Source of the DNA: Caldivirga maquilingensis IC-167
GTDB lineage: Archaea > Thermoproteota > Thermoprotei > Thermoproteales > Thermocladiaceae
Assembly (NCBI RefSeq): GCF_000018305.1
Contig: NC_009954.1
Span: forward strand, 750,001 to 782,000
Direction of reading: 5' to 3'
Length of the DNA: 32,000 nucleotides
Both the position numbers and the translations under genes were made by a program. Positions 1 through 32,000 of this stretch are shown here, one piece after another (the first letter of the stretch is position 1; the number at the start of each line of letters is the position of its first letter). A model generated the notes under the pieces. That model was not told where the DNA came from and did not search any database. It saw only the letters and a list, made by a program, of their open reading frames with translations.

Positions 1-269
1 CCTAGGTAAAATGCAGTTCTAGGCAGCATAATGGATCTAACTATTATCACGCCTTCAATTACCCCATTTTTCCTAACCGCCCTATATCCATCGGTGTCCT
101 TAGTCACTAACCCAAGTTCCCTTAGTCTTTCAAGGTGGTGGTATGCTTGGCCAGGACTTGATAAATCCAGGGCCCTCTGAACTTCTCTAATGCTCATGGC
201 CTTACCCTCCCTAATTAGGAGTAGGTAAACCCTTAATGTTGTTTCACCTAACTTAACCTCATCGTTCAC
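1..269 (-). CDS. winged-helix transcriptional regulator (ArsR/TrmB-like), N-terminal part; the gene runs off the left edge of the window
   Basis: Not in the ORF track because it is edge-truncated. The minus-strand frame from GTG at 269 reads VNDEVKLGETTLRVYLLLIREGKAMSIREVQRALDLSSPGQAYHHLERLRELGLVTKDTDGYRAV..., a typical wHTH pattern. An in-frame stop lies at 291-293. A TATA-like TTTATAA sits 22-29 nt upstream. Confidence 0.55.
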   Translation of the reverse strand, partial: MNDEVKLGETTLRVYLLLIREGKAMSIREVQRALDLSSPGQAYHHLERLRELGLVTKDTDGYRAVRKNGVIEGVIIVRSIMLPRTAFYL

Positions 270-361
270 GGTTGGGCGTATTGCCCTTGGTTATAAAGTT
301 CTAGGCATTAGAACATGAATGCCCAGGTATTAGAAACATTAACAGTGGGTGCAACAGTGGA

Positions 362-1528
362 GTGATGGGCATGGGAGGTGTAGGTATGAGGATACTCACG
401 GCAATCATAGCGTTGGCGGTAGCCGCTACTATAGTATCTGTAGTATCTCTAGTGGTTATTGCTCAGAATCCTCAATGGGTTAATCAGCCTCAACCAATGC
501 CTAACGCATTAGGTGGGTTAATGGTCTATATAATTAATGTTAATGGATCAATGGTAGGCTTAGTATCCTTCAATGGTCAATTCGCATGGGGTAGGGTTGC
601 AGTGCAGTTAATAAATCCAAGGACAGAATATGTGCTTGTTGCTTATGGCCTCAACTTCACTGGTAATGGGTTAATGGAGTACATTGGATACACTTACGTT
701 AATGGGTCAACATTACTAAGTGTAATTAAAGGTGGCTTAAGTAACCTATATTCATGGGTAAGGAGTGAAATTACCTTAAGGCCCCTTAACCAGTACCCGA
801 ATTCAAGTATCACAATTATGGTTAAGTCACCCAGTGGTGAATTAATAAGCAATGGTACTCTATGTGCAATCCCGGTTTCAGCAATAGTGATACCGTGGTT
901 CAGGGAGGCAGCATTAATGCAGGGTGTAGTATGTGTTAAAGTCGTAAATGGAATAGCACGGTTAGGTAACATACCTGAAATACCATATTACTTACTCTAT
1001 TATAATTACGTTAAACTGGGAGGTAGTAGCATTAGTACTGAGAGTGTTACGCATAAGGTGGTTAATGTATATGGTGTAAATGTTAACGTCACAGAGTATA
1101 CTGAGGTGGTGAGCATTACAGTGCCTTCAGTAATAATGTTACGTAACTTAACATTTACAATTCCAAGCAATAACACTTTAACTATAATTCCCAGGATATG
1201 GTACTTACCTTCACCGCAGTATAATATTAATGGACAAAATAGTGAGGAAAGCACTACTACGGCGAATGAAAGTGACCCAGTGAGTATTGTTAACTCAATG
1301 AATGGTGCCTTCAGTATAATGCCATCAACAAGTACATCCGTATCATCAACCATCACCTCAACTAGTGCACCAATACCACAGGTTGCTTCGCCTACTGAGC
1401 AGGGTCACATGGGTAGAGTCCACTATGAGTTAGCCTTAGTTGCAGTGGCAATTGCTGTGGTTACCGGGTTTATTGCAGCCTTAGTGGCTTCAAGGGTTAT
1501 TGTTAAGTCAGGGATCAAGCATGAATGA
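362..1528 (+). CDS. secreted or membrane-anchored surface glycoprotein-like protein (hypothetical)
   Basis: The N-terminus has a hydrophobic signal/anchor (MRILTAIIALAVAATIVSVV). Many N-x-S/T sequons are present. A C-terminal Ser/Thr-rich linker (STSTSVSSTITSTSAP) is followed by a TM helix and a short basic tail. The true start is probably one of the ATGs at 365-386. Confidence 0.7.
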   Translation: MMGMGGVGMRILTAIIALAVAATIVSVVSLVVIAQNPQWVNQPQPMPNALGGLMVYIINVNGSMVGLVSFNGQFAWGRVAVQLINPRTEYVLVAYGLNFTGNGLMEYIGYTYVNGSTLLSVIKGGLSNLYSWVRSEITLRPLNQYPNSSITIMVKSPSGELISNGTLCAIPVSAIVIPWFREAALMQGVVCVKVVNGIARLGNIPEIPYYLLYYNYVKLGGSSISTESVTHKVVNVYGVNVNVTEYTEVVSITVPSVIMLRNLTFTIPSNNTLTIIPRIWYLPSPQYNINGQNSEESTTTANESDPVSIVNSMNGAFSIMPSTSTSVSSTITSTSAPIPQVASPTEQGHMGRVHYELALVAVAIAVVTGFIAALVASRVIVKSGIKHE

Positions 1529-1832
1529 AATCGATTACTCAATAGTGAATAGACGCATTGTTAGGCGTAGGACTCGTAGGAATAGGGATAGGGTAACAAT
1601 TATAATGCAGATACTAGAGTACTTAGCAGGTAGATGCAGTAAACCCAGTAAAGTATCCGTTGAATTGAATTTAACCTATGATAGGCTTATGCAGCTTCTA
1701 AAAAGTCTTGAGAATCTTGGGTTAATTAAAAGTAGTACGCATGGTTACTGCATTACCCAAAGCGGCTTAACACTATTAGAGGGTTATAGAAGATTCATGA
1801 ATACTCTTAAGGCCTTAAACATAATAGTCTAG
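1521..1832 (+). CDS. small winged-helix DNA-binding protein (HTH_45-like archaeal family)
   Basis: An Arg-rich N-terminus is followed by RVTIIMQILEYL..SKPSKV...LNLTYDRLMQLLKSLENLGLI......YCITQSGLTLLEGYRRF. It is a paralog of the ORF at 4307-4567. ATG 1521 overlaps the stop of the upstream gene (ATGAATGA). The track start at 1500 is a TTG. Confidence 0.75.
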   Translation: MNEIDYSIVNRRIVRRRTRRNRDRVTIIMQILEYLAGRCSKPSKVSVELNLTYDRLMQLLKSLENLGLIKSSTHGYCITQSGLTLLEGYRRFMNTLKALNIIV

Positions 1833-1861
1833 TAACTTGCCTTTAAAATCAAGTATTTTCT

Positions 1862-3742
1862 CTAGTTCTTCTCAAAGACGCTTGGTGAAATCACATTCCC
1901 ATATTTACCTTCAGCCTCCAGCAGCCTCTGTCTTTGTTCACTAAGTATATTAAACAGTATCTTAGGCGTAGTAGGTATCTCTGAATATATCTTCATTATC
2001 CTATCAATCTTCTCAATAAGCTTACTGACCCTAACTGCGAATTGCTTCTCATAATTCTCAAGGCTATACTCCTTGCCTAAAACCTCCCTGAATAATCCCT
2101 TTAAGTCATTGTACCTTGGTATTAGGCCTATGGGTGTCTCCACCACGTCTAACTCACCGTGTACCCTCCTCTCCATCCAAGCTAACCATACTTTCTTATC
2201 CTCCTTACTATTCAGGAACCTACCCTGCTCATCCCTCAGGAAGTAATTAACCCCAAAGATCTTAGGTGGATTAGACGCCTCCTTACCGAACCTTAGGTAA
2301 TTACTGATGTACACGCCTAGGTCAACGGATAGGAAGTCTAGGTTAGCCATGGGGTTAAACTCCCTTTCCCCAGCCTTACCAATAACTGCAGCAGTCCTCT
2401 CGGACTCAAGGGATGCGGCTATGGTTACGACTCCATGCTCCCAATTAAAGGACTCGAGAAGAGGCACTAAGGTGTCTGAATCCCTGCCACCGAATATAAT
2501 GCCCTTAACCACTACACCCTTTGGGTCATCGTAGGCTGGGTCTAGGTTACTGAATGCCTTAAGTGATACTGTGAATCTTGCGTTTGGGTGGGATGGTGGT
2601 ATTGGGTTACCCTTATCATCAACCTTACCCCTCCACCACTTACCAGTGTAATTAATTCCACTACTGGGTTCAGGTTCCCCCTTGCCATTCCAGTAGACGT
2701 CACCATTCTCAAGCATTAGGACATTTGAGAATATTAATTCACCCGGCTTACTCAGCACCTCGTAGATTAATGGGTCATCCACTGGGTTAATCCCCTCTAT
2801 AATACCGAATACCCCAGCCTCAGGGTTAACTGCCCTAACTTCCCCATTAATGATTCTTAAGTAAGCTAAATCATCCCCAATTAATCTACCTAACATGGCT
2901 GTTGAAGTCTTACCTGACATCGAGGGAAATGCACCAGTGAAGTAAGTAACCCTGCCTCCCGGCCCATTTACACCTATTAGAAACATGTGTTCACTTAGCC
3001 AACCCTCCTCCATCGCCCTCTTGATTGTTAACCTGAGGGCAAGTTTCTTTAAACCAATGCTATTACCACCATACTGAGTGTTTACACTGTACACCGTCTC
3101 ATCGGTTAAATCAATGAATATCCTCCTCTGCTTAATGTTCTTACTCTGCTTCATTTCATTTAACTCCCCCTGAGAATGAATGAACTTTAAGAAACGTGCC
3201 TCCTCTCCCTGTCTAATGAATTCATCGTAAGCTTGCCTATATAGAATATTCTCACTATGCATGACATAGTAGGAGTCGGTTACTTGAACGGCAAGTATAC
3301 TGAAGGGTGATGCCTTAGGGCCAAGTGAGTAAAAACCAACAAGCATCTCCCTACCCCTCATTATACCCTTAAGCAGCGTTAACATTTCCTTAATACCCTC
3401 ATCTCTATCCTTAGTCCTTATGAAGGGGAGCTTCTGATTATTAGGCAGTAGTATTGCAGTATCATCCCTAGCCCTAGCTTGATCAAGTGGACTATCAAAG
3501 TGAATAGTATGCCCCTTCAGTCTCAGGGGGATTTCCTCCCCGCTCTCAATGGCTTTCCTCCTAATGTAATCATTATCCTCAGGGCTACCAGTGGATACGA
3601 ACACTGATGCTGGTTCACACACGCTAATGACCCAAGCCAGGAAGGAGTGAAGCCTACTATTCCTTATCGCCATTAATCGATTATACGACTCATCACCTAT
3701 AATGCTACGTAAGTCACTTAGACCACGACCTGAGGCGCTCAT
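1862..3742 (-). CDS. pckG: GTP-dependent phosphoenolpyruvate carboxykinase
   Basis: 626 aa. The kinase-1a-like motif FPSMSGKTSTAML matches FPSACGKTN of GTP-PEPCKs. NPEAGVFGI and TDSYYVMHS blocks are also present. A TATA box (TTTATAAGC) lies about 25-30 nt upstream of the ATG. Confidence 0.9.
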   Translation of the reverse strand: MSASGRGLSDLRSIIGDESYNRLMAIRNSRLHSFLAWVISVCEPASVFVSTGSPEDNDYIRRKAIESGEEIPLRLKGHTIHFDSPLDQARARDDTAILLPNNQKLPFIRTKDRDEGIKEMLTLLKGIMRGREMLVGFYSLGPKASPFSILAVQVTDSYYVMHSENILYRQAYDEFIRQGEEARFLKFIHSQGELNEMKQSKNIKQRRIFIDLTDETVYSVNTQYGGNSIGLKKLALRLTIKRAMEEGWLSEHMFLIGVNGPGGRVTYFTGAFPSMSGKTSTAMLGRLIGDDLAYLRIINGEVRAVNPEAGVFGIIEGINPVDDPLIYEVLSKPGELIFSNVLMLENGDVYWNGKGEPEPSSGINYTGKWWRGKVDDKGNPIPPSHPNARFTVSLKAFSNLDPAYDDPKGVVVKGIIFGGRDSDTLVPLLESFNWEHGVVTIAASLESERTAAVIGKAGEREFNPMANLDFLSVDLGVYISNYLRFGKEASNPPKIFGVNYFLRDEQGRFLNSKEDKKVWLAWMERRVHGELDVVETPIGLIPRYNDLKGLFREVLGKEYSLENYEKQFAVRVSKLIEKIDRIMKIYSEIPTTPKILFNILSEQRQRLLEAEGKYGNVISPSVFEKN

Positions 3743-4000
3743 AGCTGAGACTCCTTAATTTATGCTTATAAATATTGTTAATTATATAATTAGTAGATAA
3801 ATGTAGTATCACCATGAATACAAGTTAATGAAAGTTAATCAATACGTAAGAGGTAATATTTGATCAGACTTTTATATAATTACGCGTTAATCTTTAATAA
3901 TGACGGTATTTCACATAGCGATATCAATAGAGTACATAGATATTTCATCCTATTAATAGACTTAAGCGAATGGCGAGTAGGCTATGATGCTGAATGAAGT

Positions 4001-4240
4001 TTAAGTCACTTCAACAGCGTACATGCCTGGCTTAGTTATATTTAACTCCTTGGCTATGCATGATTCCTCAGGGTTAAGTATGATTATTAATCCCCTCCAC
4101 TCCTCACTGAATTCAATGCCACCGCAGTTGGGGCATTGATTAACCTCATCAGGAACTATTAGCTTACACTTCCTGCATGCCTTAAATCCAGATAATGGCC
4201 TCCTCCTAGTCCTGCTCCTAGTAGCCCTACTCATTAGCAT
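4001..4240 (-). CDS. spt4: transcription elongation factor Spt4 (RNA polymerase subunit E'')
   Basis: The protein has a zinc ribbon (CRKC...CPNCG) followed by EEWRGLIIILNPEESCIAKELNITKPGMYAVEV. This is the characteristic archaeal Spt4 pattern. Confidence 0.85.
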   Translation of the reverse strand: MLMSRATRSRTRRRPLSGFKACRKCKLIVPDEVNQCPNCGGIEFSEEWRGLIIILNPEESCIAKELNITKPGMYAVEVT

Positions 4241-4306
4241 AAGGTCGCATTAGGGTTAATAAGCATTCCTAACCATGGTGAAGCCAAGATAATACTCTAA
4301 ATTAGC

Positions 4307-4567
4307 CTAGAGATCTATTCCAAGTGACTTGGCTAGCCTCCTGAACCTCTGGTATTCCCTCAGTAGTTCAAGCCCCTTATGGGTTATGCAGAATGAGTCA
4401 CCATCATACGTCACTAATCCATTACCCCTTAATTGTTGAAGCATTTGATCAAGCCTATCGTAAGCCAGATTCAATGCCATGGACATTTTAGTAGGTTTAC
4501 TGCAGCCCTCAGATAAGTACTCCAGGATTTCCATTATAATCTCAACCCTACTCCTACGCCTTACCAT
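4307..4567 (-). CDS. small winged-helix DNA-binding protein (HTH_45-like), paralog of 1521-1832
   Basis: The sequence reads MVRRRSRVEIIMEILEYLSEGCSKPTKMSMALNLAYDRLDQMLQQLRGNGLV...FCITHKGLELLREYQRF. By eye, about half of the aligned positions are identical to the 1521-1832 product. ATG 4567 overlaps the end of the upstream membrane-protein gene. Confidence 0.75.
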   Translation of the reverse strand: MVRRRSRVEIIMEILEYLSEGCSKPTKMSMALNLAYDRLDQMLQQLRGNGLVTYDGDSFCITHKGLELLREYQRFRRLAKSLGIDL

Positions 4568-5219
4568 AGTGAACAACCCTTATAACATTCACTAACAGTA
4601 TGGTGGATACCACTGAGTAAACAAGCCTCTCCTCTATTAACTCAAGGAATAATGAATTAGTTACCATGAATACAAAAACCTCCATTGGGATGTTGAAGAG
4701 TAGTAGTGTGAATGCTAATGCGGTTAACATTACCAGGTTATTACCCTGAGAGAACCTTAACCAAAGCAGTATGCATATGTAGGATAATAGAATTATGCTT
4801 AATACCGATAGCGAGTGAATTATGAATATTGGGTTAGTGCGCAGAATAAGTAAGCCACCAATGAATGCGTAGAGTTCAGTGGGGAGACTTAGGGCTAGTG
4901 ATATTAGTATAAGGCTGGCTAACTCCATTAACCCATCAGCAATCAACCAGGGGTATACACTGGGTGGTACATATATTAGTCTTCTGGCTGGTTCATAGTA
5001 TAAGTATGCTAGAACTGATATATTTATTAAACTATTAACAAGCATGTATACCCCGAAGAGCATTATACCTATTGATAGAAGTAGCATATTCCTACTGCGT
5101 AGAATCCTTGATGCCCTATAGGCGTAGTAGGATATTAGTAAGTTAGCTATTAGTATGTAAGCCTCGTAGGCTATTATTAGGAAGTAAAGTAAGTGCCTTG
5201 TAGGCAACAGTATTGCCAT
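4554..5219 (-). CDS. polytopic integral membrane protein (hypothetical)
   Basis: 221 aa, hydrophobic throughout with about 6-7 predicted TM segments. I recognise no family. Its 3' end overlaps the start of the HTH_45-like gene. Confidence 0.65.
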   Translation of the reverse strand: MAILLPTRHLLYFLIIAYEAYILIANLLISYYAYRASRILRSRNMLLLSIGIMLFGVYMLVNSLINISVLAYLYYEPARRLIYVPPSVYPWLIADGLMELASLILISLALSLPTELYAFIGGLLILRTNPIFIIHSLSVLSIILLSYICILLWLRFSQGNNLVMLTALAFTLLLFNIPMEVFVFMVTNSLFLELIEERLVYSVVSTILLVNVIRVVHYGKA

Positions 5220-5231
5220 TAGATCATCACC

Positions 5232-5894
5232 TTAAAGACCCCTCCTAAAGACCCTATATGGCACTAGTGCTTCATTATCCTGACTATAACTCCTATTAAA
5301 GTACCTTGATTCAATTAACTTAATTAACCTAACTAACCTTAATTTACCAAACATTAGTGTCTCATTGGCTGTGTTTATGATTTCATTAAGCTGATTATTG
5401 TTGAAGAGTAAATTACCATTAATCTTAATGGGTATATCCAACCTATCATCACTCTCAATCTCAATAACCACCCCCCAATCCTTAATGGATAAAATACTGC
5501 TTCTCTTAAATCCAGCATCTTTAGCCAGCTTAGATAAATCCACGGCTGATTCCATGTTTCTAGCAACAACATGAAGTATCGGCCCCCTGGTTAGTAACCA
5601 TAGATTAGCACCATTATTAACAACGCTCAATACTTCACTTAAAGTAACTGGTCTATGCCATTTAGCCAGTATTTTAGCTAGACCCCTACCCTTAGCGAAG
5701 CTGAGTGAGAATGCATTAATAATCATTATCCTGCCACTGCAGCTACTGGTTGTGTAATAGTTGCTTAATGTATTGAATTCCCTTAGGAAATCAAATATGT
5801 CAAAGTCAACCTTACCCTCCTCCCCCTCCTTAATAAGCCTCTCCACGAATCTGCTCTTCCTGACCTCATAAACATCAGCCACAGTGCTTAACAC
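5232..5894 (-). CDS. taw3: tRNA wyosine-derivative methyltransferase Taw3 (TYW3 family)
   Basis: The TYW3 signature block YYTTSSCSGRI is present. Length is about 220 aa, with the usual acidic N-terminal region. Confidence 0.75.
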   Translation of the reverse strand: MLSTVADVYEVRKSRFVERLIKEGEEGKVDFDIFDFLREFNTLSNYYTTSSCSGRIMIINAFSLSFAKGRGLAKILAKWHRPVTLSEVLSVVNNGANLWLLTRGPILHVVARNMESAVDLSKLAKDAGFKRSSILSIKDWGVVIEIESDDRLDIPIKINGNLLFNNNQLNEIINTANETLMFGKLRLVRLIKLIESRYFNRSYSQDNEALVPYRVFRRGL

Positions 5895-5931
5895 ACCAAG
5901 TCAACTAACCTTCACCTGCTTGCTTTAAGTT

Positions 5932-6396
5932 TTATTCATAATCAGTGAAAAAGCCCCTATCCCTATATGCCTCCGTTAAGCCAAGTTTAATGACTCTCTC
6001 CTCAGCCTTCCTGTATAATTCAGCGAAGGTTAAAACCTCCCTGGCTAAATAATCTAGGGGCGCTTCCTCAGGGTTGTAGACATACTTAGTCATTCTACCT
6101 CTATGATCCCTTACTATAACGTAACCCTCCACATGGCCATTACCCGGTACTTCACTTGAATCATCAGCCTTAACTAAGAAGACGTAGCCCTTAACTTCAC
6201 CATTCTTAAACACTAACCTAACTAGAACCAGCGTCACGTGGAATTCCTTAAGCATGTTTATTACTACATCCCTATATCTCTCAGTCTCCTTTATTTGAGG
6301 CATCCTTTCAACTAGAACTAAGTCATCTCGATTTAAATCACTACTTAATTCACTGAGCATGGTTGTTACGGGTTTATTAACGTTAACAGTACCCAT
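5932..6396 (-). CDS. hypothetical protein
   Basis: 154-aa ORF with balanced composition and no competing ORF. I recognise no family. Confidence 0.55.
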   Translation of the reverse strand: MGTVNVNKPVTTMLSELSSDLNRDDLVLVERMPQIKETERYRDVVINMLKEFHVTLVLVRLVFKNGEVKGYVFLVKADDSSEVPGNGHVEGYVIVRDHRGRMTKYVYNPEEAPLDYLAREVLTFAELYRKAEERVIKLGLTEAYRDRGFFTDYE

Positions 6397-6527
6397 TATT
6401 AAGTATCCCTTAATAGGGTTTATAAAGAAACTGCCGAATGACGATGAATCTTCTCATTGCTGGATGGTTTTATTAATTAGGTTAGGTTTAATGCCCTGCA
6501 GCATGGTTAAGTAAGTTTATTGAAGCT

Positions 6528-7490
6528 TTAATGGAGTTTAATTAATGAGCCTATTAAGCCGTATTTACTTGATGGGATTAATATTAGGCATAAGATGAGT
6601 ATTATAATGAATAATACTGCAGTAAGCTTAGCTAATTTAATCGCGGTTAGTAGGCTAATGGTGTCAGGTAATTCTCCATTCCCAATACTGTATTCATTAA
6701 TCTTCTCCAGTCTCACGCCTAGCACTGATGATGCTGCAGCAAGAGGGTGCCCTGCATTTAAGCTCCTAGTGATTGACCTATACTTTAAGTATGTGCTTAA
6801 TCTTGGTTTTCTCCCCATTAAAAACCCAGCAAGTACTATTAGTAATGCGGTTAATCTGGCTGGGGCATAATTCATGGCAGTATCCACCTTAGCTGAGAAC
6901 CAGCCAATACGCCTATATGGTTCATCAGTGTAACCTAGGGCACTGTCCATGGTGTTTGATAACCTCTGAAGTAATGCACCAATCGGTCCAAATAACAGTA
7001 GGTAGAATAGGGGTGAGGTGAAGCCATCTACGAGGCTCTCAAAGAGCGATTCAACCACGGCTGAGTTAACATGCCCAATGTCAATAACCCACACGTTTCT
7101 CCTAACCAATTGCTGAGCTACACCCCTAGCCTCATTTAAGTAACCCTCATTAATAGCCTTACCGTAATCCTCAACTAAACTTAACAGTAACCTTAAGGAT
7201 ATGCTTAATTTAACTATGAAGCCTGCGTAAACTAGGATAATGAGTAGGAGAATGGGGTTACTTAATGGTATTGAAATAATGGGGGCACTGTAGATTAACA
7301 GGATTGGTGTGACTGATGAAAACCATACAGCCACCCCCCATAACCTCCCTGAATAAGGCCTATATAGTCTTACGGCTAACCCATAGGTTAAGTGCACTGG
7401 GTGAATTAAGTATAGTAGGCCCTTATGCATGGGGTATAGATAATCCATTATTAACGCTATTGTTAAAGTGACTAAGAGGTACGGTACCAT
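6528..7490 (-). CDS. cbiB: adenosylcobinamide-phosphate synthase CbiB/CobD
   Basis: Membrane protein with HPVHLTYGLAVRL near the N-terminus and SLNAGHPLAAASSVLGVRL near the C-terminal third. Both blocks are typical CbiB/CobD. Confidence 0.85.
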   Translation of the reverse strand: MVPYLLVTLTIALIMDYLYPMHKGLLYLIHPVHLTYGLAVRLYRPYSGRLWGVAVWFSSVTPILLIYSAPIISIPLSNPILLLIILVYAGFIVKLSISLRLLLSLVEDYGKAINEGYLNEARGVAQQLVRRNVWVIDIGHVNSAVVESLFESLVDGFTSPLFYLLLFGPIGALLQRLSNTMDSALGYTDEPYRRIGWFSAKVDTAMNYAPARLTALLIVLAGFLMGRKPRLSTYLKYRSITRSLNAGHPLAAASSVLGVRLEKINEYSIGNGELPDTISLLTAIKLAKLTAVLFIIILILCLILIPSSKYGLIGSLIKLH

Positions 7491-7547
7491 GGCTCCTTTA
7501 ATCCTCCTTAAGATTAAGTTTTTAAAATATAGCAGTAAAGGCTTCCC

Positions 7548-7907
7548 GTGGAGTTAAAGTCAACGAACCAGTACCTTAGGATGACTGTTAGGTTCCTTGA
7601 GAAGGCGCATAGACAGTATAATGCAGCACTCTGGGCTACGGTGGCTGACATTCTTAGTAAGCCTAGGAGAAGTAGGGTTACTGTTAATGTTGGTAAGTTA
7701 AATAGGCTACTTAATGATGGTGATGTAGTGGTTGTTCCAGGTAAGGTTCTTGGGGATGGTGAATTAAGTAAAAAGGTAACGGTGGCTGCCTGGGCCTTCT
7801 CTAAAACAGCCATTGATAAGATTAAGGCCGCTGGAGGTGAGGCGTTAAGTATCCCAGAGCTTGTTAGGAGGATGCCTAAGCCGAGTGGCGTTAAGATAAT
7901 TACTTAA
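7548..7907 (+). CDS. rpl18e: 50S ribosomal protein L18e (eL18)
   Basis: The sequence reads ...[27 protein letters not shown]...[42 protein letters not shown]. The start is GTG, with a TATA box (TTTTTAAAATAT) upstream. Confidence 0.9.
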
Positions 7908-8883
7908 TAATCATTGACTCCTTAAGTCTCTTAATCTCCTCATCCCTAAGCATCTTCCTCCTCGCCCCCTCCTCAAAGAGCTTCCTCTCATAATCATTAG
8001 CCGGCTGATATTGTGGAACAGGCTGAGGCTTCCCTTTATCATCAATAGCAATGTAAGTGTAGTAGGCTGTACACACCCTCTTAACGTTACCATAGGCGTC
8101 CTCAGTGGTGACGTGTATTAAAGTCTCCAAGCTAGTCTTACCAACGTAACTTATTCCTACAGCAATCTTAACAATCTCGCCGGTTCTTATTGGTGAATAA
8201 AATACTGTATCATCAATTGACCCAGTTACCACCACTGACTTAGCGTATTCACTAGCCAGGGATGCAGCAATATTATCAATCCAGGCGAGTAATCTGCCTG
8301 CGGAAACCATGTTAGACATGAAGGCGTCCTGAGGGGTAACCCATCTGTTTGACTCAACCCTCCACCTAAGATTCTCCGTTGGATCATTAACATTATACCT
8401 CTCCTCACGCCTATTCACTATCTTACTCTTCCTAGCCTCATACCTACTCCTGGCATTATTATAAATCATTAATTCATCCGGATTAGGCTTAAGTTCATTC
8501 CTAATTAACCTAGGCTGCCCATAATCATCAACAGCAACGTATGCCGCCGTGGTCATGGTCATAATTACTTGATCACCACCATGGCGTCTAACAGCCTCAA
8601 TGTAAGTCTCCATTGATGACCTACCCACGTACTCAACCCTAGCCTTAAGTGTGATTGAATCACCAATGAAGGCTGGGGCTAGGAAGAAGTGCCTATCCAT
8701 GTAAGCCAACACGGTTGGTCCCCGGGAAAACTTAACAGTGGCCACTGTACCAACGTTAGCAATCCACTCCAGTATCCTACCACCGAATAACCTACCAATA
8801 GAATTAGCGTCAAATGGTTGAACCATTTCAAGGAGAGTAACCTCAGTATCTCTAATGCTGACCATACTTATGTAGTATTTCAT
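7900..8883 (-). CDS. acyl-CoA thioesterase with tandem hotdog domains
   Basis: Two repeats match the acyl-CoA hydrolase hotdog pattern: ...[23 protein letters not shown]... and ...[19 protein letters not shown].... A basic linker separates them. Confidence 0.8.
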
Positions 8884-8909
8884 AAGCCTTAATAAATAAT
8901 TCGCCCATT

Positions 8910-8965
8910 AAATCACGCACCGCCGCACGGGGGGCCGCCATCCTAGACCACTAGACCACGGCCGC
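8910..8965 (-). tRNA. orphan tRNA 5' piece (acceptor 5' strand + D-arm + GC-rich tail); candidate split-tRNA gene fragment
   Basis: The minus strand reads GCGGCCG UG GUCU AGUGGUCUA GGAU G, then GCGGCCCCCCGUGCGGCGGUGCGUGAUUU. No T-arm or acceptor 3' strand lies nearby on either side. A tRNA-type promoter GGAAAAGC-TAATAAA is centred about -27. Confidence 0.5.
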
Positions 8966-9074
8966 TGAATTAAGGCTGATCCCTTGGTTTATTAGCTTTT
9001 CCTCATGAATGCATTTTTCAGTTTCCCGGAATTAAAGCTTAATTAGTTAAGCTGTGCTAAAGGGAATTTAGGGA

Positions 9075-9884
9075 ATGCAGGAGCAGCCGTTGATGAGCCA
9101 CATCGTGGAGTTAATCAGTAGGTTGAGGAAGGCACTGTACACCATATTAATCTCATTCATCCTCGTCTTCGCATTTAAATACAGCATCATTAGGATTGAT
9201 CCACCCGGCATACTGATTATTGTGCCGACACCCTCCATAGATGATTCACTCTCAGTATCAGTAATAAACTTCTTCATTCACGCAACAGTACCTAAGGGTG
9301 TTGAGATAATAACCATATCCCCCTTTGACCCATTACTGGCTGCAGCTCAAATATCACTCTTCCTGGCGGTAATAATCGCCTTACCAATAATTCTATGGGA
9401 GGTATGGGCCTTCATATCACCCGGTCTCTATAGTCATGAAAAACGCATGCTTAAGATCTCGGTACTACCTGCAATGGTTCTCTTCGCATTAGGCGCCTTA
9501 TTCGCATACACCATTATAATACCTGTAATATTCAAGTTCTTCCTATTCTACGCCAAGGCCCTTAACGTTGAACCGACGATAAGCCTAAGATCCTTTGTGC
9601 AAACCATACTAGCCCTAATGCTCTCAATGGGCTTAGCCTTCCAGACACCGTTAATAATGACTATATTAACCAGGTTCAGGATTGTTAAGGCATCAACCTG
9701 GAGACAGTACTGGCGTTGGGGAGTCTTAGCTAGCTTCCTATTCGCATTAATAATTTCCCCAGGAACAACCGGTGGGGTAATTGAGACTACAATTGGGTTA
9801 ACCATGTCGGCACTATACATAGTAGGCATGTTAACTTCAATGGTAGTAGAGAGGAGGCAACCCCATGTTGAGAAAGCTTCCTAA
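9075..9884 (+). CDS. tatC: twin-arginine translocase subunit TatC
   Basis: The N-terminus MSHIVELISRLRKALYTILISF matches the HLxELRxRL motif. About six TM segments are present, at typical TatC length. Confidence 0.85.
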   Translation: MQEQPLMSHIVELISRLRKALYTILISFILVFAFKYSIIRIDPPGILIIVPTPSIDDSLSVSVINFFIHATVPKGVEIITISPFDPLLAAAQISLFLAVIIALPIILWEVWAFISPGLYSHEKRMLKISVLPAMVLFALGALFAYTIIIPVIFKFFLFYAKALNVEPTISLRSFVQTILALMLSMGLAFQTPLIMTILTRFRIVKASTWRQYWRWGVLASFLFALIISPGTTGGVIETTIGLTMSALYIVGMLTSMVVERRQPHVEKAS

Positions 9885-9925
9885 ACCTTAATGATTAAGC
9901 TTAATAACCACCTCTAAGTCATTAA

Positions 9926-9985
9926 CTAAGTGATGAGACCTTAACCGAATGAGACTGGTGATTAAGAACCCATGCTTACTGATTA
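9926..9985 (+). ncRNA. candidate C/D box sRNA
   Basis: C box GTGATGA 9930-9936. 12-nt guide. D' ATGA 9949-9952. C' GTGATTA 9958-9964. 14-nt spacer. D box CTGA 9979-9982. TATA TTAATAA lies at -29..-23. The second spacer is 2 nt longer than the usual 12. Confidence 0.45.
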
Positions 9986-10047
9986 CTGCATAAGCATAGG
10001 CTTAATTAATACTAAATATTTAATAATCTTAGCGTTTTCACTGAAGT

Positions 10048-10716
10048 ATGGCTAAGCTACTATTGATAAGTGACCTACATAAGACAATTGAACCTGGGGA
10101 ATATGAGGCCGTTAACTGGTTAATTGGAATCATTGATGATGTTAAGCCTGATGCATTAATATCAGCAGGTGATTGGGGTGAGTACTTGACTCAAGATGAC
10201 TTATACGCTGTTATTAGTAGAGTACCCTTAATCACGGTTTACGGGAATCATGAGAACTTCGGCTTAATTAAGCATTACGCCATTGGTGATGGTGCAATCC
10301 GCAGAATACATGGGTTAACCCTCAGTGGTATTAATGGGTTAATAAGTCAAAGCGATGGTGAATACACCATTGGGTTTAATAGGTTCATGAGGGTAATTGA
10401 TAGGATTAGGAGGAAGGTTAATTCCCTTGACCTACTCATAATGCATCAGCCACTCTACCTACCTGACCAATACCCATGGATGAAGAATGATGAATACAGT
10501 GCAATGGCCCTAGAAGCTGCTAGGCTTCTTAAACCAAGGCTACTGCTTAACGGACACATGACTGGTGAATGCTATAATTACGGTAAGTATGAGTGGGGGA
10601 ATTACCTTAGAGTTGATTCATCCCAAAGGTTCAAGTGCTATGCAGTACTCAACACTAATGACATGAGCATTAGAGTTTTTAGAGACGGTAATGAGGAGTA
10701 CACGTTTAATGCCTAA
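10048..10716 (+). CDS. metallophosphoesterase (calcineurin-like)
   Basis: The motifs SDLH, AGDWGE, GNHEN and GH appear in canonical order. Confidence 0.75.
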   Translation: MAKLLLISDLHKTIEPGEYEAVNWLIGIIDDVKPDALISAGDWGEYLTQDDLYAVISRVPLITVYGNHENFGLIKHYAIGDGAIRRIHGLTLSGINGLISQSDGEYTIGFNRFMRVIDRIRRKVNSLDLLIMHQPLYLPDQYPWMKNDEYSAMALEAARLLKPRLLLNGHMTGECYNYGKYEWGNYLRVDSSQRFKCYAVLNTNDMSIRVFRDGNEEYTFNA

Positions 10717-10839
10717 GATTAATTACCTAATTAGGTGCTTAACCCATTTCACGCACCAAGCATGTTAAAGTGTTAAGGAAATTAAACTAGGCATCCTAAG
10801 GAAAAGCATAAAAACCATTTACGCTAATAAGAGTAACAG

Positions 10840-10916
10840 GCCCCGGTAGCTCAGCCTGGGAGAGCACCCGGCTGAAGACCGGGGGGTCCCGGGTTCAAGT
10901 CCCGGCCGGGGCACCA
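10840..10916 (+). tRNA. tRNA-Phe (GAA), CCA encoded
   Basis: Manual cloverleaf: GCCCCGG UA GCUC AGCCUGGGA GAGC A CCCGG CU-GAA-GA CCGGG GGGUC CCGGG UUCAAGU CCCGG CCGGGGC A CCA. Promoter GAAAAGC-ATAAAAA lies at about -30. Confidence 0.95.
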
Positions 10917-10943
10917 TTAAATAGGAATATAGCATTTACCACA

Positions 10944-11225
10944 CTACACAGTCAAGGGTTCACCAATGCTTAGTGGCTTCAAGAAAGCCCCACCTGCATA
11001 AAACGCCTCAGCAATATCGATAATCAACCTACTGAGGTCCAAGGCACCCTTAAAGGTAATATGCACAGTAAGGTCTCAGTCACTATTCTATAATTACCTC
11101 TAACCCTAGAACCAAAGATAGACACACAAGTCTCCTAAACACACCATTTAATAATTCACCCAGTGCATGAGGTATAGGTCAATTTAAGCTTGGCCAAGTA
11201 ACCACGAACCCTAATCTTCAACTTA
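10944..11225 (-). pseudogene. decayed minimal nucleotidyltransferase (MNT-type, Pol-beta superfamily) gene remnant
   Basis: The minus-strand frames read ...CVSIFGSRVRGNYR, then a frameshift, then NSD*DLTVHITFKGALDLSRLIIDIAEAF.... This is the FGSRxRG...SDxDL catalytic signature interrupted by one frameshift and in-frame stops. No ORF of 60 aa or more lies in this 450-bp gap. Confidence 0.45.
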
Positions 11226-11368
11226 CTTCCCTTAATAATCTTAACGATGGTTCACCTAATCTAATTACTGCATAACTTATTTGGATGCAAGGAAGCAACT
11301 TAAATTAATGCTGCAGTTACGTAAAGTCCATGTCCATGGTGTTCATTATTCTAGTCTAACTTAGCATA

Positions 11369-12646
11369 TTAATATTTAAATGATCTGCTTCTAAGCATTA
11401 GCATTTCAACTATTAAATCCTTTGCGGCATCATTAACCCATGGTGGAATGTTAATTAAGGCATCTGCTTCAGCTAGGGTGGATGTGAATGAACTACCTGT
11501 TATCTTCAATGGTTTAACAATATAACCATTATTATCCACCTCCACCTTAGCTCTTACCTGTCTCCAAAGACCCCTACCTGGTTCAGTTGATTCAAGTAAC
11601 CTGCCATAGGCCTTGGGTAAAGGCACTGTGCTCACAATGCTTAACATGTTTCTTACAAATGGTTCTATTAATAGGCTTAAGGCATTTAATGCGCTTATTG
11701 GGTGTCCACTTACACCAAAGGCTACATGACAGTCATCGAATACTGCAACGGTGGATGGTCTACCTGGTCTCATTTTAATACCTCTAACGTAGTACTTGGG
11801 TTTCAATGCTGTTAAGGTATCATGCACGTAATCAATACCACTTGGTCTGGTTCCACCAGTGATTACTATAATGTTTGATTTCCTTAACCCATCGGTAACT
11901 GAACTTAGTATTTCATCGTAAGAATCATTAATAATGATATGCTTTAATACTGTTACATAAGGCATGTAATTGCTCATAAACCATTCAATTAATAAACCAG
12001 TGCTCTCAATAACCTTACCCGTCATGAATTCATTTAAAGCCCCCTCAGGGGTTCTTGGTTTAACCAACTCACTGCCCGTTGAAATTATAGTAACCTTAAG
12101 TCTATTATAGAATTGAGCCTTAAAGACCCCTGTCTCAAGTAGTGCGGAAAGTATGTAAGGTGTTAATACTGTGCCTTTACTGACAAGTAATTGACCCTTC
12201 TTGGCGTATGAACCAGGTTCATCAATGTTATCGCCTGTTGAATATGCCTTATTAATTATTACTGAATCACCATTAACAGTAGCATCCTCCTCAGGTACAA
12301 CAACATCAGCTCCTTTAGGTAAGTAGGCTCCAGTGGTCACATAATACGTCTCCCCTACTCTCAATTCACGGTTAGGTAATTGACCTATTAGTATTGAGCC
12401 AACTAACTTAAATACACCAGGTGTTTCACCTGCCTTAACCGCAAACCCATCGTAGACAGCCTTAGGCATAATAGGTGTATCAAACGGTGCAATAATGTCA
12501 TTAGCTAAAACTAAACCCACAGCATCCCATAGTGCCATTTCACTAACCTCAGGATTACACCTAGGTGCATTACTCAATACTTCGTTTAAATCATGTAACG
12601 TAATATACTTATCTTCATGAAGTCTCATTAAGCATGATAAATTCAC
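11369..12646 (-). CDS. moeA: molybdopterin molybdenumtransferase MoeA
   Basis: 425 aa. Contains MPKAVYDGFAV (S/MDGYAV motif) and TGAYLPKGADVVVPEEDA. The domain order is that of MoeA, with an ITGGTRPS block. Confidence 0.85.
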   Translation of the reverse strand: MNLSCLMRLHEDKYITLHDLNEVLSNAPRCNPEVSEMALWDAVGLVLANDIIAPFDTPIMPKAVYDGFAVKAGETPGVFKLVGSILIGQLPNRELRVGETYYVTTGAYLPKGADVVVPEEDATVNGDSVIINKAYSTGDNIDEPGSYAKKGQLLVSKGTVLTPYILSALLETGVFKAQFYNRLKVTIISTGSELVKPRTPEGALNEFMTGKVIESTGLLIEWFMSNYMPYVTVLKHIIINDSYDEILSSVTDGLRKSNIIVITGGTRPSGIDYVHDTLTALKPKYYVRGIKMRPGRPSTVAVFDDCHVAFGVSGHPISALNALSLLIEPFVRNMLSIVSTVPLPKAYGRLLESTEPGRGLWRQVRAKVEVDNNGYIVKPLKITGSSFTSTLAEADALINIPPWVNDAAKDLIVEMLMLRSRSFKY

Positions 12647-12772
12647 CTTTAGTTTTTAAACCCATTGCGAATGATTTTTTCTCAATAATGGATAGTCGCA
12701 TCTATGCGCTAATACTTTATCAAGTACTTTGATTCTAGAATATAATATTTCTTTATTATCTTAATATCTTAC

Positions 12773-12860
12773 TGGTGCGGGGGGTGGGATTTGAACCCAC
12801 GCAGGCCTACGCCAACGGATCTTAAGTCCGCCCCCTTTGACCAGGCTCGGGCACCCCCGC
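12773..12860 (-). tRNA. tRNA-Leu (UAA), long variable arm, CCA encoded
   Basis: Manual cloverleaf: GCGGGGG ... GCGGA CU-UAA-GA UCCGU, 14-nt variable arm, GUGGG UUCAAAU CCCAC CCCCCGC A CCA. TATA TTAAAA lies at about -26. Confidence 0.95.
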
Positions 12861-12971
12861 CATTAGGTAATGCACTATTGGGCTTTTAAGGTTTTCTCAT
12901 TATTATCTGGGTCTACTTCCTTAAACTTAATACCATGGGATGCCGCATCTCAGTTAAGTCAAGTTGAGTGA

Positions 12972-13475
12972 CTAATCTTTAAGTATTAGGATTATGAGCC
13001 CAATTGTTTTAATTAAATCACCTATTAATGAGATGTAAGTATTCTTAATCAGTATTAAGGGTAAACCCACGGTAAATATAACGGCACCCCAGAAGAACAC
13101 GTGTGCTGCTGGTTTATTGAAGTCAAGTAATCTTAAGTAAAGGGATACACCAGCTATGGGTTCTAGGAAGTAGCCTAAGACTATTAATTCGGCACCAAGC
13201 ATCTTATGTTCAGTAAGCAGTATTAAACCCATTAATGTTACTATCAATGCTAATACACCGGCATACTTCATTAACTGCCTAATCTTTAAGGCGGCTAAAA
13301 CATAGGATACGTAGGCTGCAATTCCCATGACCCAAAGCATCCACATTACTACTAAAACCCATAGGTAAAACACTGCTTGTATCCCATGAATCATTATTCC
13401 TAAGAGAACCAGTAGTATTAAGACTCCTGCAATTAGGCTTATTGTGTTACCTAAACGTAAATACCTAACCGACAC
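12972..13475 (-). CDS. integral membrane protein (hypothetical)
   Basis: 167 aa with about five hydrophobic helices. I recognise no family. Confidence 0.6.
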   Translation of the reverse strand: MSVRYLRLGNTISLIAGVLILLVLLGIMIHGIQAVFYLWVLVVMWMLWVMGIAAYVSYVLAALKIRQLMKYAGVLALIVTLMGLILLTEHKMLGAELIVLGYFLEPIAGVSLYLRLLDFNKPAAHVFFWGAVIFTVGLPLILIKNTYISLIGDLIKTIGLIILILKD

Positions 13476-13561
13476 ACCCCAGTGATCTCACCTGACTTTA
13501 TAATAATTTATTAATCCATGAAATATTCAGTATAATAATCATAGTTTCATTATTGAGCTGG

Positions 13562-13622
13562 AAAAAAGCCCTGGGTATTGGTGATCGGCGCCGTATACTT
13601 GACCGGGCTATACTACCGGGGC
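13562..13622 (-). tRNA. orphan tRNA 5' piece (acceptor 5' strand + D-arm + tail + oligo-T); candidate split-tRNA gene fragment
   Basis: The minus strand reads GCCCCGG UA GUAU AGCCCGGUCAA GUAU A, then CGGCGCCGAUCACCAAUACCCAGGGC UUUUUU. No anticodon loop or T-arm is present. Promoter GGAAAGC-TTATTTAA is centred about -27, and the unit ends in a T6 terminator. Confidence 0.5.
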
Positions 13623-13698
13623 TAACACCCACTATGTGCTTGGCTTAAATAAGCTTTCCGCAATGTAATGCTTAATAGGGTTTAGGTTCAGCATCCTC

Positions 13699-14307
13699 AT
13701 GGTTATCATTTACCTGGTTAGGCATGGTGAATCAACGCTTAATAGAGAGGGGGTGTTGCAGAGTAGGGACATTAACGTGGGTTCATTAACAGAGAGGGGT
13801 AGGTTGGAGGCGTTATGCGCTGCAAGGTTTCTTAAGAATATGGCTAAGGGTGTGGGGAGGATTATTTCATCCCCACTTCTTAGGGCTAGGGAAACCGCCA
13901 GTATTATTGCTAATGAAATTAAGGCTGAGTTGATTATTGATGAAAGGGTTAGGGAAGTTAATATGGGTGAGTGGGAGATGATGAGGATCAGTGATATAGG
14001 GCCTGAATTCCTAAAATACTCAAGGGATCCCCTTAAACACCCACCACCTGGCGGTGAGAATGCTGAGGCGGTGTTAGGTAGGGTAATTAATATGATTAAT
14101 GAGTTAATGGAGGATACTGTGGTGGTTTCCCACTACCAACCCATAGCCTCATTAATAACTCACGTTATTGGTTCAAGCCAAAGCAACATTTATAGGATCA
14201 GGATTGATACTGGTTCTGTGTCAGCGGTTTTTAGGGATGACGAGTGGGGTGATTGGAGGGTCTTATTTGTAAACATTAAGCCATTTAATTTTCTAAACTG
14301 CAAATGA
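13699..14307 (+). CDS. histidine phosphatase family protein (phosphoglycerate mutase-like)
   Basis: The N-terminal catalytic motif is YLVRHGESTLN. A later SSPLLRARETA block and a conserved H are present. Given the cobalamin genes nearby it could be an alpha-ribazole phosphatase type, but that is unproven. Confidence 0.8.
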   Translation: MVIIYLVRHGESTLNREGVLQSRDINVGSLTERGRLEALCAARFLKNMAKGVGRIISSPLLRARETASIIANEIKAELIIDERVREVNMGEWEMMRISDIGPEFLKYSRDPLKHPPPGGENAEAVLGRVINMINELMEDTVVVSHYQPIASLITHVIGSSQSNIYRIRIDTGSVSAVFRDDEWGDWRVLFVNIKPFNFLNCK

Positions 14308-14405
14308 ATTATTCTATTTTTAGCAATTGAAAATACTATATTATATTTATAAGGGTATTATTAATTAAAGATAATGCTTTTAAATTAGTTAAAAATAATA
14401 GACGT

Positions 14406-14594
14406 ATGGCCATTGAGTATGTATGCCGCTGGTGCGGTTTCATACTATATAAGGGTGATAAACCTAAGAGCGCTGAAGACGTGGCTAGGTACTGGGGTGG
14501 TAAGTGCCCAAGATGCTTAAGCCCCATATCTAAAATACCCCATAAGATTGAAGTATTACCTGTTAGGAAGGCAAACCAAATTGGTGAGGTTTAA
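14406..14594 (+). CDS. small zinc-ribbon protein
   Basis: 62 aa with CRWC...CPRC (two CxxC pairs). A very AT-rich promoter region lies upstream. Confidence 0.55.
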   Translation: MAIEYVCRWCGFILYKGDKPKSAEDVARYWGGKCPRCLSPISKIPHKIEVLPVRKANQIGEV

Positions 14595-14620
14595 AACACT
14601 AATTAATGTAACCCTTAATT

Positions 14621-15643
14621 ATGATTAAAATAGCCTTAATAGGGTTTGGTAATGTTGGGAAATCCTTCGCAAGGGTATTAATCAATAGGGCCACTGAATT
14701 AACTAAGCTGGGGCTAGAACCCTGCGTAATAGGTGTACTTGCATCAAGGGGTGGTTTAATTAATGATAACTGCATAGGTGGTGGAACACTCATGGACTTA
14801 GTTAATAAAGGCCTATATAATGCGCCTGGCTTTAAGGCAGTTAATTTAAGGGACTTAATTAAACTTAAACCAGACATCGCAGTAGTATCAATACCACCAA
14901 GTTACCGCACTGGTGAACCGAATCTAACAATATATAGGTTATTGATAAGTGAAGGCGTATCAGTTATTACCGCTGATAAAACAGGATTAGCCTTAGCCTA
15001 CTGGGAATTAATCAATGAGTCAAGGGCTAGGGGAGTCTTCCTAGGCTTCACGGCTACGGTTATGGCTGGTACGCCGGTGATTCAACTGATTAAGGGATTA
15101 AGGGGTAGGGTTGTTGAAAGCATTGAAGGTGTTTTAAACGCTACGTCAAATTACGTCCTAACCCTTGTGGAGAATGGATTAACCATGAGTGAAGCCGTTA
15201 AGAAGGCTATTGAGGAGAAGATCGCTGAACCAGACCCAGCAATAGACCTAGGTGGCTTAGACGCTGCCGCTAAGGCAACCATACTTGCTAATGTGCTGGG
15301 CCTTAATGTGAGCTTAAGGGATGTTAATGTTCAATCATTAATGAGCCTTAAGGATGATTACATTAAGGAATGCGCAAGGAGGGGTGTTAGGGTTAAGCAA
15401 GTTGCCTCAATAAGCTTAACCAGCAGGGTATTAAGCGTTAAGCCAATGGAGGTTCCAACAGGTAGTGTGCTTGGCTCCATTACAGGTAACTACAATGCCT
15501 TAGTAATTAGGCTTAATGATGGGAAGGAAATAACGGTAATAGGCCCAACAGGCCCGGCTGAGGCAACAGCCGAGGTAATGTTCAGTGATTTACTTGAATA
15601 CGCCGACTTATTACTAACCATGGGAAAGCGTATTAAGGGTTAA
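14621..15643 (+). CDS. hom: homoserine dehydrogenase
   Basis: N-terminal Rossmann motif IALIGFGNVGKSF. Also LNATSNYVL and AEPDPAIDLGGLDAAAKATILAN, which are characteristic homoserine dehydrogenase blocks. Confidence 0.85.
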   Translation: MIKIALIGFGNVGKSFARVLINRATELTKLGLEPCVIGVLASRGGLINDNCIGGGTLMDLVNKGLYNAPGFKAVNLRDLIKLKPDIAVVSIPPSYRTGEPNLTIYRLLISEGVSVITADKTGLALAYWELINESRARGVFLGFTATVMAGTPVIQLIKGLRGRVVESIEGVLNATSNYVLTLVENGLTMSEAVKKAIEEKIAEPDPAIDLGGLDAAAKATILANVLGLNVSLRDVNVQSLMSLKDDYIKECARRGVRVKQVASISLTSRVLSVKPMEVPTGSVLGSITGNYNALVIRLNDGKEITVIGPTGPAEATAEVMFSDLLEYADLLLTMGKRIKG

Positions 15644-15657
15644 GCCTATTAAGGCAG

Positions 15658-15716
15658 TTGAGTGATGTGGATCTCGAGTCCTGAGTGAGTGAAGAAGGCT
15701 CGCATGGCTGATTTTT
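15658..15716 (+). ncRNA. candidate C/D box sRNA
   Basis: C GTGATGT 15662-15668. 12-nt guide GGATCTCGAGTC. D' CTGA 15681-15684. 4-nt loop. C' GTGAAGA 15689-15695. 12-nt guide AGGCTCGCATGG. D CTGA 15708-15711. T5 run 15712-15716. TATA GTATTAA lies at -32..-26, inside the end of hom. Confidence 0.6.
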
Positions 15717-15721
15717 AAGGT

Positions 15722-16264
15722 TCACCAAGGCTCATTCTTAAGACCAAGTAAGTATGCACCAGCATTAGTGGCTAAGTGAATCGGGGGAGTTATTAACACT
15801 GCGGTTACAGCCACTGGTAGTGGTAATAGGCTTGGGTCAATTAAGTAGAGTGAGAGTAGGGAGGCTAGGAGGAAGTCAAGTTGATCAAGTAATGGGGCTG
15901 GTTCACCCCTCCTTAACCCAAGCCTCCTCTTAATGAAGGCACCCAACATATCGCCTAAAAGCGCAGCCACAGACATTATGAAGGAGTCAAGCATTGTAGG
16001 GTACTTGAGTATTGGTGCTGTTAATGAACCAATAATGTAGACTACAAGGTAACCACCCAGTGTCCCTAAGGTAACACCCATTATGAATCCCTCATAGGTT
16101 TTACCATCCCCCAGAATCCTCCTACCATCCTTAAGGGATTTATTAAAGTCAATGGGGTGAAGCCTACCCCTGAAAACCCTCTTAGCTAGAACAGGGGTTG
16201 CATTAGCCACGTAGGGTGGCCATATTATGAGTAATGCTTGAGCAATCAATAATCCAATATTCAT
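15722..16264 (-). CDS. carS: CDP-archaeol synthase (CarS)
   Basis: The block PPYVANATPVL...HPIDFNKSLKDGRRILGDGKTYEGF is the CarS/DUF46 signature. I favour ATG 16264 (MNIGLLIAQ...), 1 nt after the upstream stop. The longer alternative starts at ATG 16285. Confidence 0.85.
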   Translation of the reverse strand: MNIGLLIAQALLIIWPPYVANATPVLAKRVFRGRLHPIDFNKSLKDGRRILGDGKTYEGFIMGVTLGTLGGYLVVYIIGSLTAPILKYPTMLDSFIMSVAALLGDMLGAFIKRRLGLRRGEPAPLLDQLDFLLASLLSLYLIDPSLLPLPVAVTAVLITPPIHLATNAGAYLLGLKNEPW

Positions 16265-16265
16265 G

Positions 16266-16661
16266 CTAATCCATCGGCCTCTCATGGAATGTAGATAAGT
16301 GAGCTAAGGCCGATGACCTATACTTAAACACTCTACCACAGGCCAGGCAAACCCAAAGCATTACACTACCCTTCCTGAAGCCCGCAATCATATGCTCCTT
16401 CATATGCCTCATGGCCTGTCCCTCACCCTGAACCTTAGCCTGACAAATATCACAGGTGTAATTCCTTCCACCAACCTTAAGATGCCTCCTCATGTGTGTT
16501 ACAATGGATTCAATAGGCACCTTCTGCCCACACTTAGGACAAGTCACCTCAATGGGCTGAGATACCACAGTGTAGTCAAGCTTCAATCCCTTAACATCAC
16601 CCATGTAGTTGCATATAGGGCAAACCACCACCTTTAAAGGTGCATAAGCCGCCTCAGCCAT
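16266..16661 (-). CDS. C2H2-type zinc-finger protein (three fingers plus an N-terminal CxxC)
   Basis: The three fingers are CPKC-x11-H-x3-H, CDIC-x12-H-x3-H and CLAC-x12-H-x4-H. A CPIC lies near the N-terminus. Confidence 0.7.
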   Translation of the reverse strand: MAEAAYAPLKVVVCPICNYMGDVKGLKLDYTVVSQPIEVTCPKCGQKVPIESIVTHMRRHLKVGGRNYTCDICQAKVQGEGQAMRHMKEHMIAGFRKGSVMLWVCLACGRVFKYRSSALAHLSTFHERPMD

Positions 16662-16693
16662 GATTCACCATTTGCCCTCGACCTTTTTAAGCA

Positions 16694-17278
16694 TTAAACC
16701 CCACAGCCAACCCTAGGGATCCTGCTCCTAATTAATATAGTTGCAGCTATAGCCCATGCATCAATTATTACTATACCGTAAGTCTCAAGAATAGCGGTTG
16801 AAGGCCATTTAATTAACAGAGCCGGTATGGGGGCTATTAAGCCAAGTAGCAGCAGTGGGATACCGTAATTAAGTCTCCTCCCCACTATTAGGCCAATGCT
16901 CCAAGTCACAACAGCTAAATCCATTTGAGTGAAGAACCATTCAGAAACAAAGGTGTGGGGATAGGTTCCCTCATGAAAAATACCTATTAGCGCGAGGAAG
17001 ATTGAGGCAATGGTGACGAATGATGACCCCATTGCCTCAACCTTATTTTCAGAAACAAACAGTAAGTAGAGTGAGAACAACAGCATTAAGGTGGCCGTTA
17101 AGACTAAGCCGTAGTTATATAGCCAGTAGTAATTAGCGTGGGGATTACCTAAATCACTTAAGGCATTACTAAACATGTTGAACCAGGGATTAAGACTAAT
17201 GCTAGTTAATATTATTACCCAAGCCAATACTGCAGCTGCAATACCCATGTATGTTAAGATTTTACTCACTAAAGCCAT
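16694..17278 (-). CDS. integral membrane protein (DUF998-like)
   Basis: 194 aa with about six TM segments. The block NPWFNMFSNALSDLG resembles the DUF998 family. This assignment is tentative. Confidence 0.6.
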   Translation of the reverse strand: MALVSKILTYMGIAAAVLAWVIILTSISLNPWFNMFSNALSDLGNPHANYYWLYNYGLVLTATLMLLFSLYLLFVSENKVEAMGSSFVTIASIFLALIGIFHEGTYPHTFVSEWFFTQMDLAVVTWSIGLIVGRRLNYGIPLLLLGLIAPIPALLIKWPSTAILETYGIVIIDAWAIAATILIRSRIPRVGCGV

Positions 17279-17478
17279 ATAAGCCTACTATAGCTTTATG
17301 CTTAAAAGTATTAATGAGTCAATGCATTAATGAAATATAAGAAGACCCCCTTAAACGCCACTAAACTGGAGACTCGGAACTCAGACCTACCATGAATAAT
17401 AAGCCTCGGGTACATCACTACGGTACTTCAACGAGGACCCAAAGCTTAAATAGCCACACTTCAGGTAAGCCAACAATA

Positions 17479-17586
17479 GGGGCCGTAGTCTAGCCTGGCT
17501 AGGATGCCGGCCTGGGGGGCCACCCCCGTATTGAAATTGACCCGGTGCGCCGGTGATCCCGGGTTCAAGTCCCGGCGGCCCCACCA
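17479..17586 (+). tRNA. tRNA-Pro (GGG) with an intron of about 30 nt at the canonical 37/38 position, CCA encoded
   Basis: GGGGCCG UA GUCU AGCCUGGCUA GGAU G CCGGC CU-GGG-G [intron about 17518-17547] C GCCGG UGAUC CCGGG UUCAAGU CCCGG CGGCCCC A CCA. Promoter CAAAGC-TTAAATA lies at about -30. The exact intron borders are ambiguous within a G run. Confidence 0.9.
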
Positions 17587-17675
17587 ATTATTGATCCCGG
17601 TAATGGTTCAGTTTCAAGCATGTTCCTACATTGATTAATCGCAGTCTTTAAATAAGCTTGCTTCATGGGTAGCGT

Positions 17676-18230
17676 ATGTTTGAGGTTGAGGTTAAGTTTA
17701 GGGTAAGTGATGTGAATGATATTGTGGGTAAGTTAAGGAGTTTCGCCACCTACGTGGGTAACGATGTTGAGGAGGATCATTACTTTAATCATCCCTGCAG
17801 GGATTTTGCAACTACTGATGAGGCTATTAGGGTTAGGTTATATGGGTCAGGTAAAGTAACTGTTACGTATAAGGGACCTAGATTAAGTGGTGAGGGTAAG
17901 GTTAGGGTTGAGTATAATATTGATGTTGACTCAGCCAGCAATACCATAGGGGTCTTGAAGGCGCTTGGCTTTAGGGAGATTGCGGTTATTAGGAAGGAGA
18001 GAGCTGAGTACACTTACGGTAATTACACAATCTACGTGGATAAGGTTAATGAACTAGGGGACTTCCTTGAAATCGAAACCCTAACTAATGATCAAGGCAT
18101 GGTAGGTGAATTAGTGAAGAATATTATGGGTTTTGCACGGAGGAACCTTGGTATTAAGGAAGATTCCGTGGAGCCTAAAACATACCTGGAACTTATTCTA
18201 AGTAAGGGGCAAGCGAGGGGGAATGAATAG
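17676..18230 (+). CDS. CYTH-domain protein (CyaB-like class IV adenylyl cyclase / triphosphate tunnel metalloenzyme)
   Basis: The N-terminus is MFEVEVKFRV (ExExK motif). It is followed by ...DHYFNHP......EAIRVRL..., then a C-terminal GDFLEIE block. Confidence 0.8.
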   Translation: MFEVEVKFRVSDVNDIVGKLRSFATYVGNDVEEDHYFNHPCRDFATTDEAIRVRLYGSGKVTVTYKGPRLSGEGKVRVEYNIDVDSASNTIGVLKALGFREIAVIRKERAEYTYGNYTIYVDKVNELGDFLEIETLTNDQGMVGELVKNIMGFARRNLGIKEDSVEPKTYLELILSKGQARGNE

Positions 18231-19419
18231 GAATGTTAAGGCTCTTGTGGCTTCAAGGATTATTAGAAGCTTCTCCTTCGGGTACTTATCATTCATAATA
18301 CCTCTTTACCTGAAGTCCATAGGCTTCAACCCAGTGTTAATAGGGTTATACTTCATGATTAATGCAATCTCCTCATCACTACTAGTATTGGCGGCTGGTT
18401 TCCTAGGGGATCTTTATGGTAGGAGGGATACACTCATAGCTATGTCATCCTTATTCACAGCATCAATGCTGGTTTATAGTACTACGGTAAATAGGTTAGC
18501 GATATTCGCAACCTCAATACTAGGCACCACAGGGGGTGGTGGCCCTGGGGGAGGCGCTGGTGGTGGCCCAGTTACACCGCTTCAAACCTCATTACTAGCT
18601 GATAATACGAGTCCAGTTGAAAGAACTAGGGTTTATAGCATAACCACTGCCGCATCAACTGCATCATCACTGGCTGGTGCAGCGTCATCATACCTATTCC
18701 TCAGTATGGGTTTAGGGGACTTATTCCTATTTAGGTTATCCGCGGTGCTTAGTGCATTATCCCTACTGGTCTTATTAATGGTGAGTAGGGATAAGGGGAG
18801 GATTAGGGTTGATTCAATAAGTCAAATAATCCCAAGAAGATCAAGTGGCTCAGTGGTTAAGATTGCGATTGCCGGTTCCTTGGGTAGCCTTGGATTAGGT
18901 ATGGTTACTCCGCTTCTTCCACTCTGGTTTAAGCTTTACCTGCACGCCACTGAGCTTGACGTAAACATGATTTACATGGCATCATACTTAGTTTCAATGG
19001 TTTCCACACTGCTGGCTGATAGGGTGGAGAGAGTGATGGGTAGGGTTAAGGCTATATCAGTGCTTAGGGCTGTTTCAGTGGGCTTATTCATAGTAATGGC
19101 GGTAACACCCAGTTTAATAATAGATTCGGTACTTTACATAATTAGGGTGGCGCTTTACATGGTTACCATACCCATGAGGCAGTCCTTATCCATGGAGGTT
19201 ATAACCAGTGATGAGAGGGCTAGGGGATTATCCATAACCGGCTTAGCCAGGAGGCTACCCTATAGTTTAGGTAGTTTCATAGCTGGTGTAATGATGAATT
19301 CAGCATTATTCGCATTATCAATGATAACCGGAGGCTTAGTATCAATGCTTGATCCACTGCTTTACTACATATTCTTTAGGTCACTTGGAGTGAGGAGTAG
19401 GGATCGTGTTAATGATTAA
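18223..19419 (+). CDS. MFS transporter
   Basis: 398 aa with about 12 TM segments. The motif GFLGDLYGRRD (the D-R-x-G-R-R type loop) follows TM2. The gene overlaps the CYTH gene by 8 nt. Confidence 0.8.
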   Translation: MNRNVKALVASRIIRSFSFGYLSFIIPLYLKSIGFNPVLIGLYFMINAISSSLLVLAAGFLGDLYGRRDTLIAMSSLFTASMLVYSTTVNRLAIFATSILGTTGGGGPGGGAGGGPVTPLQTSLLADNTSPVERTRVYSITTAASTASSLAGAASSYLFLSMGLGDLFLFRLSAVLSALSLLVLLMVSRDKGRIRVDSISQIIPRRSSGSVVKIAIAGSLGSLGLGMVTPLLPLWFKLYLHATELDVNMIYMASYLVSMVSTLLADRVERVMGRVKAISVLRAVSVGLFIVMAVTPSLIIDSVLYIIRVALYMVTIPMRQSLSMEVITSDERARGLSITGLARRLPYSLGSFIAGVMMNSALFALSMITGGLVSMLDPLLYYIFFRSLGVRSRDRVND

Positions 19420-19455
19420 TGAACCGGTTCAAACCCTGCGTTAAGGTACGTGGAT

Positions 19456-20172
19456 TTACTTAAGCATTCTAGCCACAGCCTCCTCAATTCTCTCCCCGGG
19501 CTTAACTAGGTTCATTAATTCACTGATGCTGCCTTCCCAAATTAATCTACCCCTATTAATCATGATTACCCTATTAGCTAACCTCTCAGCAACAGTCATT
19601 ATGTGGGTGGATATTAACATAGTGGTGCCGTTCCTCCTCATGCTTAATAATAATTCAATAACGTTCTCCTGGGTTGGAATATCAAGGTAATTTAAGGGTT
19701 CATCAAGGAGGAGTACCTTAGGCCTATGAATAATAGCCATGGCTAAGGCAACCCTCTGCCTATTACCCCTTGATAATGATGCTGGTTGAGCATTCATTAA
19801 ACCATCTAAGCCTAGGGCTTGGGAAACCCACTCCACAGCATCCTTAACATTACTTAACCCCCTCACTAAACCCACGTACTCTAGGTTCTCCCTAACCGTT
19901 AAGTTCATGAATGGTGCAGCATCCTCAGGTAGGTAACCTAGGCAGGCCTTAGTTAACCTAGGTTCCTTAATAGTATTAAAACCACATACCCTAACTATTC
20001 CTGAGTCTGGTTTAAGGAGCCCTGCAATAATCCTCATTGTGGTTGTCTTACCAGCCCCATTTGGCCCAAGGAGGGCTGCTGAATCACTACACTCCACGCC
20101 GAATGATAATCCATCCAGGGCCCTTACCCCATTAAAGGACTTCACTAAGCCCTCAACATCTATGCACTTCAC
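19456..20172 (-). CDS. ABC transporter ATP-binding protein
   Basis: Walker A GPNGAGKTT, signature LSRGNRQR and Walker B LLLDEP are present. No permease gene is adjacent. Confidence 0.85.
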   Translation of the reverse strand: MKCIDVEGLVKSFNGVRALDGLSFGVECSDSAALLGPNGAGKTTTMRIIAGLLKPDSGIVRVCGFNTIKEPRLTKACLGYLPEDAAPFMNLTVRENLEYVGLVRGLSNVKDAVEWVSQALGLDGLMNAQPASLSRGNRQRVALAMAIIHRPKVLLLDEPLNYLDIPTQENVIELLLSMRRNGTTMLISTHIMTVAERLANRVIMINRGRLIWEGSISELMNLVKPGERIEEAVARMLK

Positions 20173-20250
20173 AGGCAGTACTCATGAGTATTGTTAAATA
20201 CTTACCGCGCGGCATGGGGAATGCTTAATTTACCCCCAATACCCCTATCC

Positions 20251-20306
20251 CCTAGTGATGAGCACGCTGGTATATGATGAGTGATTAGGGTCAGAGATTC
20301 TGATTA
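20251..20306 (+). ncRNA. candidate C/D box sRNA
   Basis: C GTGATGA 20255-20261. 12-nt guide GCACGCTGGTAT. D' ATGA 20274-20277. 3-nt loop. C' GTGATTA 20281-20287. 12-nt guide GGGTCAGAGATT. D CTGA 20300-20303. TATA TTAATTTA lies at -30..-23. Confidence 0.65.
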
Positions 20307-20370
20307 ATTTAGTAATCATTTAGGGTTAAGAAGAGTGCAAAGCAATAAAAACCAAGGGCCTGGACCAATT

Positions 20371-22185
20371 ATGAAAATGCCAACTAGAATAGCTGTGGTT
20401 GATAAGGATCTTTGCCAACCTAGGAAGTGTAGCCAGGAGTGCATTAGATTCTGCCCAGTGGTTAGGACAGGTAAGAGGGCCATATACTTCGATGAGCAAC
20501 TTAATAGACCAGTTATAACTGACCTATGCACCGCCTGCGGCATCTGCGTGAGGAAGTGCCCCTTCGAGGCAATAACAATAATTAACCTACCCTCTGAGCT
20601 TGATGAGCATTGTGTTCACCAGTATGGACCAAGTGGCTTCAAGTTATTTAAATTACCCATGCTTAAGCAGGGTAAGGTAATTGGTGTAATTGGTCAAAAT
20701 GCCCTCGGTAAGACAACAATAGCCAATATACTCGCCGGCTCAATAATACCTAACCTATGCTCAGGCAATGGTAGTAAAGATGAAGTGGTAAGGAGGTTCA
20801 GGGGCACTGAGCTTCAAACATACTTCACTAGGCTTTACGGTAATAGGCTTAGGGTTGTTCATAAGACGCAGTACATTGAGTTAATACCCATGGTGATTAA
20901 GGGTAAGGTTAAGGAGGCTTTAATGAGGATTAATGGGGATGAAAGCAAAGTGCTGGAAGTAGCCGGTAAGCTTAATTTAACTCATCTACTTAATAGGGAT
21001 ATCAATGTCCTCAGCGGTGGGGAGTTACAGAGATTAGCCATTGCCGCCGCCATCCTTAGGGGTGGGGATGTTTACATCTTCGATGAACCCACAACCCACT
21101 TAGATATTACGGAGAGGCTTAGGGTGGCTAAGGCCATTAGTGAATTAACTTCAGGCAATAGGTATGTCCTGATAATTGACCATGACCTAGCAGTATTAGA
21201 TTACTTAGCGGATCTAGTGGTGATACTTTACGGTAAGCCTGGGGCCTATGGAATAGTTTCAAGTATTAAGGGGGCTAAGGAGGGGATTAATGAATACCTT
21301 AAAGGCTACTTAGCAAGTGAAAACATGTTAATTAGGAGGGAGGCAATAACCTTTAAGTCAACTCCACCACCAAGGGAAGTTAGGAAGGAGAGGGTTTTAG
21401 TGGAGTGGAGTGATGTGGTTAAGAACCTTGGTGACTTTAAGTTAATTGCCCGGTCAGGTCAATTAATGAGGGGTGAGGTTGTTGGTGTACTTGGGCCTAA
21501 TGGTATTGGTAAAACCACCTTCGCCAGGATACTGGTGGGTGAGCTTCAACCAGATGAGGGTGTGGTAATGCCTTATGGTGTAGTCAGGATAAGTTATAAG
21601 CCCCAGTATATAAGGGATATTGCAGTTAAGTACCCTGAGTTAACCGTCTCCTCAATAATAGGTAAGGTGGCTGGGGTTGATTATAGGGAGAAGCCTCATT
21701 GGCCTGACTTAGCCAATGGCCTACTTTTAACACCAATAATGGATAAGAGTCTCAGGGAGTTAAGTGGTGGTGAGCTTCAGAGGGTTATGATTGCCGCAGC
21801 CCTACTTAAGGATGCTGAATTATACGTGCTTGATGAGCCAATGGCTTACCTAGACATTGAGCAGAGGATTAAGACGGCTAGGGTTATTGCAAGGTTAGCT
21901 GAGGAGAAGGAGGCCACAGTACTCTTCATTGAGCATGACGTAACAATGCTTGATTACGTGAGTTCATCAGTAATGGTGTTTGAGGGTGAGCCAGGTAAAT
22001 TAGGTACAGCTAATCCACCCATTGATTTAAGGAAGGGTATGAATATTTTCTTCAAGGCGCAGGACATAACATTCAGGAGGGATGCGCATAATGGTAGGCC
22101 TAGGATCAATAAGAAGGATTCAGTAATGGATAGAATTCAAAGGGAGATTGGTGAATACTACTATTACGTTACCGAGAAGGAGTAG
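20371..22185 (+). CDS. abce1: ABCE1 / RNase L inhibitor homolog (ribosome recycling ATPase)
   Basis: The N-terminus has two 4Fe-4S cluster motifs (CQPRKCSQECIRFCP and CTACGICVRKCP). Two ABC cassettes follow. I favour ATG 20371 because a TATA box AATAAAAA lies about 25 nt upstream. The track start at 20335 is a GTG. Confidence 0.9.
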   Translation: MKMPTRIAVVDKDLCQPRKCSQECIRFCPVVRTGKRAIYFDEQLNRPVITDLCTACGICVRKCPFEAITIINLPSELDEHCVHQYGPSGFKLFKLPMLKQGKVIGVIGQNALGKTTIANILAGSIIPNLCSGNGSKDEVVRRFRGTELQTYFTRLYGNRLRVVHKTQYIELIPMVIKGKVKEALMRINGDESKVLEVAGKLNLTHLLNRDINVLSGGELQRLAIAAAILRGGDVYIFDEPTTHLDITERLRVAKAISELTSGNRYVLIIDHDLAVLDYLADLVVILYGKPGAYGIVSSIKGAKEGINEYLKGYLASENMLIRREAITFKSTPPPREVRKERVLVEWSDVVKNLGDFKLIARSGQLMRGEVVGVLGPNGIGKTTFARILVGELQPDEGVVMPYGVVRISYKPQYIRDIAVKYPELTVSSIIGKVAGVDYREKPHWPDLANGLLLTPIMDKSLRELSGGELQRVMIAAALLKDAELYVLDEPMAYLDIEQRIKTARVIARLAEEKEATVLFIEHDVTMLDYVSSSVMVFEGEPGKLGTANPPIDLRKGMNIFFKAQDITFRRDAHNGRPRINKKDSVMDRIQREIGEYYYYVTEKE

Positions 22186-22344
22186 GTAATGAATCCTTAA
22201 GCATACTGAGCATTGTGTTAACAATACTGATGACACCAGTAATATTAATCAAACTCCTTAAATGAAGACTGAGCATCACCAGCATTAAGTAAACTTAGGG
22301 AATTATGCCTTAAGTATTATAAATAAACTCAATTACCCCCTTGC

Positions 22345-22896
22345 GTGAATAAGCAGCCGGTGGCTTTAATTCATGGTTCAAGGGATTCTGAGTATGTTAG
22401 TGATGTTGATTCATTTTTTAAAAGAATCGGCATTAGTTACATCTTTCTTTTGGAGCATCATGAAGGCATCATACCTGAATCATTCCCACTCTTCCTTAAC
22501 TGGGGTAGGGATTATGAGAGGGCGTTAAGGTTCGCTGGCCATAGGCTTAACCCATTGCTAGGTATTGAGGAATTCATTAATGGGCTTAAGGGGCGTTTAC
22601 CTAAAACAATAATAATTCACGGATCCAGTGACACGGAGGCCCTTAGGGGTGTTGAAGCACTTAGGAATGCAGGCTTTGAGGTTAGGTTTCTCCTAGGTGA
22701 ACCCAGCGTGTACTCTATGGAATGTCCAAGTGAGGCTTACTTACTATTCCTATTTAAGGGGGTTATTGTTAAGAGGGCTGCAGAGACTATTAAGGTTAAA
22801 TGCCCCTTAATTAAATTAAACGGCCCCTTATCCTCAGAGCCCTGGTTCCCAAGCCTCGTCCTTAGGGTTCTTAAGTCCTCTGGGCTCCTAGACTGA
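22345..22896 (+). CDS. hypothetical protein with two internal HGS-type repeats (possibly CbiX/SirB-like chelatase fold)
   Basis: ALIHGSRDSE near the N-terminus and IIIHGSSDTE near residue 90 resemble the xxGHGSR motif of CbiX-type chelatases. The rest is too divergent for me to be sure. The start is GTG. Confidence 0.4.
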   Translation: MNKQPVALIHGSRDSEYVSDVDSFFKRIGISYIFLLEHHEGIIPESFPLFLNWGRDYERALRFAGHRLNPLLGIEEFINGLKGRLPKTIIIHGSSDTEALRGVEALRNAGFEVRFLLGEPSVYSMECPSEAYLLFLFKGVIVKRAAETIKVKCPLIKLNGPLSSEPWFPSLVLRVLKSSGLLD

Positions 22897-23263
22897 AGGG
22901 CCTTGGTAAGAGTTCACTCAACTTAAACCTCTTAATGCCGCCTCGTGAAGCCACATAAACCTCCTCAACATTAAACTCAGCCATAACCTGTAGACAGGCG
23001 CCACAGGGGTATATTTCATCACGGTTAGAAACCACAACCACAGCCTTAATCCTCCTATAACCCTCTGTGACTGCCCTAAATACTGCAACCCTTTCAGCAC
23101 ATATTGTTAAGCCGTATGAGGAGTTCTCAACATTAACCCCTGGGAACATTTTACCATCACTTGTTATCGCAACTGCAGCAACCTTAATACCTGAGTAGGG
23201 TGAGTATGAGTTACTTAAGTATGATTCAGCCAACTGAATAGCCCTATTAACCTCCTCATCCAT
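22871..23263 (-). CDS. cdd: cytidine deaminase
   Basis: Zinc-ligand motifs CAERVA and PCGACLQVM are present. Length is 130 aa. Confidence 0.9.
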   Translation of the reverse strand: MDEEVNRAIQLAESYLSNSYSPYSGIKVAAVAITSDGKMFPGVNVENSSYGLTICAERVAVFRAVTEGYRRIKAVVVVSNRDEIYPCGACLQVMAEFNVEEVYVASRGGIKRFKLSELLPRPFSLGAQRT

Positions 23264-23300
23264 GTTTACTTTAAATCAAGTGAGTTTTTAAATGTAGTAA

Positions 23301-24223
23301 TCACTGTAGTTCAATACCCTTGGTTTCACTTGATAGTAATGCTGATGCAAGTATCATGACTTCACCAATTATTATAAACAAACCCCAGTATACGTAGAAG
23401 CTTGGATTACTTATTGCTGAAACCAGCAGCAGGAACACCGTACTCCAGTTACCTAAAATGAAGCCTCCATTAAATGAGAAACCAACTCCAGTACTCCTCA
23501 CATCTGTTTGAAACTTCTCAGATAGGTAAGCGGGTATAACACCATATATTCCCGTGGTTAAGAAGGCAAGTAGGCTAGCTAAGGTCATTGTACCGTAGAA
23601 GCCGTACGCATGCTTAAGTATCAGGTACGTTAATGGTATGGCTAAGGCTATTGCAGTAGCTGAGAACACCACCATTGTTACCCTCCTCCCAATTACATCA
23701 CTAGTGAAGCCTGAGGTTAAGTAACCTAGTAGTGATACTAATATTACTACGTAGAGGAAGTATGGGAACTTAGTGAAATTATGGTACGATAACACCGTCG
23801 GGTAGAAGCCGAGTGTTAACCCATAAACCCAAGCTATACCCGTCATGGCTAATACATCGGTTAAGGCACCAAGTCTATAGGCTGGGTTCCTGAGTATTGT
23901 AGTGAAGGGTGCCTTATTAATACCCCTCTCCTTACTAACCCCCTCCCACATTGCTGACTCAGGCATTGAAAGTCTCACAATTAAGTCTATTAACGCAGGA
24001 ATTATGCCTATCCAGAACATCCACCTCCACCCAAGCTCCGTGAAGGATGAACTTGGAATAACGTAGTGTAATCCCAAGTAAACTAAGGCAGCAATGGTAT
24101 ATCCTATTGGGTAACCGCTTTGAAGCGAAGCTCCACATACCTCCCCCTATTAACTGACTCAACGAGAAATGAACCTAAGTAAACCCTTCTAGTTAAGGTA
24201 ATCTCCCCAATTTGATTGCTCAT
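23301..24223 (-). pseudogene. MFS transporter, 5'-truncated and frameshifted
   Basis: The main frame (TTG 24077) starts mid-protein at ...GWRWMFWIGIIPAL...MPESAMW, followed by 6 TM segments. The upstream frame from ATG 24223 gives ...YLGSFLVESVNRGRY. This joins to GASLQSGYPIGYTIAALVYLGL only via a frameshift near 24138. There is no room for TM1-3 before the rpiA promoter. Confidence 0.6.
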
Positions 24224-24353
24224 GGTGAGTCCTTGCTTGAATTATTTTAAAGCCTTTTGGAGTAATTTCCTAACAGTCATGAGTTATGAATAAAGCACAA
24301 TGTTCATCATTATTTAGGCCTCTACTTTAAAAACCTAAGGTAATGTTCCTTGC

Positions 24354-25043
24354 ATGGATCCGAAGTTAGCGGCGGCTAAGGCTGCACTTAAGTATGTTAG
24401 GAGTGGGTACGTGATTGGTGTTGGTTCAGGTTCCACGGCTCTAATGTTCCTGAGTGAATTAGCCGAGAATATTGAGGGAGGTGGGTTAACTGATGTTAAG
24501 CTTATTGCCACTTCAACTGAGACTGAGTATGAGATTGTTAAGCTTGGTCTCGGTGAATTACTTAGGTATCCTTGGCAGGTGGATCATGTTGATGTGGCTA
24601 TTGATGGGGCTGATGAAGTTGATAAGGATAAGAACCTGGTTAAGGGTGGTGGGGGTGCGTTAACTAGGGAGAAGATAATTGATTACTGGGCCAGTGAATT
24701 CATAGTAATAGTTGATGAATCTAAACTGGTGGATAAAATACCCAGTAAGCATCCGATACCAGTGGAGGTTGTGCCGTATGCGTGGCCATTGGTTAAGGCT
24801 AGGCTTGAGAGGGATTACGGTGGCTCAGCGGAGTTAAGGTACTCCTCAGGGAAGAGGGGGCCGGTTATTACTGATAACGGGAATTACATCATTGATTACA
24901 GGCCTGGGTCAGGAATAGAGCCTAGGGAGGGTGAGAGGGTGATTAAATGTATCCCAGGTGTTGTTGAGGTTGGCTTATTTAATGGGCTTAAGGTGTCCAG
25001 GGTGATTGTGGGTAAACAGGATGGTTCAGTTAATGAATTTTAA
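24354..25043 (+). CDS. rpiA: ribose-5-phosphate isomerase A
   Basis: The blocks GVGSGST, DGADEVD and LVKGGGGALTREKI are canonical RpiA. Confidence 0.9.
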   Translation: MDPKLAAAKAALKYVRSGYVIGVGSGSTALMFLSELAENIEGGGLTDVKLIATSTETEYEIVKLGLGELLRYPWQVDHVDVAIDGADEVDKDKNLVKGGGGALTREKIIDYWASEFIVIVDESKLVDKIPSKHPIPVEVVPYAWPLVKARLERDYGGSAELRYSSGKRGPVITDNGNYIIDYRPGSGIEPREGERVIKCIPGVVEVGLFNGLKVSRVIVGKQDGSVNEF

Positions 25044-25090
25044 GTTGAAGCTAACCGTATAGTTAAATACCGGTCACTGAATGTAAGTCT

Positions 25091-25651
25091 ATGAGGAGGG
25101 TTGTGGTAGCTGTAACAGGGGCCTCGGGTGTGGTGTATGGTCTTAGGCTTCTTGAATCCCTTAGAAGTATTAATGATGTGGAGGTTCACCTAGTTGTCTC
25201 TAAATCCGCTTCAAAGGTTCTTCAACATGAGTTGGGGTTAAGCATAGATGACTTGGTTAAGCTAGCTCACAGGACTTATGATGAGGGGGAGCTTGATGCC
25301 CCAATAGCCAGTGGTTCATTCAACTTTCAAGCAATGGCAATAGCACCCTGTTCAATGAAGACCCTTGCAGCTATAGCCCACGGCTACACGTCTAATCTAA
25401 TAACAAGGGCAGCTGACGTCGCCCTTAAGGAGAGGAGGAGGTTAGTATTACTGATTAGGGAAGCCCCCTATAGTTTAATTCACATTAGAAACATGGAATT
25501 AGTCACCCAGGCTGGGGCAATAGTAATGCCTGCTAGCCCACCATTCTATGGTAAACCAAGGACAATAGATGACTTAATCAATGCAGTGGTTGGTAGGGTT
25601 ATGGCCCTCATGGGTATTGAGAATAACATTTACCCAGTATGGGGCGGTTAA
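25091..25651 (+). CDS. ubiX: flavin prenyltransferase UbiX
   Basis: The sequence contains [53 protein letters not shown] and a further REAP block. Confidence 0.9.
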
Positions 25652-26269
25652 TTACTTAGTGTTGGTTGGGGTATTATGAACTAGGTTCCTTATCCTAGAC
25701 ACAATACTATTATTCCTAGCCTCCCCTAACGCTGCATCAAACCTATTACCCAATTCCCTTATTGTTTCACCAAGTTCCCAGGGGAATATTATCCAGGCGG
25801 TGGCTTCATCAGCATAGTAATCGGGCTTAAACCTAGTCCACGGTTTAATCATAAGGGTCGCGGTCTTAATCTCAGCGGCACCCTGCTCCTTCAAGTAATT
25901 GTAGGCTGTTGATAGTGTAGTACCCGTGTCTGATACATCATCAACAAGCAGCACCCTTAAGCCCTTAACGCTAACCGGCAGTGGTTGAGCTATCTTAGCC
26001 TCTTCTCCTCGATTATTAATACCCTTATATAGTTTAACCTCTATGGAGGTCATGTTGCCTATTCCAAGTATATCCTCAATTATTTTAGCTATAACAACAC
26101 CACCCCTAGCTACCCCCACTACTATGTTAGGTCTATAGTTATCCCTCACTATTGATTCAGACACCTTAATGGTTAAATCCATCACGTCATCCCACGACAA
26201 ATACTTGAATTCTACCATTAAATTCATTTTACTTAACCCCTTATAAACCTTACTCTCCCAATACCCCAA
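25652..26269 (-). CDS. phosphoribosyltransferase (purine PRTase-like)
   Basis: The PRPP-binding loop VLLVDDVSDTGTTL is present, preceded by VGVARGGVVIAKII. The true start may be the internal MNLMVEF... Confidence 0.8.
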   Translation of the reverse strand: MGYWESKVYKGLSKMNLMVEFKYLSWDDVMDLTIKVSESIVRDNYRPNIVVGVARGGVVIAKIIEDILGIGNMTSIEVKLYKGINNRGEEAKIAQPLPVSVKGLRVLLVDDVSDTGTTLSTAYNYLKEQGAAEIKTATLMIKPWTRFKPDYYADEATAWIIFPWELGETIRELGNRFDAALGEARNNSIVSRIRNLVHNTPTNTK

Positions 26270-26344
26270 TGCATATTAAGTTAAGCTTAAGCAAGGGTAC
26301 TATGGTGTGGATTAGCTTATAGGGGAGTTAGCCTTAATTCACTT

Positions 26345-26878
26345 ATGAGAATACTGATTCACGCACTTAATTCAAGGGGATACGAACCTAAGGATAGGGT
26401 TAAGTTAATGGGTCTCTTAAGGAGTTTAGGCTTAAGTATAATTAACGTTAGGGTGGCTTCAAACCACATTGAGGTTGATGCCAATGCTAATAATATAGAT
26501 GAATTACCCCCAGTGGTGGGTAGGGTTATTGGACCAATCCTAGGTGTAGTTAACCTAAGCACTGGTAATGAGGTTAGTAACCCATTCAAGTCCTTCGTGG
26601 ATTTATTCAACGAGGAGAGGTTTTGGGAGGCTCATGAGGTTCTTGAACCAACATGGAGGGTAAATAGGGATATTAATATTCAGGGGCTAATAGTTGCAGC
26701 CGCAGCCTTCGTTAAGATTCAGGAGAATTACATTGATTCCTTCCTTAAACTGGCTAAGAGGGCATTAGGCATGATAATGGTTAACCAAGTTGATTGCATT
26801 GATGCATTAAGTTTTAGGGAGGGGTTGAGGGCATCGTTAAGTACTCTTAAGCCCTTTAAGGCTAGGTGCATTACTTAA
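26345..26878 (+). CDS. DUF309-domain protein
   Basis: The C-terminal half reads FVDLFNEERFWEAHEVLEPTWR......IQGLIVAAAAFVKIQ, which is the DUF309 pattern. The N-terminal half is unassigned. Confidence 0.55.
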   Translation: MRILIHALNSRGYEPKDRVKLMGLLRSLGLSIINVRVASNHIEVDANANNIDELPPVVGRVIGPILGVVNLSTGNEVSNPFKSFVDLFNEERFWEAHEVLEPTWRVNRDINIQGLIVAAAAFVKIQENYIDSFLKLAKRALGMIMVNQVDCIDALSFREGLRASLSTLKPFKARCIT

Positions 26879-26909
26879 AGACTTAAATACACGGGTAAGA
26901 CCACTTAAC

Positions 26910-28202
26910 GTGGCCATTTACAGGAAGACGCATTGGACCAGTGAAATTAAACCTGAACTGGATGGTAAAGAGGTTACCTTATCTGGTTGGGTGTGGGAGA
27001 TTAGGGATGTGGGTAGGATAAAGTTCATAATGCTGAGGGATAGGGAAGGCATGGTTCAGGTTACGGTTAAGCGTTCATCAGTAAGCGATGAGACTTGGGA
27101 CACGGTCTCTAGGCTTTCCAAGGAGGATGTAGTAAGTGTTAGGGGTATTGTTAGGGCTAGTAAGGTGGCTAAGACCGGCGTGGAGGTTGAGCCTATTGAA
27201 GTTAGGTTACTTAATAAGGCTAATCCACTTCCAATAGATATTTGGGGTAATGTTGATGAAACTATGCTCGACTTAAGATTAAGGTATAGGACAGTTGACC
27301 TTAAGCGCAGGAGCAATGTAATACTCTTCAAGGCCTTAAGCGAGGTTGTTAAGGCAATGCGCACAACGCTTTACGGTTATGGTTTCATAGAGGTGTTTAC
27401 ACCAAAGATAATAGCCACAAGCACCGAGGGTGGTGCTGAATTATTCCCTGTACAGTACTTTGAACGCACAGCCTACTTGGCTCAAAGCCCCCAGTTGTAT
27501 AAGGAGGAGTTAACCGCCAGTTTAGAGAGGGTTTTTGAAATTGGACCAGCCTATAGGGCTGAGAAGCATGATACAACATACCACGTTAACGAATTCATAT
27601 CAGTTGACGCTGAGGCGGCATTCATGAATTACAGGGATGTTATGAGCGTTCTCGAGGATGTTATTGTGGAGTCCTATAGGGCTTCAGTGGACTTACTGAG
27701 TCAAATAGGCAGGGAGGTGAGGGTGCCGTCTAAGCCCTTTAAGGTTATTACATACGATGATGCGTTAAGCATGCTTGATAAGGAGGGGATTAAGGTTAAG
27801 TGGGGTGATGATGTGCCTAAGGAGGGGTTAGAGGCCTTAAGTAGGTTAATTGGGGAGCCGTTCTTCATAATACACTTCCCAACAATGCTTAGGGCCTTTT
27901 ACACAAAGCCTATTGAGGGTGATGAATCCAGGAGCGAGTCCTTCGACCTAGTCATAGATGGCATGGAGGTTACCTCAGGATCCACCAGGATACATGATAA
28001 GGATGAACTTGAGAAGGCCATGAGAGCCAGGGGCCTTAACCCAGGTAACTTCTCAACCCACCTGGAGATTTACAGCTGGGGTATGCCTCCACACGCTGGT
28101 TGGGGTCTTGGATTATACAGGCTAATGATGGTTATGGCTGGTGTAAGGAATATTAGGGAAGTGATATTATTCCCAAGGGACAGGTATAGGTTAGTGCCTT
28201 AA
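26910..28202 (+). CDS. aspS: aspartyl-tRNA synthetase (archaeal type)
   Basis: An OB-fold N-terminus is followed by GGAELFPVQYFERTAYLAQSPQLYKE and class II motifs (FEIGPAYRAEKHDTTYHVNEF; GWGLGLYRL). The 430-aa length fits archaeal AspRS. AsnRS is not fully excluded. The start is GTG. Confidence 0.8.
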   Translation: MAIYRKTHWTSEIKPELDGKEVTLSGWVWEIRDVGRIKFIMLRDREGMVQVTVKRSSVSDETWDTVSRLSKEDVVSVRGIVRASKVAKTGVEVEPIEVRLLNKANPLPIDIWGNVDETMLDLRLRYRTVDLKRRSNVILFKALSEVVKAMRTTLYGYGFIEVFTPKIIATSTEGGAELFPVQYFERTAYLAQSPQLYKEELTASLERVFEIGPAYRAEKHDTTYHVNEFISVDAEAAFMNYRDVMSVLEDVIVESYRASVDLLSQIGREVRVPSKPFKVITYDDALSMLDKEGIKVKWGDDVPKEGLEALSRLIGEPFFIIHFPTMLRAFYTKPIEGDESRSESFDLVIDGMEVTSGSTRIHDKDELEKAMRARGLNPGNFSTHLEIYSWGMPPHAGWGLGLYRLMMVMAGVRNIREVILFPRDRYRLVP

Positions 28203-28268
28203 TCCTAATCCTTTAAGGCATATTTTCAGTGGTTTAATCATTTAACCGAAAATAAGATCATGCATTCA

Positions 28269-29345
28269 CTAAACCTCAGGTAACGTAACCCTTACTTCAC
28301 TACCCTTTACTGCTGACTCATACACTGCATCTATTATTGAGTGTATTATTATGCTTTGGTAACCTGTCGTGGGTGGTTCCTTATTCTGGGTAATTGAATC
28401 TATGAAGGCTTTAACCATTTCAAGGGGCATATCAACATTGCTTATTATTGGCTTCATATCGTAGAGGAAATTACTGGTCCTACTGTGTAGGCTCATTTCA
28501 GTGACTGACTCATGACCCTTACCCTCTAATCCACCCTTATCACCAAGCACCCTGTACACACCCACCTCACCTACATGCGATACATTGGCTGCCCAACCAA
28601 CCTCAATAATCATTGATGCACCATTCTCAAACCTAACAAAACCCACCGCGTAATCCTCAAGCTCAAACTTACCTGGATCCCATGAACCCCAGTTAAACTT
28701 AACCTCCTCAGGATTCCTACCGAACTTAGTGTACGTGGCCCCACTTACTGTAACTGGTTTAGGGAATCCCAGTAGGAATAGTAGGTTATCCAGGATGTAG
28801 CAACCTATATCAAGTAAAGCCCCCCTACCGCCTGATAATTCCTTATCAATGAAAGTCGGTACACCTGGAATACCCCTCCTCCTAACTAGGTAACCGTAGG
28901 CTAAGTAGGGTTCACCAACCATACCCAGTTTCATTGCCTCAGCGCCAAACTTAAGGGCTTGAGAGAACCTGGACCAGTAACCAACCATGAGTATCTTACC
29001 CTTAGCCTTAGCTGTCCTAACAACATCAATAACCTCATTTAAATTAGCCCCAAGCGGCTTATCCACTAGAACATGAACACCCTTGCTTAAAACATCCTTA
29101 GCAACCCTAGCATGGAGGCCGGTGGGTGTTACTATACTGACTGCATCAAGGTTTTCCCTATCAATCATCTCAAGGTAATCCGTATAATACTTAACCTTAA
29201 ACTCATTACCAACAGCCTCAGCCCTCTTAGGGTTAACATCAGCAACAGCAACAACTTCAACATTAGGCAACTTAGTGTAAGGTATTAAATGCCTACCCCT
29301 ACCATGACCCCCAACACCGATGACCCCAACCCTAACCTTCTCCAT
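28269..29345 (-). CDS. Gfo/Idh/MocA family oxidoreductase
   Basis: N-terminal Rossmann motif VRVGVIGVGGHGR. Also VVAVADVNPKRAE and the EKPL-like VDKPL motif. Confidence 0.85.
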   Translation of the reverse strand: MEKVRVGVIGVGGHGRGRHLIPYTKLPNVEVVAVADVNPKRAEAVGNEFKVKYYTDYLEMIDRENLDAVSIVTPTGLHARVAKDVLSKGVHVLVDKPLGANLNEVIDVVRTAKAKGKILMVGYWSRFSQALKFGAEAMKLGMVGEPYLAYGYLVRRRGIPGVPTFIDKELSGGRGALLDIGCYILDNLLFLLGFPKPVTVSGATYTKFGRNPEEVKFNWGSWDPGKFELEDYAVGFVRFENGASMIIEVGWAANVSHVGEVGVYRVLGDKGGLEGKGHESVTEMSLHSRTSNFLYDMKPIISNVDMPLEMVKAFIDSITQNKEPPTTGYQSIIIHSIIDAVYESAVKGSEVRVTLPEV

Positions 29346-29497
29346 AAATTTAGGGGGATTAGTTTCCTTTTAAAGTTATTAATAATCCCGAATGATTTAG
29401 TTAACTTCTCTCAAAATACGGAACACTGTTAAACATAGAGTTAATGCTCATAAATTTTAAAATAATATTAATGAAGGGGCAAGCAGGGTTAGTTTGA

Positions 29498-30097
29498 TTA
29501 TTCTATGTATATTCCTGTTGTTTGTATTTTGTGTTTTATGCTTTCCCTCTCCTCCTCTGGGTATTGGTTTATGTAGTTTATTATTCTTGCCTTGTCTAAT
29601 TCTATTCCTGTCCTTGGGTCTATTATTTTCTCCGCTAGCCTCTCTAGGAATTCCTCAGCCTCATCAGTGGCCTCCCTAGCCTTGAGTACTATTAATGCCT
29701 CAATCCTAATACCCTTGAAGACGCTGCCATTAACACTGAAGCTTAATGAGTCATTAATTATTGCCTCAGGTATGTAGACGTCCAGTAGATTCTCCATTAA
29801 ATCAACCCTAACAACCTCACCATTAACAACAACCTCATAATACATTCCACCAAAGGCATTGAAGCCGTAATCCCAATCAAACTCCCTAGCAATACCCTCA
29901 AAGAACTCAGCATCAGTTAAAGTACTCTTATTAGTTAGGAATAAGTCAACATCATGAACAACCCAATCAACACCATAGGCAAGTGGAAGAATCAAACTAC
30001 CAACAACAACAAAACCAACACCCCTCCCACCCAACACACCACCAACCCTAAGCAAAGCCAATGAATAAACCCCAACACCCACAAAAACCCAAAACAA
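29498..30097 (-). CDS. Pol-beta-superfamily nucleotidyltransferase-like protein
   Basis: The block GVGFVVVGSLILPLAYGVDWVVHDVDLFL fits the hG[GS]-x(9-13)-DxD nucleotidyltransferase core. The C-terminal half is helical. There is no in-frame ATG near the 5' end, so the start is TTG 30097 or GTG 30082. TATA TTAATAAT lies 23-30 nt upstream. Confidence 0.6.
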   Translation of the reverse strand: MFWVFVGVGVYSLALLRVGGVLGGRGVGFVVVGSLILPLAYGVDWVVHDVDLFLTNKSTLTDAEFFEGIAREFDWDYGFNAFGGMYYEVVVNGEVVRVDLMENLLDVYIPEAIINDSLSFSVNGSVFKGIRIEALIVLKAREATDEAEEFLERLAEKIIDPRTGIELDKARIINYINQYPEEERESIKHKIQTTGIYIE

Positions 30098-30146
30098 AAA
30101 ACCTTAATCAACCTAACTGATTATTAACCACCTTCTAATCATTTTT

Positions 30147-30308
30147 CTTTCTAATCCCTTTTGGGATTTACGATTCCCTATGGAAAACTTCATGATGAGA
30201 ATCCAGGAGCACTTTCTAATCCCTTTTGGGATTTACTCCTCGGTGGCTGCTGCAGTCTACCTTATTGCGAATAAGAAGGAGCACTTTCTAATCCCTTTTG
30301 GGATTTAC
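30147..30308 (-). CRISPR. mini-CRISPR array: 3 identical 25-nt repeats and 2 spacers
   Basis: The plus-strand repeat CTTTCTAATCCCTTTTGGGATTTAC occurs at 30147-30171, 30212-30236 and 30284-30308. Spacers are 40 and 47 nt. On the minus strand the repeat reads GTAAATCCCAAAAGGGATTAGAAAG, with the GAAAG 3' end typical of crenarchaeal repeats and an internal 6-bp hairpin AATCCC/GGGATT. The AT-rich leader lies on the 30309+ side. Confidence 0.8.
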
Positions 30309-30593
30309 TGATTTATTGGCTTTTTTAGGGTTTTTAAGTTTTACTCTACTGCCTGTTTTGTTTATCATTAGCACACACTATTCCACCATTCTGTGCTCTC
30401 ACATCCCTGTGCTGATGATGCAATGAAGCCCCCTAATGGTTGTGCTAATTGAAAGAAATGAAGAATGACAATGAAACTGTGCCGATGACAATATATAGAA
30501 TATATATTTAACTCAATGAAAGAAGATAAGAATCATAAACAAGAATAAAATTCACATACATTTGCAGGGAAATTATAAAAGGAATTGGGGAGT
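30309..30593 (-). promoter_or_regulatory. putative CRISPR leader with promoter
   Basis: This is a 285-bp AT-rich non-coding stretch abutting the first repeat in minus orientation. TATA-like CTTAAAAA lies 23-30 nt upstream of repeat 3. It also contains repeated CTGTGCT motifs and an alternating AT tract. Confidence 0.55.
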
Positions 30594-31058
30594 TTAAGGG
30601 ATGGGGGATGATGTCATTTGTTCAGGTATTGTGCTGGCTTCAACTGTGGATTTCTCCACTAGCCTATACACATATACTGTGCTTGAAATGTTTCCGTAAA
30701 CGCTCATTAGGGAGTTGACTAATTTATTAGATAATTCTATTGCAAGTATGGGTGATGTATCCCTTACACATGACTTAAACCTACCACTCAGTACTACATT
30801 GCCTTCCTCACCCACTAGGAGTAGTCCATTGAATTCATCATTGTCTAGGCTTAATGAACCACCGTATACTTCACTTATATTACCTAAGGCAAGTCTAACA
30901 GACAAGGGGGCGTTAATCATGTTGACATTATCGGCGTTAGTAATACTCCACCTCAGTATACTTGACATTACTTTACCTAACTCATCTCCCTCGCTCCTTG
31001 GTTTAACTAGTATGAATACGTCGCATCCGTTCAGGAAAACCTCCAGTTCGAAATCCAT
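30594..31058 (-). CDS. hypothetical protein (154 aa), immediately upstream of and co-oriented with the CRISPR leader
   Basis: ATG start with a TATA box TTTATTT 23-29 nt upstream. Amino-acid composition is balanced. The opposite-strand ORF (30715-31086) is S/L/P-rich, as expected for an antisense artefact. I recognise no family; the alpha/beta pattern is vaguely Roadblock/LC7-like. Confidence 0.6.
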   Translation of the reverse strand: MDFELEVFLNGCDVFILVKPRSEGDELGKVMSSILRWSITNADNVNMINAPLSVRLALGNISEVYGGSLSLDNDEFNGLLLVGEEGNVVLSGRFKSCVRDTSPILAIELSNKLVNSLMSVYGNISSTVYVYRLVEKSTVEASTIPEQMTSSPIP

Positions 31059-31190
31059 AAGGAGATGGGTTATTCACTGGAAATAAACCTTACTCAGTTT
31101 TTCACAATAATCATTATCATTCAATCATAATGCTGTATTCATATTATGAATAATGATTAAGCTAATTTCCACTAATGGTGCATTACCCAG

Positions 31191-32000
31191 TTAGCCTGAT
31201 GACTTAAGCATTAACCTTATTTCTGCGAGTAAACCAATAACCTGCGTTAAGTCATCACTCCCCCTTAGTATTGCATGATGACGCATAGCAATACTGTATA
31301 TTATCCTCGGTTTCAGGTACTCGGGTGCATTAATCTTAGAGACTGTTGAAGTGACCTCCCTATGCAGTAGCCTAATTATGTAAATTGGGTCAACACCTCT
31401 ATCCCTTATCATTGATTTAAGACCCATTATAGCCTTTCCAAAGTCACCATTCAACGCCTCATATATTAAATCCCTAACCTCCTGAGGATTAATGCCGCCG
31501 AAGAGTTGATAAACGGCGTTTTCATCCACTTTTTTGTTTGTTGTGGTTGTTGTTTGTAGTGTGTTTATTGCTTTTCTCATGTCTCCTTGGCTCACCTCCC
31601 ATATTGCCTCTAACCCATCCTCAGTTACCTCTACTCCAGTTTCCTTGGCTATTTGCCTAAGCCTCTCTATTACTGCCTCCTTTGGTAGTGGGTTGAATCT
31701 GAATATTGCGCACCTGGATTGTATTGGTTCTATTATTCCGCTTATGTAGTTGGCTAGTAGTATGAATCTTGTTGTTGATGCGTACATCTCCATAATCCTC
31801 CTTAAGGCTTGCTGGGCATCACTAGTCATGTTATCAGCCTCATCAAGGATTACTAGTTTAAACGGTACTGGGCCGGTGGGTATTGTTCTAGCGAATTCCT
31901 TAACCTTCTCCCTAATAACATCAATACCCCTCTCATCACTGGCATTAAGCTCAAGAACACTACTACGCCATGAATCACCGTAAAGCTCCCTAGCCAAAGC
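31191..32000 (-). CDS. rfcS: replication factor C small subunit, C-terminal about 270 aa; the 5' end lies beyond the window
   Basis: The sequence reads ...LARELYGDSWRSSVLELNASDERGIDVIREKVKEFAR...KLVILDEADNMTSDAQQALRRIME...RFILLANYISGIIEPIQSRCAIFRF. These are the Walker B DEAD box, sensor-1 and SRC motifs of RFC-S. The frame is open to the window edge. Confidence 0.9.
   Translation of the reverse strand, partial: ALARELYGDSWRSSVLELNASDERGIDVIREKVKEFARTIPTGPVPFKLVILDEADNMTSDAQQALRRIMEMYASTTRFILLANYISGIIEPIQSRCAIFRFNPLPKEAVIERLRQIAKETGVEVTEDGLEAIWEVSQGDMRKAINTLQTTTTTNKKVDENAVYQLFGGINPQEVRDLIYEALNGDFGKAIMGLKSMIRDRGVDPIYIIRLLHREVTSTVSKINAPEYLKPRIIYSIAMRHHAILRGSDDLTQVIGLLAEIRLMLKSSG

Follow-up and report, generated by a model that had tools for sequence, protein, structure and literature searches.

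We analysed a stretch of 32,000 nucleotides from Caldivirga maquilingensis IC-167, referred to here as the window, and found on its minus strand a stand-alone tRNA 5′ piece that very probably (with a probability of roughly 0.93) represents the known 5′ quarter, positions 1-25, of the tri-split tRNA-Gly of this organism. The locus at 8965 is already known as a published case in the organism of discovery, and our result is a rediscovery. What the present analysis adds is that the block formed by the exon and its trailer was observed to be near-unchanged in at least eight other genomes or metagenomes of the Caldivirga lineage.

Anatomy of the 5′ piece

The exon runs from 8965 to 8940 on the minus strand (8940..8965) and its 26 nt correspond to tRNA-Gly positions 1-25 in the Sprinzl numbering, with a D-loop of 9 nt. 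The DNA of the minus strand reads GCGGCCG TG GTCT AGTGGTCTA GGAT. As RNA, the exon consists of the acceptor 5′ strand GCGGCCG (7 nt), residues U8 and G9 and a D-arm with stem GUCU/GGAU and loop AGUGGUCUA. The D-stem is formed by four base pairs, namely G10.U25, U11-A24, C12-G23 and U13.G22, and the 9-nt D-loop keeps the conserved residues A14, R15, GG and A21. An earlier sequence-only reading had described 8965->8940 as an acceptor 5′ strand followed by a complete D-arm, and our own reading of the sequence likewise gave Sprinzl positions 1-25. Its remark that the D-stem GUCU/GGAU is the same as that of the tRNA-Pro at 17479 was confirmed by comparison, as the D-stem of tRNA-Pro (GTCT/GGAT) is identical to that of the piece. 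The observation it made was accurate in all details except one, the start codon of the neighbouring thioesterase gene.

No tRNA was reported at 8965->8940 by ARAGORN, nor by Rfam even at E-values up to 10, which is expected because the piece is only ~25 nt long. A T-loop regular expression applied over the window recovered only the T-arms of the three intact tRNAs, with no T-arm near the piece, and one extra loose match at 575 which was judged to be spurious. Only tRNA positions 1-25 are encoded at this locus and other tRNA parts adjoin it on neither side. The claim that no further tRNA part lies nearby therefore held, with ARAGORN, Rfam and the T-loop search all empty at the site. When a loose 5′-tRNA motif with a GC-rich acceptor strand was counted, four occurrences were found in the window, whereas 100 dinucleotide shuffles gave 0.26 on average.

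Identity as the tRNA-Gly 5′ quarter

According to reviews that summarize the original account, the tri-split tRNA was published in 2009 from C. maquilingensis IC-167 (Fujishima et al. 2009, PNAS 106:2683), an organism in which ten fragment genes give rise to six tRNAs. In these reviews, tRNA-Gly UCC and GCC are described as having a 1-25 fragment in common, with two 26-37 fragments and a 3′ half completing them; the 3′ half is shared with the split tRNA-Gly(CCC), which is composed of 1-37 and 38-73 (Fujishima et al. 2009, via reviews). The tRNA-Glu(UUC) is also described there as split at 25/26. As far as these reviews go, only Gly, Ala and Glu are listed as split in C. maquilingensis, only Gly (tri-split) and Glu(UUC) are listed as split at 25/26, and the split tRNAs are said to be made from fragments alone (Fujishima et al. 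2009, via reviews). The endonuclease of C. maquilingensis is known from the literature to process split tRNAs.

Compared with the Gly(UCC)/(GCC) 5′ quarter of Fujishima et al. (2009), the piece at 8965 comes from the same organism and has the same 25/26 split and the same isotype signature, and in both cases one shared fragment carries a trailer and a promoter of its own, which is predicted for the piece at 8965. We base the match to the published 1-25 fragment on the organism, the position of the split, the isotype and the uniqueness of the piece rather than on published coordinates, and no demonstrable difference was found. Sequence strings of the piece gave no match in the papers searched and the supplement of Chan 2011 has nothing on Caldivirga.

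The glycine identity elements described in the literature, including those of the crenarchaeon A. pernix, are G1-C72, C2-G71, G3-C70 and (G10-Y25). Residues G1, C2, G3, G10 and U25 of the piece make up the 5′ sides of this set and all of them are present. The exon ends with the 3′ strand of the D-stem (GGAU), that is at position 25, and 25/26 is a known split and intron position. We assign the piece to the Gly 5′ quarter because the glycine identity bases are present and because the other tRNA that is split at 25/26, Glu, was placed at 13622. The same two points support the earlier reading in what it had offered as a guess, the Gly identity. Its broader proposal of a 5′ piece of a trans-spliced tRNA is likewise supported by the organism, the 1-25 split position, the promoter, the anatomy and the conservation. 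It had also drawn an analogy to the tri-split tRNA-Gly of Caldivirga, which is supported, but it did not recognize the piece as the already published case.

The D-arm, GUCUAGUGGUCUAGGAUG, is not diagnostic for Gly since it is also found in the tRNA-Asp of a fusellovirus record, and the D-stem GUCU/GGAU occurs in tRNA-Pro as well. Taken together with a partner that was not found in our scans, this would fit a split tRNA made of two pieces (1-25 + 26-73), the locus encoding the 5′ one, or a piece of an isotype other than Gly. We consider such a partner set or isotype to be quite improbable, as Gly and Glu(UUC) are the published cases at 25/26 and the Glu-like piece sits at 13622, and as G1-C2-G3 fits Gly and does not fit the GCCGCGG acceptor of the tRNA-Asp in the fusellovirus record. 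A complete tRNA-Asp(GTC) was detected by ARAGORN at the start of MK054222.1 (Sulfolobus spindle-shaped virus, record 1-223). The Caldivirga Gly piece and this tRNA-Asp have identical D-arms, which shows that the sequence is common to different isotypes in Crenarchaeota.

A second stand-alone piece, probably for tRNA-Glu

A scan of the window for 5′-tRNA-like pieces revealed another 5′ piece that stands alone, again on the minus strand. Its exon (13622->13595) reads GCCCCGG UA GUAU AGCCCGGUCAA GUAU and is preceded by the promoter GGAAAGC-TTATTTAA at about 13657-13643. The trailer, ACGGCGCCGAUCACCAAUACCCAGGGC, follows at 13594->13568 and a U6 terminator at 13567->13562, all on the same strand. 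The 25 positions of this piece were observed to match the first 25 of an intact intron-containing tRNA-Glu(CUC) from a Thermocladium MAG almost exactly, a similarity that most likely identifies the piece as the 5′ fragment published for the split tRNA-Glu(UUC). In Caldivirga sp. UBA161, conservation of the orthologous Glu piece (starting at 1991) covers the exon and the initial 18 nt of the trailer, after which the sequence has diverged. Of the ten published fragment genes, those for Gly 1-25 and Glu 1-25 would then lie 4.6 kb apart among the three intact tRNA genes.

The split tRNA-Glu(UUC) resembles the Gly piece in its promoter, 1-25 exon, trailer and U-run and in being split at 25/26. However, the acceptor and the D-arm of Glu differ (GCCCCGG UA GUAU ...), its trailer is AU-richer than that of the Gly piece and it belongs to a two-piece rather than a three-piece system. 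The idea that the piece at 8965 could be the 5′ fragment of Glu(UUC) was rejected, since the Glu(UUC) piece sits at 13622.

Promoter, trailer and transcript end

A BRE/TATA-like promoter is located at 8988..9002 on the minus strand, where it consists of GGAAAAGC (9002-8995) and TAATAAA (8994-8988). The combined element, GGAAAAGC-TAATAAA, ends about 22-23 nt upstream of G1. A like layout of a purine-rich block followed by an A/T box was observed 22-26 nt before tRNA-Phe, tRNA-Leu, tRNA-Pro and the Glu piece, in agreement with the earlier statement that the BRE/TATA layout and spacing are those of the three intact tRNAs. Among the eight other loci of the Caldivirga lineage, seven keep the promoter as GGAAAAG(C/T)TAATAAACC, and a different A/T-rich upstream element, GGTTTAAAACCCC, was found at the locus of the Thermoproteaceae MAG. 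These sequence features suggest that the piece is independently transcribed from its own predicted BRE/TATA promoter. Transcription of the split fragments is said to have been verified in the 2009 work that described them.

The exon is followed by a GC-rich trailer, or intervening sequence, of 24 nt (8939->8916, minus strand) that is conserved in relatives. It reads GGCGGCCCCCCGTGCGGCGGTGCG as DNA and GGCGGCCCCCCGUGCGGCGGUGCG as RNA. The G+C content of the trailer is 88% compared with 42% for the window, and if the tRNAs are set aside, no other short non-coding stretch of the 32 kb reaches 79% G+C. The composition scan thus agrees with the earlier description of the piece as a GC-rich island in AT-leaning intergenic DNA. 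Another GC-rich island, at 18527-18571, was rejected as an RNA piece as it lies within a 398-aa ORF, where it codes for a Gly-rich stretch. Folding of the whole 59-nt transcript alone (exon, trailer and U-rich end) gave no significant structure (z = -0.31), which fits a trailer that is free for pairing in trans, and the tail is predicted to be largely unstructured.

Directly after the trailer, the DNA reads TGATTTAAT. The U-rich stretch UGAUUUAAU in this position (8907..8915, minus strand) is a likely candidate for the transcript end, to judge by its composition. As a terminator UGAUUUAAU is weak, having only three consecutive U residues and a sequence that is not conserved among relatives. 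Further T-runs were found past it, as far as the probable TATA box of the thioesterase gene (about 8896-8887).

The downstream thioesterase shows 100% identity over 321 aa to a protein annotated as 'acyl-CoA thioesterase [Caldivirga maquilingensis]'. The database protein is 321 aa long and begins with MVSIRD and therefore the start codon is most likely at 8865, and not at 8883 as the earlier reading had it. A T-rich box, TTTATTAAGG (8885-8900, minus strand), lies ~25 nt upstream of the ATG at 8865 and is conserved among relatives. This box is probably the TATA box from which a leaderless thioesterase mRNA is transcribed. It is also located just downstream of the transcript end of the tRNA piece.

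Conservation in the Caldivirga lineage

The 50-nt block of exon and trailer was found to be highly conserved, with 48-50 of 50 positions (96-100%) identical to the window in the eight other loci of the Caldivirga lineage. In seven of these loci, the close relative UBA161 being excluded, the flanks keep only 24-32 of 58-60 positions upstream and 13-16 of 39-40 downstream, and the coding DNA of the compared lineages is 70-77% identical to the window. The exon is invariant across the eight loci except for two D-loop positions. The trailer is identical in six of the eight and the other two, of the Ga0315298 and SRR9651403 lineage, differ by C18->U only, a change that would be predicted to preserve a pair with G (G-C to G.U). 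Conservation breaks off sharply after ...GGUGCG, the end of the trailer. In the Thermoproteaceae MAG, a block of 53 nt is the only part that matches anything in the 32-kb window, and the block was also found in a different genomic context (locus L006). Judged by this comparison of the block with its diverged flanks, functional constraint is likely to act on exon and trailer alike.

The 20-mer core of the trailer matched four GTDB genomes of the Caldivirga lineage, namely Caldivirga sp. MU80, Caldivirga sp. UBA161, the MAG RSNS23 and the 'uncultured Thermoproteaceae' MAG, and all four matches are the orthologous 5′ piece in the same orientation. These four loci were selected by the trailer itself. 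Five of the eight loci were retrieved from ENA, Logan and two JGI metagenomes by means of thioesterase orthologues (86-87% identity) and not through the trailer, and the piece was present in all five. Three Logan records, SRR9435970, SRR9435971 and SRR253096, show 100% DNA identity to the window over 3.8-6.4 kb. The reviews consulted, up to 2023, name only C. maquilingensis for tri-split tRNA.

A truncated tRNA pseudogene, or half of an att site left by an integrative element, would also be short and missed by standard finders, as this piece is, and tRNA genes are targets of integrative elements in Crenarchaeota. A dead remnant of this kind is very hard to reconcile with an exon and a non-tRNA trailer that are far better conserved than the coding DNA and the flanks, with a tRNA-type promoter at the correct distance and with the occurrence of the block in the different context of L006. 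In addition, no phage or plasmid record with the piece and its trailer was found and IMG/VR holds no matching piece. We give this reading only a marginal chance of being correct. A virus or plasmid att site was rejected for the same locus as the sole virus match is the unrelated tRNA-Asp that shares the D-arm and the plasmid matches are chance matches.

When relatives were compared for an ancestral tRNA-Gly, either intact or with an intron, Vulcanisaeta and Thermocladium were found not to be syntenic. The matching intergenic region of a syntenic relative with a 72%-identical thioesterase (Logan SRR29288675, 726-834) lacks a tRNA-Gly piece and hence the location of the piece is not fixed outside the Caldivirga lineage. 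The same relative has the same downstream L18e/CobD gene order.

Search for the partner of the trailer

The sequence-only reading had proposed the reverse complement of the tail as the mark by which a partner piece could be recognized. No such match was found for continuous helices in the window, GTDB or the JGI metagenomes. In the window, exact searches, searches with up to three mismatches and RNAduplex recovered nothing but the antisense strand of the piece, and the retrieved loci contain no reverse complement of the trailer either. A scan of both strands of GTDB species genomes with the 20-mer core of the trailer brought up no copy in the reverse-complement sense. It returned four orthologous 5′ pieces and 12 chance bacterial matches, and the locus of the window itself was not among the matches.

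For the pattern searches, the partner was modelled as a complement to the trailer without its first nucleotide, followed by CCUA, which pairs with U20a-A21-G22-G23, then by two bulge nucleotides and the exon. The first G.U-tolerant pattern, a 23-nt complement with the central-helix strand YYTR (27 nt in total), gave 0 matches in the JGI metagenomes and 0 in IMG/VR. A second G.U-tolerant pattern consisted of a 14-nt complement, YYTR, 8 nt and CTKCCA, which stands for the anticodon-loop sequence CU[G/U]CCA. It gave two matches only in the JGI metagenomes, both of them chance matches in a bacterial membrane-protein gene. These searches covered continuous, mismatch-free helices (with G.U allowed) in the strict bulge-helix-bulge register. 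The JGI metagenomes include Caldivirga contigs with the piece and the negatives from this source therefore carry some weight, provided that those records are part of the scanned collection.

The lack of a simple complement argues for a leader-trailer helix that is mismatched or bulged, shorter than 14 bp, or in another register, and it does not count against the split-gene reading. It is conceivable, though we regard it as doubtful, that the scaffold of leader and trailer is bulged, mismatched or three-way, the last involving the trailer of the anticodon fragment or the leader of the 3′ half, and that the tri-split arrangement is old and stably inherited clade-wide in Caldivirga rather than a quirk of IC-167.

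A tail of 24 nt that is strictly conserved and largely unstructured by prediction, with no perfect complement detected, could also belong to an autonomous small RNA with a tRNA-like 5′ domain which is never spliced, for example an antisense regulator acting through its GC-rich tail. Such an RNA would not be expected to stop its tRNA-like part exactly at the known split and intron position 25/26, and the literature reports fragment joining and endonuclease processing in C. maquilingensis, so that we attach almost no probability to this explanation. The tri-split tRNA-Gly accordingly remains our preferred reading of the piece.

Proposed assembly of the tRNA

Under the tri-split reading, the transcript of the piece would start from its own BRE/TATA promoter and comprise the acceptor 5′ strand, the D-arm and the 24-nt GC-rich trailer. 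As described in the literature, the trailer would anneal to the complementary leader of either of two separately encoded 26-37 (anticodon) fragments, and the trailer of the 26-37 fragment would in turn anneal to the leader of the shared 3′ half (38-73). A bulge-helix-bulge motif would be formed at each junction and cut by the tRNA splicing endonuclease, after which a ligase would join the exons into the mature tRNA-Gly. For the piece at 8965, the pairing and the bulge-helix-bulge step are thus proposed from the literature and not from data on the window.

The bulge-helix-bulge motif is known from the literature as a 4-bp helix flanked by two 3-nt bulges, and it is common to split and intron-containing tRNAs. 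The central helix of a canonical pre-tRNA includes the first two bases of the anticodon. At the 25/26 junction, the central 4-bp helix would be placed on U20a-A21-G22-G23, the 5′ bulge would be made up of A24, U25 and the G after the junction, and the outer helix would start from the second nucleotide of the trailer.

In Nanoarchaeum equitans (Randau et al. 2005), the halves of split tRNAs are alike in having separate promoters, complementary trailers and leaders, shared halves that are used in combination and a relaxed bulge-helix-bulge motif that is cut by the splicing endonuclease. They differ in that two pieces are used, mostly split at 37/38, whereas the Caldivirga tRNA-Gly is made from three pieces with the first break at the junction of D-arm and anticodon stem. 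The non-canonical tRNA introns of Thermoproteales, according to reviews, resemble the intervening sequences of split genes, occur at like positions in related species and rely on the same endonuclease and motif as the split genes. In the split Gly of Caldivirga, in contrast to these introns, trailer and leader are the two parts of a divided 'intron' and are encoded at separate loci. Among tRNAs put together from separately transcribed pieces, the tri-split ones are the most extreme known and they bear on the debate over whether tRNAs arose from smaller modules or were fragmented later. The 8965 locus itself adds nothing new to this debate on tRNA origin.

Other RNA features of the window

Three intact tRNA genes are found in the window, tRNA-Phe at 10840-10913 (plus strand), tRNA-Leu at 12776-12860 (minus strand) and tRNA-Pro(GGG) at 17479-17583 (plus strand). 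The tRNA-Pro(GGG) was found by Rfam and missed by ARAGORN. Its 105 nt include an intervening sequence of ~31 nt that adjoins the anticodon loop.

Sub-threshold Rfam matches (21-25 bits) to the archaeal C/D-box sRNA families sR5, snoPyro_CD and sR24 were observed in or near intergenic DNA. These matches, at 9927-9983, 15659-15714 and 20252-20304 on the plus strand, may be C/D-box guide RNAs. In addition, three CRISPR direct repeats of 25 nt (Rfam CRISPR-DR17), spaced 65 and 72 nt apart, are located at 30147-30308 on the plus strand and this region is the start of a CRISPR array.

Follow-up and report, generated by a model that had tools for sequence, protein, structure and literature searches.

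Why should a stretch of DNA that resembles only the first quarter of a tRNA gene carry its own promoter-like box and end in a run of T residues? The question is raised by a locus, here called fragment B, in a 32,000-nt stretch of DNA that was analysed as a whole (the window). Two flanking proteins match ABW01565.1 and ABW01567.1 exactly; both belong to Caldivirga maquilingensis IC-167, which has a chromosome (CP000852) of 2,077,567 bp. By direct sequence reading, the minus strand from 13622 to 13562 is GCCCCGGUAGUAUAGCCCGGUCAAGUAU-ACGGCGCCGAUCACCAAUACCCAGGGC-UUUUUU, and the reading given in the original prediction, including its T6 end, proved exact. The unit had been taken there for the 5' gene of a split tRNA. 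We conclude with high confidence that it is the 5' gene of the split (trans-spliced) tRNA-Glu(UUC) of C. maquilingensis IC-167, on the evidence of congeneric partner genes, of the cloverleaf obtained on joining and of reviews in which the case is already a published one. In every sequence-level respect that can be tested, the locus looks like the 5' gene of an archaeal split tRNA.

The unit can be parsed from end to end. The candidate promoter (13645-13659, minus strand) comprises a BRE-like GGAAAGC (13659 to 13653) and a TATA-like TTATTTAA (13652 to 13645), and the box ends 22 nt before G1. The same arrangement, RAAAGC followed by an A/T octamer that ends 22-26 nt before +1, is found in the window at the intact tRNA-Phe, tRNA-Leu and tRNA-Pro genes and at a second partial unit, fragment A, in agreement with the earlier remark that GGAAAGC-TTATTTAA matches the tRNA promoters of the window. 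Downstream lies a 28-nt 5' exon, GCCCCGGUAGUAUAGCCCGGUCAAGUAU (13595-13622, minus strand; G1 is 13622), corresponding to tRNA-Glu(UUC) positions 1-25. It contains the acceptor 5' strand GCCCCGG, U8 and A9, and the D-stem GUAU/GUAU with D-loop AGCCCGGUCAA, in agreement with the acceptor 5' strand and D-arm recognized earlier. Direct reading places the closure of the D-stem exactly at U25, because of which the exon is 28 nt and the trailer 27 nt in length.

The whole trailer, ACGGCGCCGAUCACCAAUACCCAGGGC, runs from 13594 to 13568 on the minus strand, its last 26 nt mapping to 13568-13593, and it falls into two parts. The proximal part, ACGGCGCCGAUCACCAA (13578-13594, minus strand), consists of a first A, the last nucleotide of the 3-nt bulge A24-U25|A in which the 5' splice site lies, and of the pairing strand CGGCGCCGAUCACCAA. 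The distal part, UACCCAGGGC (13568-13577, minus strand), is an imperfect complement of the 5' acceptor strand and is not conserved. Oligo-T runs are terminators of archaeal transcription, and the T6 run read at 13562-13567 (minus strand) is likely the transcription stop. Judged at the level of motifs only, fragment B would be an independent transcription unit with a promoter and a terminator of its own. Neither ARAGORN nor the Rfam tRNA model, even at E<=10, scores fragment B as a tRNA, as is to be expected because it contains only a quarter of one; at the same threshold the Rfam model gave no partial match at fragment A or B.

Genes of this kind have been described in this organism before. 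Fujishima and co-workers reportedly found, in 2009, ten fragmented tRNA genes that are separately transcribed and trans-spliced into six tRNAs, and they are said to have verified the expression and the joined products experimentally. According to reviews (PMC4390854, PMC4090602), the C. maquilingensis tRNA-Glu(UUC) is built from separately transcribed genes, the split sites being 25/26 for Glu(UUC) and 29/30 for Ala, with a shared 1-25 fragment in the tri-split tRNA-Gly; the splicing endonuclease of C. maquilingensis is also reviewed as processing its split tRNAs. Since the D-arm closes at U25 and the published split is at 25/26, fragment B is the 5' piece. It shares with the split tRNA-Glu(UUC) of IC-167 (Fujishima et al. 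2009, PNAS 106:2683) the organism, the isoacceptor, the 25/26 split, the predicted separate promoter-driven transcripts and the complementary trailer and leader that would join at a BHB-like (bulge-helix-bulge) junction, and no difference is known. Fragment B is almost certainly the same gene, and hence already known, an identification based on the reviews and on organism, isoacceptor and split position all agreeing exactly, as distinct from a comparison with the published coordinates.

A 5' gene calls for a partner, and the original prediction had specified one whose leader is complementary and whose acceptor 3' strand is CCGGGGC. The 32-kb window contains no intact tRNA-Glu and no partner, its only complete tRNAs being Phe, Leu and Pro; a mismatch search, an acceptor/T-loop regular expression and a duplex scan of the window found nothing that pairs with the trailer other than fragment B's own antisense. 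Metagenomes were scanned with a specific pattern (the proximal-trailer complement with wobble, a gap of 27-57 nt, a T-loop and CCGGGGC), and exactly three matches were returned, each of them a leader joined to tRNA-Glu(UUC) 26-73. The architecture was the same in all three: an A/T-rich box belonging to the partner gene itself, a gap of 22-23 nt and a leader (U)UGGUG[A/G]UCGGCGCCG-GCUAA[A/G], in its fullest form UUGGUG[A/G]UCGGCGCCG. The body that follows, G-UGGGC-CUUUCGA-GCCCG-UGAC-CCGGGUUCAAAUCCCGG-CCGGGGC-A-CCA, represents positions 26-73 with the anticodon UUC, so that the congeneric partner can be summarized as the leader UUGGUGAUCGGCGCCG, then positions 26-73, ending CCGGGGC-A-CCA. L075, L076 and L080 each have a further copy upstream of, and divergent from, a phosphoribosyltransferase (PRTase) gene, and a truncated copy was found at the end of L079. 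Every gene with a trailer-complementary leader, at five or more loci, has the anticodon UUC. Both halves are present in the assembly GCA_049973695.1, in which contig 137 (L084) carries the 5' gene and contig 21 (L080) the 3' gene, and the exon and proximal trailer of IC-167 are identical to those of this assembly. The expected partner was therefore found, in congeneric genomes, with the complement limited to the proximal trailer; the idea that the whole 26-nt tail serves as the pairing strand did not hold, as only the proximal 16-17 nt pairs.

For IC-167 itself we infer the partner from the literature and from these relatives, which leave little doubt that it would be present, expected as GGTGATCGGCGCCG and then, within about 60 nt, GTTCRANNC-N4-CCGGGGC. 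Orthologues in IC-167 of the partner's neighbours, the PRTase and an NTP-transferase, were not among the homology search matches, and candidates for the IC-167 3' fragment that occurred only in Logan proved to belong to other lineages. No fragment was seen upstream of the PRTase orthologue of Vulcanisaeta distributa, and scans of viral contigs gave no match. A wobble-tolerant version of the distal trailer, CCRAYCACCAAYACCCARRRC, was also tried as a partner probe on genome contigs and discarded; it returned 64 chance matches in bacteria and none in an archaeon, because the distal part is not the conserved pairing strand.

The 3' fragments differ among the uncultured Caldivirga lineages. In lineage X the fragment has an extra, canonical 21-nt intron at 37/38 (AUGGGGUUUAACCCAGAAGUG) with a good BHB, as seen at L074 8185-8271 (minus strand) and L080 about 4021-4113 (plus strand), and the lineage Y copies (L072, L073, L075, L076) are without it. 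Because its 3' piece carries this intron, the tRNA-Glu of lineage X is both trans-split and cis-spliced. At L076 (about 1-66, minus strand) the T-stem 5' strand is CCAGGG instead of CCCGGG, leaving a mismatch; the variant may be real, or this short Logan contig may be misassembled.

When the exon 1-25 is joined to the congeneric exon 26-73, ARAGORN calls a canonical 75-nt tRNA-Glu(ttc) cloverleaf, and the single pieces are not called. In co-folds at 37 and 80 C, CGGCGCCGAUCACCAA pairs with UUGGUGAUCGGCGCCG in an intermolecular helix of 15-16 bp; the co-folds of all precursor pairs at both temperatures agree, and the acceptor stem forms between the two RNAs. The central helix pairs A21-G22-U23 with G-C-U and has an A.A mismatch at its fourth position, the bulges are the 3-nt A24-U25|A on the 5' RNA and A-R|G26 on the 3' RNA, and the outer helix is formed by G15-G18 with 27-31. 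A BHB at the junction had been anticipated, and what the co-folds predict is a relaxed rather than a canonical one, with three pairs plus A.A and an asymmetric 3-nt loop on the 5' piece; both predicted cuts lie 2 nt 3' of the central helix, at 25/26. A passage in one source (PMC5829648) states that non-canonical sites are cleaved only by heterotetrameric and epsilon2-type endonucleases, and Crenarchaea possess, according to a review, the heterotetrameric enzyme.

The intermolecular helix has also changed in a coordinated manner. The trailer reads ...GAUCACC in L081 and lineage X, relatives of IC-161, as well as in IC-167, and the corresponding leader, GGUGAUC..., occurs in L074 and L080; the lineage Y trailer, ...GACCACC, matches the leader GGUGGUC... 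of L072, L073, L075 and L076. There is thus a single compensatory change in the helix, U-A to C-G, between lineages X and Y, for which the U-A combination is shown inside one assembly (GCA_049973695.1) and the C-G combination is matched by lineage only.

Conservation of the 5' gene follows the same boundaries. Every Caldivirga locus fetched has a counterpart of fragment B in front of the His-phosphatase gene and divergent from it, the His-phosphatase orthologues being 81-84% and 67-68% identical in the Caldivirga lineages and 51% identical in Thermocladium. In Thermocladium modestius there is no fragment upstream of the His-phosphatase gene. Aligned as six distinct sequence variants, the Caldivirga loci have an invariant GAAAG-N-TTATTTAA (6/6), and the 28-nt exon is 100% identical across all orthologous loci. 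The next 16 nt of the trailer (ACGGCGCCGA-Y-CACCA) are invariant save for one U/C position, and directly past ...CACCA the conservation collapses. The equivalent of the T6 run is T5 in L081 and TTCTTCCC in lineage Y. The unit is not chance debris, as this pattern shows, with box, exon and 16 trailer nt preserved in six variants whose flanks diverge.

The genomic surroundings of the two pieces are partly variable. Beyond the tRNA-Leu gene, lineage X has genes for an IS605-type transposase and PaREP1 (L066/L067 1-3800), and the 3' fragment is accompanied by a HepT/MNT toxin-antitoxin pair in lineage X (L074 7233-8050) and by pyrD in lineage Y (L072 4355-5362). The sides toward the His-phosphatase and PRTase genes are stable, and the other neighbours of both tRNA-Glu pieces vary between lineages.

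A route from this locus to a functional tRNA can be proposed. As the motifs suggest, the BRE/TATA promoter of fragment B would start transcription at or next to G1 and the T6 run would stop it, yielding a transcript of about 55-60 nt made up of positions 1-25 and the 27-nt trailer. A second gene elsewhere, modelled for IC-167 on its relatives, would supply the leader UUGGUGAUCGGCGCCG-GCUAAR followed by positions 26-73, and this second transcript would carry the anticodon UUC, the T-arm, CCGGGGC, the discriminator A and an encoded CCA. In the co-folds the proximal trailer would anneal to the leader over 16 bp, the acceptor strands would pair and the junction would adopt the relaxed bulge-helix-bulge. 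Going by the literature, the crenarchaeal heterotetrameric endonuclease would then cut both bulges 2 nt 3' of the central helix, and an RNA ligase would join U25 to G26 to give the canonical 75-nt tRNA-Glu(UUC).

Other explanations have to be set against trans-splicing. One is that a tRNA gene was wrecked by rearrangement or internal deletion and left only its 5' end, fragment B, as inert debris, with an intact tRNA-Glu(UUC) serving the cell. The silence of the standard tRNA finders would fit this, as would the distal trailer of the subgroup designated lineage Y1, which resembles a decaying tRNA 3' end and may therefore descend from a damaged full-length copy. However, debris would hardly keep its box, exon and pairing strand invariant next to a flanking protein that is only 67-84% identical, with the adjacent bases diverging freely, and where the pairing strand does change, at a single position, the partner carries the compensating base. 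Furthermore, the partner genes are without positions 1-25 and so need fragment B, and reviews list tRNA-Glu(UUC) as trans-spliced in C. maquilingensis. We consider it very improbable that the locus is debris. Just as improbable is a self-contained structured RNA, a tRNA-like mini-helix with a role of its own (regulation, for example) instead of or besides that of a splicing substrate. Such a helix is conceivable since most lineages have a trailer whose 3' end can form pairs with GCCCCGG(UA) and the minimum-energy folds of the lone transcripts use this stem, but the lone IC-167 fold is no better than those of shuffled sequences (z = -0.57; 49/200 fold as well) and the lone transcript is nearly unfolded at 80 C (-0.7 kcal/mol). 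The closing segment, moreover, has lineage-specific uncompensated changes and is essentially lost in L081 (CCCAAGC).

The identity of the tRNA could likewise be questioned. The D-arm type GUAGUAUAGCC-GGUC-AGUAU is common to crenarchaeal Asp and Glu tRNAs, a point in favour of fragment B belonging to a different tRNA (Asp or Gln) as its 5' piece, or of its being common to several isoacceptors like the piece in the tri-split tRNA-Gly. Sharing has precedents in C. maquilingensis, where reviews describe shared Ala and Gly fragments. The first guess from the sequence had itself been a Glu/Asp/Gln-type tRNA, and it was narrowed to Glu by the genes with trailer-complementary leaders, in all of which the anticodon is UUC; besides Gly, only tRNA-Glu(UUC) is listed in the literature as split at 25/26. 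A different or shared tRNA is accordingly given very little credence, and a second partner in IC-167, such as one with CUC, is possible. Fragment B was also considered as a copy of the tRNA-Phe(GAA) gene at 10840-10916 (plus strand) of the window, with which it has in common the acceptor stem GCCCCGG/CCGGGGC and the first 10 nt; this was rejected as the D-arm differs.

The distal trailer may bear on the origin of the split. In most lineages the 7-10 nt that precede the stop signal are able to pair with the 5' acceptor strand, and lone transcripts fold in this way, the segment taking the forms CCGGGGC, CCGGAGC, CCGGGGU, CCAGGGC and CCCAAGC (L081). A selected self-closing stem was nevertheless rejected, given the uncompensated changes, the shuffle-level fold and the near absence of structure at 80 C. 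In lineage Y1 (L068-L070, L082/L083) the distal trailer aligns with the T-loop and 3' end of a tRNA (UUC--AAAUCCCGGCCGGGGC vs UUCUAAAAUCCC--CCGGGGC), with p values of 0.0005 and 0.008 against shuffles. For IC-167 the corresponding p is 0.25, its distal trailer being too short and too changed to show the likeness. We tentatively suggest, as a possibility that is rather less than even, that the distal trailer UACCCAGGGC and U6 are the decayed T-loop, T-stem 3' strand, acceptor 3' strand and terminator of a full-length, intron-containing tRNA-Glu gene, and that the split arose by duplication and complementary internal loss, not by a break inside the intron. Under such a scheme, one copy would have kept exon 1-25 and the 5' arm of the intron, and the other would have kept the 3' arm and positions 26-73 and gained a promoter. 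If so, the Caldivirga lineages would capture successive stages in the decay of a tRNA 3' end, and the intact ancestral gene would have had a 25/26 intron ACGGCGCCGAYCACCA...UGGUGRUCGGCGCCGGCUAAR, with the distal trailer ancestrally UUCAAAUCCCGGCCGGGGCA. As a weaker alternative, a transient self-closure of the 5' quarter would be the reason why the remnant persists.

Among known systems, the closest relative of fragment B within the organism is the 5' quarter of the tri-split tRNA-Gly(UCC/GCC), which has the same 25/26 break, size class, promoter design and pairing trailer. The Gly piece, however, is common to two isoacceptors and needs both 26-37 and 38-73, whereas the Glu piece has one partner (26-73). 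Fragment A (8905-8965 of the window, minus strand) reads GCGGCCGUGGUCUAGUGGUCUAGGAU and then GGCGGCCCCCCGUGCGGCGGUGCGUGAUUUAAU, with a box GAGGAAAAGC-TAATAAA that ends 22 nt before G1. The likeness between the two fragments that had been pointed out extends to the promoter design and to a D-arm also closing at 25, and from its sequence fragment A is probably the shared 1-25 piece of the tri-split tRNA-Gly(UCC/GCC).

The split tRNAs of Nanoarchaeum equitans (Randau et al. 2005) resemble the Caldivirga case in their distant halves, G+C-rich trailer/leader helix, relaxed BHB and heterotetrameric endonuclease. They are interrupted within the anticodon arm or loop (37/38, 30/31, 32/33), whereas the break at fragment B is between the D-arm and position 26, and in the N. 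equitans tRNA-Glu one 3' half serves two 5' halves. The recently split tRNA-Asp(GUC) and tRNA-Lys(CUU) of the Desulfurococcales (PMC3218864) are also trans-spliced crenarchaeal tRNAs with promoter-bearing halves, a BHB and a long stem, but there the two halves adjoin or are separated by a few kb, with the split at 37/38 or 30/31, and the Caldivirga halves are on different contigs or, in the case of the IC-167 partner, would lie outside the 32-kb window. The supplements of that study (Chan et al. 2011) contain no Caldivirga data. The non-canonical cis-introns of the Thermoproteales offer a further comparison, in that the trailer and leader together amount to a long hairpin intron opened in its loop; the cis-introns are covalently continuous, whereas the Caldivirga Glu pieces are without continuity and each has its own promoter. 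Reviews note that the intervening sequences of split tRNAs resemble the introns of relatives at the same positions.

Whether tRNAs were built up from smaller pieces or broken up secondarily is debated, and split tRNA genes are relevant to this question; among free-living organisms, C. maquilingensis is the reference case. Gene and mechanism were published in 2009 and nothing at the locus is categorically new. What is new is comparative: the syntenic split, the compensatory change, the combination of cis-intron and split in lineage X and the possible fossil of a tRNA 3' end. Because several uncultured Caldivirga lineages share the syntenic positions, the 25/26 split predates their divergence. 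The fossil, if true, would favour a late origin by duplication and degeneration.

The window has a few other features of its own. The tRNA-Pro(GGG) gene at 17479-17586 (plus strand) contains a 30-nt intron and is found by Rfam and by the intron option of ARAGORN, and it is missed by ARAGORN at its default. A CRISPR array begins near the window end, with repeats at 30147-30308 (plus strand) that match Rfam CRISPR-DR17 at 42.5 bits, just above the gathering score, and are spaced 65-72 nt apart. At 9927-9983 (plus strand) there is a weak C/D-box sRNA-like match to Rfam sR5 (24.7 bits against a gathering score of 40, E 0.011), in which UGAUGA and CUGA boxes are recognizable.

Follow-up and report, generated by a model that had tools for sequence, protein, structure and literature searches.

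Three short, identical direct repeats in the chromosome of the archaeon Caldivirga maquilingensis IC-167, with an AT-rich stretch on one side and no cas gene in sight, raise the question of whether the locus is a CRISPR array that can still be used, the remnant of one, or a repeat cluster of another kind altogether. The repeats lie in a 32,000-nt stretch of DNA (the window) that corresponds to positions 750001-782000 of the genome, itself a single contig of 2,077,567 bp with 43% GC. An initial annotation, made from the letters of the window, had taken the locus for a true mini-array with a leader whose cas genes sit elsewhere. The analysis presented here supports that view through eight other arrays in the genome, a leader that all of them share, and genes for Cas6 and effectors approximately 803 kb away. 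We put the probability at about 0.85 that the locus is a bona fide two-spacer CRISPR array, one of nine, which distant cas genes serve in trans.

The foundation of this assignment is the set of repeats themselves. The three identical 25-nt repeats reported earlier, with periods of 65 and 72 nt within 30147-30308, were all recovered (Table 1), and dinucleotide shuffles gave a chance expectation of 0 for repeat matches even with up to three mismatches allowed. Each of the three covers the full 25-position model of the Rfam family CRISPR-DR17 (RF01328) and scores 42.5 bits, the gathering score of the family being 42, and for each a hairpin of 6 bp closed by a 4-nt loop is predicted (-7.4 kcal/mol). 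The locus has, in other words, the minimum of at least three near-identical direct repeats of roughly 23-50 nt at regular spacing that is asked of a CRISPR array. The Rfam match is given on the plus strand. The location of the leader and the ...GAAAG at the 3′ end of the repeat mark the minus strand as the transcribed one, and the plus-strand call reflects the orientation of the Rfam model only. The plus strand does carry an open reading frame of 43 aa (30180-30311) that runs through spacer 2, repeat 2, spacer 1, and repeat 1, and the locus could on that account be read as a gene for a small repeat-containing protein and not as CRISPR at all. The frame is maintained only by virtue of the 72-nt period being divisible by 3, whereas the eight other arrays of the same repeat have periods that do not keep a frame. 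The Rfam CRISPR-DR17 matches and the position of the conserved leader, on the other side, also speak against a coding role. We rejected the ORF as an artefact of the 72-nt period, and a small protein gene can be considered extremely improbable.

Table 1. Features of the array and its surroundings (positions in the window), followed by the arrays of the same repeat family and the cas cluster (positions in the genome, in kb).
Feature	Position	Strand	Remarks
154-aa ORF	30594-31058	-	directly upstream of leader; no Pfam match
Conserved CRISPR leader, 242 nt, 33% GC	30309-30550	-	aligned with leaders of all nine arrays
CRISPR repeat 1, leader-proximal	30284-30308	-	GTAAATCCCAAAAGGGATTAGAAAG; exact match; Rfam CRISPR-DR17, 42.5 bits
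Spacer 1, newest, 47 nt	30237-30283	-	first 7 nt TGCTCCT at 30277-30283
CRISPR repeat 2	30212-30236	-	GTAAATCCCAAAAGGGATTAGAAAG; exact match; Rfam CRISPR-DR17
Spacer 2, 40 nt	30172-30211	-	first 7 nt TGCTCCT at 30205-30211
CRISPR repeat 3, terminal	30147-30171	-	GTAAATCCCAAAAGGGATTAGAAAG; exact match; Rfam CRISPR-DR17
Degenerate partial repeat AAAAATGATTAGAAGG	30131-30146	-	13 of 16 bases identical to the 3′ part of the repeat
DUF2204 nucleotidyltransferase gene cassette (ORF 29498-30097)	29497-30118	-	PF09970, E = 1.6e-67
Array	232 kb		6 repeats
Array	288 kb		4 repeats
Array	370 kb		3 repeats; exactly the same GTAAAT variant
Array under study	780 kb		3 repeats
Array	1258 kb		10 repeats
Array	1583 kb		5 repeats and one isolated copy
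Array	1588 kb		12 repeats
Array	1611 kb		7 repeats, two of them the GTAAAT variant
Array	1700 kb		4 repeats
Cas4 C-terminal fragment, 108 aa	1583.7-1610.4 kb cluster
Cas6	1583.7-1610.4 kb cluster		PF10040, 48.7 bits; gene at genome positions 1584086-1584973
Ring-nuclease-like CARF protein, Csx1, NurA/HerA pair	1583.7-1610.4 kb cluster
Type III-B: Cmr6, Cmr5, Cmr4, Cas10/Cmr2, Cmr3	1583.7-1610.4 kb cluster
Csa3	1583.7-1610.4 kb cluster
Type I-A: Cas7/Csa2, Cas5a, Cas3′, Cas3″	1583.7-1610.4 kb cluster

The repeat is not confined to this locus. Across the whole genome, 52 matches with at most three mismatches, including the three of the array itself, fall into nine arrays, so that the wider search for which the initial annotation had called yielded eight further arrays with the same repeat or one that differs by a single mismatch. 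The consensus in the other arrays is GAAAATCCCAAAAGGGATTAGAAAG, one base off the repeat of the array under study, and the difference is an A-to-T change at position 2 (GTAAAT in place of GAAAAT) that is found in all three of its repeats. This uniformity suggests that both spacers were acquired after the variant had arisen in the first repeat. Since new repeats are copied from the first repeat, the simplest history begins with a leader and one GTAAAT repeat, to which spacer 2 and later spacer 1 would have been added. In the same genome, the first three spacers of the 1583-kb array recur in the 1700-kb array, which indicates that leader-array units do get copied within the genome. Outside it, the repeat was absent from IMG/VR, and 40 relatives gave no match save one isolated single copy.

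The leader also ties the array to this family. The interval between repeat 1 and the next ORF (30309-30593, 285 bp) has 33% GC compared with 42% for the window, in agreement with the AT-rich leader and TATA-like box that had been proposed. The box, TTAAAAA, occupies 30331-30337 (-29 to -23 relative to repeat 1) and recurs unchanged in each of the nine leaders; the leader also contains TAAAAAA at 30321-30327. A homologous leader of approximately 230-240 nt that reaches the first repeat precedes every one of the nine arrays. The copy studied here has 93% identity to its counterparts in the 1258-kb and 1611-kb arrays and 85-88% identity to the other six, and the block ACTTAAAAA(C/A)CCTAAAAAAGC directly upstream of repeat 1 is essentially invariant among them. 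An AT-rich leader that is conserved among the arrays of the genome, another mark of membership, is accordingly present. A scan of the locus for sigma-70 promoters and terminators was disregarded as inapplicable to an archaeon.

The question of which proteins could act on the array was addressed first within the window and then in the genome as a whole. In agreement with the earlier remark that no cas genes lie near the repeats, none was found in the 32-kb window, where every scanned ORF is either a housekeeping gene or without a match, the scan having left out three ORFs at 22.9-25.6 kb and a few of 110-131 aa. The housekeeping genes include those for PEPCK, TYW3, CobD, TatC, MoeA, homoserine dehydrogenase, and CarS, among others, and the window also encodes an ABCE1-like ATPase and a class II aminoacyl-tRNA synthetase. 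The cas cassette that had been expected elsewhere is a cluster at 1583.7-1610.4 kb of the genome, approximately 803 kb from the array, that holds Cas6 together with type I-A and type III-B modules, all with intact reading frames. Its Cas6 scores well above the 25-bit cut-off of PF10040 (Table 1) and falls below that of NCBIfam TIGR01877 (29.4 bits vs 58.65), and no second Cas6 candidate was found in the genome. A processing nuclease and effectors are hence both encoded by the genome, and the array counts as an orphan only with respect to its neighborhood. According to the initial annotation, the locus would have to be regarded as a dead relic or a non-CRISPR repeat cluster if further repeat copies and cas6 or effector genes were both lacking from the genome and the locus gave no transcript; further repeat copies and these cas genes are both present.

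What the genome does not hold is the machinery for acquiring spacers. Profiles for cas1 and cas2 (PF01867, TIGR00287, and TIGR01573) gave no significant match in this 99.97%-complete single-contig genome although control genomes were matched, and Cas1 is present in every other sampled genus of the family. With the cas1 and cas2 pair needed for adaptation missing and cas4 reduced to a fragment of 108 aa, the array can probably no longer grow, and it is best described as what is probably a frozen memory without spacer acquisition. The repeats, the homology of the leaders, the membership of the repeat family, and the presence or absence of cas genes are direct observations, and by these the array shows the defining features of a CRISPR array in its repeats, spacers, leader, repeat family, and cognate cas genes, whereas competence for adaptation is lacking. 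The same loss, with cas1 and cas2 absent and cas4 truncated, would also fit an array that is real in origin and had an adaptation-competent past, but that is no longer transcribed or used and now drifts neutrally. Losing adaptation does not abolish interference, however, and the reading frames of Cas6 and of both effector modules have stayed intact. The identity of all three repeats, and a leader that keeps the invariant promoter-like block and 93% identity to the leaders of larger arrays, also count against neutral drift.

The surroundings of the array bear on the same alternative. The genes for rfcS and an oxidoreductase had been named as its flanks, which is not correct for the immediate neighbors, these being the 154-aa ORF on the leader side and the DUF2204 gene on the trailer side; rfcS and the oxidoreductase, a GFO/IDH/MocA protein, are the next genes outward. 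The DUF2204 cassette adjoins the array downstream and bounds its trailer without being part of the CRISPR locus, and its 622-bp segment is 100% identical to genome positions 527575-528196. In two congeners (G001 and G004) the contigs end at the start of this cassette or within approximately 30 nt before it. In a third (G003), a 55%-identical homologue of the 154-aa protein adjoins rfcS, and 61 nt separate this homologue from the gene that comes next, an unrelated ORF of 421 aa; no leader or array lies beside the homologue, and the gene order around it differs widely. A duplicated cassette abutting the trailer and a congener without an array next to the homologous ORF would both suit a relic, as would an array of two spacers only, with no target found for either (see below). 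Weighed against the identical repeats, the preserved leader, and the intact Cas6 and effector genes, we judge a dead relic to be unlikely.

One further feature had been cited as a sign of decay. Behind the last repeat, the initial annotation had noted a degenerate partial repeat end of 11 nt and had seen in it array erosion or the truncation of a formerly longer array. The partial repeat is indeed there, but it is 16 nt long (30131-30146) and abuts repeat 3 with no spacer between them. The terminal repeat of the 1700-kb array is directly abutted by a comparable partial repeat, and weaker ones come after the 370-kb and 1258-kb arrays. Because such sequences follow other arrays of the genome, the partial repeat is weak evidence of erosion here, and that part of the earlier interpretation is not supported.

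The two spacers, of 40 and 47 nt as had been reported, fall inside the genome-wide range of 39-47 nt and are unique apart from a common start of 7 nt. Their description as unrelated holds from nt 8 onward, where there is no similarity between them, but not for the first 7 nt (TGCTCCT on the minus strand), which are identical. A second resemblance leads outside the array. The last 16 nt of spacer 2 (TTTTCCATAGGGAATC) are also found, on the same strand, in the 1588-kb array, within its spacer 7, a match for which we estimate approximately 4e-4 occurrences by chance over all spacer pairs. This match points to related invaders as a source of spacers in both arrays, and it would lend support to an origin of the array in defense. 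Searches for the invaders themselves gave no target, and viruses of the host genus are hardly sampled. A blastn search of the INPHARED phages with both spacers returned either nothing or noise at E = 7. IMG/VR gave zero matches to exact 20-mers of the spacers, to patterns with a wildcard at every third base (three phases for spacer 1 and one for spacer 2), and to the 16-mer seed common to spacer 2 and the 1588-kb spacer. In the JGI metagenomes, a 20-nt degenerate seed of spacer 2 matched 12 times, with none of the 12 extending past the seed, and 119 genomes of the same class contained no target for spacer 1 or spacer 2 at up to three mismatches.

Within the genome of the host, the spacers match only over 13-16 nt, and the best match is the other spacer just described. 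These short matches are what a regulatory reading would have to build on, in which two crRNA-like RNAs act on host genes by partial complementarity in a CreA-type or scaRNA-like manner. A very small array far from cas genes might suggest such a role, and nt 1-15 of spacer 1 do equal genome positions 324153-324167 exactly. However, a match of these 15 nt is no better than chance (E = 0.056), the other matches of 13-14 nt are scattered, and the leader of the locus is of the kind standard in the defense arrays. Known Cre-type elements usually sit inside cas operons. Here no cas gene is nearby, and the self-matches of 15-16 nt are either at chance level or to another spacer. Self-targeting or regulation by these spacers was rejected on the basis of the own-genome matches, and we regard a regulatory element as highly improbable.

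The 7-nt start common to the two spacers deserves a closer look. Among the 42 distinct spacers of the genome, which form 861 pairs, no other pair shares a prefix of more than 4 nt, and the one that does is an adjacent pair, the array's own two spacers, whose identity falls abruptly to random past nt 7. Spacer 1 has a length of 47 nt, which is 40 + 7, and 40 nt is among the commonest spacer lengths of the genome; two further 47-nt spacers exist, neither with a shared prefix. A plausible account, to which we give somewhat less than even credence, is that the integration of spacer 1 was mis-measured, with 32 bp (the 25-nt repeat and 7 nt of the older spacer) duplicated in place of 25 bp. The leader-distal cut would have fallen 7 bp inside the old first spacer, and the new spacer would consequently appear to start with TGCTCCT. 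Such a slipped duplication would have been the last acquisition of the array, before the lineage lost cas1 and cas2. The case for a slip rests on one junction.

The shared prefix could also have come about without any slip, if the two protospacers began with a short motif that recurs in the invader, or if two related invaders each supplied one of them from a homologous site. Internal motifs do recur among the spacers, as seen in the 16 nt common to spacer 2 and the 1588-kb spacer and in stretches of 12-13 nt in other pairs, and more than half of the spacers in the genome start with T, so that their 5′ ends are compositionally biased. What such an origin leaves to coincidence is that the sole shared prefix longer than 4 nt in 861 pairs occurs in precisely the two spacers that are neighbors in this array, and that the similarity ends after nt 7. 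A slip also accounts for the extra 7 nt of spacer 1. We hold the recurring-motif origin to be possible but doubtful.

Imprecise duplication of repeats has been documented in other organisms. In Haloarcula hispanica, mis-measured duplications of 31-33 bp add to the new repeat a copy of the base or bases that follow downstream (PMC4872114), and aberrant repeat duplication on the scale of 1-3 bp is known from the type I-E system of E. coli (PMC5039180). A slip in the C. maquilingensis array would resemble these type I-B and type I-E events in that the upstream repeat gains bases with which the former first spacer begins, and in that two neighboring spacers consequently seem to share a prefix. It would differ from them in several respects. 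The slips in H. hispanica and E. coli span 1-3 bp and were provoked in the laboratory by mutations of the repeat, whereas the overshoot proposed here would be 7 bp and would have taken place in a natural, type I-A-associated array whose repeat is wild-type. That 7 nt exceeds the 1-3 nt reported from experiments counts against a slip. If a slip nonetheless took place, ruler slippage would here have left a rare wild-type, in vivo trace in an array associated with type I-A, and only the last 40 nt of spacer 1 would correspond to its true protospacer.

Returning to the array as one of nine that are served in trans, we can outline how it would be used, with transcription, Cas6 processing, and effector loading all inferred from homology. 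Transcription would start a few bases before repeat 1, directed by the TATA-like element of the leader, and proceed along the minus strand. The single Cas6 of the genome, encoded approximately 803 kb away, would cut the pre-crRNA within each repeat and leave a 5′ handle of 8-9 nt ending in ...UUAGAAAG. The type I-A Cascade/Cas3 and the type III-B Cmr complexes of the distant cluster would then take up the two resulting crRNAs in trans. The sharing of crRNAs by both complexes is proposed from the likeness to other multi-array Crenarchaeota, for which a review covers the multi-array CRISPR-Cas systems of the Sulfolobales (PMC4390879) and the roles of Cas6 and crRNA loading have been described in S. 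solfataricus (PMC4041471).

In terms of significance, the array is of an ordinary and already known kind, with a repeat that is already part of a curated Rfam family and a genome that has long been public. Nothing specific was found in the literature on CRISPR in Caldivirga maquilingensis. Crenarchaeota routinely have small, dispersed arrays that rely in trans on a distant cas cluster, and another example matters little in itself. The locus is of modest use as a clean case of an array that is an orphan in its neighborhood and not in its genome, and as part of a repertoire of nine frozen arrays whose host genome has retained interference but lost adaptation. It may also hold a natural footprint of imprecise repeat duplication, and this possible footprint is the only mildly novel element of the locus.

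Compared with known systems, the array finds its closest counterparts among other Crenarchaeota. Thermoproteus tenax and Pyrobaculum have 5-7 dispersed arrays. As in crenarchaeal multi-array systems generally, the arrays of C. maquilingensis are dispersed, share a repeat and a leader, and depend on one or few cas cassettes. The resemblance extends to repeats of 24-25 nt ending in ...GAAAG with spacers of 39-47 nt, to a conserved, AT-rich leader whose promoter lies near repeat 1, and, by inference here, to type I-A and type III-B effectors with a Cas6 that acts in trans on all arrays. There are also differences from these systems: the array under study is very small, with two spacers; its repeat has a 6-bp hairpin and ends in ATTAGAAAG and not in ATTGAAAG; and the host genome has lost cas1 and cas2. 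With orphan or isolated arrays it has in common that no cas gene was found in the 32-kb window. Unlike arrays that are orphans at the level of the genome, however, it is accompanied by Cas6 and effectors encoded in the same genome, and it shares its repeat and leader with the arrays that lie next to the cas genes.

Spacer 2 of the three-repeat array on the minus strand and spacer 7 of the array at 1588 kb were found to have 16 identical nucleotides on the same strand, TTTTCCATAGGGAATC. When both spacers are read as their reverse complements, each contains GATTCCCT-ATG-GAA-AA..., as if the two had sampled the same upstream-plus-start-codon motif from two genes of some element. Shorter identities occur among the other arrays: in the 1588-kb array, the neighbouring spacers 8 and 9 have their last 6 nt, ATCACT, in common, and 12 nt are common to its spacer 8 and spacer 7 of the array at 1258 kb. 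The three-repeat array is also crossed on the plus strand by an ORF of 43 aa. Since the 72-nt period preserves the frame, this ORF stays open from spacer 2 and repeat 2 across spacer 1 and repeat 1, and automated gene annotation could report it as a spurious protein.

Positions of the features discussed
Feature	Window	Genome	Detail
16 nt in spacer 2	30172-30187
16 nt in spacer 7, 1588-kb array		1588957-1588972
Spacers 8 and 9, 1588-kb array		1588976-1589111	adjacent
43-aa ORF	30180-30311 (+)
1700-kb array		1700150-1700374
1583-kb array		1583088-1583382
DUF2204 segment	29497-30118	779497-780118	622 bp
DUF2204 segment, second copy		527575-528196
RFC small-subunit gene, 628 nt of 5′ part	31524-32000	to 782151	continues past the window
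RFC small-subunit gene, second, matching stretch		964318-964945
Interval between the divergent 1583- and 1588-kb arrays		1583741-1588174
cas4 fragment, cas6		within the interval	preceding the non-cas genes
Pyridine-nucleotide-disulfide oxidoreductase-like protein		within the interval	beyond cas4 fragment and cas6
Two membrane or thioredoxin-like proteins		within the interval	beyond cas4 fragment and cas6
ArsR-type regulator		within the interval	beyond cas4 fragment and cas6

Several stretches of this genome are present twice. In its leader and first three spacers the 1700-kb array matches the 1583-kb array, except that its third spacer is 5 nt shorter (41 nt versus 46 nt), and the last repeat of the 1700-kb array is followed by a partial repeat. 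Part of an array has here undergone segmental duplication. On the trailer side of the three-repeat array, a segment containing a complete DUF2204 nucleotidyltransferase gene ends 12 nt from the array's own partial repeat and has a second copy with 100% identity. Contigs of congeners stop at or just before the start of this segment, and their high-identity matches to it are confined to its ends. The segment may represent a gene cassette that is mobile or was copied recently. On the leader side, the RFC small-subunit gene is 99.8% identical over 628 nt of its 5′ (N-terminal) part to a second such gene and its 3′ third is divergent, suggesting that partial duplication or gene conversion between the paralogues occurred recently.

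The non-cas genes between the divergent arrays sit where cas1 and cas2 would be expected. Cas1 was found neither in this genome nor in the five congeners searched, which are MAGs of 67-98% completeness. In two of these congeners (G003 and G005) there are nevertheless arrays with at least 23 copies of the repeat GAGGATCTCAAAAGAGAATTGAAGG, unlike that of C. maquilingensis, and a 3.9-kb contig of another (G001) encodes cas6, a full-length cas4, and a Cas2-like ORF of 96 aa, with no cas1 on the contig. Fragmentation of the MAGs would be the simple explanation for the missing Cas1 in the congeners. Cas1 is present in every other genus of the family sampled.
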